Shown piece after piece: positions 1 to 64,000 of a stretch of DNA of 64,000 nucleotides. The stretch comes from Kofleriaceae bacterium (GTDB lineage: Bacteria; Myxococcota_A; Polyangia; Haliangiales; Haliangiaceae), in contig CAXNMK010000002.1 of assembly GCA_964203225.1 (NCBI GenBank), positions 417,664 to 481,663 on the forward strand, read 5' to 3'. Both the position numbers and the translations under genes were made by a program. Numbering within the stretch: the first letter of the stretch is position 1; each line of letters starts with the position of its first letter. Under the pieces are notes generated by a model. It ran no database searches. It was not told the DNA's origin and saw only the letters and a program-made list of their open reading frames with translations.

Positions 1-1134
1 CGCGACGCACGCGACCATGAAGGCGTAGTTGACCTCGGGGATGTAGATCTGGCCCTCGTGCTTGTGCGAGGTGTGGATCACCGTTGCGCGGGGCAGGAAC
101 CCGAGCTGGACGGCCTGGTTGGTCAGCGAGAACGCGCCGGAGATCAGGGCCTGCGACGCGATGATCGCCGCCAGCGTGGCCAGGATGATCATCGGGATCA
201 AGAACGGGCCGTCGCTGTAGAGCGAGTAGAACGGGCTCTTGATGTACCCCTTGGTGCCGAGGAACAGCGCGCCCTGGCCGAGGTAGTTGAGGATCAGGCC
301 GGGGAACACGACGAAGCTCCACGCGATCCGGATCGGCGTCTTGCCGTAGTGGCCCATGTCCGCGTACAGCGCCTCGGCGCCGGTCACGCACAGCACCACC
401 GAGCCGAGCAGGAGGAAGCCGTTCCACCCGTGGTGGAGGAGGAAGTCGAAGCCGCGGAGCGGGTTGAGCGCGACCAGCACGTGCGGCTGCGCGATGATGT
501 GCGGGATGCCGCCGAGGCCGAGGGCGAAGAACCACGCGAGCATGATCCAGCCGAACACCGAGCCGATCCGCCCGGTTCCGTAGCGCTGGACCCAGAACAG
601 GCAGATCAGGATGGCGACCGAGATCGGGATGATCAAGTACTCGAGGCTCGGGCTCTGCTCGCCGAGCCCCTCGACCGCCGACAGCACGGAGATCGCGGGC
701 GTGATCAGGCCCTCGCCGTAGAGCAGGCCGGTGCCGAACAGCGCGAGGAGGATCGGGAACGCGATCTTCTTGGTGGTGTCCTTGAGCTTCTGCTGGACCA
801 GCGCGGCGAGCGCGAGCGTGCCGCCCTCACCCTTGTTGTCCGCGCGCAGCACGACCGCGAGGTACTTGATGATCACGACGATCATCAGCGACCAGAACAC
901 CAGCGACACGATGCCGAGCACGGCGTCGGGATCTGCCGGGTTCGCGTGGTGCTGCGCGTGCTGCGCGAAGCACTCCTTCATCGCATACAGCGGGGAGGTG
1001 CCGATGTCCCCGTACACGACGCCGAGGGCGCCGAGTGACAGCCACCCGAGCTCCTTCCGGGACTGCGGGGCCTTGTGGGAGGCGTGCGCCTCGGTCGTTC
1101 CAGTCGCGTCGGGTCGAGCTGTAGATTCGTTCAA
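1..1134 (-). CDS. kup: Kup/HAK/KT potassium uptake transporter, N-terminal part. The 3' end runs off the window start.
   Basis: The minus-strand translation gives ...LGALGVVYGDIGTSPLYAMKE... and ...GHYGKTPIRIAW..., which are hallmark Kup motifs. The frame stays open across the whole region. A TTG start at 1132-1134 was chosen by N-terminal spacing; no in-frame ATG or GTG lies nearby, so the start is uncertain. Confidence 0.8.
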   Translation of the reverse strand, partial: MNESTARPDATGTTEAHASHKAPQSRKELGWLSLGALGVVYGDIGTSPLYAMKECFAQHAQHHANPADPDAVLGIVSLVFWSLMIVVIIKYLAVVLRADNKGEGGTLALAALVQQKLKDTTKKIAFPILLALFGTGLLYGEGLITPAISVLSAVEGLGEQSPSLEYLIIPISVAILICLFWVQRYGTGRIGSVFGWIMLAWFFALGLGGIPHIIAQPHVLVALNPLRGFDFLLHHGWNGFLLLGSVVLCVTGAEALYADMGHYGKTPIRIAWSFVVFPGLILNYLGQGALFLGTKGYIKSPFYSLYSDGPFLIPMIILATLAAIIASQALISGAFSLTNQAVQLGFLPRATVIHTSHKHEGQIYIPEVNYAFMVACVA

Positions 1135-1249
1135 AGGTACGCCATGACGGCCAACCGCGGCCGCCCTCCTCGTATCACGTGTGATCCGCGGATCCAATCG
1201 ATCCACTGGGCGGTCAATGCCACGGCGCGGCCAATGGGCGGTCCCAGCC

Positions 1250-1278
1250 CGTTGACAGCCCCGGCCCTCGTCGGATAT
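1250..1278 (+). promoter_or_regulatory. Possible sigma-70 promoter for the liv operon.
   Basis: A TTGACA at 1250 is followed by a 17-nt spacer and then GATATC, about 40 nt upstream of the livJ-like start. This is sequence resemblance only. Confidence 0.2.
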
Positions 1279-1316
1279 CGGAACCCTCAGCCCCCGGGAA
1301 ACCACAGGAGAGTGCC

Positions 1317-2702
1317 GTGAATCTGAGCGCTTGGAACCAGTTTTCAGTCACCCGCCGCGCGGTCATCCAGCTCGCGGCGGTGGTCGGCACCCTCGGCTTC
1401 GCCACGCTCGGCCTCGCCGGCTGCGACAACCTCGGCGGCAAGAAGGACAAGGGTGGGGCGACCCAGACCGGCGCGGGACCGGCCGCGGCGCCGTCCACCG
1501 GGACGATCCTGATCGGCCACTACGCATCGCTGACGGGTGCGGAGGCCACGTTCGGCCGCTCGACCGACAACGGCCTGATGCTCGCCCTCGAGGAGCGCAA
1601 CGCGGCAGGCGGGGTCAAGGGGCGCAAGCTCGCGGTCAAGACGCTCGACGATGCGTCGAAGTCCAGCGAGGCCGGCAACGTCGTCCAGCGCCTGATCAGC
1701 GAGGACAAGGTCGTCGCGCTGATCGGCGAGGTCGCCTCGGGGAGCTCGCTCGCCGGCGGCAAGGTCGCGCAGCAGTTCGGCGTGCCGATGATCTCGCCGT
1801 CGTCGACCAACAAGAAGGTCACCGAGGGCCGGGACATGGTGTCCCGCGTCTGCTTCCTCGACGAGTTCCAGGGCTACGTCGTCGCGAAGTTCGCGCGCGA
1901 GAACCTCCAGGCCGACAAGGTCGCCATCCTGTTCGACCAGGCGGCGCCGTACTCCAAGGGCCTCGCCGAGGCGTTCGGCGCCGAGTTCAAGGGCCTCGGC
2001 GGCACGGTCGCCACCTCCCAGGCGTACACCGCCGGCGACGCCGACGTGTCCGCGCAGCTCCAGACCATCAAGACCAGCGGCGCCACCGCCGTGTTCCTCC
2101 CAGGTTACTACACCGACGTCGGCAACATCGTGCGCCAGGCGCGCAAGCTCGACATCGCGGTGCCATTCCTCGGCGGTGATGGCTGGGACTCCACGAAGCT
2201 CGCCGAGATCGGCGGCGACGCGATCGAGGGCAGCTACTACTCGAACCACTACTCGTTCGACGAGGCGCGCCCCGAGGTGAAGGAGTTCGTCACCAAGTAC
2301 GAGAACAAGTTCGGCGAGACGCCGGACGGGCTCGCGGCGCTCGGCTACGACGCCGCCCGCGTGATGTTCGAGGCGATGGACCGCGCGCCCTCCCTCGGCG
2401 GCAAGGACCTCGCCGCGGCGATCGCGGCCACCAGGGAGTTCGCGGGCGTGACCGGCAAGATCACCCTCGACGGCAATCGGGACGCTCAGAAGCAGGCCGT
2501 CGTCGTGCAGATGCGCGGCGGCAAGCCGCGTTACGTTGCGACGGTCGTGCCCAAGGGCTGGCCCGAGGCCGCGCCGGCGGGCGCGCGTCGGCGGCTGGCA
2601 GCGGCGCGCCGGCGGGCGCGGGATCGGCGGCCGGCAGCGGCGCGCCGGCGGGCTCGATGGACGGCTCGGCCGCCGCGGGCGCAACGACCAAGTAATCCGT
2701 GA
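1317..2702 (+). CDS. Branched-chain amino acid ABC transporter substrate-binding protein (LivJ/LivK family). It is a Tat-type signal lipoprotein with an unusual C-terminal tail.
   Basis: The GTG start is preceded by AGGAG. The N-terminus reads ...TRRAVIQLAAVVG...LAGC, a twin-arginine motif followed by a lipobox. The periplasmic binding fold runs to about aa 420. The last 40 aa are Arg-rich in this frame, whereas a +2 frame gives a Gly/Ser/Ala-rich linker, so the tail may be affected by an indel. Confidence 0.8.
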   Translation: MNLSAWNQFSVTRRAVIQLAAVVGTLGFATLGLAGCDNLGGKKDKGGATQTGAGPAAAPSTGTILIGHYASLTGAEATFGRSTDNGLMLALEERNAAGGVKGRKLAVKTLDDASKSSEAGNVVQRLISEDKVVALIGEVASGSSLAGGKVAQQFGVPMISPSSTNKKVTEGRDMVSRVCFLDEFQGYVVAKFARENLQADKVAILFDQAAPYSKGLAEAFGAEFKGLGGTVATSQAYTAGDADVSAQLQTIKTSGATAVFLPGYYTDVGNIVRQARKLDIAVPFLGGDGWDSTKLAEIGGDAIEGSYYSNHYSFDEARPEVKEFVTKYENKFGETPDGLAALGYDAARVMFEAMDRAPSLGGKDLAAAIAATREFAGVTGKITLDGNRDAQKQAVVVQMRGGKPRYVATVVPKGWPEAAPAGARRRLAAARRRARDRRPAAARRRARWTARPPRAQRPSNP

Positions 2703-3620
2703 CCAAGCTCCTCCAGACGCTGGTCAACTGCCTCGCGCTCGGCAGCCTGTATGCGCTGACCGCGCTCGGGCTACACGCTGGTCTACGGCGTCCTTCGCTT
2801 CATCAACTTCGCCCACTCCGACGTGTTCACCGTCGGCGCGTGGGTGTCGTTCGTTCTCGCCTCGGCGTTCGGATGGGCGATCACGGAGTCGCCGCTGTAC
2901 GCGATGCCGCTGGTGCTGCTGCTCGCGATGGCGGTGTGCGCGCTCCTCGGCATCACGATCGAGATGCTCGCGTACCGGCCGCTGCGGCGGGCGCCGCGCC
3001 TCAACGTCCTGATCACCGCGATCGGCGTGTCACTGTTCCTCCAGAACGTCGGCCAGCTCAGGTGGGTGTTCGGCGCGCAGCCGCAGCACATGCCGGCGCT
3101 GGTGATCGACCGCTCGCTCGCCGAGATCGCCGGGGTCCACATCCGGCTGGTCGACGTGATCGTCGTGCTGCTCACGGCGGTGCTGCTGTTCGGCCTCGAG
3201 CGGCTGATCTACCGGACCCGGCTCGGGCGCGCGATGCGCGCGGTGTCGTTCGACGAGCGCGTCGCGGCGCTGATGGGCATCAACGTCAACCGGATCATCA
3301 CGATCACGTTCGGCATCGGCTCGGCGCTCGCGGCCGCCGGCGGGCTCCTGTTCGCGCTCAAGTACGAGAGCATCAAGCAGGCGGCCGATGCCACGTGGGT
3401 GCTCCTCGGCCTCAAGGCGTTCGTGGCGGCGGTGGTCGGCGGCATCGGCAACGTGCGCGGCGCGGTCGCCGGGGCGCTGCTGATCGCGTTCGTCGAGATG
3501 TTCGGCGCGGCCTACTTCTCGCCGCACATGCGCGACCTCTACGTGTTCGTGATCCTCGGCGCCGTGCTGCTGTTCAAGCCGAGCGGCCTGTTCGGCAAGG
3601 CGATCGTGGAGAAGGTGTGA
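2699..3620 (+). CDS. livH: Branched-chain amino acid ABC permease LivH, interrupted by an apparent single-base frameshift near 2768.
   Basis: From 2699 the reading is MTKLLQTLVNCLALGSLYALTALG. A single-base frame change near 2768 (apparently an extra G) is then needed to continue with YTLVYGVLRFINFAHSDVFTVGAW... through to the stop at 3620. Both halves match LivH. Confidence 0.75.
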
Positions 3621-4918
3621 GCGCGCCCGTGACCGCCCCCGATCCCACTCGTCGCCTCGCCCAGCGCATCGGCGAGCTGCGGCCCAACCCGGTCGTCACC
3701 GCGCTGCGCTCGGCGTACCCGCTCGCGATCGGCCTCGCGATCGCGCTGCTGCTCCAGACCGCGCTGGCTCCGGCGCTCGGGCCGTTCTACGCCAAGCTCC
3801 TGCTCGACGTCGGCATCGCGATCGTCCTCGCGGGCTCGCTCAACATCGTCAACGGGTTCGCCGGCCAGTTCTCGATCGGCCACGCCGGCTTCATGATGGT
3901 CGGCGGGTACGGCGCCACGCTGATCACGTACTACGGTTCGATCAAGCTCGGCTGGATCGCCGACGGCGCCTACGGCGTCGACGTCCACGGCGGCTTCCTC
4001 GGCGGCGGCGATCTCCTGTTCCTCGGCGCGTGTGTGTTCGGCGGCACGGTCGCCGCGGTGGCCGGCCTGGTGGTCGGCCTGCCGTCGCTGCGCTTGCGCG
4101 GCGACTATCTCGCGATCGTGACGCTCGGGTTTGGCGAGATCGTGCGCGTGCTCGTCCAGCAGACCCCCGAGGTCCTCGACCCGAAGGCCGCGGCCGACGC
4201 GTCGTGGCTGTCCGTGCTGACCCACATCGGCGGGGCGCTCGGGTTCACGGGCACGCCGACGTACGTGTCGCCCACGCCATGGCTGACCGACGCCGCGGGC
4301 GAGCAGACCGGCCACGCTGGCATCTTCTTCACGTTCTCGATCGTCGCGGTCCTGCTGATCGTCTGCTACCGCCTCAAGCGCTCGAGCAAGGGCCGCGAGC
4401 TGCTCGCGGTGCGCGAGAACGAGATCGCGGCCGAGGCGATGGGCATCAACACCGCGCGCGCGAAGGTCGTCGCGTTCGTGACGGCGGCGTTCTTCGCCGG
4501 CGTCGGCGGGGCGCTGTTCGCGCACGAGGTCGGCGTCACGCTCAACCCCAAGGAGCTCGGCTTCCAGAAGTCGATCGATCTCGTGATCATGGTCGTCCTC
4601 GGCGGCATGGGCTCGATCACCGGCGTCGTGCTGGCCGCGAGCATCCTGACCCTGTTGCCGGAGCTGTTCCGCGAGTTCGCCGAGTACCGGATGCCGGTCT
4701 ACGCGCTCGCGCTGATCGTCGTGATGATCGTCCGGCCGCAGGGGCTGTTCGGCATCAAGGAGCTGTGGGACCTCGGATTCTGGCGCCGGTACGTGATCCC
4801 GGTGTGGCGCAAGCTCGCCGGCGGCTGGTTGATCCCGCGCCACGAGGCGGGCAGCCCGGCGGCGCTCGCGGCCGACGGCCCACAGGCCTCCACCTCGAAC
4901 GACGAGGATCACGCGTGA
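3617..4918 (+). CDS. livM: Branched-chain amino acid ABC permease LivM.
   Basis: The GTG start overlaps the livH stop (GTGTGA). The product is a 433-aa polytopic membrane protein with LivM-type motifs ([14 protein letters not shown]...GMGS). Confidence 0.85.
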
Positions 4919-5709
4919 CCGCTCCCGCGCTCGAGGCCCGGGGGCTGTCCCTCGCGTTCGGTGGCCTCAAGGCCGTCGACGACTTCTCGATCTCGCTGCC
5001 GCCGCGCGCGCTGTCCGGGCTGATCGGCCCCAACGGCGCGGGCAAGACCACGGTGTTCAACCTGCTGACCGGCGTGTACCAGCCGGATCACGGCGACATC
5101 CTCCTCGGCGGGACGCGGCTCAACGGGGCGCGCCCCAGCGCGATCGCGCGGGCAGGCCTCGCGCGCACGTTCCAGAACATCCGCCTGTTCGGCGAGCTCA
5201 CGGTGCTCGACAACGTCCGCACCGCGGCGGGCGTCCGCGCGCGCAGTGGCCTGTTCCGCAGCCTGCTGCGCACGCCGCTGTACCTGGCCGAGGAGAGCGC
5301 GATCATCGAGCGATCGCTCGACCTGCTCGACGTCCTCGGCATCGCGCACCGCGCTGGCGAGCAGGCCAAGAGCCTGCCGTATGGCGACCAGCGCCGGCTC
5401 GAGATCGCGCGCGCGCTGGCCACCGAGCCGCGCGTGCTGCTGCTCGACGAGCCGGTCGCGGGCATGAACACGCAGGAGAAGCGGGAGATGCGCAGCCTGA
5501 TCGAGTCGCTGCGCAGCCGGTTCGAGGTCGCGATCCTGCTGATCGAGCACGACATGGGGCTCGTCATGGAGATCTGCGAGGACATCACGGTGCTCGATCA
5601 CGGCTGCACCATCGCGGCGGGCCGCCCCCAGAGCGTGCAGACCGACCCCAAGGTGATCGAGGCGTACCTCGGCGTGGCCGACGAGGCCGACGGCTCGGTG
5701 GTGAGCTGA
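4915..5709 (+). CDS. livG: Branched-chain amino acid ABC ATPase LivG.
   Basis: Walker [10 protein letters not shown], the ABC signature [15 protein letters not shown] and Walker B LLLDEP are present. The start overlaps the livM stop. Confidence 0.9.
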
Positions 5710-6422
5710 TGGCGCTCCTCGAGGTCAAGGATCTCGATGTCCACTACGGGGGCATCCACGCGCTCAAGGGCGTGTCGTTCTCGGTGGAGCAGGGCCAGGT
5801 CGTCACGCTGATCGGCGCGAACGGCGCGGGCAAGACCACCACGCTGCGCGCGATCTCCGGGCTGGTGCGGCCGTCGCGCGGTGCGGTGATCTTCGACGGC
5901 GCTCCGATCACGCACCTGCCCCCGCACCAGATCGTCGCGCGCGGCCTGTGTCACGCGCCGGAGGGCCGCGGCATCTTCGCCAACCTCACGGTCGATGAGA
6001 ACCTCCAGATCGGCGCGTACCTCCGGACCGACACCGCCGGGATCGCGAAGGACCGGGAGCGAGCGCTCGAGCTGTTCCCACGGATCCGCGAGCGGCTCGG
6101 CCAGAACGCCGGCACCCTGTCCGGAGGCGAGCAGCAGATGCTCGCGATCGCGCGCGCCCTGATCGCGAAGCCCAAGCTGCTGCTCCTCGACGAGCCATCG
6201 CTCGGCCTCGCGCCGCAGATCGTCCAGCTGATCTTCAAGATCGTGAAGGCGATCGCCGCCGAGGGGACGACCATCCTCCTCGTCGAGCAGAACGCCCACC
6301 AGGCGCTCCGCGTGGCGCACACCGCCCACGTCCTCGAGGTCGGCGCGCTGGTCGCCTCGGGGCCCGCGGCCGAGCTCGCGCGCGACGACCAGATCCGCAG
6401 ATCGTACCTCGGCGTGCACTGA
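5709..6422 (+). CDS. livF: Branched-chain amino acid ABC ATPase LivF.
   Basis: Walker A GANGAGKTT, the signature LSGGEQQMLAIARAL and Walker B LLLDEPS are present. The ATG overlaps the livG stop. Confidence 0.9.
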   Translation: MALLEVKDLDVHYGGIHALKGVSFSVEQGQVVTLIGANGAGKTTTLRAISGLVRPSRGAVIFDGAPITHLPPHQIVARGLCHAPEGRGIFANLTVDENLQIGAYLRTDTAGIAKDRERALELFPRIRERLGQNAGTLSGGEQQMLAIARALIAKPKLLLLDEPSLGLAPQIVQLIFKIVKAIAAEGTTILLVEQNAHQALRVAHTAHVLEVGALVASGPAAELARDDQIRRSYLGVH

Positions 6423-6477
6423 GCGTCGCTGCGAGATGCGCTGGTGCAACAGACCATGACACCCGATCGCTTGAGCG

Positions 6478-6502
6478 TGACATCCTGCCGCGGCAGGATG
6501 TG
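6478..6502. promoter_or_regulatory. Perfect inverted repeat GACATCCTGCC-GC-GGCAGGATGTC overlapping the start codon of the next gene. It is a candidate operator.
   Basis: 11-bp perfect palindromic arms are seen in the sequence. No U-tract follows. Confidence 0.3.
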
Positions 6503-6967
6503 CGCTGCATGAACCGCCTCGCGCTCGTCTCCACCCTCCTCCTCCTCGCCGCCTGCGGTGGACCGTCCGCCCCCACGACCACGCCGGTCGAGGGCCCCGC
6601 CACCGCGGCGCTCCCGAATGTCCCGTTCGAGAAGCTGGACCACGACCAGCAGATCCAGTTCATGAAGGAGAAGGTCGTGCCGGCGATGAAGCCGCTGTTC
6701 CAGACGCACGACGCGGTCAAGTACGCCGAGTTCGGCTGCAAGACCTGCCACGGTGAGGGCGCCGAGAAGGGTGAGTTCGAGATGCCGAACGCGGGCCTGC
6801 CCACGCTCGACTTCGCCGACATGAGCAAGTTCAAGAAGGCGGACATCGAGTGGATGGGCACCGTGATCAAGCCCGGGATGGCGGCGCTCCTCGGTGAGTC
6901 CGAGTACACGCCGGAGAACCCGACCGGATTCGGCTGCCTGCACTGCCACACCGCCGTCGGTACGTGA
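6500..6967 (+). CDS. c-type cytochrome family lipoprotein with two CxxCH motifs.
   Basis: The signal and lipobox read MNRLALVSTLLLLAACGG. Two haem-binding motifs, CKTCHG and CLHCHT, are present. Confidence 0.6.
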   Translation: MRCMNRLALVSTLLLLAACGGPSAPTTTPVEGPATAALPNVPFEKLDHDQQIQFMKEKVVPAMKPLFQTHDAVKYAEFGCKTCHGEGAEKGEFEMPNAGLPTLDFADMSKFKKADIEWMGTVIKPGMAALLGESEYTPENPTGFGCLHCHTAVGT

Positions 6968-7165
6968 GCGATCTTTGGAGCGCCGCCCGGATGTGAAGCG
7001 GCCTGAGTCCCGTCACGATGCAGCGGGCGCCCACGCGCGCTGCCACCCCACGCGCGGCGCCGACCCGCGCACCAGGGGGCCAGGCGTCCTCCCGCGGCCG
7101 CGCGCCGTGACCTTGCTGTTGCGGCCTCGTGGGTTCACGACCGCAGAAACAACGGGAGCACGACC

Positions 7166-7504
7166 ATGGCCGACCACAACAAGGACCGACGCAACCAGGG
7201 CACGCCGCAGGGTGACCAGCAGCGCCAGCGCACCGGGCAAGATCCCGGCGCAGGCCAGGGGCAGGGGCAGAAGGGCGGCGTCCCCGGCAAGCAGCAGCCG
7301 GCCCCGGGGGGCGGCAAGGCGCCAATGAGCGGCGACAAGGCGCCGATGAGCAGTGGCAAGGTGCCGATGGGCGGCGGGCCCGCCAAGGCCGAGGACGTGG
7401 ACGAGGCCGAGATCGGGGGAGCGTCCGGCGACGTGGACATCGAGCTCGACGACGACCGGGTCACGCAGCGCAACCCGGCGCAGCGCGAGACCGAGCGCCG
7501 CTGA
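7166..7504 (+). CDS. Small hypothetical protein that is Gly/Gln/Lys-rich and looks intrinsically disordered.
   Basis: An ATG is preceded by GGGAGCA. The product is 112 aa with internal KAPMSGDKAPMSSGKVPMGG repeats and an acidic C-terminus. It is a low-complexity ORF in GC-rich DNA, so it is uncertain. Confidence 0.4.
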   Translation: MADHNKDRRNQGTPQGDQQRQRTGQDPGAGQGQGQKGGVPGKQQPAPGGGKAPMSGDKAPMSSGKVPMGGGPAKAEDVDEAEIGGASGDVDIELDDDRVTQRNPAQRETERR

Positions 7505-7516
7505 CCGCGGGCCCGG

Positions 7517-7993
7517 TCAGACCGCGACGTCGACCAGGGTCGGCGTCAGCACCCGGATCGCCTCGGCCGGGGCGATCTCGACGAGGAATCCGCGCGCGCC
7601 GCCGTTGATGAACATCCGCGGCAGGGCAGCGATCGTCTGCTGCAGGTAGACGGGCATCGCCCGGCGCAGCCCGAACGGGGACGTGCCGCCGACCTGGTAC
7701 CCGGAGTGGCGATCGGCCACCTCCGGCTTGCACGGGGCGGTGGTCTTCGCCCCGATCGCTCGCGCCAGGTTGTTCGTCGAGACCTCGCGATCGCCGTGCA
7801 TCAGGATGCACAGGGACCCGCGCCGGTCGTCCTCGAAGATCAGGGTCTTGATCACCTGGTGTTCGTCGACGCCCAGGGCCGCCGCGGAGGCCCGCGTGCC
7901 GCCGCCAGGACTCCAGGGGTAGACGTGGGGGGTGAACGGGACCCCGGCCGCCCGCAGGGCCCGGATCGCCATCGTGACGGGGTGCTTGGGCAC
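7517..7993 (-). CDS. ybaK: Cys-tRNA(Pro)/Cys-tRNA(Cys) deacylase YbaK.
   Basis: The product is 158 aa with a YbaK-type domain (...HQVIKTLIF...GGTSPFG...). Confidence 0.85.
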   Translation of the reverse strand: MPKHPVTMAIRALRAAGVPFTPHVYPWSPGGGTRASAAALGVDEHQVIKTLIFEDDRRGSLCILMHGDREVSTNNLARAIGAKTTAPCKPEVADRHSGYQVGGTSPFGLRRAMPVYLQQTIAALPRMFINGGARGFLVEIAPAEAIRVLTPTLVDVAV

Positions 7994-8026
7994 GGCGGGA
8001 TCATAGGGCTATAACCCGGCTCCCGC

Positions 8027-9064
8027 ATGCAGGCGCACGAGCTGTCAGCGCACGTCCATCACGAGGACGCCGACGACGAGGAGCACAACCGCGCCGGCGA
8101 GCGGCGGACCCGCTGGGTCGTCGCGATCAGCGTCCTCATGATGGTCGGCGAGCTGACCGTCGGCTGGTGGACCGGATCGATGGCCCTCACCGCCGATGGC
8201 TGGCACATGGGCACCCACGTCGGGGCCCTCGGCCTGACGCTGGTGGCCTACTGGTACGCCCGCACCCGCGCCGGCAACGACGCGTTCAGCTTCGGGACCG
8301 GCAAGGTGTACGCGCTCGCGGGCTTCACCAGCGGCGTGATGCTCGCGCTGGTCGCGCTGCTGATGAGCATCGAGAGCATCGAGCGACTGCTCGACCCCGC
8401 GGCGGTCGACTACCGCGAGGCGCTGCCGATCGCGGCGGTCGGGCTGGTCGTCAACCTGGCCTCGGCACTGCTACTCAGCAAGAACCATCACTACGGCCAC
8501 ATCCACGGCCATGACCACGACCACGCCCACGCCCACGGGGACGAGCACGCGGATCACGAGGCGGGTCCGCCCAAGCCGGGCACCCTGGACTTCAACATGC
8601 GGGCGGCGTTCATCCACGTCCTCGCCGATGCGATGACCTCCGTGATGGCGATCCTCGCGCTCGGCCTCGGCATGTGGGCCGGGCTGTGGTTCTTCGATCC
8701 GCTGATGGGCCTCGTCGGCGGCGTGGTGATCACGTGGTGGGCCGTCGGGCTGTGCCGGCAGGCCAGCGGGCAGCTGCTCGACGTGGTGTCCTCCACCAAG
8801 CACGAGCGCGTCGTGCGCAGCAAGCTCGAGGGCATCGACGATGTCCGGGTCGCGGACCTCCACGTCTGGGAACTCGGGCCCGGCCGGCGCAGCTGCATCG
8901 TGTCGATCGTGACGTCGACGCCACGCGCGGTGTCATACTACCGCGACACCGTGCTCGGCGCGCTCGCGCTCGCCCACCTGACGATCGAGATCCACCAGTG
9001 CGGTCTCCCCCACGAGGTGAGCACCCCCGCGGGGCACGACCACGGGCACGCCCACGACCCCTGA
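8027..9064 (+). CDS. Cation diffusion facilitator family metal efflux transporter (CzcD/ZitB-like).
   Basis: The N-terminus is His-rich. TM helices carry the HxxxD motif. A HGHDHDHAHAHGDEHADHE cytoplasmic loop and a C-terminal CDF domain are present. Confidence 0.85.
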   Translation: MQAHELSAHVHHEDADDEEHNRAGERRTRWVVAISVLMMVGELTVGWWTGSMALTADGWHMGTHVGALGLTLVAYWYARTRAGNDAFSFGTGKVYALAGFTSGVMLALVALLMSIESIERLLDPAAVDYREALPIAAVGLVVNLASALLLSKNHHYGHIHGHDHDHAHAHGDEHADHEAGPPKPGTLDFNMRAAFIHVLADAMTSVMAILALGLGMWAGLWFFDPLMGLVGGVVITWWAVGLCRQASGQLLDVVSSTKHERVVRSKLEGIDDVRVADLHVWELGPGRRSCIVSIVTSTPRAVSYYRDTVLGALALAHLTIEIHQCGLPHEVSTPAGHDHGHAHDP

Positions 9065-9073
9065 CCTGCGCGG

Positions 9074-9544
9074 TCAGCGGCGTGACACGGGCGGCGGCAC
9101 CGCGGGGCGCCGGGTACGCGCGATCGGCGACGCGGGCGCGGCGCAGACCACGGCGGCCTCGGTGGTCGCCATCGCCACCTGGGGCGCGCCGGTGCCGCGT
9201 GCGATCCGGCCGCGGGGCACGGCCAGCGACCGATGGTTGATCACGGGCGCGAGGCCCGGCGGCAGGCGGGACGGGACGCGCTCGAACGTGGCGTGGGCGG
9301 GGCGGATCGTGGGCAGGATCGTGGCGGGGGCCGGAGCGCCGGCGGCGGCTGGCGCCGGGTGGGCGATCGGCGGGGCCAGGCTGACCACGTGCGCGGCGGC
9401 GGGCAGGGGCATCCAGGTCAGGCTGGCGCGCGGCACCAGGACCATGGGCCGCGCGGCGCGGGTGGGGCCGTAGAGCAGGAACACGATCCCGCCCGCGACC
9501 AGCAGCAGCACGCCCAGGAGCAGGTGAATCAGCACGAGCCCCAT
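9074..9544 (-). CDS. Hypothetical membrane-anchored Pro/Ala-rich protein.
   Basis: It has an N-terminal TM helix (LIHLLLGVLLLVAGGIVFLLY) and lies immediately downstream of the FHA regulator on the same strand. The remainder is low complexity. Confidence 0.35.
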   Translation of the reverse strand: MGLVLIHLLLGVLLLVAGGIVFLLYGPTRAARPMVLVPRASLTWMPLPAAAHVVSLAPPIAHPAPAAAGAPAPATILPTIRPAHATFERVPSRLPPGLAPVINHRSLAVPRGRIARGTGAPQVAMATTEAAVVCAAPASPIARTRRPAVPPPVSRR

Positions 9545-9712
9545 TTGTGCAACGGCCGGGCCTCGGCGCGCGGCGGGGCCCGGTGCGCCGAACTTCGCGC
9601 CGCGCCTGGGTTTGCGGTCGCGCGAGGTGGTGGGCCTCGGCGTCCCCGGTGGGTGCGGCCCCAGGCACGTGGGGTGAGGAGTCCTGCGCGGGGCCGACGG
9701 CCCACGCGGGCG

Positions 9713-10858
9713 TCAGCTGCTGGGACGGCTCGCCGAGCGCTTCTTGCGCTGCCTGCCGATCGCCGTGGGCTGGACCACCGCGTTGAGCGTCGGCGCGCCG
9801 ATCATCAGGTGACCGGCGTCGTTGTCGAGGTCCTCGCCGCGGATGTTGTTCTTGCCCTGGGCCGCGACGGTGTGAGCGGTCCGGCTGACCTCGGCGACCA
9901 GCTCGCGCGCGTTCCCGGGCCACGGCCGCAGCAGGCACGCCTCGATCAGCGTGGAGTGGATCTGCAGCGCGGGCTCGGCCTCGCGGACGGCGTCGTGGAC
10001 GAGGTAGGCCATCTCGTCGGGGCGATCGCGGAGGGCGGGGAGGTGGATGCAGCGGGGGCCGAGGCGGGCCGCCAGCTCGGGCGGCAGGCCGAGGTGCTCG
10101 AGCGTCATCACCTCGGTGGTGACGACACGCAGCCCGGGGCGGGCGTCGAGCAGCTTGACCAGGGCCGCGAGGTTGGCGGGGTCGAGCTTGCCGACCTGCT
10201 CGAGGATCAAGGTCTCGATCGTCGGACCGGCGACCCGCTCGAGCGGCACCGCCTGGATCGTCGGGTTGAACACGGCCTCGGGGCGTTGGCGGAGCCGCGC
10301 ATAGGCGCGCGCCATCCGGCCCTTGCCGCTGCCCGGCTCGCCGATGATCAGCAGGTGGGTCCCCTGCGCCGCGGCCTCCTGGACCTCGCCCCACAGCGGC
10401 CGCGTGATCGCGCCGACGAGCGCGTCGTGTTCGGTGGTGACCCGTCCGCCCTCGAACTGGCTGATGTTCTCCATCACGACCGCGACCGTGCGGCCGGTGC
10501 GGATCACCGACGGTCCGGTCACGGTGACCTCGCGCTCGATCAGCGCGTGGCCACCGGCGAAGGTGCCGTTGCGGCTGCCGAGATCCGTGACGACGAACCG
10601 CTGGTCGCGCCAGGCGACGCGCGCGTGCTGGCGGCTGATCCGATCATCGGTGGTCGCGCCGATCAGCTCGCGGCCCAGGACGAGGCCGGCCTCGGGGATC
10701 CGGAACGACTGCACCAGCGGCGTCGCGCCGCTCCACACCACGACGATCCCGGGCACCGGCTCCGGGGCGGTCGTCGACGGTGGGGACCCCGCTGGCATGG
10801 GCGGAGTATAGCGCCCGTGCGCCGGCCCGGGTGCTACAACGGGGCATCGCGGCACCAC
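9713..10858 (-). CDS. FHA domain plus sigma-54-interaction-like AAA+ domain regulator. It lacks both the GAFTGA loop and a C-terminal HTH.
   Basis: The FHA core reads ...ISRQHARV...GSRNGTF. The AAA+ domain has Walker A GEPGSGKG and the arginine-finger/sensor region ...IHLPALRDRPDEM...WPGNAREL. No GAFTGA motif lies between Walker A and Walker B, and no Fis-type HTH is recognisable. The start may instead be an internal ATG at about 10798. Confidence 0.8.
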   Translation of the reverse strand: MVPRCPVVAPGPAHGRYTPPMPAGSPPSTTAPEPVPGIVVVWSGATPLVQSFRIPEAGLVLGRELIGATTDDRISRQHARVAWRDQRFVVTDLGSRNGTFAGGHALIEREVTVTGPSVIRTGRTVAVVMENISQFEGGRVTTEHDALVGAITRPLWGEVQEAAAQGTHLLIIGEPGSGKGRMARAYARLRQRPEAVFNPTIQAVPLERVAGPTIETLILEQVGKLDPANLAALVKLLDARPGLRVVTTEVMTLEHLGLPPELAARLGPRCIHLPALRDRPDEMAYLVHDAVREAEPALQIHSTLIEACLLRPWPGNARELVAEVSRTAHTVAAQGKNNIRGEDLDNDAGHLMIGAPTLNAVVQPTAIGRQRKKRSASRPSS

Positions 10859-11562
10859 CGGTCATCACGTTCGACGCGGGCCAGACCCTCATCGATCTGG
10901 ACCTTGACTTCCTCGCACGCCGCCTCGCGGAGCGGGGTGTCACCGTCGCGCCGCACGCCCTCGGGGCTGCGGCCTCCGCCGCGTGGACCCGCTACGACGA
11001 GCGGACGGCGGCCGGGGAGGGCCACCCCTGGCGAGCGCTCATGCACGCGCTCCTGACCGGCGCAGGCGTGGCCTCGCTGGCGGGGGCGGACCGCGCCACC
11101 ATCGACGGGCTGGTCGAGTGGCTGTGGCAAGAGCAGCCGCGCGCGAACCTGTGGCGGCGACCGATCCCCGGCATGGTGGCCCTCGCGCGCGAGCTCGCCG
11201 CCCGCGGGGCGCGCGTGGCCGTGCTGTCCAACTCCGAGGGCCGGCTCGCCGAGCTGCTCACCGAGATCGGGCTCGCGGATGCGTTCGAGGTGATCATCGA
11301 CTCGGGGCGCCTCGGCTTCGAGAAGCCCGATCGCCGGATCTTCGATCACACGCTGGCCGCGCTCGGGGTCGCCCCGGGCGAGGTCAGCCCGGTCCACATC
11401 GGCGACTCGTACGCCGCCGACATCGTCGGGGCGCTCGGGGCCGGCTGGCGAGCGCTGTGGTACGGGCGGGTGGTGGCGGACGTCCCCGATGACGCGCGTG
11501 TCCTCGTGGCGCGGGATCCGGCCGAGGCGCGCGCCGCGCTCGTCCGGTTCGGCGTCCTCTAG
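10831..11562 (+). CDS. HAD-family hydrolase.
   Basis: Motif I reads VITFDAGQTLIDLD, and ...VLSNSEG... and ...GDSYAADI... are also present. A GTG at 10831 was chosen so that the gene does not overlap the convergent... divergent FHA gene. Confidence 0.7.
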   Translation: MLQRGIAAPPVITFDAGQTLIDLDLDFLARRLAERGVTVAPHALGAAASAAWTRYDERTAAGEGHPWRALMHALLTGAGVASLAGADRATIDGLVEWLWQEQPRANLWRRPIPGMVALARELAARGARVAVLSNSEGRLAELLTEIGLADAFEVIIDSGRLGFEKPDRRIFDHTLAALGVAPGEVSPVHIGDSYAADIVGALGAGWRALWYGRVVADVPDDARVLVARDPAEARAALVRFGVL

Positions 11563-12227
11563 CGTCGGTCGGCGCGCGCGTGGATCGCGGCGAGGGCGGT
11601 CGCGACCACCGGGCCGGCGGTGATCGCGATCAGCACGGCCGTTCGCGCGAACGTCCGGAACTCGGACAGTGTGGTGGCGAGGGGCTTTTTGGGCAGCGGC
11701 AGCGGCAGGCGGAGGTACAGCGCGAGCAGCGCGAGCCCGACGACGCCGAGCCAGGCGATCATCACGAGCGCCACGGAGCGGCGGTGGGCGCGCACGATCG
11801 CGGCGCTGTCGTCGAGCGAGGCGGGCAGGCCAGCGGCGGTGCTGGCGCCGGTCAGCGCGAACAGGCCGAGGAGCAGGAGGCCAGGCACCACGAGGGCGAG
11901 CGTGCCGATCAGGATCGCCGCGCAGGCGAGCAGGCACGGCACGACAGCGCGCGCCAGCCCGCCGAGGCCCGCGCGCAGGGCGGCGAAGAGCGGCAGCGGC
12001 GTCCCGGCGACGACCGCGCGCGCGAGCGGGGCCACGCCCCCGACGAGGAGCAGCACGCACGGGACGGTGGCGACGACCAGGCCCAGCGTGGTGCGGACCA
12101 TGGCCTTGGCGGGCGCGAGCCCGGACGGGGCGGGCAGACGGAGGGCGGTGAGCAGCAGCGGCACGAACGCGACGAGCGCGAGCACCGCGACCGTGGGTGC
12201 GTGCCGGGTCAGCACGCGCCCCGTCAC
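11559..12227 (-). CDS. Hypothetical polytopic membrane protein.
   Basis: Several hydrophobic helices are present. An internal GTG start at 12227 was chosen to avoid a 126-nt overlap with the upstream methyltransferase gene. Confidence 0.4.
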   Translation of the reverse strand: MTGRVLTRHAPTVAVLALVAFVPLLLTALRLPAPSGLAPAKAMVRTTLGLVVATVPCVLLLVGGVAPLARAVVAGTPLPLFAALRAGLGGLARAVVPCLLACAAILIGTLALVVPGLLLLGLFALTGASTAAGLPASLDDSAAIVRAHRRSVALVMIAWLGVVGLALLALYLRLPLPLPKKPLATTLSEFRTFARTAVLIAITAGPVVATALAAIHARADRR

Positions 12228-12259
12228 CCTCGCGATCGAGGACGACGTGGCCGGTACGG

Positions 12260-13744
12260 TCACCGGCGGTCCCAGCGCTCGAGCCGCCCTCGCACGCCGC
12301 CGAGATCGACGGCGAGCGAGCGCACCCGGGTCAGGCCGAGATGCTCGAGCACCGGCGTGGTCTGGCGGTGGGCCGGCGTGATCCACGCGAGGCGGCCGCG
12401 CGGCGCGAGGGCCTGCACCCAGGTCGGCAGCGCGGCCACGAGGAGCGCGCCCGCGTCGACGGGCACGCGGCTGCCGAGCGGCGGGTTGGTCAAGATCAAA
12501 TCCACGGGGCCGGGCGGCTGCGCGCGCGCATCGGCGTTCGCGAGCTCGGCGGTGACGCCGGCGGCGGCGAGGTTGGCGGCGGCGGCGGCCAGCGCGTCGT
12601 CGTCGTTGTCACTGCCGCGCAGCAGGGCGGTGGGCCCGAGGCGCGCGCGCTCGACGAGCTCGACGCCGGAGCCGCAGAACGGGTCCCACACGCGATCGCC
12701 GGGGTGCGCCTCGCCGAGAAACGCGAGCGCCGCCGCGACGCTCGGGTGCGACGCCGCGGGGACGTCCGCCACGCGGTAGGCGAACCGCGGATCCTCGGCG
12801 CGGCGCGGGGTGAGCTCGAGCGTGCCCTCGGCCTCGTCGACCAGCACGTCCCAGGTGGTCTGGGACGGGTCGTTGATCAGGCGCGGCGCGAGGGCGGTGA
12901 CCTCCTTGGCCACGCGCCAGATCACCGCGCGCTGGTGGCCCTTCGCCATCCCGAGGCGCCACCGGATCGGGCCGCGGGTCCAGCTGTCGAGAAGCGCGAG
13001 CACCGTGGGCGCGGTCAGCGTCGCGACGATCCGGCGGGCGAGGGTGCCGGTCTCGGGACCGCGCGGCGCCGGCGCGAGCGAGATCCGGATCGTGGCGCTC
13101 GCCCACAGGCGCGACGCCTGGAGGGCGCCCCACGGGCCCGCGAGCACGATGTCGACGGCGTCGTCGCGCACCTGGTTGACCTCGGTGCCGAGGCCGACGC
13201 GCGTGACCTCCGTGCGTAGCAGCTCGCCGAGCCCGGGGCGGCAGCCGAGGCGGACGCGCAGCGGGTGGGGCGGCGGCACGTCGAGCGCGATCTGCGAGTC
13301 CTCGCCGCGCCTGGCGGTGCGGTCCGCCATCAGCAGCGCGCGATCGCGCCGGCGCGCGAGCTCGGTGTCGTCGCCGGCGACCAGGCCGGCCAGCCGCGTG
13401 ATCGCGGCCTCGCCGCCGAGCTTGCCGAGCGCCTCGGCGAGCGCGCGCCGCTCGTCGGGCGGGACGTCGGTGGCGTCCCAGCGCGTGATCAGCGCGGCGC
13501 GCACGGGCTCGAGGTCCGCGGCCTCGAGCGCCGGGCTCGGCTCGCGGCGCTCCGCGGCGGTCCGGCGCGCCTCGCCCTCGCGCAGCTCGAGGCCGACCGC
13601 GGTGGCCGCCTGGCGGCGCTCGCTGTCGCGGCGGTCGGCGCGCTGGCGCAGCACCGCCGGCTCGGCGGCGCTCGCGCTGGCCGCGGCGGCGCCCTGCGCG
13701 CCGAGCTTGCCGAGCGCGACGATCGCGGCGCGGCGGGCGCGCAC
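12260..13744 (-). CDS. THUMP-domain class I SAM-dependent RNA (m2G/m6A-type) methyltransferase with an Ala-rich N-terminal region.
   Basis: The methyltransferase motifs DPFCGSG (motif I) and NPPLG (motif IV) are preceded by a THUMP-like region. The N-terminal 170 aa are HEAT-like and low complexity. The gene may continue upstream in another frame to 14079 (see findings). Confidence 0.75.
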   Translation of the reverse strand: MRARRAAIVALGKLGAQGAAAASASAAEPAVLRQRADRRDSERRQAATAVGLELREGEARRTAAERREPSPALEAADLEPVRAALITRWDATDVPPDERRALAEALGKLGGEAAITRLAGLVAGDDTELARRRDRALLMADRTARRGEDSQIALDVPPPHPLRVRLGCRPGLGELLRTEVTRVGLGTEVNQVRDDAVDIVLAGPWGALQASRLWASATIRISLAPAPRGPETGTLARRIVATLTAPTVLALLDSWTRGPIRWRLGMAKGHQRAVIWRVAKEVTALAPRLINDPSQTTWDVLVDEAEGTLELTPRRAEDPRFAYRVADVPAASHPSVAAALAFLGEAHPGDRVWDPFCGSGVELVERARLGPTALLRGSDNDDDALAAAAANLAAAGVTAELANADARAQPPGPVDLILTNPPLGSRVPVDAGALLVAALPTWVQALAPRGRLAWITPAHRQTTPVLEHLGLTRVRSLAVDLGGVRGRLERWDRR

Positions 13745-14088
13745 GCGCGGTCGGCGGCGAGCCGCGCGACGAGCGCGTGGCGGGCGCTGGCGTGGCCGGC
13801 GCGCGCGAACAGGCCGAGCGCGCTGACCAGCCGCGCGATCGCACCCTCGTCGGTCGGCGCCCCGGCCCCCGCACCGGTGGCCGCGTCGGCGGCGAGGCGG
13901 GCGTCGAGCGCGGCGAGGCCTGCGTCTCCGAGGCCGACGAGCGCGGGCAGGGCGCGTGCCGCGCTCGGCTCGCCACCGGCCGCGATCAGGTCGACCAGGG
14001 CCGCGGCGTCCCGCTGCGCGGGGGTGAAGCCAGCGCGCGCGAGCGCGGCCGGCAGATCGAAGTCAGGTGCGCGCGCCACGGCAGCGCG

Positions 14089-15756
<1,668 letters not shown>

Positions 15757-15870
15757 GAGCCTCCTATAACACGCGGGCCGGGCCGCTCGTAGTCGATCGG
15801 GTAGTCGAAACGGGCAGCTGGCGGCCGCGGGCGCTGGCGGCCCCCGGGCGGACGGAGGGGGCGGGAGCGC

Positions 15871-16010
15871 CCGTCAGGCGGTCCCCCCGTCAGGCGGTCC
15901 CCGTCAGGCGGTCCCCGTCAGGCGGTCCCCGTCAGGCGGTCCCCGTCAGGCGGTCCCCGTCAGGCGGTCCCCGTCAGGCGATCCCCGTCAGGCGGTCCCC
16001 GTCAGGCGGT
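15871..16010. repeat. Perfect tandem repeat of about 10 copies of a 14-bp unit, CCGTCAGGCGGTCC, in the ffh upstream region.
   Basis: Seen directly in the sequence. One unit carries a point variant (GCGATCC). Confidence 0.9.
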
Positions 16011-16196
16011 CGATGACGCCCTCGTCCGCGCCCCGGCTGCGCCGCATCCAGGCGGCCCGGGCCGCGTCGGTCCGGATCGCGGGGCGGGATCACGTGGGTG
16101 GCATCGAGCGGGCGCATGTGGTCGATCACCAGGGCCAGGCTGCGCCCGAGCGCGAGGGCCGGCCTCCGGCGGGGCGACGTGCGCGTGGTCGACCGG

Positions 16197-16263
16197 GACG
16201 GTCGCCACCGACGGTCGCCGCCGACGGTCGCCACCGACGGTCGCCGCCGACGGTCGCCGCCGA
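16197..16263. repeat. Tandem repeat of five copies of a 13-bp unit, GACGGTCGCC(A/G)CC.
   Basis: Seen directly in the sequence, in the 550-bp non-coding gap between the kinase 3' end and the ffh start. Confidence 0.85.
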
Positions 16264-16308
16264 CGGTGTGGGCGGTATCACCTCCTCGGGCGCGGCGGCG
16301 CTGCCGGA

Positions 16309-18843
16309 CTACGCCGTCGTCGTGTCCCGCACCAGGCGGAACCCGATCCGCGTGGAGCGGGCGTCGAACTGGAACCGCCGGCGCGCGGTCACGGCGCAGT
16401 CCTCGGCCGCGTCGGACCACGCGCCGCCGCGGCTCACCACCGGTACGATCGAGCCGCTCCGGTCGGTATCGGGCGTCACCGGCGTGCACCAGTCGGCGAC
16501 CCCGCCGCCGAGATCGCGGACACCGTACGGGGAGACGTCGGCGGGGAACGTGCCGATCGGCTCGGGGAGTGGCGGTCCTGGCCGCGACATCCGCATCTTG
16601 CAGAACAGCGCCTCGAACCGGTCGCCCCACGGGAACCGCCGTCCATCGACGCCGCGCGCGGCCTGCTCCCACTCGCGCTCGGTCGGCAGCCGGTAGGTGA
16701 GCCCGGTGCGGCGGGACCACCAGTCCGCGTACCCGAGGGCAGAGATCGCGGTCACACCGAACACGGGCACGTCCCGCCACGTGCGCGCATGGAGGCCGAT
16801 GTCGGCGTGTGCGGGCGTCACCTCGAGCCGGCCGCCCTCGACGGTCCACAGCGGCGCCGCGTTGCGCGCGACGGGGAGGAGCTGGGCCACGCGGCCGGGC
16901 GCCTCGACGAGCATGTTCTCGAGGAACAGCAGGTACTGGCCAAATGTCACCGGGAACGTCTGCATGAAGAACGGCGCCACCAGGGGGCCCTGCGGCTCGC
17001 GGTGCGCGGCCCTGCGGTCGTCCAGCCCGTGCGCGATCTGCCCGTGCGCGATCTGCCCGTGCGCGAGCGCCCCACCGGCGATCAACGTCTCGTCATCGCG
17101 GTACCGGCGGATCGACTCGAGATCGAGCCGGACCTGGGTCTCGCGGTCGCCGAGCACGAGGACGGGCACGCACACGCGCTGCCCGCGGTGCGTGACCACC
17201 ATCTGGTAGCTGCCGGGGGGCGCGGGCACCGCGGCGAGGGCGCGCTTGCGCAGGCGCCGCTCCGCTCCGGGCTGCAGCCGCCGGTCCACCTCGTCGAGGG
17301 GCATCAGGCGGATGTCATCGACGTCGCCGGTCAACTCGAGGTTGATCCAGCCGGGCCGGCCGCCGGCGCGCGACAGGATGCCCTCGTCGTCGTACTGCCG
17401 CAGCAGCCCCTCGAAGTAGCTCCGGTCGAGCGTCGAGCGCCGTTCGCGTGACCGCTCCAGCTGCTCGGCGTACAGGTGAGCGAGGCCGCGACGCGCGGCC
17501 TGCAGTCCCGGCTGCTCGGCGAGCGCCTCCTCGTAGCACGCGATCGCCTCTTGCAGGATGCGGAGCTGCAGCGCGTCGAACACCGCCAGCTCGTCCTCGG
17601 CCGCCCACACGCGCTGTCGCTCGTCGATGGGCGCCCACGGCTCGGTCTGCTGGCGCACGTGGGCGAGCCGGGCCAAGGCCGTGGCGCGGGTCGCCGTGCC
17701 TTCGTGGAACCGGGCCGCCAGCTCGCCCGCCTGCTCGACCAGGCCCTCCGCACGATGCAGGCGCTGCTCGTTCGCGCGGGTCCCCTCGAGGAACGAGGTG
17801 ACGGCGGCGGCGAGTGCCTGGGCCGACGGATGGCGGTCCGCGGGGGCCGGCGACATTGCGACCAGCGCGATGTCCTCGAGCTCCGGCGGCACCACCCGGT
17901 CGGGCGGCGCCAGCGTGCTCGGCCGCGGCGGGACCTGCTGGAGCGCGCGCCGGCGCAGGAGGTCCGAGACGCGCGCGCCGCCGAACGGGGCGCGCAGCGC
18001 GAGGATCCGGTACAGGACCACGCCGAGCGCGAACACGTCGGTGCGGGCGTCGACCACCTGCTCGCCCGCGATCTGCTCGGGCGCCATGTACGCGGGGGTC
18101 CCGCCGAGCTTCTCCGTGTCGAGCTCGGTCACGTACGCGAACCCCCAGTCCCCAACGAGCACCTCGCCGAACGCGCCGAGCAGGATGTTGTCCGGCTTGA
18201 GATCGCAGTGCACGACCTCGCGGCTGTGCGCGTACTCCACGGCCTGGCACACCTGCACGAACGTCCGCAGCAGGCGGGGCAGCGTCCAGGTCGCCACCAT
18301 GCCGGGATCGGCTCGCCGGAGGCCGGCGAGCACGTGCTCGAGGCTGGGCTGATCGAAGTACGGCATCACGTAGAACGGCCCCTCGCGGTCCGAGATGCCC
18401 GCGTCGTAGACCGGGATGATGCTCGGGTGCTGGAGGTGGCCCGTGACCTTGGCCTCGCGGGCGAGGATCCGCGCGTTCTCGGGGGTCTGGCCCTCGTGGT
18501 GGAGCACCTTGAGCGCCACGCGCCGCCCGATCACGCGATCCGTGCTGAGCAGGATCCTCCCCTGGCCGCCCTCGCGCAGGCTCTGCTCGACGGCGTAGCG
18601 GGCGGTCGTCGGCGGGAGCGTCGACGGGCGGCCCCCGAGCGCGTCCTGGAACGCGGCATGCGTCGCGGGCTCGCCGCTCAGCTCGTCGAGCTGGCGCGCG
18701 GACAGCCGCTCGGTGGCGAGCCAGTGGTCGCGAGCGTCGGTCGCCCGGGCCTGATGGAACGACGAGATCGCGCGCGCCAGGTCGTCGGGGGTGATCCACC
18801 CTCGCTCCAGCGCGGCCAGGCCGATGGAGACCAGGGTTCGCAC
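16309..18843 (-). CDS. Ser/Thr protein kinase fused to a C-terminal formylglycine-generating-enzyme (FGE/SUMF1)-like domain.
   Basis: The kinase core includes VALKVL, HCDLKPDNILL, DWGFA and GTPAYMAPE; the catalytic motifs are non-canonical (HCD and DWG). The C-terminus has an FGE-sulfatase-type fold with ...SRGGAWSD.... An internal AHGQIAHGQIAHG sequence arises from a 15-bp DNA triplication. Confidence 0.85.
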   Translation of the reverse strand: MRTLVSIGLAALERGWITPDDLARAISSFHQARATDARDHWLATERLSARQLDELSGEPATHAAFQDALGGRPSTLPPTTARYAVEQSLREGGQGRILLSTDRVIGRRVALKVLHHEGQTPENARILAREAKVTGHLQHPSIIPVYDAGISDREGPFYVMPYFDQPSLEHVLAGLRRADPGMVATWTLPRLLRTFVQVCQAVEYAHSREVVHCDLKPDNILLGAFGEVLVGDWGFAYVTELDTEKLGGTPAYMAPEQIAGEQVVDARTDVFALGVVLYRILALRAPFGGARVSDLLRRRALQQVPPRPSTLAPPDRVVPPELEDIALVAMSPAPADRHPSAQALAAAVTSFLEGTRANEQRLHRAEGLVEQAGELAARFHEGTATRATALARLAHVRQQTEPWAPIDERQRVWAAEDELAVFDALQLRILQEAIACYEEALAEQPGLQAARRGLAHLYAEQLERSRERRSTLDRSYFEGLLRQYDDEGILSRAGGRPGWINLELTGDVDDIRLMPLDEVDRRLQPGAERRLRKRALAAVPAPPGSYQMVVTHRGQRVCVPVLVLGDRETQVRLDLESIRRYRDDETLIAGGALAHGQIAHGQIAHGLDDRRAAHREPQGPLVAPFFMQTFPVTFGQYLLFLENMLVEAPGRVAQLLPVARNAAPLWTVEGGRLEVTPAHADIGLHARTWRDVPVFGVTAISALGYADWWSRRTGLTYRLPTEREWEQAARGVDGRRFPWGDRFEALFCKMRMSRPGPPLPEPIGTFPADVSPYGVRDLGGGVADWCTPVTPDTDRSGSIVPVVSRGGAWSDAAEDCAVTARRRFQFDARSTRIGFRLVRDTTTA

Positions 18844-18904
18844 GTGGATGACAGGCTACCACGTGGCCAGGCGTGGCGATGCGCGCCGATGCGATGTGAT
18901 GCGC

Positions 18905-19333
18905 TCAGCTCGACGACACCACGTACCCGTCGTCGTCGGGCAGGGCGTCGTAGTCGTCGTGATAGAGCGTGCCGAGGTGCCGGGACACGAACACCTGGAT
19001 CAGGTCGGGGTCGTACATCTCGCCCGCGGTCTTGCGCAGGATCGCCTCGGCCTCGTCGATGGCGAGCGCCTGCTTGTTCGGGCGATCGGTGACCATCGCG
19101 TCGAACGCGTCGGCGACCGCCACGATCCGCGCGGACAGCGGGATGTTCTCGGCGATCTTCTTGTCAGGATCGCCGGAGCCATCCCAGCGCTCGTGGTGGT
19201 TGCGCACCGCCGGCATGATTTGAGGGTGCGCCACCAGGGCGCGGAACCGCCGCGTCACGCTCCGCACCATGTCGCCCGGGGGGGCCTGGTTCAACGATGA
19301 AACGAGGCGTGGGGCTGCGCACGTCGCGTACAT
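18905..19333 (-). CDS. Truncated HD-GYP-type phosphohydrolase domain protein. Only the C-terminal half of the domain is present, so it may be a pseudogene or remnant.
   Basis: The motif [11 protein letters not shown] is present (GYP is replaced by GDP), together with downstream helices. The upstream H...HD metal-binding motifs are absent in every frame. Confidence 0.5.
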
Positions 19334-19423
19334 GATCCGAGAGGCCGACGTGACGTCGGCCCCGGGCGTGGTACACGAAGATTCACGCGCGGGGCGTCAC
19401 CGCGGCGCGCGCGTGTCCCCTCC

Positions 19424-21106
<1,683 letters not shown>

Positions 21107-21144
21107 CGGGTCATCCAGCCCGCCGGGTCATCCAGCCCGACGCG

Positions 21145-24100
21145 TCATCCCGGCTTGGCGGGCCCGACCGGCTCGTCGAGCACGGTCAGCGCGATCGCCA
21201 TCGCCTTCTTGGCGCGCACGACCATCGCCTCGTCGGTCTTGATCTTCTGGTACGCGCGGAGGACCTGCTCCTGGTAGCCGGCGTTCTCCTGCTCGACCGT
21301 CTGGATCTCGCGGCGCAGCTCCTCGATCCGCTGGTCACGGTCGGAGATCGCCTGGCCGTGTGCGCGGAGGTCCACGTTGCGGTCGGCGAGCGCGTGCACC
21401 GTGGTCGCGACCTCAGCCTCGAGGCGCTTGTGGGCCTCGCGCGCCGACGACAGGCCCTGGCGGAGCTCGTCGCGCTCGGCGGTCAGCTCCGCGATCGTCC
21501 GCACGGTGTCGGCGCCCGCGCTGGCGAGCGCCTGCCGGTGCTCGGTCTCGAGGACCGAGCGCTGCCGGGCCGCCTCGAGCTGCGCAGCCGAGAACACGCG
21601 CTCGTGCTGCTCCGCCTGCTCGGCGAGCGCCTGCGCCTGCGCGGCGACCAGCGCCTGCTGCGCCGCTGCGAGCGACCGCTCGTGCTCGCCCGCGGCGCGC
21701 GTTCCCTCGGCGGTCGTGGCGGCGAGCTGGGCGGCGTGCTGGATGGCGAGGGCCTCGGCGGCGCGCTGAGCCTCGGTGACGGCGCGCCGCTCCTCGGCGG
21801 CCGTGGCGGCGAGCTGGGCGGCGTGCTGGATGGCGAGGGCCTCGGCGGCGCGCTGAGCCTCGGTGACGGCGCGCCGCTCCTCGGCGGCCGCCGCCGCGAG
21901 GGCCTCGGCGTGGTGGGCGGCCTGGTCCTCGAACGCCTGCTGGTGCGCGGCGCTCAGCTCGTGCGTGTGGACCTCGTGCTGCCGGCGCAGTGCCTCGAGT
22001 TCGTGGCGCGCGGCCTCGACGGCTGCCGCCTGCGCCCCGGCATCCTCCTCGCGCTCGGCGCGGGCGGCGGCGACCGCGGCGGTCAGCTCGCCCTGCACGC
22101 GCGCGAACTCGGCGGCATGGGTGGCGGCGCGCTCTGCGGCGGCGCGCTCGTGCTCCGCGGCCTGCGCGGCGGCGGCCTGCGCGTACGCGGCAGTCTGCGC
22201 AGCGGCGGCCTGCTCGTGCTCCGCGGCCTGCGCGGTGGCGGCCTGCTCGTGCTCCGCGGCCTGCGCGGTGGCGGCCTGTGCGTACGCGGCAGCCTGCGCG
22301 GCGGTCGCCGTGACGGCGGCGGCGAGTGCCCGATCGCCCTCAGCGGCGATCGCGGCGACGGCGGTGGCCTGGGCGGCACGCGCCTGGTCACGCTCGGCGG
22401 CGATCGCGGCGAGGGCGGCGGCCTGGGCGGCACGCGCCTGGTCACGCTCGGCGGCGATCGCGGCGAGGGCGGCGGCCTCGGCGGCGAGGGCCTGATCCCG
22501 CTCGGCGGCGATCGCGGCGAGGGCGGCGGCCTCGGCGGCGAGGGCCTGATCCCGCTCGGCGGCGATCGTGGCGAGGGCGGCCGCGAGGGCGGCCTCGGCG
22601 GCGAGGGCCTGATCCCGCTCGGCGGCGATCGTGGCGAGGGCGGCGGCCTGGGCGGCACGCGCCTGGTCACGCTCGGCGGCGATCGCGGCGAGGGCGGCGG
22701 CCTCGGCGGCGAGGGCCTGATCCCGCTCGGCGGCGATCGCGGCGAGGGCGGCGGCCTCGGCGGCGAGGGCCTGATCCCGCTCGGCGGCGCTCGCGGCGAC
22801 GGCGGCCGCGAGGGCGGCCTCGGCGGCGAGGGCCTGATCCCGCTCGGCGGCGCTCGCGGCGACGGCGGCGGCGAGGGCGGCGGCGGCCTGGTCACGTTCG
22901 GCGGCGAGGGCGGCGGCGGCCTGGTCACGTTCGGCGGCGAGGGCGGCGGCGGCCTGGTCACGCTCGGCGGCGAGGGCAGCGGCGGCCTGGTCACGCTCGG
23001 CGGCGAGGGCGGTGTGCGCCTGGTCACGCTCGGCGGCGAGGGCGGTGTGCGCCTGGTCACGCTCGGCGGCGAAGGCGGCGAGCGCCTGGTCACGCTCGGC
23101 GGTGAGGGCGGCGAGCGCCTGGTCACGCTCGGCGCTGATCGCCGCAACGGCGGCGGTCTGCGCGGCGAGCGCCTGAACACGCTCTGCGGCAATCGCGGCC
23201 TGGGCCGCGGCCTGCGCGTCGGCGTGGGCCGTGGCCACCTGGGCGCGCTCGGTGGCGCGCTCGGTGGTGCGCTCGGTGGTGGCGGCCGCGAGCGCGGCGG
23301 TCTGCTCGTTCTGCACGCGCGCGAGCTCGTTCGCGTGGGCCCGCGCGGTCTGCTCGGCGGCGCGGTCGCGCTCGGTGGTGGCGGCCGCGAGCGCGGCCGC
23401 GTGCTGCGTGTGGAGGTCCTCGACGGCGCTGTCGTGGCGCGCCTCGAGTTCGCGCCGGTGATGATCGGCGGCGTCCGTGAGCTCCTGGCGCGCCGCGGAG
23501 AGGGCGGCCTCGATGGCGCTCACATGACGGGCCTCGAGTTCCTGCTGCAGGGAGGCGAGGGCGGCGCCGTGGGCATCGGCGGTGTCTCCGCGCAAGGCCT
23601 CGAACTCGGCCTGGTGACGCACCCGCAGCAGCTCGCGTTCCGCGCGCAGCACTCGCTCGGCATCGGTGGCGCTCGCGGCGCGCAGCGTGCGCTCGCTCGC
23701 GAGGTCCTGCGCGAGCTGGTCGCGCTCGGCGGTGGTGGCGAGGGCGGCGGCCGCGCGCTCCCCCTGCTCCCGCTGGAGCCCCGCGAACTCGGCCGTCAAC
23801 GCGCGCAGGCTGCCGTCGAGCGAGTCGGCGCGCTCGGTCTCGGCGGCCGCGCGCTGGGCCTCGGCGGCCGCGCGCTGGGCCTCCACGATCGCGCGCTGTT
23901 CGAGCGCCGCGGTCCGCGCCTCGAGCACCTGGCGCGCGGTGCGCACGCTGTGCAGCTCGCTCTGGATCTCGCCGAGCTCGCGATCGCGGGCGGTGAGCTC
24001 GTCCTTGGCCAGCTTCAGAGCGGTGGTGGCGGCGAGCAGGGTCTCGCGGAGCTTGAGGAATTCGCCCTGGCGGCCGCCTGGTGACGCCGCGGGCGCTGCG

Positions 24101-25824
24101 GCGCGCGCCTTGCCGAGCTCGGTCTCGAGCTGGCCGACCTGGCGCTCGAGCTCGTTGATCGTGCGCAGCTCTCGGCGGTCGTACACGCCGGACTGCTCGC
24201 GATCCGCGTCCTCGGCGACCGCATCGAGGCCCAGGTCCACCACGGTCAGGTTGCTCGATGGGGTGCGCGGGCGGAGCGCGGGCTCGGTGAACTCGAGCAC
24301 GGGCGCGGCGATCTCGAGCGCGGGCGCGGCGATCTCGAGCGCGGCGATCTCGAGTGCGGGCGCGGCGAACTCGAACATGCGCTCGGCCCCCCCGGCGCCG
24401 TCCTCGACGAGCAGATCGATGCTGTCGAGCATGATCGCGGGCGCGGAGTCGCGCCGGGCGAGGCCCGGGCTGCCCTGGGGCGCGGCGGGGGCCGCGTCCG
24501 CAGCGACGGCGGCGAGCTCCTCGACGGGCGCGCCGAACCCTGGCTCACCGACGTCGGTGGTGGCCGGCTCGGGGGCCTCGAACTCGACGTCGCGGCCCTC
24601 GCCGATCCCGGCGCCGCCGGGGACGGCGATCGGCTCGGGCTCGGTGGGGGCCGGCTGCAACTCGTCGCCATCGCCGAGCGGCTCGCTCATATCGAGCCGG
24701 TCGAGGGCGAGCGTGTCCTCGTCCGGTCGCGAGGCGAGGTCATCGAGTGACCCGAGCGCCGCGAGCAGCGCGGCCTCGGGGTGGGAGGACCCCGGTGCGG
24801 CGGGCACCCCGTCGGGAAAGGGGGGCACCTCGTTGCGGGCGGCGGGGGCGCCGTACGGGGACGGCAGGTCGTTGTCGGGCCGCCCGGGCAGCTCGTCGTG
24901 GCGATCGCCCTCGTCGAACCCGAACGGCGGGGGCGTGGTGGGGGCCCCCACACGGCGAGGCACGCCGTCGAGCAGCGGGAGGACCGGGTGATCCGACGAG
25001 GGGCTGATCACCTCGGGGACCGAAGCGGCCCTTGCCTCGGGCACGGGCTCAGGAACTGTGTCGTCCGTGACCTCGACCGGCGCGGCGGGTTCGAGCGCGC
25101 TCCTGGCGAGCGCGCTGGCGTCGGGTCCGCTGCCATCGATCTCTCCGGGGCCGGACTCGTACCCGAAATCGGTGCCGAGGAGGCCGCCGAAGGCGTCCTC
25201 GATGTCGGCATCCACCGTCGAGTCGATCCGGAGGGTCGACAGCACCGAGACCGGGCCGGGTGCCTCGATCGCGAGCGCCTCGAGCGCGGCGAGGCCGCCC
25301 CCACCGCCGCCGTCGTCGGCCACCTCCACCTCGTCGACATCATCCTCGAGGACCAAGTCGTCATCGCCGAACTGGATGTCGTCGATCTCCATCGGGATGT
25401 CGATCGACAGTCGGGCGTCGGACTCCTCGTTGACCTCGTGGTCCAGCGCCCCGAGAGTGAGCAGGCCATCGATGACCGCGCGCAGGGAGTCGTGTGCGTA
25501 GTCGCGCTTGTCGAGGTACGCGTCTGCGTGCGTCTTGAGGTTGCTGTGCTTGGCGAAGTTCTCGGGGGACACCGACGCGGTCACCAGCACGACCGGGACG
25601 CCGGAGAGCGCGCCCTTCTTGCAGCGCTGGAACACCTTGAAGCCGGACTTCTCCGGCTCCTCCACGCCGACGATCAGCAGCGCCGGCGGATCGGCCTGAG
25701 CGAGCGCGACGCCCTGGTCGGGGTCGAGTTCGACGACAATGTCGAGCCGGTAACCCCGGAGGCAGGAGATCAGGTCCTGGTGGAACCCGGGATCGGCGTC
25801 GATCAGCAGGATGCGTCGGTTCAT
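21145..25824 (-). CDS. AglZ/FrzS-family protein with an N-terminal pseudo-receiver domain, a long acidic/Pro-rich linker and a roughly 1000-aa Ala/Glu/Gln-rich coiled coil.
   Basis: The N-terminus MNRRILLIDADPGFHQ...LLIVGVEEPEKSGFKVFQRCKK...NLKTHADAYLDK matches the FrzS/AglZ receiver-like domain, in which the phospho-acceptor Asp is replaced. A GAGGGG Shine-Dalgarno sequence lies just before the ATG at 25824. The C-terminal two-thirds consist of heptad-rich AAERDQALAAEAAALAAI-type repeats. Confidence 0.8.
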   Translation of the reverse strand: MNRRILLIDADPGFHQDLISCLRGYRLDIVVELDPDQGVALAQADPPALLIVGVEEPEKSGFKVFQRCKKGALSGVPVVLVTASVSPENFAKHSNLKTHADAYLDKRDYAHDSLRAVIDGLLTLGALDHEVNEESDARLSIDIPMEIDDIQFGDDDLVLEDDVDEVEVADDGGGGGGLAALEALAIEAPGPVSVLSTLRIDSTVDADIEDAFGGLLGTDFGYESGPGEIDGSGPDASALARSALEPAAPVEVTDDTVPEPVPEARAASVPEVISPSSDHPVLPLLDGVPRRVGAPTTPPPFGFDEGDRHDELPGRPDNDLPSPYGAPAARNEVPPFPDGVPAAPGSSHPEAALLAALGSLDDLASRPDEDTLALDRLDMSEPLGDGDELQPAPTEPEPIAVPGGAGIGEGRDVEFEAPEPATTDVGEPGFGAPVEELAAVAADAAPAAPQGSPGLARRDSAPAIMLDSIDLLVEDGAGGAERMFEFAAPALEIAALEIAAPALEIAAPVLEFTEPALRPRTPSSNLTVVDLGLDAVAEDADREQSGVYDRRELRTINELERQVGQLETELGKARAAAPAASPGGRQGEFLKLRETLLAATTALKLAKDELTARDRELGEIQSELHSVRTARQVLEARTAALEQRAIVEAQRAAAEAQRAAAETERADSLDGSLRALTAEFAGLQREQGERAAAALATTAERDQLAQDLASERTLRAASATDAERVLRAERELLRVRHQAEFEALRGDTADAHGAALASLQQELEARHVSAIEAALSAARQELTDAADHHRRELEARHDSAVEDLHTQHAAALAAATTERDRAAEQTARAHANELARVQNEQTAALAAATTERTTERATERAQVATAHADAQAAAQAAIAAERVQALAAQTAAVAAISAERDQALAALTAERDQALAAFAAERDQAHTALAAERDQAHTALAAERDQAAAALAAERDQAAAALAAERDQAAAALAAERDQAAAALAAAVAASAAERDQALAAEAALAAAVAASAAERDQALAAEAAALAAIAAERDQALAAEAAALAAIAAERDQARAAQAAALATIAAERDQALAAEAALAAALATIAAERDQALAAEAAALAAIAAERDQALAAEAAALAAIAAERDQARAAQAAALAAIAAERDQARAAQATAVAAIAAEGDRALAAAVTATAAQAAAYAQAATAQAAEHEQAATAQAAEHEQAAAAQTAAYAQAAAAQAAEHERAAAERAATHAAEFARVQGELTAAVAAARAEREEDAGAQAAAVEAARHELEALRRQHEVHTHELSAAHQQAFEDQAAHHAEALAAAAAEERRAVTEAQRAAEALAIQHAAQLAATAAEERRAVTEAQRAAEALAIQHAAQLAATTAEGTRAAGEHERSLAAAQQALVAAQAQALAEQAEQHERVFSAAQLEAARQRSVLETEHRQALASAGADTVRTIAELTAERDELRQGLSSAREAHKRLEAEVATTVHALADRNVDLRAHGQAISDRDQRIEELRREIQTVEQENAGYQEQVLRAYQKIKTDEAMVVRAKKAMAIALTVLDEPVGPAKPG
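22330..23160. repeat. Intragenic near-perfect tandem DNA repeats of about 54-bp units, over 12 copies, which encode the coiled-coil repeats of the AglZ-like protein.
   Basis: Long runs of identical GCGGCGATCGCGGCGAGGGCGGCGGCCTCGGCGGCGAGGGCCTGATCCCGCTCGGC units are seen on the plus strand. Confidence 0.8.
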
Positions 25825-25939
25825 GCCCCTCGCTGCGAATGATACCCGAGACCGCGCAGCGGATGTTGCTGGCGGGCCGGCGCGTCGCTCGGGGCGGTGG
25901 CGGTGGCGGTGGCGGTGGCGGCGGCAGCTGCGCGTGGCG

Positions 25940-26757
25940 TCAGCGCAGCTGCTGCTGCGCGTGGCCGATGAGGTCCGACGTCGCGACCAGCGCCAGCAGC
26001 TCCTGGGCCGCCAGCCGCTCCGAGGTGAACACGTAGCCGACCTGGTTGGCGTCGACGAAGGTGATCGCCGGCTGGCCGTTGGCGTCGTACATGTGGACGG
26101 TGCGGTCGCCGATCCGGTACGCGTCACCACCGCGCAGCTCGTCTCCGCGAACACCCGAGATCAGCACGGTGGTCAGCGCCACGCGGCTGCCACCGACGCT
26201 GACGATGTAGCGCAGCAGCGCGGCGTCGTGGCCGGACACGGCGGTCCCGCGCGCGCCGACGAGCTGGATGTCCGGCCCGTCGAACTGCGGCGGCTCCACC
26301 GGCCCGAAGTGCTGGTGCAGCCACGCGCCGGTGCTCGCACCCTGGACCTCGAGCGGCAGCGAGCGCGTCTGCTGGCGCACGGCCTCGTGGGCGACCCCGC
26401 CGAGGGGCTCGGAGGTCGGCGCGGAGCCGGTGCCGATGAACAGCGCGAGGGCGGCGGCGGCGGCCGCAAGCGCCGAGCCGGGCAGCAGCCACTGCGACCA
26501 CCGGCGGCGACCCTCGCGGGTGCGCTGGCGATCCTCCTCGTCGAGTGCGCGGGCGATCCGCGCCTTCACGAGGTCGGGGGCGAGCGGGGCGACCAGCGCC
26601 GCGCGGAGCAGCTCGAGCTCGGACGCCTCGGTATCGAGGTGCCCGCGGCAACTCGTACAGTCCGCGAGGTGCATCTCGAGTTCGCGCCGCTCCTCGCTCG
26701 CGAGCTCGTCGTCGAGGTAGGCCATCGACAGGGTCTCGATGCTCTCACACAGGCTCA
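25940..26757 (-). CDS. Zinc-finger (ChrR/RsrA-like) transmembrane anti-sigma factor.
   Basis: The start [21 protein letters not shown]...HLADCTSCRGH carries the anti-sigma zinc motif. A TM helix (LLPGSALAAAAAALALFIG) follows. The ATG overlaps the stop of the sigma gene (ATGA). Confidence 0.75.
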
Positions 26758-27438
26758 TGACGGTTCCCCTCGCGCGCGCGTGCGCGCACGATACTGCTCG
26801 AGATCGATGGTTGTCTCCTCCGGGCCGGCGGGCGGTGCGGGGGGTGGCGTCGTCGCCGTCGGTCGCGGGGGCCGGACGTAGCCGGACTCGAGGGCGAACT
26901 CGCGGAGTGCGGCAGCGAGCAGCTTCCGCCCGCGGAACAGCCGGCTCATCACCGTGCCCACGGGGGTCTGCATGATGTCGGCGATCTCCTTGTACGCCAG
27001 GCCCTGCACGTCGCACAGCACGACGGCGGTGCGAAAGTCGTCGGGCAGCGCGTCGAGCGCACGCTGCACGTCGTCCGAGACGCTGCGATCGAGGAGCGCG
27101 CGTTCCGGGTTGGTGCGCGTGCTCGCGGCGGCGTGGACCAGCACGCCGCCGGTGGTGTCCTGCTCGGCGGTCGCCGCGTCGAGCACCTCCCGGCGGCGCT
27201 TCTTGCGCTGGTACTCGTTGATGAACGTGTTGGTCACGATCCGCAGCAGCCACGCCTTGCAGTTCGAGTCCTGCTCGAATGAGTCCCAGAACCGGTACGC
27301 GCGCAGCAGCGCCTCTTGCACCAGATCCTCCGCGTCGCGCGGGTTCCGGGTCAATCGGTACGCCGCGCCGTAAAGCGCATCGGTGTGCACGAGCGCCTGG
27401 CGCTCGAACTCCGCACGCGTCTCACGAGCTGCCGCCAT
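26755..27438 (-). CDS. ECF-subfamily RNA polymerase sigma-70 factor.
   Basis: Region 2 reads ...[17 protein letters not shown]... and region 4 reads ...[29 protein letters not shown].... The gene is translationally coupled to the anti-sigma gene. Confidence 0.9.
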
Positions 27439-27527
27439 CTATGTGTCTGTACCGGGCCCCGGTGCCGAAATATTCCCGGGCTCGCCTCGAAACCGATGCT
27501 CGGGGTCCCGCGACCCGGCCGTTGCCG

Positions 27528-27580
27528 CCGTGGACGTGCACGTGCACGTGCCACCTGCACGTCCACGTCCACGATCCGGT
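27528..27580. repeat. CACGTG-rich extragenic palindrome (REP-like hairpin) between ald and the ECF sigma gene.
   Basis: The sequence is GTGGACGTGCACGTGCA-CGTGCCACC-TGCACGTCCACGTCCAC, a 17-bp stem with one mismatch. No U-tract follows. Confidence 0.4.
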
Positions 27581-27686
27581 TGCCCCATCCGCTGACCCAG
27601 CTGACCGAAAGTACGAGGATCCCTGCAGCCGGGATCCTCATATCGATGCCATGTGGTGCGCGCTCAGCGCCTCACCCGGCGCTCGC

Positions 27687-28793
27687 TCAGGCCTTGAACG
27701 GCACGTGGGCGACACCCAGGGCCTCGGCGACCGCGGGGTGGGGCACCGTACCCTTGTAGGTGTTGAGACCGCTGACGATGTGCGGGGTGTCGAGGATGGC
27801 CTTCTCGAGGCCGAGGTCGGCGAGCTTGGCGACGTAGCGGATCGTCGCGTTGGTCAGCGCGTAGGTCGACGTGCGGGGCACCGCGCCCGGCATGTTCGCG
27901 ACCATGTACGCGGTGACGCCGTGCAGGTCGTACGTCGGGTTGTCGTGGTAGGTCGCGCGAGCGCCCTCGACGCAGCCGCCCTGGTCGATCGACACGTCGA
28001 CGATCACCGAGCCCGGCTCCATCTGCTTGATCATCGCCTCGGTGACGAGTCGCGGCGCGCGTGCGCCCGGCAGCAGCACGGCACCGACCACGAGATCGCT
28101 CTCGATGACCGCACGCTCGATGCTCAGGGGATCCGAGTACTGCGTGGACACGCGGCCCGCGTAGATGTCGTCGAGGTACGCGAGCGTCTTGAGGTTGATG
28201 TCGATCACGGTCACGTTCGCGCCGAGGCCGACCGCCATCTTGACCGCGTTGGCGCCGACGACGCCCGCGCCGATCACGGTGACGCGGCCGCGCTTGACGC
28301 CTGGCACGCCGCCGAGGAGGACGCCCTTGCCGCCGCGCTCGCGCTCGAGGTAGTGCGCGCCGGCCTGGACGCTCATGCGGCCCGCGACCGCGCTCATCGG
28401 CGTCAGCAGCGGGAGGTCGCCCGGGGTCGGCTCGATGGTCTCGTACGCGACGCCGTTGACGCCGCGGGTGAGCAGCTCCTTGCCGAGCTCGTGCGCCGCG
28501 GCGAGGTGGAGGTACGTGAACAGCAGCAGATCCTTGCGCATCAGCGCGAACTCGGGCGCGATCGGTTCCTTGACCTTCACGACCATGTCGGCCGTGCCCC
28601 AGATCTCTTCCTTCGTCGCGACGATCGTCGCACCCGCCTTGATGTAGTGGTCGTCGGGGATCGACGAGCCGAGGCCCGCTCCTTGCTCGATCATCACCTG
28701 GTGGCCGCGCGCGGTCAGGATCGCGACCCCCGACGGGGTCATGCCGACGCGATACTCTTGAGTCTTGATCTCTTTGGGGACGCCGATGCGCAT
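27687..28793 (-). CDS. ald: Alanine dehydrogenase.
   Basis: The product is 368 aa. The N-terminus [17 protein letters not shown] and the NAD-binding motif [11 protein letters not shown] are present, with full-length similarity to Ald. Confidence 0.9.
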
Positions 28794-29065
28794 TTGTGGG
28801 GCCGAGTATCAGCCTGCCACCCGCGAAGATCCATCGACGGGCGGCACGAGATCGCGTGACGCAATGCGCCAGGCGGACTCGATGACGGTCATCGAATCCG
28901 ACGCGGGCGCCGCGGCAGCCGCGGCGCGCGGGCGGCAGCGCCGCGGGGCGGCCGCGGGGCATTGTGGGCCGCGCGGTTTCCGCCGGATCAGATAGGGGGC
29001 GGGCGCCCGGGGCGTGTGGTAAGACGCCCTCCTTGCGCCCCCCCCTGGGGGGGGCCCGGAACATC

Positions 29066-32218
<3,153 letters not shown>

Positions 32219-32233
32219 GTGCCGTCTCGCGCT

Positions 32234-32277
32234 GACGCGCCGGTGCCCACGCGGGCTCCGGCGCGTCGTCGTTTCGG
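32234..32277 (+). terminator. Probable intrinsic terminator downstream of secA.
   Basis: A GACGCGCCGG...CCGGCGCGTC stem of 10 bp is followed by GTCGTTTCGG. Confidence 0.45.
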
Positions 32278-32319
32278 CGGCAGACGGGGCCGTGTCCGAG
32301 CCGGTTCCTCCGATGCCCC

Positions 32320-32480
32320 GTGCACGTGGCACGTGGCACGTGGCACGTTGAGGGTGCGGGCACGGTGATGACCAGGCGCACCGTCCGCCCGTCCGTCGCG
32401 TTGCCGCTCTCCGGGCGCACCCGACGCCGTGCCCGCCGTGTACGAGCACGTGACACGTGGCACGTGAACGTGCGGATGCC
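32320..32480. repeat. Two clusters of iterated CACGTG palindromes of the form (CACGTGG/A)n, in a convergent intergenic region.
   Basis: The first cluster is GTGCACGTGGCACGTGGCACGTGGCACGT and the second is GAGCACGTGACACGTGGCACGTGAACGTG. They belong to the same motif family as the element at 27528-27580. Confidence 0.4.
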
Positions 32481-32574
32481 CTGGTCGTGCTCCGAAACGG
32501 CAATCGGGCTGCCGGTCAAGGCAGCCCGCTCGCAGAACTCGGGGGCCCCGGGGCGCCCGGCGCCCGCGCGCCGG

Positions 32575-33423
32575 TCAGTGGGTCGAGAACACGTCGACCA
32601 TGGTGCCGTCCTCGAGGGCGTACACCATCATCGCCGAGCTGCGATCCGTGCAGGAGTTGAAGCGGAAGCTCTCGCAGGTGCAGTTGGACGAGCCCACGGT
32701 GCACGAGGTGCCCTGCGAGTTCGTGCAGTTGATGCCGGTGTAGACCGCCGAACACGCGTCGGTGCTTCCGAGGCAGTCGGTCTCGAACTGGAGGCTGCCG
32801 CAGGTCGGGGTCACGTCGCAGGTGGCGATCGCGCCGCAGGTGCCGGTGTAGCAGCCGTCCTTGATCAGCGCGACCTCACCGGTGGCGCAGGTCGGGCGGA
32901 CGATGTTGCACGTCACCTCGGCGGCACAGGTGCCCTCGGGCGGGGTCGGCTCGCAGGTGCCGCGGACCTCGTCACAGAACCCGAAGCCCTGGGCCTGGGC
33001 CTCGGCGTCGGTGGTGCAGGCGCAGCTCGCCACGCAGGCGCCGGCCTCGCAGAACTCGCCGGCGGCGCAGTCCGCGTCGACCGCGCAGGTCGGGGGCGCG
33101 TCCGGAACGCACGAGGAGCGCTCGGTCTCGCAGGTGAAGCCGTCGGGGCAGTCGGAGGCCGCGTCGCAGAAGCCGGCCTCCTCGCAGATGCCGGCGTCGC
33201 TGCAGTAGCAGCCAGCGGCGCAGTCGGCGTTCGACTCACACTGGTACTGCGGCTCGCTCGGGCAGCCGGGGCCGGCCCACGTGCAGCTCTCGCCCTGACA
33301 GACGTAGTAGCCGTCGTCGGCGCAGTAGTTCCATCGGTCATCCGACTCGTTGCCGAAGTAGAGCGAGCAGCCGGCCAGGCCGGCCAGGGACAGGACGAGG
33401 AGGGAGGAGAACAGGTTCTTCAT
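32575..33423 (-). CDS. Cys-rich secreted lipoprotein (CxxC/CxC-rich, myxobacterial-type).
   Basis: The signal and lipobox read MKNLFSSLLVLSLAGLAGCS. More than 40 Cys residues occur in D/E-rich repeats. Confidence 0.65.
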   Translation of the reverse strand: MKNLFSSLLVLSLAGLAGCSLYFGNESDDRWNYCADDGYYVCQGESCTWAGPGCPSEPQYQCESNADCAAGCYCSDAGICEEAGFCDAASDCPDGFTCETERSSCVPDAPPTCAVDADCAAGEFCEAGACVASCACTTDAEAQAQGFGFCDEVRGTCEPTPPEGTCAAEVTCNIVRPTCATGEVALIKDGCYTGTCGAIATCDVTPTCGSLQFETDCLGSTDACSAVYTGINCTNSQGTSCTVGSSNCTCESFRFNSCTDRSSAMMVYALEDGTMVDVFSTH

Positions 33424-33839
33424 GGTGGGTCGACGTCCTTTTGACGCTGCGGGGTTGTCTGACTCCAAAGCATGGGTCGTGCCACCCTGGCAGAGGGATC
33501 GAACTCCGCGAGAATGCTGCTGGTGTTCACTCATGAGTGGTGGACCGAACCGGCGCGGCGCCCGAACCCTGACACAAATGCCCGGGAATTCATCGATCAC
33601 CACGGTCGCGATCAGGATCCCTGACACCGCCAAGGTGTCCACGGGTGGTGCAATGAAGGCGTTATCCTACATCGCGAGAAGACGCGTGGTCCCGTGTGTG
33701 AACGAGGGGCCACACACCCTGTATCGGAGTGCCACGGCAGGCGCTGCCGCGTGAGAGACAGTGAACCCGTCTCGAGCCCCGGGTGGGAACCCTGCGCGGC
33801 TTGCCGCGTCGGGCGGGGCGGCGCCCCGTGGAACCGACG

Positions 33840-34377
33840 TCAGGCCGGCTCGTCGACCGCGCGGATGGTGTCGCGCAGCGTGTGCCGGGCGCGGTCGCCG
33901 AGCTCGGCCGTGGCGCGCCGGCCATCGACCCTGCTGACGTAGCGGATGAAGTCGAGCTCGGCCACGGGGTAGCTCGACAGCCCGAGCCGGAACGCGAGCG
34001 ACAGCAGGGGGCGGGCGATCGGGTGGGGGATCATCACGGGGGCCCGGCCAAGCTCGCCGAGCACCGCGGACAGCGGCATCTCGCCGGGCCCGCACACGTT
34101 GTAGATGCCGCGGCTGCGGCGGCTCGAGGAAGGTGACCGCGCCGATCACGACCCCGTCGAACGGCAGCTGGCCGGAGTGGTTCGACACGAACAGCACGCG
34201 CCCGTGCGCCGGGATGTTCTCCACGCCGAACGCCGTGGCCCGGAAGTCGTGGCGGTAGAGCAGGCGCGCCACCGTGACGGCGGTCTCGAGCGAGTCCTTC
34301 GACAGCCCGAACGGGTCGTAGCCGAACTCGTTGCCGTGCACGACCAGGGCACGGGGCCGGCCTGCGATGTCATCCAC
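33840..34377 (-). CDS. Lysophospholipid (1-acyl-glycerol-3-phosphate, PlsC-family) acyltransferase, interrupted by an apparent frameshift near 34105.
   Basis: The N-terminal part (34377 down to about 34110) contains the acyltransferase motif ...LFVSNHSGQLPFDG.... The C-terminal part continues in another frame (33840..34097) as ...GIYNVCGPGEMPLSAVLGELG.... Confidence 0.55.
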
Positions 34378-34431
34378 GGGGGCGGCGGCGCCGCCAGTGC
34401 TGAACCCGAGCGCGTGGCGGAGCTGGCTGCC

Positions 34432-34548
34432 GAGCTGACCGAGCTGACCCAGTTGACCCAGTTGACCCAGTTGACCCAGTTGACCCAGTTGACCCAGTTG
34501 ACCCAGTTGACCCAGTTGACCCAGTTGACCCAGTTGACCCAGTTGACC
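34432..34548. repeat. Perfect 9-bp tandem repeat: two copies of GAGCTGACC followed by eleven copies of CAGTTGACC. It lies in the divergent promoter region between the acyltransferase gene and the next plus-strand gene.
   Basis: Seen directly in the sequence. It is followed by a C9 homopolymer at 34561-34569. Confidence 0.9.
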
Positions 34549-34678
34549 CAGTTGCTCGGGCCCCCCCCCACGGCGCAGATCCTACCTCCGTCGGCCGCCT
34601 CCCGTCGGCCGCCCCCGTCGGCCGCCCCCGGCGGCCGCCCCCGGCCGATCGGCGGCCCGCGTGGTAACATCGGCAACG

Positions 34679-35509
34679 ATGATCGAGAGCTTCGTCGACC
34701 TCACGTACCGCGGGCTGTCGCTCGGACGGCGCGTGAAGCTGACCTCCGTGAGCGCCGGCACCGGCTATCTCGAGACCCCCGCGCCGATGCCCGTGGGCAC
34801 GTCGATCGCGCTCGCGACGGACGAGGGGCTGACCCTGGTCGCGATCGTCCGCGCCGTTCACGAGCAGGTCGGTGGCTCGGAGCGGGTGCCCGGCATGCTC
34901 GTCGCGCCGGGCTTCGACCAGGCCGAGCACGCGGCGTGGTGGACCGCGCGGATCGCGCCCGAGGGCCCGGCCGCGCCGGCCCCGGATCCGGTCGAGCCAC
35001 CGCGGACGCTCACCGTGCGGCCGCGCTCGCACACGATCCCCGAGCCGCTGGTGATGGCGACGCTCTCCGAGGACGCCGCGGGCGGCCGCACGGTCGCGAT
35101 GAGCGTGGTCATCCCCGACGAAGTCGCCGCGTCCGAGCCCGAGCAGGTCGGGGCGACCCAGGTGATGGACGCCGTCGATCCGGAGCTGCTCGCCCAGCTG
35201 CTCGGCCCCGGGGGCGGCGGCCCCATCGACAACAGCCCCGCGCTCCGCGAGGAGGCGGGGCGCCTGCCGTCCGATCGGGTCGCCCTGGCGACCACGGGCC
35301 CGCACGCGGTGCAAGACGACAGCCGCGCGACCACCGTGATGGACGTGATCAATCCTGCCTCGCTCGGCTTCGACGCCAGCGGCAGCTTTCCGGTCACCGA
35401 CGACGAGGTCGATGCCGGCGCCGGCGCCGAGGCCGAGGCCGAGGCCGCGCCCTCGAAGAAGGCGGCGAGCGGCGCCGCCAAGAAGCCACGCAACAAGAAG
35501 CCGCGGTGA
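34679..35509 (+). CDS. Hypothetical protein, possibly with a degenerate PilZ-like N-terminal domain, and a basic C-terminal tail.
   Basis: The N-terminus reads MIESFVDLTYRGLSLGRRVKL...SVSAGTGYLE. The remainder is acidic and disordered, and the protein ends ...KKPRNKKPR. Confidence 0.5.
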   Translation: MIESFVDLTYRGLSLGRRVKLTSVSAGTGYLETPAPMPVGTSIALATDEGLTLVAIVRAVHEQVGGSERVPGMLVAPGFDQAEHAAWWTARIAPEGPAAPAPDPVEPPRTLTVRPRSHTIPEPLVMATLSEDAAGGRTVAMSVVIPDEVAASEPEQVGATQVMDAVDPELLAQLLGPGGGGPIDNSPALREEAGRLPSDRVALATTGPHAVQDDSRATTVMDVINPASLGFDASGSFPVTDDEVDAGAGAEAEAEAAPSKKAASGAAKKPRNKKPR

Positions 35510-36474
35510 GCTCGATCAGGCCCCGGCCGGTGATCCCTCCCCGCGTGCGGGCCGGGCAGACCATCGGCATCGTCGCGCCCGCGGGGCCGGTGCGGCCGGA
35601 GCGGCTGCAGGCGGGGCTGGCGCGGTTCGCGGCCCAGGGCGGGGATGCCTACCGGATCCGGCTCGCGCCGAGCCTGTCCGCGCCGCGCCCGGCGGGCCTG
35701 CCGAGCTACCTGGCCGCATCCGACGAGGTCCGGCTCGCCGAGCTGCAGGCGATGATCGATGATCCGGACGTCCGGGCGATCATCCTCGCGCGCGGCGGGT
35801 ACGGGATCATGCGCCTGCTGACCCACCTGGATCCCGCGCGCCTGCGGGCCGATCCCAAGCCGATCGTCGGGTTCTCGGACGCGACCGCGCTGCTCGCGTG
35901 GGCGTACGCGGCCGGCGTGCGCGGCATCCACGGCCCGGTGATCGCGCAGCTCGGCGATCTCGCGGACGCCGACATCGCGACGCTGCTCGCGCGGCTGACC
36001 TCGACGACGCCGCCCGGCGCGCGGCCGTGGGCGCTGACCTCGCACGGCACCGGCCGGCACGCGGGCCCGTTGATCGCCGCCAACCTGACGCTCGCGTCGA
36101 TGCTGACCGGCACACCGTGGCAGCTGCCCCTCGCGGGCTCGATCGCGCTGCTCGAGGAGGTCGGGGAGAAGCCCTACGAGCTCGATCGCTACCTGACCCA
36201 CCTCCTGCTCGCGGGCGCGCTCGCACAGCCGGCCGCCGTGGTGCTCGGCGATCTCACGCGCTGCGCCGATCCACGGCCCCCGACCGGGGAGCCCGATCCG
36301 CCGGACGCCGCCCTCGCGGTGCTACTCGAGCGGCTCGCCGCCGCCGGCCGCCCGGTCGCGGTGGGCGCGCCCGTCGGGCATGGCACCCGCAACGAGGCGG
36401 TGCCGTTCGGCGCCCACGCCGAGCTCGATCTCGATCGCGGCGAGCTCGTGATCACCGAGCCCGCGGTCGCCTGA
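35506..36474 (+). CDS. ldcA: LD-carboxypeptidase (muramoyltetrapeptide carboxypeptidase, S66 family).
   Basis: The nucleophile-elbow motif GFSDATAL is present, and the C-terminal catalytic region contains ...EEVGEKPYELDR.... The GTG start overlaps the previous stop. Confidence 0.85.
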   Translation: MSSIRPRPVIPPRVRAGQTIGIVAPAGPVRPERLQAGLARFAAQGGDAYRIRLAPSLSAPRPAGLPSYLAASDEVRLAELQAMIDDPDVRAIILARGGYGIMRLLTHLDPARLRADPKPIVGFSDATALLAWAYAAGVRGIHGPVIAQLGDLADADIATLLARLTSTTPPGARPWALTSHGTGRHAGPLIAANLTLASMLTGTPWQLPLAGSIALLEEVGEKPYELDRYLTHLLLAGALAQPAAVVLGDLTRCADPRPPTGEPDPPDAALAVLLERLAAAGRPVAVGAPVGHGTRNEAVPFGAHAELDLDRGELVITEPAVA

Positions 36475-36493
36475 GCGCCGCCGGGCGTCCCGC

Positions 36494-36778
36494 TCAGTGC
36501 ACCAGTACGTCGTCCTCGGGTCCGAGCTCGATGGCGCCGTGGCGCTCCTCGTAGCGCTCGAGGTTCTTCTGGAGCGCCTGCAGCAGCCGCTTGGTGTGCT
36601 TGGGCGAGGAGATCACCCGGGCGCGAACCTTCGCACGGCCGCTGCTCGGCTGGATGAACGCGAAGTCGAGCAAGAACTCGTTCTCCGTGTGGTTGAGCAG
36701 CACGAGGTTCGAGTAGACCCCCTGCGACACGTCATCGTCGATCTGGACCTGGAGCTTGGGGGGCGCGTCGTCGGACAT
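36494..36778 (-). CDS. DUF3467 family protein.
   Basis: The 94-aa product reads MSDDAPPKLQVQIDDDVSQGVYSNLVLLNHTENEFLLDFAFIQP..., which is a DUF3467-type sequence. Confidence 0.7.
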   Translation of the reverse strand: MSDDAPPKLQVQIDDDVSQGVYSNLVLLNHTENEFLLDFAFIQPSSGRAKVRARVISSPKHTKRLLQALQKNLERYEERHGAIELGPEDDVLVH

Positions 36779-36981
36779 CGGCTGGACCTTACGCGATCCC
36801 GGTGAACCGGGATCGGCGTGCGAACGATCGTCCGTCGGTGGCCACCCGAGTGGCCGCTGTGTGGTCGCGCGGTGACAGGATCCGCGGCCAGCTTGACACC
36901 TGTCGGATTGGTTGATGGTGGTGCGCGACGCCAAGCGCGCGAATCTACGTCGGTACCCCCGTGCCGAGCCCGATCGGGCGC

Positions 36982-36998
36982 CTGGCACCGATTCTGCT
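36982..36998 (+). promoter_or_regulatory. Candidate sigma-54 (-24/-12) promoter, cTGGCACcgattcTGCtt.
   Basis: A GG at 36984-85 and a GC at 36996-97 are separated by exactly 10 nt. The sequence matches TGGCAC-N5-TTGC at 9 of 10 conserved positions. Confidence 0.45.
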
Positions 36999-37007
36999 TT
37001 TGAACAT

Positions 37008-37238
37008 CTTGACCCAGCGCGGTGCGCGCGCCTCGGAGCGGCGAGCGCGGCGCGAAGGCCGATTCCTGACAACAGAAGCTTCCTGCGCGCGACGCAGAGC
37101 GAACGTTTCGACTCGGTGGATGACCGGCGGTCCCTCCCCCTCATGCCGCGGGTCTCCCCCACCACCTGAGGCAATCAGTAGCTCGGCGATTCAGCGCCCC
37201 GGCCCTCCTTGGCCCCCCTTGGAGGGCCTTTGTTTTTT
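37008..37238 (+). ncRNA. Candidate sigma-54-dependent small RNA, or a terminated leader, of about 230 nt and unassigned family.
   Basis: The candidate is bounded by the sigma-54 promoter on one side and a strong intrinsic terminator on the other. No credible ORF lies inside it. It sits in a 480-bp gap between divergent genes. Confidence 0.35.
37197..37238 (+). terminator. Rho-independent terminator.
   Basis: A GGCCCTCC / GGAGGGCC stem of 8 GC-rich bp is followed by TTTGTTTTTT. It lies 25 nt upstream of the ruvX start. Confidence 0.6.
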
Positions 37239-37262
37239 CGGCGTGCGCGATACTCACCTCCG

Positions 37263-37688
37263 GTGAGAGCACTCGGCCTCGATGTCGGCACCAAGACGAT
37301 CGGCCTCGCGCTCACGGACGAGGCCGAGGTCGCGGCGCATCCGCTCGGTGTGCTGCCACGGACCGGCAACGTCAGCGATGCGAGAGCCGTCGCCGCGCTG
37401 TGCGTCACCCACGGCGTGTCCGACGTCGTCGTGGGGATGCCGTTCGAGCTGTCGGGCCGGGTGGGCCACCGGGCCCGCCGCGTGCTCGAGCTGGTCACCA
37501 CCCTGCGCGCCGGGCTGCCTCCGGAGGTCGCGCTCCACGAGCACGACGAGCGGTTCTCGACCGCGGAGGCGCAGCGCATCCTGCTGGGCGCGGACGTGTC
37601 CCGGGCGCGCCGCAAGCAGGTGATCGACCAGCAGGCGGCCACCGTCATCCTCCAGGGGTGGCTCGACTGCCACCGCCGGGCGAAGTAA
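37263..37688 (+). CDS. ruvX: Holliday-junction resolvase-like protein RuvX/YqgF.
   Basis: The N-terminus VRALGLDVGTKTIGLALTDE is typical of YqgF, and the product is about 140 aa. Confidence 0.85.
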   Translation: MRALGLDVGTKTIGLALTDEAEVAAHPLGVLPRTGNVSDARAVAALCVTHGVSDVVVGMPFELSGRVGHRARRVLELVTTLRAGLPPEVALHEHDERFSTAEAQRILLGADVSRARRKQVIDQQAATVILQGWLDCHRRAK

Positions 37689-37699
37689 CGTCCCCTCCG

Positions 37700-38863
37700 A
37701 TGTCCCAGCGTTCGTTCCGGACTGCGCTCGCCGTCGTGCTCGGCACGCTCGCCCTGCTGGCCGGGCTGTCCGGGTACTTCGTGCACCGCGCCCTCAGCTA
37801 CCCCGGGGAGGCGCACGCGGGCACCGGCGCGGACATCGAGGTCGAGATCAAGACCGGCATGAGCTTCCCGTCGGTCGCCTCGACGCTCGCGCGCGCGGGC
37901 GTGATCGCCAAGCCGACGTGGTTCCGCCTGTTCGCGATGTGGGAGGGCAAGACCACGCAGGTCAAGCCGGGCAAGTACCTCCTCAAGAACAACGCCACCC
38001 CGCGCGAGGTGCTGGCGAACATCACCGAGGGCGTCAAGGAGGTGTCGATCCGCGTGACCCTGCCCGAGGGCCGCACCATGCTCGAGTTCTTCGAGGCGAT
38101 CGAGAAGGCGTGCCCCGACGGCGTGGCGCCGCCGTGCCCGTCGATCGCCAAGGCCACGGAGCTCGAGGCGCTCGCGCGCGACAAGGCGTTCCTCGGCAAG
38201 TTCGCGATCACCGCGGACACCGTCGAGGGTCACCTGTTCCCCGACACCTACCAGTTCCGCGTCGGCGAGAAGCCGACCGTCGTGCTGACTCGCCTGATCA
38301 CGCGCCACCAGGCGGTGTGGAACGAGCTGGCGGGCAAGCACCCGCGCGACACCGCGCGGCTCAAGGCGCTGCTCGGGTGGAGTGATCGCGACATCCTGAC
38401 GATGGCGTCGATCGTCGAGAAGGAGGCGGTCGAGCCATCCGAGCGGCCGCGCATCGCGCAGGTGTTCATCAACCGACTGTCGAAGTCGTTCAAGCCACGC
38501 AAGCTGCAGACCGATCCGACGATCCGCTACGGCTGCACCGTGCCCGCGCAGACGTCGGCCGCCTGCATCGCGTGGCACGAGCCGTGCCTGAAGGCCGGCA
38601 AGCCGAAGGGCTGCGATCGCCTGCACCGCGCGCAGCTCGACGACACCGACAACCCGTACAACACCTACGCCATCGAGGGCCTGCCGCCGGGCCCGATCTC
38701 GAACCCGGGCAAGGCGTCGATCGAGGCCACGCTGTCGCCGGACGGCAGCGACTACTTCTTCTTCGTCGCCACCTCGAAGGGCTCGCGCAGCCACGCGTTC
38801 GCGAAGACCGTGGGCGAGCACGAGCGCAACGTGCAGAAGTACGTCGGCACGCTCGGAGACTGA
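37700..38863 (+). CDS. mltG: Endolytic murein transglycosylase MltG (YceG-like).
   Basis: An N-terminal TM anchor is followed by a YceG domain (...VTLPEGRTMLEFFEAIEKA...HLFPDTYQF...NTYAIEGLPPGPISNP...). Confidence 0.9.
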   Translation: MSQRSFRTALAVVLGTLALLAGLSGYFVHRALSYPGEAHAGTGADIEVEIKTGMSFPSVASTLARAGVIAKPTWFRLFAMWEGKTTQVKPGKYLLKNNATPREVLANITEGVKEVSIRVTLPEGRTMLEFFEAIEKACPDGVAPPCPSIAKATELEALARDKAFLGKFAITADTVEGHLFPDTYQFRVGEKPTVVLTRLITRHQAVWNELAGKHPRDTARLKALLGWSDRDILTMASIVEKEAVEPSERPRIAQVFINRLSKSFKPRKLQTDPTIRYGCTVPAQTSAACIAWHEPCLKAGKPKGCDRLHRAQLDDTDNPYNTYAIEGLPPGPISNPGKASIEATLSPDGSDYFFFVATSKGSRSHAFAKTVGEHERNVQKYVGTLGD

Positions 38864-39058
38864 GCCCCCGGGGGCGGCGAGCCCGCGCGACCTCGTCGCC
38901 GGGCCAGCGGGGGCATCGCCTCGCGTTCGCCGCGACCGGCACGGCGCTGGGCGCTGTTCGACCTCGACCGATGGCCTGAACGTTCTGTCCGCGTGTAGGT
39001 AGCCGTGGCCACGACATGGCCTTTCGGCACGACCCCGTTTTCTGTCAACGTACGAGAG

Positions 39059-40762
<1,704 letters not shown>

Positions 40763-40792
40763 CGCGGCTGACCAGGCGACGGGGCCAGCCGA

Positions 40793-41533
40793 TCACAGCG
40801 CCGGGTTCGGCTGCGCGACGACGTCGATCTCGGTCCGGATCGACACCGCGACCTCGGAGCCGACGGTCGCGCCCGCCGGGATCACGCGGTTGGCGCGGCG
40901 CAGGCGCAGCTCGTTGGTCTCGGCCTGGTCAGGCTTGGCCTTGAGCGCGCCGGCGGACAGCGCATAGGTGCCGCTGTCGGTGATCGCGATGGTGTCGATC
41001 TCGGGGACGTCGAGGGACGCGGTGTCGGCAGCCTGGCGACGATCCCACGCGAGGTCGAGCACCAGCGTGGAGTCGACGGTCGCGCCCATCAGCGGCGCCG
41101 AGAACGTGTGGATGTCCGGGCCATCGACGCGCACGCCGGTGACCTCGTCGGCGCCGCTCACCACGTCGAGGCCGTAGACCTCGTCGTAGCCGGGCGCGGC
41201 GCCCTCCCAGTCGTTGTTGTTCTGCGAGCTGTACGTCAGCGGGAACGACCCGCTCGCGCTGGTCACGGTGACCTCGCCGGTGGTGACCGTGACTCCGTTG
41301 AGCTGGATGCGGATCCGGAACTCGGTCGTGAAGTCCGCCGCGAGCTCGGCGTTGGGGCGGTTCGAGTCCGCGCTGATGCTGCCCTCGATGCGCAGCGTGC
41401 CCGTGCCACCGCCGGTGTCGTTGCCCGCGCCCGGCTCGAAGGCCGACGAGGTCCCACCGCACGCGGTGAGCGCGCTCGCGGTGAGGAGGCCGAGGACGAC
41501 GGTGAGGGTGTCAGGCTTGGAGACGTTAGTCAT
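40793..41533 (-). CDS. Hypothetical lipoprotein.
   Basis: The signal and lipobox read [27 protein letters not shown]. The product is a 246-aa Thr/Ser/Gly-rich, beta-rich protein. Confidence 0.55.
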
Positions 41534-41796
41534 ATGCGACCAGGATCGACCAGGCGGGGAGCCCGCGTCAACCTGCGCGCGCTCGATGCACCTGTCGGCG
41601 TCATCTCGATCACGAACCCACATCGTCGCCGTGACACGAGTGTCCGGGTCGTTGCCACGCGGTCGCGCCTGGCGTCCGTGGAGGGAGAGGCGGGCGTGAG
41701 GCGCGCGCGTCGTCGAGGAACCGGCGGTGATCCGTCGCGGCAGCTCGTCCGGCGCGCGGCCAGACGACGCGGGGGGCGTGTGGTACGATCGCCTCC

Positions 41797-43839
<2,043 letters not shown>

Positions 43840-43847
43840 CGGCGCAC

Positions 43848-44066
43848 ATGAGCGATCCGCTCGGTAAAGGGCTGGTCACCGTCGAGCTCAACCACACGCT
43901 GGCCGAGCTGCTGGCCAAGCTGTGCGTCGAGCTCGACACCGACGACGCGGTGGGCGTGATGTCCCGCGCGCTCGGCCTGCTCGAGATGGTGCAGCGCACG
44001 CGCCGCCAGGGTGGGCGGCTGTGCTTCGTCAACGAGCGCGGCGACGTCGCCGACGTGGCGTTCTGA
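43848..44066 (+). CDS. Small hypothetical protein of 72 aa, lying between prkA and yhbH.
   Basis: The ATG is in frame and fills the prkA-yhbH gap. The sequence is not low complexity ([30 protein letters not shown]...). Confidence 0.4.
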
Positions 44067-44079
44067 CAGGAGGCTCGGG

Positions 44080-45190
44080 ATGAGTCAGAAGATCGATCTC
44101 GACCACGGCCGGTTCCGGCAGATCATCCGCGGCAAGATCAAGCAGGGCCTGCGCAAGTACATCTCGCAGGGCGAGATGATCGCCAAGAAGGGCAACGACA
44201 AGGTCTCGATCCCGCTGCCCTCGGTCGACATCCCGCGGTTCAAGCACGGGGACAAGCAGCAGGGCGGCGTCGGGCAGGGCCGGGGCGACGTCGGCGACTC
44301 CCTCGGCAAGGACGGCGAGGCGCAGCCGGGCGCGGGCCAGGCCGGCGATCGCCCGGGCGAGCACCTGACCGACGTCGAGATCTCGCTGCAGGAGCTCGCC
44401 GAGATCATGGGGGAGGAGCTCGAGCTCCCGCGCATCCTGCCCAAGGGCACCGAGAAGATCGTCGCCTGGAAGGACAGGTACTCGGGCATCCGCACCACGG
44501 GCCCCGAGTCGCTGCGCCACTTCCGCCGCACGTACAAGCAGGCGATGCGCCGCCAGATCTCGATGGGGACGTACGACCCCAAGAACCCGGTGATCGTCCC
44601 GATCAAGGACGACAAGCGTTACCGGTCGTGGCGCCGCGATCCGCTGCCGCAGTCCAACGCCGTCATCATCTACATGATGGACGTGTCGGGCTCGATGGGC
44701 GACGAGCAGAAGGAGATCGTCCGGATCGAGAGCTTCTGGATCGACACCTGGCTGCGGTCCCAGTACCACGGCATCGAGAGCCGGTACGTGATCCACGACG
44801 CGATGGCCAAGGAGGTCGATCGCGACACGTTCTTCAAGACCCGCGAGTCCGGCGGCACGATGACTCAGCTCCGCGTACAAGCTGTGCGCGAAGATGATCG
44901 CCGACGAGTACCCCTCGGAGCTGTGGAACATCTACCCGTTCCACTTCTCCGACGGCGATAACTGGAGCGTCGACGACACGCACACGTGCGTCGAGCTGCT
45001 CAAGAAGGACGTCCTGCCGTACGTCAATCTGTTCTCGTACGGCCAGGTCGAGTCGCCCTACGGCTCGGGCCAGTTCATCAAGGACCTGACCGAGCACTTC
45101 GACGACGACGAGCGCGTGGTGACCTCCGAGATCAAGGGCAAGGACGCGATCATGGACTCCATCAAGGAGTTCCTCGGGAAGGGGAAGTAG
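44080..45190 (+). CDS. yhbH: YhbH/YeaH (DUF444) family protein, interrupted by an apparent frameshift near 44870.
   Basis: A GGAGG sits before the ATG. The N-terminal 265 aa are DUF444-like (...[17 protein letters not shown]...). The C-terminal part continues in another frame ([34 protein letters not shown]...). The sequence is consistent with a missing 2 bp after ...ESGGTM. Confidence 0.8.
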
Positions 45191-45197
45191 TAGCCCG

Positions 45198-46706
45198 ATG
45201 AGCATCAAGCGCTTCCCGGCCTACCTGCGCGACATGCAGGAGGAGATCGAGGGCTACGCGGTCAAGTACGGGCTCGACTTCTTCCCGATCCTGTACGAGG
45301 TCCTCGACTACAAGACGATGAACGAGGTCGCCGCCTACGGCGGGTTCCCCACGCGGTACCCGCACTGGCGGTTCGGCATGGACTACGAGCAGCTCAGCAA
45401 GAGCTACGAGTGGGGCCTGTCGAAGATCTACGAGATGGTGATCAACACCAACCCCGCGTACGCGTACCTGCTCGAGGGGAACTCGCTGACCGACCAGAAG
45501 ATCGTGATGGCGCACGTGTGTGCCCACGTCGACTTCTTCAAGAACAACTACTTCTTCAGCAAGACCAACCGGAAGATGATCGACGGCATGGCGAACCACG
45601 CGGCGCGCGTGCGGCGCCACATGGGGCGCCACGGACAGGACGTCGTCGAGGACTTCATCGACACCTGCCTGTCGCTCGAGAACCTGATCGATCCGATGAG
45701 CGCGTACATCCAGCGCGCGCCGCGGCCCAAGGTCGCGCTGCCCGACGAGCTGTCCGAGGACGACGCCGGCGGGATCGGTCGCCTGCGGTCCAAGGGCTAC
45801 ATGGATTCCTTCATCAACCCCCCCGAGTACCTCGCGGCGCAGAAGAAGAAGAAGGAGGAGGAGCAGAAGAAGCAGAAGCGGCGGTTCCCCGACCAGCCGC
45901 AGCGCGACGTCCTCGCGTTCCTGCTCGAGCACGCGCCCCTCGATAACTGGCAGCGCGACGTCCTCGAGATCGTCCGCGACGAGGCCTACTACTTCGCGCC
46001 CCAGGCGATGACCAAGATCATGAACGAGGGCTGGGCCTCGTACTGGCACTCGAAGATCCTCACCGAGAAGGCGCTGACCGCCGCCGAGGTGATTGACTAC
46101 GCCGACGCCAACGCCGGCGTACTCGCGACCTCGCCGGGCCGGCTCAACCCCTACAAGCTCGGCGTCGAGCTGTTCCGCAGCATCGAGGACCGCTGGAACA
46201 AGGGGCAGTTCGGCAAGGAGTGGGACGAGTGTGACTCGATGGAGCAGAAGCGGAATTGGGACCGGCGCACGGGCCTGGGGCCCAGGCGGATCTTCGAGGT
46301 CCGCAAGCTCTACAACGACATCACGTTCATCGACGAGTTCTTCACGCTCGAGTTCTGCGTCGAGCAGAAGTTCTACTCGTTCGGGTTCTCCGAGCGCAGC
46401 AGCAGCTGGGAGATCATGAGCCGGGACTTCAAGAAGGTGAAGGACCAGATGCTCAAGCAGCTCACCAACCGCGGCCAGCCGGTGATCGTGGTCGAGGACG
46501 GCAACTTCGAGAACCGGAGCGAGTTGCTCCTCAAGCACATCCACGAAGGCATCGATCTCGACGCATCGCAAGCGCGGGACACGCTGCGGAACGCGAGCAA
46601 GCTGTGGACGCGTCCCGTCAGCCTGTTGACCAAGGTCGAAGGGAAGGGGAAGCTGCTCCGGTGCGAGGACGGCAACCTGAGCGAGCGGTCGGCGGAGTAC
46701 GTGTGA
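45198..46706 (+). CDS. spoVR: SpoVR family protein.
   Basis: The 502-aa product is SpoVR-like across its full length (...[13 protein letters not shown]...). Confidence 0.95.
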
Positions 46707-46746
46707 CGGGGGCGGGCGCCCAGGCATCCGGCTGGAGCGGCCGGGC

Positions 46747-47667
46747 GTGAAGCTCTGGGGGTGGGGCCAGTCCGATCCAGGGCGCAAGCGCGAGCGGAAC
46801 GAGGACAGCTACCTCGTCGATCCGGCGCTCGGCGTCCTGGTCGTCGCCGATGGCATGGGAGGGCATCAGGGGGGGGCCACGGCCAGCCGGATGGCCGTCG
46901 AACACGTCCGCCTCGAGCTGGCGGGAGCCAGCGGTGACTACGAGGGGGCGCTCCGCGACCAGCCTGGCACCGTGCGCACGACCGGCGACATGGACGCCGT
47001 GGACGTCCCCGACCCCGGGGATCTGCCCACGCTTCCCAGCGAGCTGTACCGGCCGAACGGCAGCGTGGCGCCCACGCCGATGGCCGGCTTCGAGGTGACC
47101 CCGCCCGCGGCGATGCCGTACACGCCCGTGCTCGAGGTGATGCGGAGCGTGGTGAAGCGGGCGAGCGCGGCGATCTTCGAGGCCGCCTGGGAGCGACCCG
47201 AGCTCCGCGGCATGGGCACCACCCTGACCGCCGTGCTGGTCCACAACGGCCGCGCTCACCTGGTGCATGCCGGGGATTCGCGCTGCTACCTGTTCCGCGA
47301 CGGGCAGCTCCGCCAGCTCACCGACGATCACTCGTGGATCGCCGAGCAGCTGCGCTCGGGCTCGATCACCGAGGCCGAGGCCAGGACCAGCAAGTTCCGC
47401 CACGTGATCACCAAGTCGGTCGGGTTCGAGCGCCAGATCGAGGTGGATTCGAAGACCGTCCCGCTGTCGGCCGGCGACTGCCTGCTGCTGTGCTCCGATG
47501 GGATGTCGAACTACGTGGAGCACGGCGAGCTCGAGCGGATCATGGCGATGACCTGGTACCGCAAGCTGCCGCAGACGCTGATCGACCTCGCGAACAGCCG
47601 CGGCGGCGACGACAACATCACGGTCGTTGTCGGGATGATCGGCAACGCGCCGCCCCCGGAGGCGTGA
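46747..47667 (+). CDS. PP2C-family Ser/Thr protein phosphatase.
   Basis: The PP2C motifs ...VADGMGGH..., ...AGDSRCYL... and ...SDG...[10 protein letters not shown] are present, with an inserted acidic loop. Confidence 0.85.
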
Positions 47668-47673
47668 GCGCGC

Positions 47674-48681
47674 GTGCGGTCACCCGCGTTGCTCACCACG
47701 GCCCTGATGGCGCTGGCCGCGGCCGCCGGCTGTGACCGCGGGCCTCCGCGCGATGCCACGCCCCCGGCCCCGCTGCCCGGCCTGGCGCCCACCGCGCCGT
47801 CCGCCCCGGTGGCGCCACCGTGTGTCCTGTCCGACGTGCCGGTCCGCTACCCCGCACCGGCGCGGCTGGTCGCGATCGGTGACCTCCACGGCGACCTCGC
47901 GGCCACCCGCGCGGCGCTGGTACTCGCGGGCGCGATCGACGCCACCGATCGCTGGATCGGCGGCCCGCTGGTGGTGGTCCAGACCGGCGACATCCTCGAC
48001 CGCGGCGACGACGAGCAGGCGATCCTCGACTTCCTGGCCGCCCTCGCGCCGCAGGCCCGTGCCGCCGGTGGGGCGCTGATCCTGCTCAACGGGAACCACG
48101 AGCTGATGAACGCCGCGGGCGACTTCCGCTACGTGACGCCGGGCGGGTTCACGGACTTCGACGACGTCCGCGGCCTCGACCTCGCGCCGTGGAAGGCCGC
48201 CCCCGAGCGCGTGCGCGCCCGGATCGCAGCCTTCGCGCCCGGCGGCGTCTACGCGAAGCGGCTCGGCCAGCACAACGTGATCGCGATCGTCGGCGACACC
48301 GTGTTCTCCCACGCGGGCGTGCTCGGCCCGTGGGTCACCCAGGTCGACGAGGCCAACCGCTCCGCGCGGTGCTGGCTCGACGGCCAGGCCGGAGACCTGC
48401 GCGCCGCCCCGGCGGTGATGACCGACCAGGACGGGCCGGTGTGGACGCGCGCGCTCGGGGGCGATCCGGCCGACTGCACGGCCGCCGCCCATGCCCTGCA
48501 GAAGCTCGGCGCCGCGCGCCTGGTGGTCGGCCACACCGTGCAGCCGCGCGGCGTGACGTCTGCCTGCGAAGACACCGTGTGGCGCATCGACGTCGGCCTG
48601 GCGCGCCACTACGGCGGTCCACTCGAGGTGCTCGAGCTGGTGCCGGGCGCGCCGCCGAAGGTCCTGCGCGGCGCGCGCTGA
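47674..48681 (+). CDS. Calcineurin-like metallophosphoesterase lipoprotein.
   Basis: A lipobox (LAAAAGCD) is followed by the phosphoesterase motifs GDLHGD, GDILDRG, GNHE and GHT. Confidence 0.8.
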   Translation: MRSPALLTTALMALAAAAGCDRGPPRDATPPAPLPGLAPTAPSAPVAPPCVLSDVPVRYPAPARLVAIGDLHGDLAATRAALVLAGAIDATDRWIGGPLVVVQTGDILDRGDDEQAILDFLAALAPQARAAGGALILLNGNHELMNAAGDFRYVTPGGFTDFDDVRGLDLAPWKAAPERVRARIAAFAPGGVYAKRLGQHNVIAIVGDTVFSHAGVLGPWVTQVDEANRSARCWLDGQAGDLRAAPAVMTDQDGPVWTRALGGDPADCTAAAHALQKLGAARLVVGHTVQPRGVTSACEDTVWRIDVGLARHYGGPLEVLELVPGAPPKVLRGAR

Positions 48682-48708
48682 GCGGTGCGCCCCCTCGGGC
48701 GGGCAGCG

Positions 48709-51255
<2,547 letters not shown>

Positions 51256-51350
51256 TGTAGGCACGGTGACCGGACCATCGGAAGCGCACCGGCGCCCGAA
51301 CTCGCCTTTGTCTCGCAGGGTTAGACGCGCCAGCCGATCACCTGCGGGCG

Positions 51351-52151
51351 CTACTGCGGGAGCGTCATCGTGAACGTCCACACCACCACCGAGGCCACCG
51401 GTCGATCGCTGGTGTCGCGCGCCGGCTCGAACTCGATCTGGCGCGCCCTCCGGAGGGCGAGCTCGTCGAGGCCGTGCCCGAGCTTGTTGAGGAGCACGGC
51501 CGAGGTCACGCGCCCGGTGGCGTCGACCACCAGCCGGACCCGGAGCGGCCCCTCGATGCCGAGCTGGCGGGCCTCGGCAGGGTAGTCCTTGCCGGCGCCG
51601 AAGTAGCCGTGGTCGCCCTTGGGGAGGGCGCGCTGCTTGATGGTGGCGACCGAGACCGGGGCGGCGATCTCGGGGCCGGTGCCCGAGCCCACGCCGGCGC
51701 CCGTGCCTCCGCCATCGCCGCCGCGCCCGATCCGGCCGGGGGGGCGCGGCCCGACCCGGACCGCCACGCCGGTGGCGCCGGGTGGTGCGGTCGCCAGCGT
51801 GACCACCTGGTCCCCGCCGCTGGTGGCGACCGGCGCGGTGGTCGGGGGCGGATCGGCGACCGGCTGCGTGGCCGCCCGCGGCGCGACGCGTGGCTGGGTC
51901 CGCGCGACCACGGCGGGCGGTGGCGGCGTCGGCTCCGGAGGCGCGGGCTCGGGAGGCGCGGGCAGCGGCGGCGGCGGCTCGCGGACCACCGGCGGGACCT
52001 CGATCTCGAACAGCTCGATCCGCGGGGCCGGCGTCGACGCCCGCCGCGGGTTGTAGACCGTGACCGCATCCCCCACGACGATCAGCAGCACGTGGATCGA
52101 GATCGTGCCAACGATCGACAGCACGACAGGTGAGTCCCACCGCACCTTCAC
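51351..52151 (-). CDS. tonB: Energy transducer TonB.
   Basis: An N-terminal TM helix is followed by a Pro-rich (PPPPLPAPPEPAPPEP) spacer and a C-terminal TonB domain. Confidence 0.8.
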   Translation of the reverse strand: MKVRWDSPVVLSIVGTISIHVLLIVVGDAVTVYNPRRASTPAPRIELFEIEVPPVVREPPPPLPAPPEPAPPEPTPPPPAVVARTQPRVAPRAATQPVADPPPTTAPVATSGGDQVVTLATAPPGATGVAVRVGPRPPGRIGRGGDGGGTGAGVGSGTGPEIAAPVSVATIKQRALPKGDHGYFGAGKDYPAEARQLGIEGPLRVRLVVDATGRVTSAVLLNKLGHGLDELALRRARQIEFEPARDTSDRPVASVVVWTFTMTLPQ

Positions 52152-52203
52152 GCCCTCGAGCCTGGCAGACCCCGCGTCGCTCGCACCGTCATCTGGAACC
52201 GGC

Positions 52204-52620
52204 TCAGGGCCGCTCGTTCTCGAGGGCGATCGCGGTGACGCCGGCCTGCTGCACCAGATCGATCGCGCGCATCACGTTGGCGTACGGCCCGACCCTGCTT
52301 CCCGCGATGATCGCCTTGGGCTTGGTGGTGGCGGCGGCGAGCGCCTTGATCCGGGCGACCGCGCTGGCGTCGTCGACGAACAGGTCGTTGTTGACGTACA
52401 GCGCACCCTGGGCATCGACGGACACGCGCAGCGTGCTCTGGACCTCGCCGCCGGTCGACGCCTTCGGCTTGTCGATCTCCACGCCTCGCGCGACGATCAG
52501 CTTGGCGGTGACGATGAACACGACGAGGATCACGAGCACGACGTCGACGAACGGCGTCACGTTGATGTCCGTGATGCCGCCGCCCTCGTCGTCCTGGTAG
52601 AGGCTGCCGCCCGCCATCAC
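52204..52620 (-). CDS. exbD: Biopolymer transporter ExbD/TolR.
   Basis: The product is about 138 aa with a single TM helix (VTPFVDVVLVILVVFIV). The start overlaps the exbB stop (ATGA). Confidence 0.85.
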   Translation of the reverse strand: MMAGGSLYQDDEGGGITDINVTPFVDVVLVILVVFIVTAKLIVARGVEIDKPKASTGGEVQSTLRVSVDAQGALYVNNDLFVDDASAVARIKALAAATTKPKAIIAGSRVGPYANVMRAIDLVQQAGVTAIALENERP

Positions 52621-53291
52621 GCCCCCTTGGCGGTGGCGGGCGGGGCGACGGGCGTGCGCGCCGCGTGCTCGGCCCCGTGGACCAGCGACAGCACGGCGTG
52701 GGCGATCTCGTCGGCGCCGCCCATCACGATCTTGAGCTTGCGCCCGAAATAGTTGAACGCGATCACGGCGGGGATCGCGACCATCAGGCCGACGGCGGTG
52801 GCGACCAGCGCCTCGGCGATCGCGCCGAGCGTCTGGGCCTCGGCCTCGGCGGTCTTCTGCGTCAGGTTCTGGAACGCGTTGATCACGCCGAGCACGGTGC
52901 CGAACAGGCCGACGAACGGGACGTTGTTGCCGAGCGTGCCGAGGATGATCAGATTCTTGTCGGCGCCTCGGCGCCAGCGCGCGCGCTCGCCGTGCATCGC
53001 CTCGGCCACCGCCTCGGGGCCGCGGTCGCGCTCCGCGAGGCCGCGGAGACCGACCTGCACCGGCACCGCGGGGCTGTCCTTGTACTTGGTCAGCAGCCGG
53101 TCGATCTCGTCGCGGTCGAACGCGCCCTTGATCTCGCGCGCGAGCGCCTCGGTGTTGGTGTCGCGGTCCCGGAACCACAGCCACCGGTCGATCATCACGC
53201 CGATCGAGGTCACCGAGAGGCCGATCAGGAGCCACAGCACCCAGTTCGCACCGAGCTGGGCGAAGTCGACGAACGCCTGTGCAAGGTCCAT
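52617..53291 (-). CDS. exbB: MotA/TolQ/ExbB proton-channel protein.
   Basis: Three TM helices and the conserved ...LGTLGNNVPFVGLFGTVLGVINAF... region are present. Confidence 0.85.
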   Translation of the reverse strand: MDLAQAFVDFAQLGANWVLWLLIGLSVTSIGVMIDRWLWFRDRDTNTEALAREIKGAFDRDEIDRLLTKYKDSPAVPVQVGLRGLAERDRGPEAVAEAMHGERARWRRGADKNLIILGTLGNNVPFVGLFGTVLGVINAFQNLTQKTAEAEAQTLGAIAEALVATAVGLMVAIPAVIAFNYFGRKLKIVMGGADEIAHAVLSLVHGAEHAARTPVAPPATAKGA

Positions 53292-53404
53292 CGCCCGACA
53301 GTGTTACCCGGGGTGCCCGTGGGCGTCGACCCGCCAGGCCAGGCCATTCCTACAGCCGCTGACCGGGGGCAGGCCGGTTGAGGCGCGGGGCCAACGTGGA
53401 GTGG

Positions 53405-53530
53405 TGGGGCCGGCGTCGAGGCGTGGGGCCGGCGTCGAGGCGTGGGGCCGGCGTCGAGGCGTGGGGCCGGCGTCGAGGCGTGGGGCCGGCGTCGAGGCGT
53501 GGGGCCGGCGTCGAGGCGTGGGGCCGGCAT
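53405..53530. repeat. Perfect tandem repeat of about 6.5 copies of a 19-bp unit, TGGGGCCGGCGTCGAGGCG, upstream of exbB.
   Basis: Seen directly in the sequence. Confidence 0.9.
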
Positions 53531-53627
53531 GGTCGGCGAGGCAGGGCGGTCGCCCCGGATCGTGCACGTGCGCGGGACAAGGACGCGCGCGGGACAGGCA
53601 TCCGCAGGTCACAGACCCGCGCGGATC

Positions 53628-54758
53628 TCACGCCTCGTCGGGCGCCGCGTCGTCGACCGCGGGCTCGTCGGGCACCGACGTCGTCGCGGCGGCCTCGACC
53701 TTCATCACCTCGCGCATGATCACCGTGGCGTACGCGCCCGCGGGCAGCGCGAACGCGACGTCGAGCGTGGCCTCGTCGGCCGCGGTGACCTCGATCTCGC
53801 GAACCTCGATCGTCGCGTCGCGGCGGGTGCCCTCGGCGAGCTTGCGGACCTTCGCGAACGTGGCGAGGTCGAGACCGGCGGCGGCGAGCACGGCGTCCTC
53901 GCGCGCGGCGGCCGGGCTGCCGGCGGGCGGGCGCCGCATGTCCGCGCCGAACATCGGCCCGGTCACCGCGAGCTCGCCCGCGCGCAGGCGGGCCTCGTCG
54001 GTGGTCGGATCCTCGCACGTGAACATGCCGCCGCTGCGCTTGTGGAGCAGGTCGCCCGCGAGCACCCGCTGGTGGAGGCCGTCCTCGAGGCGCTGGGCCA
54101 GCCACGTGTTGAACAGCTCGGACTGCAGCGCCGACAGCATCAGCCGATCGTGGCGGCGATCGCGCCCGGGGCGGCGCGTGCCGAGCAGCAGCTCGCGGCC
54201 GCGCGCGGCGTTGTCGCCCTCGCGCCCGAACCGCTGCTCGCCGTACCAGTTCGGCGCGCCCGGCGCCTCGGCCAGCCGCGCGAGGATGGCGCGCGCCCGG
54301 TCCGCGCCATCGACGGCCACGCCGCGCACCCGCAGCCGGAACCGGTTCGCCCGCACGTGGCCGGTCCGCAGCTTGTTGCCGTGGCGCGCGACCTCGAGCA
54401 CGGTGATGCCGGGCAGGGCGAGCGCGCGGGCGGCGTCCTCGGTGATCGGCGGCGGCAGGCTCAGCCACTGGCGCGTCACCGCGTGGCGGTCCTTGAGCCC
54501 GGCGACGCCGATATCACGGTCCGGTGCGCCCACCGCCTGGGCGATCGCGGTGACCGCGGCGCGGGTGGTCAGCCCGCGCTTCTCGATCCGCACGTAGACG
54601 TGGTCGCCGGTCCCGGACGGCAGGTACGCCGGCTCCTCGTCGACGAAGAAGTCGTCGTCGTGCGTGCGCAGCACGCCGCCGATGCCAGGCAGATCCGCGG
54701 TCGCGTAGGGCAGGGTCACCGCCGGCGACCATCGCACGAGCGGACGAGCCGCTTCCAT
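53628..54758 (-). CDS. truD: tRNA pseudouridine(13) synthase TruD.
   Basis: The TruD-type N-terminus ...DFFVDEEPAYLPSGTGDHVYVRIEKRGLTT is present, and the protein ends ...GAYATVIMREV.... The start is uncertain because the ORF runs on to 54833. Confidence 0.8.
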   Translation of the reverse strand: MEAARPLVRWSPAVTLPYATADLPGIGGVLRTHDDDFFVDEEPAYLPSGTGDHVYVRIEKRGLTTRAAVTAIAQAVGAPDRDIGVAGLKDRHAVTRQWLSLPPPITEDAARALALPGITVLEVARHGNKLRTGHVRANRFRLRVRGVAVDGADRARAILARLAEAPGAPNWYGEQRFGREGDNAARGRELLLGTRRPGRDRRHDRLMLSALQSELFNTWLAQRLEDGLHQRVLAGDLLHKRSGGMFTCEDPTTDEARLRAGELAVTGPMFGADMRRPPAGSPAAAREDAVLAAAGLDLATFAKVRKLAEGTRRDATIEVREIEVTAADEATLDVAFALPAGAYATVIMREVMKVEAAATTSVPDEPAVDDAAPDEA

Positions 54759-54780
54759 CGCCGGTGCTAGGATGCGGTCC

Positions 54781-55902
54781 ATGCTTCCTCGTTGCCCTGG
54801 TCGTCTCGCGCTGTCCGCGCTCGCCGTGCTCACCGTCGGCTGTGGCGGCCGCTACGGCGGCACCCCGCGCACCGCCGCCGCCTCGGGCACCGCGAGCCCC
54901 GCGACCCCGGTGGACCTCGAGGCCGCCGCGCTGCCCTACCAGATCGTCGACGCGCGCACCGGCCGGCAGGTCGAGGCGCCCGCGTTCTGGACCGCGCTCG
55001 CCCGCGCCCGCGCCGTGTGCGTGGGCGAGGACCACACCAGCGCGCACCACCACTGGGTCCAGCTCGAGGTCGTGCGCCAGCTCGCGAAGCGCGCCGGGGG
55101 CACCCCGTTCGCGCTCGGCCTCGAGATGGTGCAGCGCCCGTTCCAGGGCCCGCTCGACGACTACGCCGCGAGCAAGATCGACGCCGCCACGCTGCGCTCG
55201 CGCACCGACTGGGCCGAGCGCTGGGGCTACGACTGGGGCTTCTACGGCCCCACGCTCGACGCCGCGGCCGGCGCGGGGGGCGCGCTGCTCGCGCTCAACG
55301 CCCCGCGCGAGCTGACCAAGAAGGTGGTCCGCGAGGGGCTCGAGGCGCTGACGCCGTCCGAGCGCGCGCAGCTCCCCCAGCTCGTCCTTGATGACGCCAC
55401 CCATCGCGCCTGGTTCGACGCCCTGATGGCCGGCATGGGTGGCGCCCACGGCCACAGCTCGGCCAAGGCGCCCGAGGCGAAGGCGCCCGAGGCGAAGGCG
55501 CCCGAGGCGAAGGCGCCCGAGGCGAAGGCCGCGGACGCCGCGGACGCCGCGGACACCGCGAACCCGCACCACGGCGTCGCGGCGATGCCGAGCGCCGAGC
55601 GCATCTACACGGTGCAGGTGATCTGGGACGAGTCGATGGCTGATGGCACCGCGACCTGGCTCGCCGCACACCCGCAGGGCAAGGCGATCATCCTCGCCGG
55701 CAACGGCCACTGCCACGAGTCCGCGATCGTGCGCCGCCTCGAGCGCCGCGGCGTCGGTGACGTGGTGTCGGTCCGCCCCGTCCTCGATATCGGCAGCGAG
55801 GTCGCCGACGTGCTCGCGAAGCCGGTCAACGACTTCGCCGTCGTGCTGCAGCTGTCGCCCGAGGCCAGGGCCGCGGCCGAGAAGGCCGCCGCCGAGGAGT
55901 AG
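54781..55902 (+). CDS. ChaN-family (haem/iron-associated) lipoprotein with an internal (KAPEA)4 repeat.
   Basis: The signal and lipobox read MLPRCPGRLALSALAVLTVGCGG. The ChaN-like region has conserved His residues and ...ILAGNGHCHES.... A 15-bp unit is repeated four times at about 55455-55515. Confidence 0.75.
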   Translation: MLPRCPGRLALSALAVLTVGCGGRYGGTPRTAAASGTASPATPVDLEAAALPYQIVDARTGRQVEAPAFWTALARARAVCVGEDHTSAHHHWVQLEVVRQLAKRAGGTPFALGLEMVQRPFQGPLDDYAASKIDAATLRSRTDWAERWGYDWGFYGPTLDAAAGAGGALLALNAPRELTKKVVREGLEALTPSERAQLPQLVLDDATHRAWFDALMAGMGGAHGHSSAKAPEAKAPEAKAPEAKAPEAKAADAADAADTANPHHGVAAMPSAERIYTVQVIWDESMADGTATWLAAHPQGKAIILAGNGHCHESAIVRRLERRGVGDVVSVRPVLDIGSEVADVLAKPVNDFAVVLQLSPEARAAAEKAAAEE

Positions 55903-55985
55903 TCACGACGGCCGGGTGGCGCGGTCGGCAGCGGTGTGCCGATTGACCACAGTCGACGAACGCATCATCCGCTATAGACTGTGGC

Positions 55986-56870
55986 GTGCGGATGGGATGG
56001 CTGGCAGCGGTCGGCTGGCTTCACGGCCGGGTCTACGCGCGCACGGCCGTCGCCAGGCTCGAGCGCGTGGCCGTCATCGGCGCCGCCGTCGCGTTCGTCA
56101 CGCACCTGGCGATCATCGTGGTCGTCAAGCAGTCGAACGGTGCGCTCGACCTCGACTGGTTCTCGACGAGCTACCTGTCTGCGCTGTACACCCCGTTCTC
56201 GTTTCTGCTGTTCTTCGAGGTGCTGATGCTCGTGCGCGCGCTGCCCGAGTCGTTCAGTCGGTCCGTCGCGATGCAGTACGAGGTGGTCGCGCTGATCGTG
56301 CTGCGGCGCATCTTCAAGGACATCGCTCACCTCGACGGCGTCGCGCATATCGAGCTCAGCAACCCCGTGGTCTGGGAGGTCGCGGCCGACATGGTCGGCT
56401 GTCTGGTCCTGTTCATCCTGGCGCGCTGGTTCGCCTCCCGCGTGCCTCGACACGGCGAGGCCGTCGAAGCGGCGCTGCGCAGGTTCGTCGCGCTCAAGCA
56501 GGTTCTGTCGCTGGTGATGGGGGTCCTCGTCGTCGCCCTCGCGGTCGTTCATCTGGCGCGCTGGGGCGTCGAGATGAAGCATCTCGCGGCGGGCTCGCAG
56601 CACGTGATGACCGATGTCGACGCGCTGTTCTACGAGGACTTCTTTGGCCTCCTGGTCCTGGTGGACGTGTTCCTGCTCCTGCTCTCGTTCGGGCTGACCC
56701 ATGACGCGGCGCTGGTGTTTCGCAACGCAGCCTTCATCGCGTCGACCGTGCTCGTGCGGCTGGCGTTCGCAGCGCCCCAGCTGCAGAGCGTGGTCATGCT
56801 GGTGTTCGCGGTCTCGTTCGGCCTGGCGGTGCAGCGCGGGGTGACCTGGTTCCGCGCGACCACCGGGTGA
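55986..56870 (+). CDS. Hypothetical integral membrane protein.
   Basis: The 294-aa product has about seven predicted TM helices. Confidence 0.5.
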   Translation: MRMGWLAAVGWLHGRVYARTAVARLERVAVIGAAVAFVTHLAIIVVVKQSNGALDLDWFSTSYLSALYTPFSFLLFFEVLMLVRALPESFSRSVAMQYEVVALIVLRRIFKDIAHLDGVAHIELSNPVVWEVAADMVGCLVLFILARWFASRVPRHGEAVEAALRRFVALKQVLSLVMGVLVVALAVVHLARWGVEMKHLAAGSQHVMTDVDALFYEDFFGLLVLVDVFLLLLSFGLTHDAALVFRNAAFIASTVLVRLAFAAPQLQSVVMLVFAVSFGLAVQRGVTWFRATTG

Positions 56871-56945
56871 CCCAGCCGCACCGGGCGGGAGCGCCTCGCC
56901 GCGCGCCAGCGCCCGGCGCATTCCAGGCCGCTGCGGGGCACGGGC

Positions 56946-57683
56946 TCAGCGGGGCAGGGCGCTGCCGGCGCGCGGGCCATCGGCGTCGGTGGCGAGCTTG
57001 AGGTAGAGCCGCGCGCTCTTGTTCCCGGGATCGACCGCGAGGACGTGCTGCCACTCCTGGATCGCGGCCTCGATCCGGCCGAGCGAGAACAGCGTCACGC
57101 CGAGGTGGATGCGCGCGGGGAGGAAGTCCGGGCGGAGCTGCTTGGCGGCCTCGAACTCGGCGACCGCCGCCTGGTGCTGGCCCTTGTCGCGGTACACGTT
57201 GCCGAGGCGGACGCGGAGGTCGGCGAAGGTCGGCGACAGGTCGAGCGCCTTGGCGTACTCGCGCACGCTCTCGTCGAACATCGCCAGGCCGGCGTAGGCG
57301 GCGCCGAGGTCGGCGTGCATGTTGGAGAGCTTGCCGCGCGCGAACCCGTCGAGCTGGCCCGGCTGCCCCACGCTCGCGGACACCGCGCGGGTGTAGACCT
57401 CGCGCGCGCGATCGAACTTGCCGCGGTCGTTGAGCGTCACGCTCAGGTGGAGCGCGGCCTCGGTGTAGCGCGGGTTGAGCTTGAGCGCGGCCTCGAACGC
57501 GTCCTCGGCCTCGGCGTGCCGGTTCTGCGAGTGGTAGATGACCCCGAGCATGTTGTAGAGGTCGGGGAACCGCGGGCGCGCGGACGCGGCCTCGGCGAGG
57601 TACGGCTCGGCGCGCTCGTACTCGCTCGCGTTGTAGTGCTCGCGCCCGAGGGAGATCAGCTTTTCGACCGGGTCAGCGCTCAT
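56946..57683 (-). CDS. Tetratricopeptide repeat protein.
   Basis: Five or more TPR units are present (...AEAEDAFEAALKLNP..., ...GQHQAAVAEFEAAKQLRPDF...). Confidence 0.75.
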   Translation of the reverse strand: MSADPVEKLISLGREHYNASEYERAEPYLAEAASARPRFPDLYNMLGVIYHSQNRHAEAEDAFEAALKLNPRYTEAALHLSVTLNDRGKFDRAREVYTRAVSASVGQPGQLDGFARGKLSNMHADLGAAYAGLAMFDESVREYAKALDLSPTFADLRVRLGNVYRDKGQHQAAVAEFEAAKQLRPDFLPARIHLGVTLFSLGRIEAAIQEWQHVLAVDPGNKSARLYLKLATDADGPRAGSALPR

Positions 57684-57722
57684 CCCGGAGACGATACGCC
57701 GGCCGGGGTCGTGACGGGTGCG

Positions 57723-58577
57723 CTACTTGGCGAGCGGGGCGCCGGCGGGAGCCGCACCGGTGCCGGGGCGGAGGCTGGCCAGGGCGCCACGGGCCTCACC
57801 GGCGCGCTCGCTGCGCGGGTGCTTCTCGAGCAGCTCCTGCCAGGTGCCGCGCGCGCGGTCGGGCATGCCGACGGACACGTAGGCCCGGCCGAGCAGCCAC
57901 AGCGCCTCGGTGTCGTAGCCGACGCCGCGGTAGCGCTCGAGCAGGCGGCGCAGCCGGATCACGGTGCCCATCGGCTTGCCGCGATCCCAGTAGTAGCGCG
58001 CCACGTACCACTCGTGGTCGGCGAGCTTCTTGCCGACCTTGACGAGGATCTCCTTGGCCTGGGGGCGGTACGGCGAGTCGGGGTACTTGTCGAGGAAGCT
58101 CTTGAGCTCGGTGACCGCGTCCTCGGTGGACGACTGGTCCTTCTCGAACGACGGCGGGAACAGCCAGAAGTCGCCGGACAGCTGCTTGAAGTACGCCTCG
58201 CCGATCCGGTACGTGGCGTAGCCGTTCGCGACCATCTCGTGGGTCGGGTGGAACTTGATGAACAGGCGGTAGCTGTCGATCGCCTCGAGGTGCTGCTCGG
58301 CGCCGAACTCGGCGTCCGCGAGCCGGATCTCGGCGAGCACCGCGAACTTGCTGTACGGGAACCGGCTCTTGATGAAGCCGAAGTACTTCGACGCGGCGAC
58401 CCAGTCCTTGCTCGCGAGCTGGGCGACGCCCTTGTCGTAGTTCTTCTGCGCCGACACCGAGTACTCGACGGCGCCGCTGCCGCTCTTGCCGCCACAGCCG
58501 GCCGCGCCGCCCACCGTGATGAGCGTCAGGATCGCGACGACGAGCAGGCAGACGCGGAGGAAGGTCTTGGGAATCAT
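57723..58577 (-). CDS. bamD: Outer membrane protein assembly factor BamD (ComL-type TPR lipoprotein).
   Basis: The lipobox reads LITVGGAAGCGG. The BamD-like region has ...YSKFAVLAEIRLADAEF... and ...YPDSPYRPQAKEIL.... Confidence 0.8.
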   Translation of the reverse strand: MIPKTFLRVCLLVVAILTLITVGGAAGCGGKSGSGAVEYSVSAQKNYDKGVAQLASKDWVAASKYFGFIKSRFPYSKFAVLAEIRLADAEFGAEQHLEAIDSYRLFIKFHPTHEMVANGYATYRIGEAYFKQLSGDFWLFPPSFEKDQSSTEDAVTELKSFLDKYPDSPYRPQAKEILVKVGKKLADHEWYVARYYWDRGKPMGTVIRLRRLLERYRGVGYDTEALWLLGRAYVSVGMPDRARGTWQELLEKHPRSERAGEARGALASLRPGTGAAPAGAPLAK

Positions 58578-58797
58578 GGGGAATCTGCGAGGACGCCAGG
58601 GGAATACACCGTAGCGCGCGGCCAGCGCAACGGCGATGGGCCGTGCGGGGGTGGGACCGCGGACGTAGCGCGCGGGTTGCCCGGGCCCGGGCGATCCCGC
58701 AGGCCGGGCAGGCGTTGGATGAGTGGGCGCCAGGCACGCCCCGGGGGCTTCACCCACGCGGTCCCGCGGGCGGTGCCGGCATGCGATAAGCGGGGGC

Positions 58798-59628
58798 ATG
58801 CTCGCCCTGGCCCGGACCCTGCTCGTCGCATCGACCCTGACCACCGGCCTCGTCGAAGGCTGCGGCGGGGCCACCCAGATCGCGATCGGCCCGACGCCCG
58901 CGCCGCGCACCACCGGCACGCTGGTCGGCCCGCTGTGCACGTACGACAGCTGCACCTGCGCCGGGGCCCCCACCGACGCGGGCGCGCCCGAGGGCGCGCG
59001 CAAGCGGTTCGAGGTCCGGCTCCGGAGCACCCAGCCGCTGTGGCTGTCGCTGCCGGGCGACACCGTCCTCTACAAGGACGCCGAGCGCACCGAGGCGTGC
59101 TTCTACGTCGACCTCGCGCCGGGCCAGCACCCGATCGCGCTGCGCGCCTCGAACCAGGACGGCGTGTCGGCAGAGATGGTGGTCCGCGAGATCGGCGCCG
59201 CGACCGGCAGCTTCTACGACACCCTGCAGTTCGCGTGCGGCAACCCCGGCGTGTGCTCGTTCGACGAGCTGGCCGGCCTCAAGGCGGAGTTCGCCGCGAT
59301 CCCCAAGGGCCTGCACGACGCGTGTGGCTCGACGAAGATCCGCGCGCTGTCGTGGGACCACGGCAAGGCCCCCGACGGCACGCACCCGAGCGAGCTGGTG
59401 GTGCGCGCCACCCTCGACCTCTACAAGTTCGCGCCGAGCAAGCCGAGCGGCGACCCCACGTGTGGGCCCGGCAGCGCGCGTCGCGGCGAGCCCGCGCCCG
59501 ACGGCGCCGACGCCGAGTCCGCGGGGGCGCCCCCGGGCGAGCTGCGCGGCGGCGCCGAGGCCGATCCCGTGCGGCCGCCGCCCGCCGATCCGAAGGCTGG
59601 CGCCGAGGCCATGCCGGCGGGTCGCTGA
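58798..59628 (+). CDS. Hypothetical lipoprotein.
   Basis: The signal reads MLALARTLLVASTLTTGLVEGCGG. The C-terminal tail is Cys-containing and Pro/Ala-rich. Confidence 0.55.
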   Translation: MLALARTLLVASTLTTGLVEGCGGATQIAIGPTPAPRTTGTLVGPLCTYDSCTCAGAPTDAGAPEGARKRFEVRLRSTQPLWLSLPGDTVLYKDAERTEACFYVDLAPGQHPIALRASNQDGVSAEMVVREIGAATGSFYDTLQFACGNPGVCSFDELAGLKAEFAAIPKGLHDACGSTKIRALSWDHGKAPDGTHPSELVVRATLDLYKFAPSKPSGDPTCGPGSARRGEPAPDGADAESAGAPPGELRGGAEADPVRPPPADPKAGAEAMPAGR

Positions 59629-59629
59629 C

Positions 59630-60862
59630 ATGGGCTGGGCGGATCTGGACAAGCTCGCCGTCGCGCGCCCGCGCCCCGATGGCCGCGCCACGCTGATCGC
59701 CGTCGACGATCGCACCAGCGAGGCGATCACCGAGGTGCGCGCGCTGTCCACGCTGGTCGCGATCTGCCGCGTCACCCGCGGCCGCCAGGTGATCACCGAG
59801 CGCCACGCGGGGCGGGGCGTGGTGGTGTACTCGACGCGCGCGGCGCCGCCTGACTTCATCGTCGAGGCCGTGACCGCCGCCGGCGGCGTGGTGTTCGACG
59901 GCGCGCGCGAGCACACCGCCACCGCGCCGCGCGCCACCACCGTCCTGCTCGACGAGGCGTTCTTCGATCTCGCCACCCGGGTCCGTCGCCGGCTCGGCGC
60001 GCGCGGCTTCGCGGGCACCCTCGAGCTCCTCGAGGACGAGGTCCGGCGCTGCCCGCTGATCGAGCCCACCGCGCGGTGGACCGCGATCCTCGAGCTGGCT
60101 GCGGTCGCCGGCGAGCTCGCCCGCGCCGACGGCGGGGGCGCCTGGGTGCCCGCGCCCACCGAGGCGCTGCCGGTCGCGCTCACCCGCGGCGCGCGCGGCC
60201 CCCTGCGCCCGGGCTCCGCGGCGGCGCTGCTCGTCGACCGCTCCGAGGGCAGCCTGGTCGCGCTGGTCGCGCCCCCCGTGGTGCCCGCGCCGATGGTGAC
60301 ACAGGCAGCCGCCACCTCGCGCGCGATGCCGCTGCTGTGCGCACGCGCCGCCGTGCCCCTCGACTCCCTGACCTGGCTGCCGCTCCTCCCGGCCGAGGCC
60401 GACACCGCCGACCTCCCGGTGATCGTGTTCGTCGAGGATCGCGACGACGCCATCGCCTATCCGCAGAACCAGGGCGCGCCCACCGAGGCCCTGCGCCGCG
60501 AGGCCCTCGCCAACCTCGCCGCCACCGCGTTCGAGATCACCACGGTGCCGGTCCCCGGCGGCCCGCTCGTCGTCGTGACCGGCGGCTTCTACGGCGCCGA
60601 GGCCCTCCTCGATCACGCCACCATGGAGCGCGTCCGCTCCGCGCTCGGCGGCCCCGGCCTGATGGCGGTCGCTGCCCCCGCGCGCGGCCAGCTCCTCGCC
60701 CTCGACGGCGATCGCCTCGCCCTCGACGGCGAGCTCGCCGCCGTGTTCCTCCAGGCTGTTGCCAGCGAGTACGAGCGCGCCGCCGAGGGCGACCGGATCT
60801 CCAGGGTCGTGATCGCCTACGGCGAGCGCCCCGACGGCCGGCTCGCGATCAGCGATGGCTGA
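59630..60862 (+). CDS. Hypothetical protein of 410 aa.
   Basis: The start is translationally coupled to the upstream stop (TGAcATG). The ORF is long and not low complexity. Confidence 0.5.
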   Translation: MGWADLDKLAVARPRPDGRATLIAVDDRTSEAITEVRALSTLVAICRVTRGRQVITERHAGRGVVVYSTRAAPPDFIVEAVTAAGGVVFDGAREHTATAPRATTVLLDEAFFDLATRVRRRLGARGFAGTLELLEDEVRRCPLIEPTARWTAILELAAVAGELARADGGGAWVPAPTEALPVALTRGARGPLRPGSAAALLVDRSEGSLVALVAPPVVPAPMVTQAAATSRAMPLLCARAAVPLDSLTWLPLLPAEADTADLPVIVFVEDRDDAIAYPQNQGAPTEALRREALANLAATAFEITTVPVPGGPLVVVTGGFYGAEALLDHATMERVRSALGGPGLMAVAAPARGQLLALDGDRLALDGELAAVFLQAVASEYERAAEGDRISRVVIAYGERPDGRLAISDG

Positions 60863-60972
60863 CCAGCGCCGACGCGCGCACCCCGCAGCGAGTAGGGGTC
60901 CGGCGAAACCAGCACAACTATCTGTGGATCACTCCAGGCCGTGGCGGGGGCCGTGGCCCACACCGTGGGCGG

Positions 60973-61677
60973 TCAGCCCCGGCGGTGGCAGACGTGATCG
61001 ATGCGGCCAGCGGTCACCTGCGCGAGCACGCGCCCCGGGCCGACCACACACGAGCCGCCCTGGCCGGGCAGGCGGACGTCGCCGGGCGCCCAGTTCGCGT
61101 TCGCGATCGTCAGGTCGTAACGCTGCGCCAGCCGCGTCAGGCGCGACACCCGGTAGTCGGGCTCCTCCACCCACGCGCTCGGGAACAGCAGCACGTCGGC
61201 GGCCTCGAGCTCGGGGGCCGCGTCCGTGGGCAGGAAGTGGACGTCGTAGCAGATCGCGATCGTCACCTTCACGCCCGCGATCTCGACGAGCGGCGAGCGC
61301 TCGGTGCCTGCCGTGGCCCAGGTCTCGGGCATCCATGGGTGACGCTTGCGGTACACGAACACCACGTCGCCGCGGGGATCGAAGCACACCATCGCGTTGA
61401 ACAGTGCCGCGCCCTCGCGCAGCACCAGCGGCGCCACCAGGTGCACGCCGTGCGTCACCGCCAGCGCAGCGCACGCCCGCGCGGTGGGGCCGTCGAGGGG
61501 CTCGGCGAACGGCGTCAGGTCCGAGTCGCTGGTGGGCGACACGTAGCCGTGGATCGCGGCCTCGGGCAGCAGCACCAGATCGGTGGCCGCGTTGGCGGTC
61601 AGCGCGGCATCGACCTCGGCGAGCACGCGGTCCGCCGCGTTCCAGCGCGCCGCGAGCTCGAGGATGGTCAGGCGCAT
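60973..61677 (-). CDS. Carbon-nitrogen hydrolase family protein.
   Basis: The start is MRLTILELAARW.... The Glu-Lys-Cys triad region is present (...LPEAA..., ...YRKRH..., ...AICYD...). Confidence 0.75.
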   Translation of the reverse strand: MRLTILELAARWNAADRVLAEVDAALTANAATDLVLLPEAAIHGYVSPTSDSDLTPFAEPLDGPTARACAALAVTHGVHLVAPLVLREGAALFNAMVCFDPRGDVVFVYRKRHPWMPETWATAGTERSPLVEIAGVKVTIAICYDVHFLPTDAAPELEAADVLLFPSAWVEEPDYRVSRLTRLAQRYDLTIANANWAPGDVRLPGQGGSCVVGPGRVLAQVTAGRIDHVCHRRG

Positions 61678-61840
61678 CCCTTCGCTTATACCGCTGCGGG
61701 GACGGGGTCGAGGACACACCTTGACACCCCGGGGGCCCCGTCCCGTCGATGGATTCAGCGTCCGCGTGGTCCCCGAGATGCCCTCCGTCCGCGACTCCAT
61801 CGTCGGGTGGCCCCGCGCGAGCACATGCTACGCTGGGGTC

Positions 61841-62440
61841 GTGAAGGCCGTGCTCAGCTTGTCCCAGCGGGCGACCTACGCCGACTTTCTCGCCGTCGAG
61901 AGCAGCAGCGAACGTCGGCACGAGTTCCTCGATGGCGTGATCGTCGCGATGGCCGGGGGCTCGGACGAGCACAATGCCATCTCGCTTCGATTCGGCGCGC
62001 TGTTCACCGCGCGCCTTCCCCGTGGCTACCGCGCGTACTCCACCGATCAGCGGTTCTGGATCGCCGCGACAACGCGTGCGCGCTACAGCGACGGTTCGAT
62101 CGTGTGCGGGAAGCCCGAGCACCCCGCGCACGATCCGCACGCGACGACCAACCCGTCGATCGTGGTCGAGGTGCTGTCGCCGAGCAGCGCCGGCGATGAC
62201 GATGGCGACAAGCGCCGCGACTACCAGTCGCTCGCATCGCTGCAGGCGTATGTGGTCGCGGCCCAGGATGCGAGGTCGGTGAGGGTGTACCGCCGAGCCG
62301 AGCACGGCGGGTGGCGGGACGTCCCCGAGGTCTACACGAGCGAGCAGAGCTTCGAGCTACCCGGGCTCGCGCAACCGATCGCGGTCAACGAGGTCTACGA
62401 CGACATCCTCGACGCGGCCGGTCGTTCGCTCCTGCGCTGA
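61841..62440 (+). CDS. Uma2-family (DUF820) endonuclease.
   Basis: Typical motifs ...[23 protein letters not shown]... and ...[12 protein letters not shown]...D...KR..Y are present. Confidence 0.75.
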
Positions 62441-62453
62441 GCGACCAGCCCGC

Positions 62454-64000
62454 ATGCAGATCTACGACTACCCCGACGGCTACGACGTGATCGTCGTCGG
62501 CGCGGGCCACGCCGGCTGCGAGGCCGCGCTGGCCGCGGCGAGGCTGGGGGCGCGCGTGCTGGTGCTGACCGGCAGCCTCGAGATGGTGGCGCAGATGTCG
62601 TGCAACCCGGCGATCGGGGGTGTGGCGAAGGGGCACCTGGTCAAGGAGATCGACGCCCTCGGCGGGGAGATGGCCGGCGTGATCGACGCGACGGGCATCC
62701 AGTTCCGCCGGCTCAACGCCTCGAAGGGCCCCGCCGTCCGCTCCACGCGCGCGCAGGCCGACAAGCAGCGCTACCGCAACACGATGCGCGGCCGGCTGGA
62801 GCAGCAGCCCGGGCTCGCGCTGCGGCAGGGCGAGGTGGCGCAGCTCGGTGTCGAGGAGGCCGACACCGCCGTCAGCGTGGGCGGCCTCTCCTCGAACCGC
62901 CGCCGCGGGCGGGTGGTCAGCGTCACCACCACGATGGGCGTTCGCTACGGGGCGCGGGCGGTGATCCTGACGACGGGGACGTTCCTGCGCGGGGCGATCT
63001 TCGTCGGCGAGGCTCGCGGGCAGGGCGGGCGGGCCGGGGAGGCGCCGTCGATCGGGCTGTCGACCTCGCTGGGCGGGCTCGGGTTCCCGCTCGCGCGGCT
63101 CAAGACGGGCACGCCGTGCCGGCTCGACATCAAGACGCTCGACGTGGCCGGGCTCGAGCTGCAGCACGGCGACGATCCGCCGCCGATGTTCCGGTGGACG
63201 GCGGTGCCCGGGCGGCCGGTGCTGCCGCAGCTGCCGTGCTGGATCACGTACACGAACGCGCGGACGCACGACCTGATCCGGGACGGGCTGCCGCGCTCGC
63301 CGCTGTACCGCAAGGACATCCAGGGCACGGGGCCGCGCTACTGCCCGAGCATCGAGGACAAGATCGTCCGGTTCGCGGACAAGGAGCGGCACCAGATCTT
63401 CCTCGAGCCCGAGGGGCTGGACAGCGCCGAGGTCTACCCGAACGGGATCTCGACCTCGCTGCCGTACGACGTCCAGCTCGCGTTCCTGCGCACCATCCCC
63501 GGGCTCGAGCGCGCCGAGATGACGCGGCCCGGGTACGCGGTCGAGTACGACTTCATCGATCCGCGCGAGGTGCTGCCGACGCTCGAGACCCGGCGGGTGG
63601 CCGGGCTCTACCACGCGGGGCAGATCAACGGCACCAGCGGCTACGAGGAGGCGGCGGTGCAGGGGCTGCTCGCGGGGATCAACGCGGCGCTCGCGCTCGG
63701 GTTCGGCACCGCGGCGGGGTGGCCGGTGGGCGAGCCGCTGATCCTGCGGCGCGACCAGGCGTACGGCGGCGTGCTGGTCGACGACCTGACGACGCGCGGG
63801 ACGGAGGAGCCGTACCGGATGATGACGTCGCGCGCCGAGTTCCGGCTGCTGCTGCGCGAGGACAACACGGTGGACCGGCTGCTGCCGATCGGCCGCAAGC
63901 TCGGCCTCGTCGACGACGACCGCTGGCGGGCGTACGAGGCGTGGCAGGTCGAGCTGGCGGCGGCGCACGCGCGGGCGCGGCGGGCGTCGGTGACCGGCAG
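62454..64000 (+). CDS. mnmG: tRNA uridine-5-carboxymethylaminomethyl modification enzyme MnmG (GidA). The 3' end is truncated by the window.
   Basis: The FAD motif [16 protein letters not shown] is present, as is ...[11 protein letters not shown]..., with full GidA similarity to the window edge. Confidence 0.95.

Follow-up and report, generated by a model that had tools for sequence, protein, structure and literature searches.

Sequence comparison across 55 loci argues with high confidence that the divergent gap between the genes for DUF3467 and RuvX, in the 64-kb stretch of DNA analyzed here (hereafter the window; 70% GC), holds a stand-alone, non-coding RNA gene with a sigma-54-type promoter and an intrinsic terminator. 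We assign a probability of roughly 0.7 to the more specific reading, in which this gene encodes an activator-dependent, sigma-54-transcribed small RNA (sRNA) whose C-rich loops pair in trans with G-rich ribosome-binding regions; the mode of action within that reading is proposed with moderate to low confidence. The RNA belongs to an undescribed family within a known kind, the sigma-54-controlled regulatory sRNAs with C-rich loops.

The window was placed in the Kofleriaceae (Myxococcota) via its DUF3467 protein, and Pfam confirms DUF3467, ruvX and mltG within it. On the minus strand, DUF3467 starts at an ATG at 36778; ruvX starts at a GTG at 37263 and is followed by mltG, which leaves a divergent gap of 484 nt (36779-37262). 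An earlier note on this DNA had described the boundaries of the gap, a -24/-12 element and a terminator, all of which were found where it had placed them, and had proposed an enhancer-driven sigma-54 transcript of ~230 nt that is non-coding and of no known family. All of the computational tests run agree with that main reading, as far as nucleotide sequence can speak for it. A genome scan provided 80 loci for comparison (L001-L080).

Sigma-54-type promoter and upstream blocks

The near-consensus -24/-12 element (TGGCACCGATTCTGC, TGGCAC-CGATT-CTGC; 36983-36997, forward strand) has the GG-N10-GC spacing that the earlier note had claimed for it, and its conservation at orthologous loci, which the same note had named as a check, extends to 55/55. 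The T-G-G of the -24 motif and the T-G of the -12 motif are each invariant (55/55), the C of the former is kept in 54/55 and the C of the latter in 52/55, and the spacer between them is fixed in length in all 55 loci while free in sequence. A GG at -24 and a GC at -12, 10 nt apart in a TGGCAC-N5-TTGC arrangement, is the form of a sigma-54 promoter, and the two most divergent members of the set carry textbook versions of it (TTGGAACGCGTGTTGC in L054, TTGGCGCGCGTGTTGC in L056). We propose that transcription of the RNA gene depends on RpoN together with an AAA+ enhancer-binding protein. Elsewhere in the window, a second conserved element of the -24/-12 kind stands upstream of a lipoprotein gene at 33422.

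Two conserved blocks, neither assigned to a strand, precede the promoter. The first, U1 (36839-36883), is a candidate enhancer (activator-binding) region composed of the palindromic hexamers TGGCCA (36839-36844) and TGGCCG (36851-36856), 12 bp apart, followed by GGTGACAGGATCC (36871-36883); across loci the pattern reads TGGCCA-N6-TGGCCA ... GGTGACAGG. Within the window, TGGCCA-N6-TGGCCR has 7 matches against 0.75 expected, and GTGWCAGGNWYC has 3 against 0.16 expected. The second block, U2 (approximately 36931-36962), sits between U1 and the promoter and is a candidate DNA-bending site or second regulator site, with the alignment consensus TAAC..GTTTCCTCGTCG..GAGATCCCGA (also written TAAC..GTTTCCTCGTCG..GATCCCGA); it is badly preserved in the window itself.

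The spacing of both blocks to the promoter moves by whole helical turns of ~10.5-11 bp. From U1 to the -24 GG the distance is 80-81 in 8 loci, 92-93 in 2, 102-103 in 9, 113-116 in 29 plus the window (113, counted from GGTGACAG) and 124 in 2, and from U2 it is 41-42 in 12 loci, 52-53 in 31, 64 in 2 and 74 in 1. The distance from U1 to the start of DUF3467 is free, ranging from 40 to 233 and beyond. By this spacing the putative activator sites keep to a defined face of the helix relative to the -24 motif, a geometry that would be expected of an activator site, perhaps with an added bending site, serving a sigma-54 promoter. Neither the window nor the 4-kb flanks of the 80 loci contain a gene with the GAFTGA motif of such activators, and the activator must therefore be encoded elsewhere.

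Architecture and distribution of the RNA

Transcription from sigma-54 promoters usually starts 12 nt downstream of the -12 GC, and this distance places the predicted primary transcript at 37009-37238 on the forward strand (~230 nt), with an uncertainty of ~2 nt at its 5' end. In relatives the sequence just past the -12 motif is variable, conservation sets in ~12-15 nt beyond the GC with the consensus GCAACC..., and it stops at the U-tract; the onset and the end of conservation are both consistent with the transcript geometry that had been predicted for this gap.

The predicted RNA, all of it on the forward strand, begins with a variable 5' hairpin domain (37010-37065) delineated by per-sequence folds. 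The apical loop of this hairpin is CYAAGGAAUAG in most relatives; the window has a different, GC-rich hairpin, and the family HMM matches the window only from position 52 on. Pairing at the base of the stem is modestly better than in permuted sequences (mean 4.87 of 6 vs 4.53 +/- 0.08, 500 permutations). There follows an A-rich linker with a conserved UGACAAC-AAA motif (37066-37086, CUGACAACAGAAGC...; alignment columns 100-130), single-stranded in the consensus fold, and then a conserved 3' core (37087-37197) in which the RNAalifold consensus nests four helices: P2 (37087-37098 with 37183-37197, 12 pairs), P3 (37105-37107 with 37173-37175, 3 pairs), P4 (37112-37119 with 37162-37170, 8 pairs) and P5 (37122-37130 with 37146-37154, 9 pairs), the last topped by an apical loop of 15-18 nt.

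This structure is apparent in the alignment and not in single-sequence folds; folded singly, the interval did no better than shuffles on either strand (z = -0.65 to -1.66). The scored structure of 39 pairs, 7 terminator pairs included, was compared with controls in which the partners were slid. Pairing held in 97.7% of cells vs 39.8-48.5% in the slid controls, with 117 double-change cells vs at most 20 and a covariation score of 0.246 vs at most 0.064, and 0/500 shuffles equaled the observed values in 3 of 5 measures. In P4, for example, GGUGG/CCACC is replaced by GAUAG/CUAUC, and the P5 stem is replaced in both L054 and L056; seven pairs of P2 show no variation at all. Mean column identity from promoter to terminator is 73% in the alignment of 51 sequences, and reaches 81% over the 3' 150-160 nt in 55 sequences, a level above that expected from the flanking protein since RuvX is just 55-74% identical. 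Conservation and covariation of the interval in related genomes, both of which had been suggested as worth seeking, were thus both found.

Three C-rich stretches remain unpaired and conserved in this structure. The P5 apical loop (37131-37145, UCCCUCCCCCUCAUG), where an anti-Shine-Dalgarno-like CCUCC occurs, is the candidate seed; it is unpaired and nearly invariant in the 55 sequences, the divergent L054 and L056 included, with the forms CCCUCCCCCUCAU and the consensus UUCCCUCCCCC(C)UCAUCCC. The second stretch, UCCCCCA (UCUCCCCCA), forms the bulge between P5 and P4 (37155-37161, mapped from the consensus fold), and the third is the CCCCCC of the terminator loop (37213-37218), which varies between C6 and C7 across sequences. 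We rejected a pairing between UCAUCC in the P5 loop and GGAUGA at the P4/P5 junction, since six sequences have GGUUGA there with the loop unchanged.

The strong intrinsic terminator that the earlier note had seen close before ruvX is borne out at 37201-37238 (forward strand), where an 8-bp GC stem (GGCCCUCC/GGAGGGCC) is followed by a T-run (TTTGTTTTTT / UUUGUUUUUU; U-tract at 37229-37238) whose end is 24 nt from the ruvX GTG; the hairpin has a predicted energy of -21.3 kcal/mol (z = -4.06 vs shuffles). Across the alignment, pairing in the terminator helix stands at 98%, 3 of its pairs show changes on both sides, and the T-run is present in 55/55 sequences. Compensatory changes are evident at individual pairs of the stem, one of which occurs as CG in 23 sequences, GC in 22 and AU in 2, and another as UA in 37, CG in 7 and GC in 2.

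The RNA gene was detected in 54 genomes of the Kofleriaceae clade and on one metagenome contig (L112); its members all come from uncultured genomes. The HMM and covariance model found a single copy in the window and likewise a single one in each of L001-L056, the exceptions being L049, which has no copy, and two copies cut by contig ends; neither model found a copy in L057-L080. About 50 of the 80 loci have the divergent arrangement of DUF3467 and ruvX, across a gap of 420-690 nt. In L062, L064, L066 and L068 a small open reading frame fills the same gap, and in the Polyangia loci L063, L065 and L067 the gap is just 53-55 nt and the RNA is absent. Given these other gap contents in distant relatives, the RNA gene together with its control sequences looks like an insertion in a single clade. 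A metagenome scan with the pattern TCGACTCGRTRGWTG-N7-GG, too degenerate to avoid chance matches, gave the RNA in 1/120 among the matches listed (L112).

Mode of action

We hypothesize that an activator bound at U1 would be needed for transcription to start ~12 nt past the -24/-12 promoter, with DNA bending at U2 as a possible step in activation, and that transcription would stop at the strong intrinsic terminator just before ruvX. The resulting RNA would open with a hairpin that varies between species, continue with a short linker rich in A, and display in its highly conserved 3' domain three C-rich, anti-Shine-Dalgarno-like single-stranded stretches (the P5 loop, the bulge, and the CCCCCC(C) of the terminator loop). 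Once the activator is on, these stretches would pair in trans with G-rich ribosome-binding regions and repress translation.

Pairing in trans is favored because the experimentally studied sRNAs sX13 and the 'cuckoo' RNAs work through C-rich loops that resemble an anti-Shine-Dalgarno sequence; RsaE/RoxS, 6C and RepG are further sRNAs with C-rich loops. In sX13, Hfq-independent repression of translation comes about by pairing of the C-rich loops with G-rich motifs close to translation starts, and both the loops and the G-rich motifs near start codons are required for it (PMC3771888). The present RNA resembles sX13 in being a structured sRNA with unpaired C-runs, and the hosts of both have high-GC genomes and a weak ribosome-binding-site consensus; however, it is twice as long, has a nested multi-helix core where sX13 has three adjacent hairpins, and is preceded by a sigma-54 promoter. 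The sX13 model (RF02232) reaches 14.7 bits over the C-rich part, against a gathering score of 50 (E = 9.6), which leaves the RNA outside that family. The cuckoo RNAs of Alphaproteobacteria (CcsR/alpha-r14) carry an anti-Shine-Dalgarno-like loop motif, CCUCCUCCC, on variable stems, and are likewise interpreted as pairing with G-rich ribosome-binding motifs (PMC4615179). Repetition of an anti-Shine-Dalgarno-like C/U motif in several unpaired loops of one RNA is common to both, but the taxon differs, cuckoo RNAs consist of 2-4 adjacent similar hairpins, and in place of their motif CCUCCUCCC the present RNA has CCCUCCCCC(U)CAU, UCUCCCCCA or C6-7.

The window itself offers few clues to specific targets. 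A scan of its 64 kb with the P5 loop returned 660 sites at or below -19 kcal/mol and, at 70% GC, no specificity. No G-rich complement was found at the start regions of mltG, ruvX or DUF3467, and these three neighbors look leaderless; Shine-Dalgarno-led targets may accordingly be few in this clade.

Because unpaired positions of the core are so strongly conserved, a protein-binding or sequestering role is a serious rival, which we nonetheless judge unlikely. The C-rich stretches would in that case act as a sink for an RNA-binding protein, S1 or the 30S subunit, as CsrB/RsmZ and CrcZ do for their partners; sigma-54 promoter, terminator and gene boundaries would be those of the favored reading. 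The 81% identity of the 3' domain, its many invariant unpaired positions (UUCGACUCGGUGG, CUGAGGCAACAAGUAG) and the seven unvarying pairs of P2 amount to a constraint that exceeds the usual seed plus stems, a similar motif recurs three times, and the target scan gave no specific mRNA, all of which would suit such a role. However, the locus has no linked gene for a candidate partner protein, the C-rich-loop RNAs that have been studied experimentally act by pairing, and the repeated motif suits multi-site pairing with mRNA as well.

It is tempting to speculate further that the RNA is a global translational switch, an abundant anti-Shine-Dalgarno mimic that is made on a sigma-54/activator signal and covers up Shine-Dalgarno-led mRNAs or binds a partner, either ribosomal or an RNA-binding one. 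We consider this improbable; the unusually strong conservation of the 3' domain and the three occurrences of the C-rich motif would fit it, and if true it would shift translation toward leaderless mRNAs, which are seemingly common in the clade.

Relation to ruvX and to known RNAs

The earlier note had offered an attenuated leader of ruvX-mltG as the alternative to a separate sRNA gene. On that view the sigma-54 promoter would belong to ruvX-mltG, whose mRNA would contain the terminator as a site of regulated termination. In keeping with such a leader, the RNA is directly upstream of and co-oriented with ruvX in 51/55 loci, and its terminator usually ends 8-48 nt before the ruvX start, leaving little space for a conventional promoter and leader. 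We nevertheless find a cis-acting leader or attenuator quite unlikely, because the RNA is divergent from ruvX or detached from it in three genomes and because ruvX appears to have a leaderless-type promoter of its own. In L054 and L056 the whole RNA gene, promoter and terminator included, points away from ruvX, and in L021 the order is RNA followed by a divergent DUF3467-ruvX-mltG, such that ruvX is not downstream of the RNA. Even among the 51 co-oriented loci, the gap between the RNA and ruvX is 74-316 nt in 10.

The terminator likewise argues against attenuation. Its long U-tract and 8-bp GC stem predict efficient termination, and its arms vary (GGCCCUCC, GGCCCUGC, GCGCUGCA) while the upstream RNA segments are constant; by our reading of the alignment there is no change coordinated with the arms, and therefore no antiterminator covarying with the terminator is evident. 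Some read-through into ruvX may occur.

Between the terminator and ruvX lies GATACT (37249-37254, forward strand), a -10-like box that precedes the ruvX GTG by 8 nt, is not part of the RNA and is a candidate promoter element for ruvX. A Shine-Dalgarno-like sequence precedes ruvX in only 6/51 loci, and a -10-like box is enriched 4-11 nt before its start, where TAnnnT occurs in 13/51 under a strict definition (2% background) and 29/51 under a loose one (10% background). The same -10-like signal is much stronger at DUF3467 (45/51) and mltG (36/46), which likewise have no Shine-Dalgarno sequence. This pattern suggests that DUF3467, mltG and probably ruvX have leaderless transcripts with their own promoters, in which case ruvX need not depend on read-through; its separate leaderless-type promoter would probably also mark the bound of the RNA gene.

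Very unlikely, in our estimation, is that the -24/-12-like string is something other than a sigma-54 promoter, with the RNA transcribed from a promoter of another type or the string serving as a regulator-binding site. The link of the string to RpoN rests on sequence, the activator gene is not adjacent, and the string alone is unremarkable, with 3 matches in the window vs 0.62 expected and 6/100 shuffles reaching 3. The element and the RNA rise above chance because they are conserved across 55 loci with a covarying terminator in each. Moreover, the invariance of TGGC...TGC about a spacer of fixed length and free sequence, in 55/55, is the exact pattern of sigma-54 promoters, U1 and U2 are helically phased with it, no sigma-70-like site was found in 36400-37600, and the window has a like conserved element upstream of the lipoprotein gene. 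That the interval encodes a small protein is hardly credible, and the small open reading frame was rejected: 80-101 codons are open across the region in the window, but the longest open reading frames of the 51 sequences differ in where they begin and cover shared conserved nucleotides in three frames, the C-run of the most conserved stretch contains indels of 1-2 nt, and there is no Shine-Dalgarno sequence and no conserved frame or start codon, which upholds the earlier view of the interval as non-coding.

The RNA also stands apart from described families, as the earlier note had supposed by eye. Rfam 15 returned nothing in the whole window at gathering thresholds, chance-level matches only for 36000-38000 at E <= 10, and none for 8 homologous loci, typical or divergent, at E <= 1, and thus no credible family. 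6S RNA, tmRNA, RNase P and SRP RNA were rejected, there being no Rfam match and the architecture being unfit. Our literature search found no described RNA in Kofleriaceae or Haliangium.

Among sigma-54-dependent sRNAs of other bacteria are Qrr1-5 (activated by LuxO), GlmY (GlrR), CrcZ (CbrB) and NrsZ (NtrC). With these the present RNA shares a -24/-12 promoter, upstream activator sites and the apparent use of an sRNA as a signaling output, but no relation in sequence or structure according to Rfam. Closer in taxonomy is Pxr of Myxococcus xanthus, an RNA of three stem-loops encoded directly downstream of the NtrC-like pxrR, confined to the Cystobacterineae, and with a predicted sigma-54 promoter and upstream enhancer-binding region (PMC5684412). 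The comparison with Pxr made in the earlier note holds for the promoter type, and extends to the upstream enhancer-binding region predicted in both of these myxobacterial sRNAs, but there the likeness ends: in architecture, regulator neighbor and clade the RNA described here differs, being ~230 nt long, found in Kofleriaceae and without an adjacent activator gene. The separation from Pxr is drawn from its published description and, more loosely, from the lack of any Rfam 15 family match.

To our knowledge, myxobacteria have dozens of sigma-54 activators and only one sigma-54-driven sRNA has been studied among them, Pxr, in another suborder. The locus described here defines a second, unrelated family of putative myxobacterial sigma-54 sRNAs, recognizable by its unusually clean promoter architecture of core element and phased enhancer-like blocks, its terminator and its covariation-supported structure, and spanning 55 species-level genomes of an uncultured clade from soil and water. 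The family yields a covariance model for annotation, and the motif TGGCCA-N6-TGGCCA ... GTGACAGG is a handle for finding the regulon of its activator. It does not introduce a new principle; if the mechanism is as expected, it extends a known class, and it offers a testable hypothesis on regulation by C-rich loops in organisms where leaderless genes appear to be frequent.

A second sigma-54-like promoter and a motif in common

On the minus strand at 33484-33470 there is another intergenic sigma-54-like element, TGGCACGACCCATGCT, 48 nt upstream of the ATG (33422, minus strand) of a gene whose product, a Cys-rich lipoprotein, begins MKNLFSSLLVLSLAGLAGC. It is kept in at least 11 loci, together with upstream blocks of its own (GGGCATTTTTGTCAG ... 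GTTCGATCCC). Three exact copies of the motif GTGWCAGGNWYC occur in the window, where 0.16 would be expected: at 33627-33616 and 33575-33564 on the minus strand and at 36872-36883 on the plus strand. Each is 93-145 nt upstream of one of the two intergenic sigma-54-like promoters, that of the lipoprotein gene and that of the small RNA (sRNA) encoded between the DUF3467 gene and ruvX. Their distances are in register with the helical series of the sRNA, in which the spacing between upstream block U1 and the -24 element is stepped across loci by whole helical turns. Other species retain no more than the proximal copy, at about -93 relative to the lipoprotein promoter, and even this one is reduced (TGTCAG/TGTCCG). 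The sRNA and lipoprotein promoters may share an activator.

The conserved RNA linker (C)UGACAAC, at 37066-37072 and homologous positions, reads GTTGTCAG on the opposite DNA strand, a sequence that resembles the GTGWCAG motif of the upstream block; this resemblance is probably a coincidence.

The window also has two tandem repeats: a 9-bp repeat, TGACCCAGT, at 34436-34554 (13.2 copies, 98% identity) and a 13-bp repeat at 34588-34643 (4.2 copies). The former lies upstream of, or inside the start of, the gene preceding the LD-carboxypeptidase gene.

Variation in the DUF3467-ruvX gap

A perfect 20-nt palindrome, GATCCCGGTGAACCGGGATC, occupies 36795-36814, the place expected for the -35 region of the DUF3467 gene, 17-36 nt upstream of its start; relatives carry TTGAAYCGCGATCA at this position. 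Its match to an L31 leader is at chance level (E = 3.1).

Among the homologous loci, five (L011, L007, L052, L022 and L051) have one or two additional copies of a terminator-like hairpin followed by TTTATTTTTT between the RNA gene and ruvX, and L011 has three copies spaced ~58 nt apart. In four others (L062, L064, L066 and L068) this gap contains a small ORF and not the RNA gene, with a product of the ORF beginning MGKSSKK and containing LDHWLRAE towards its C terminus; these loci belong to more distant Kofleriaceae.

Starts of the neighbouring genes

Boxes resembling a -10 element immediately precede three start codons: TAAGGT (reverse complement of 36786-36791), 7 nt ahead of the ATG of DUF3467 (36778); GATACT at 37249-37254, before the ruvX start; and TAACGT at 37686-37691, overlapping the ruvX stop and 8 nt ahead of the ATG of mltG (37700). 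Across loci, a TAnnnT box falls 4-11 nt before the start codon of DUF3467 in 45/51 and of mltG in 36/46, while for ruvX the count is 13/51 under the strict definition and 29/51 under the loose one, the background rates being 2% and 10%, respectively. A Shine-Dalgarno sequence almost never accompanies the box at these starts, and judged by sequence DUF3467, ruvX and mltG look like three leaderless neighbours.
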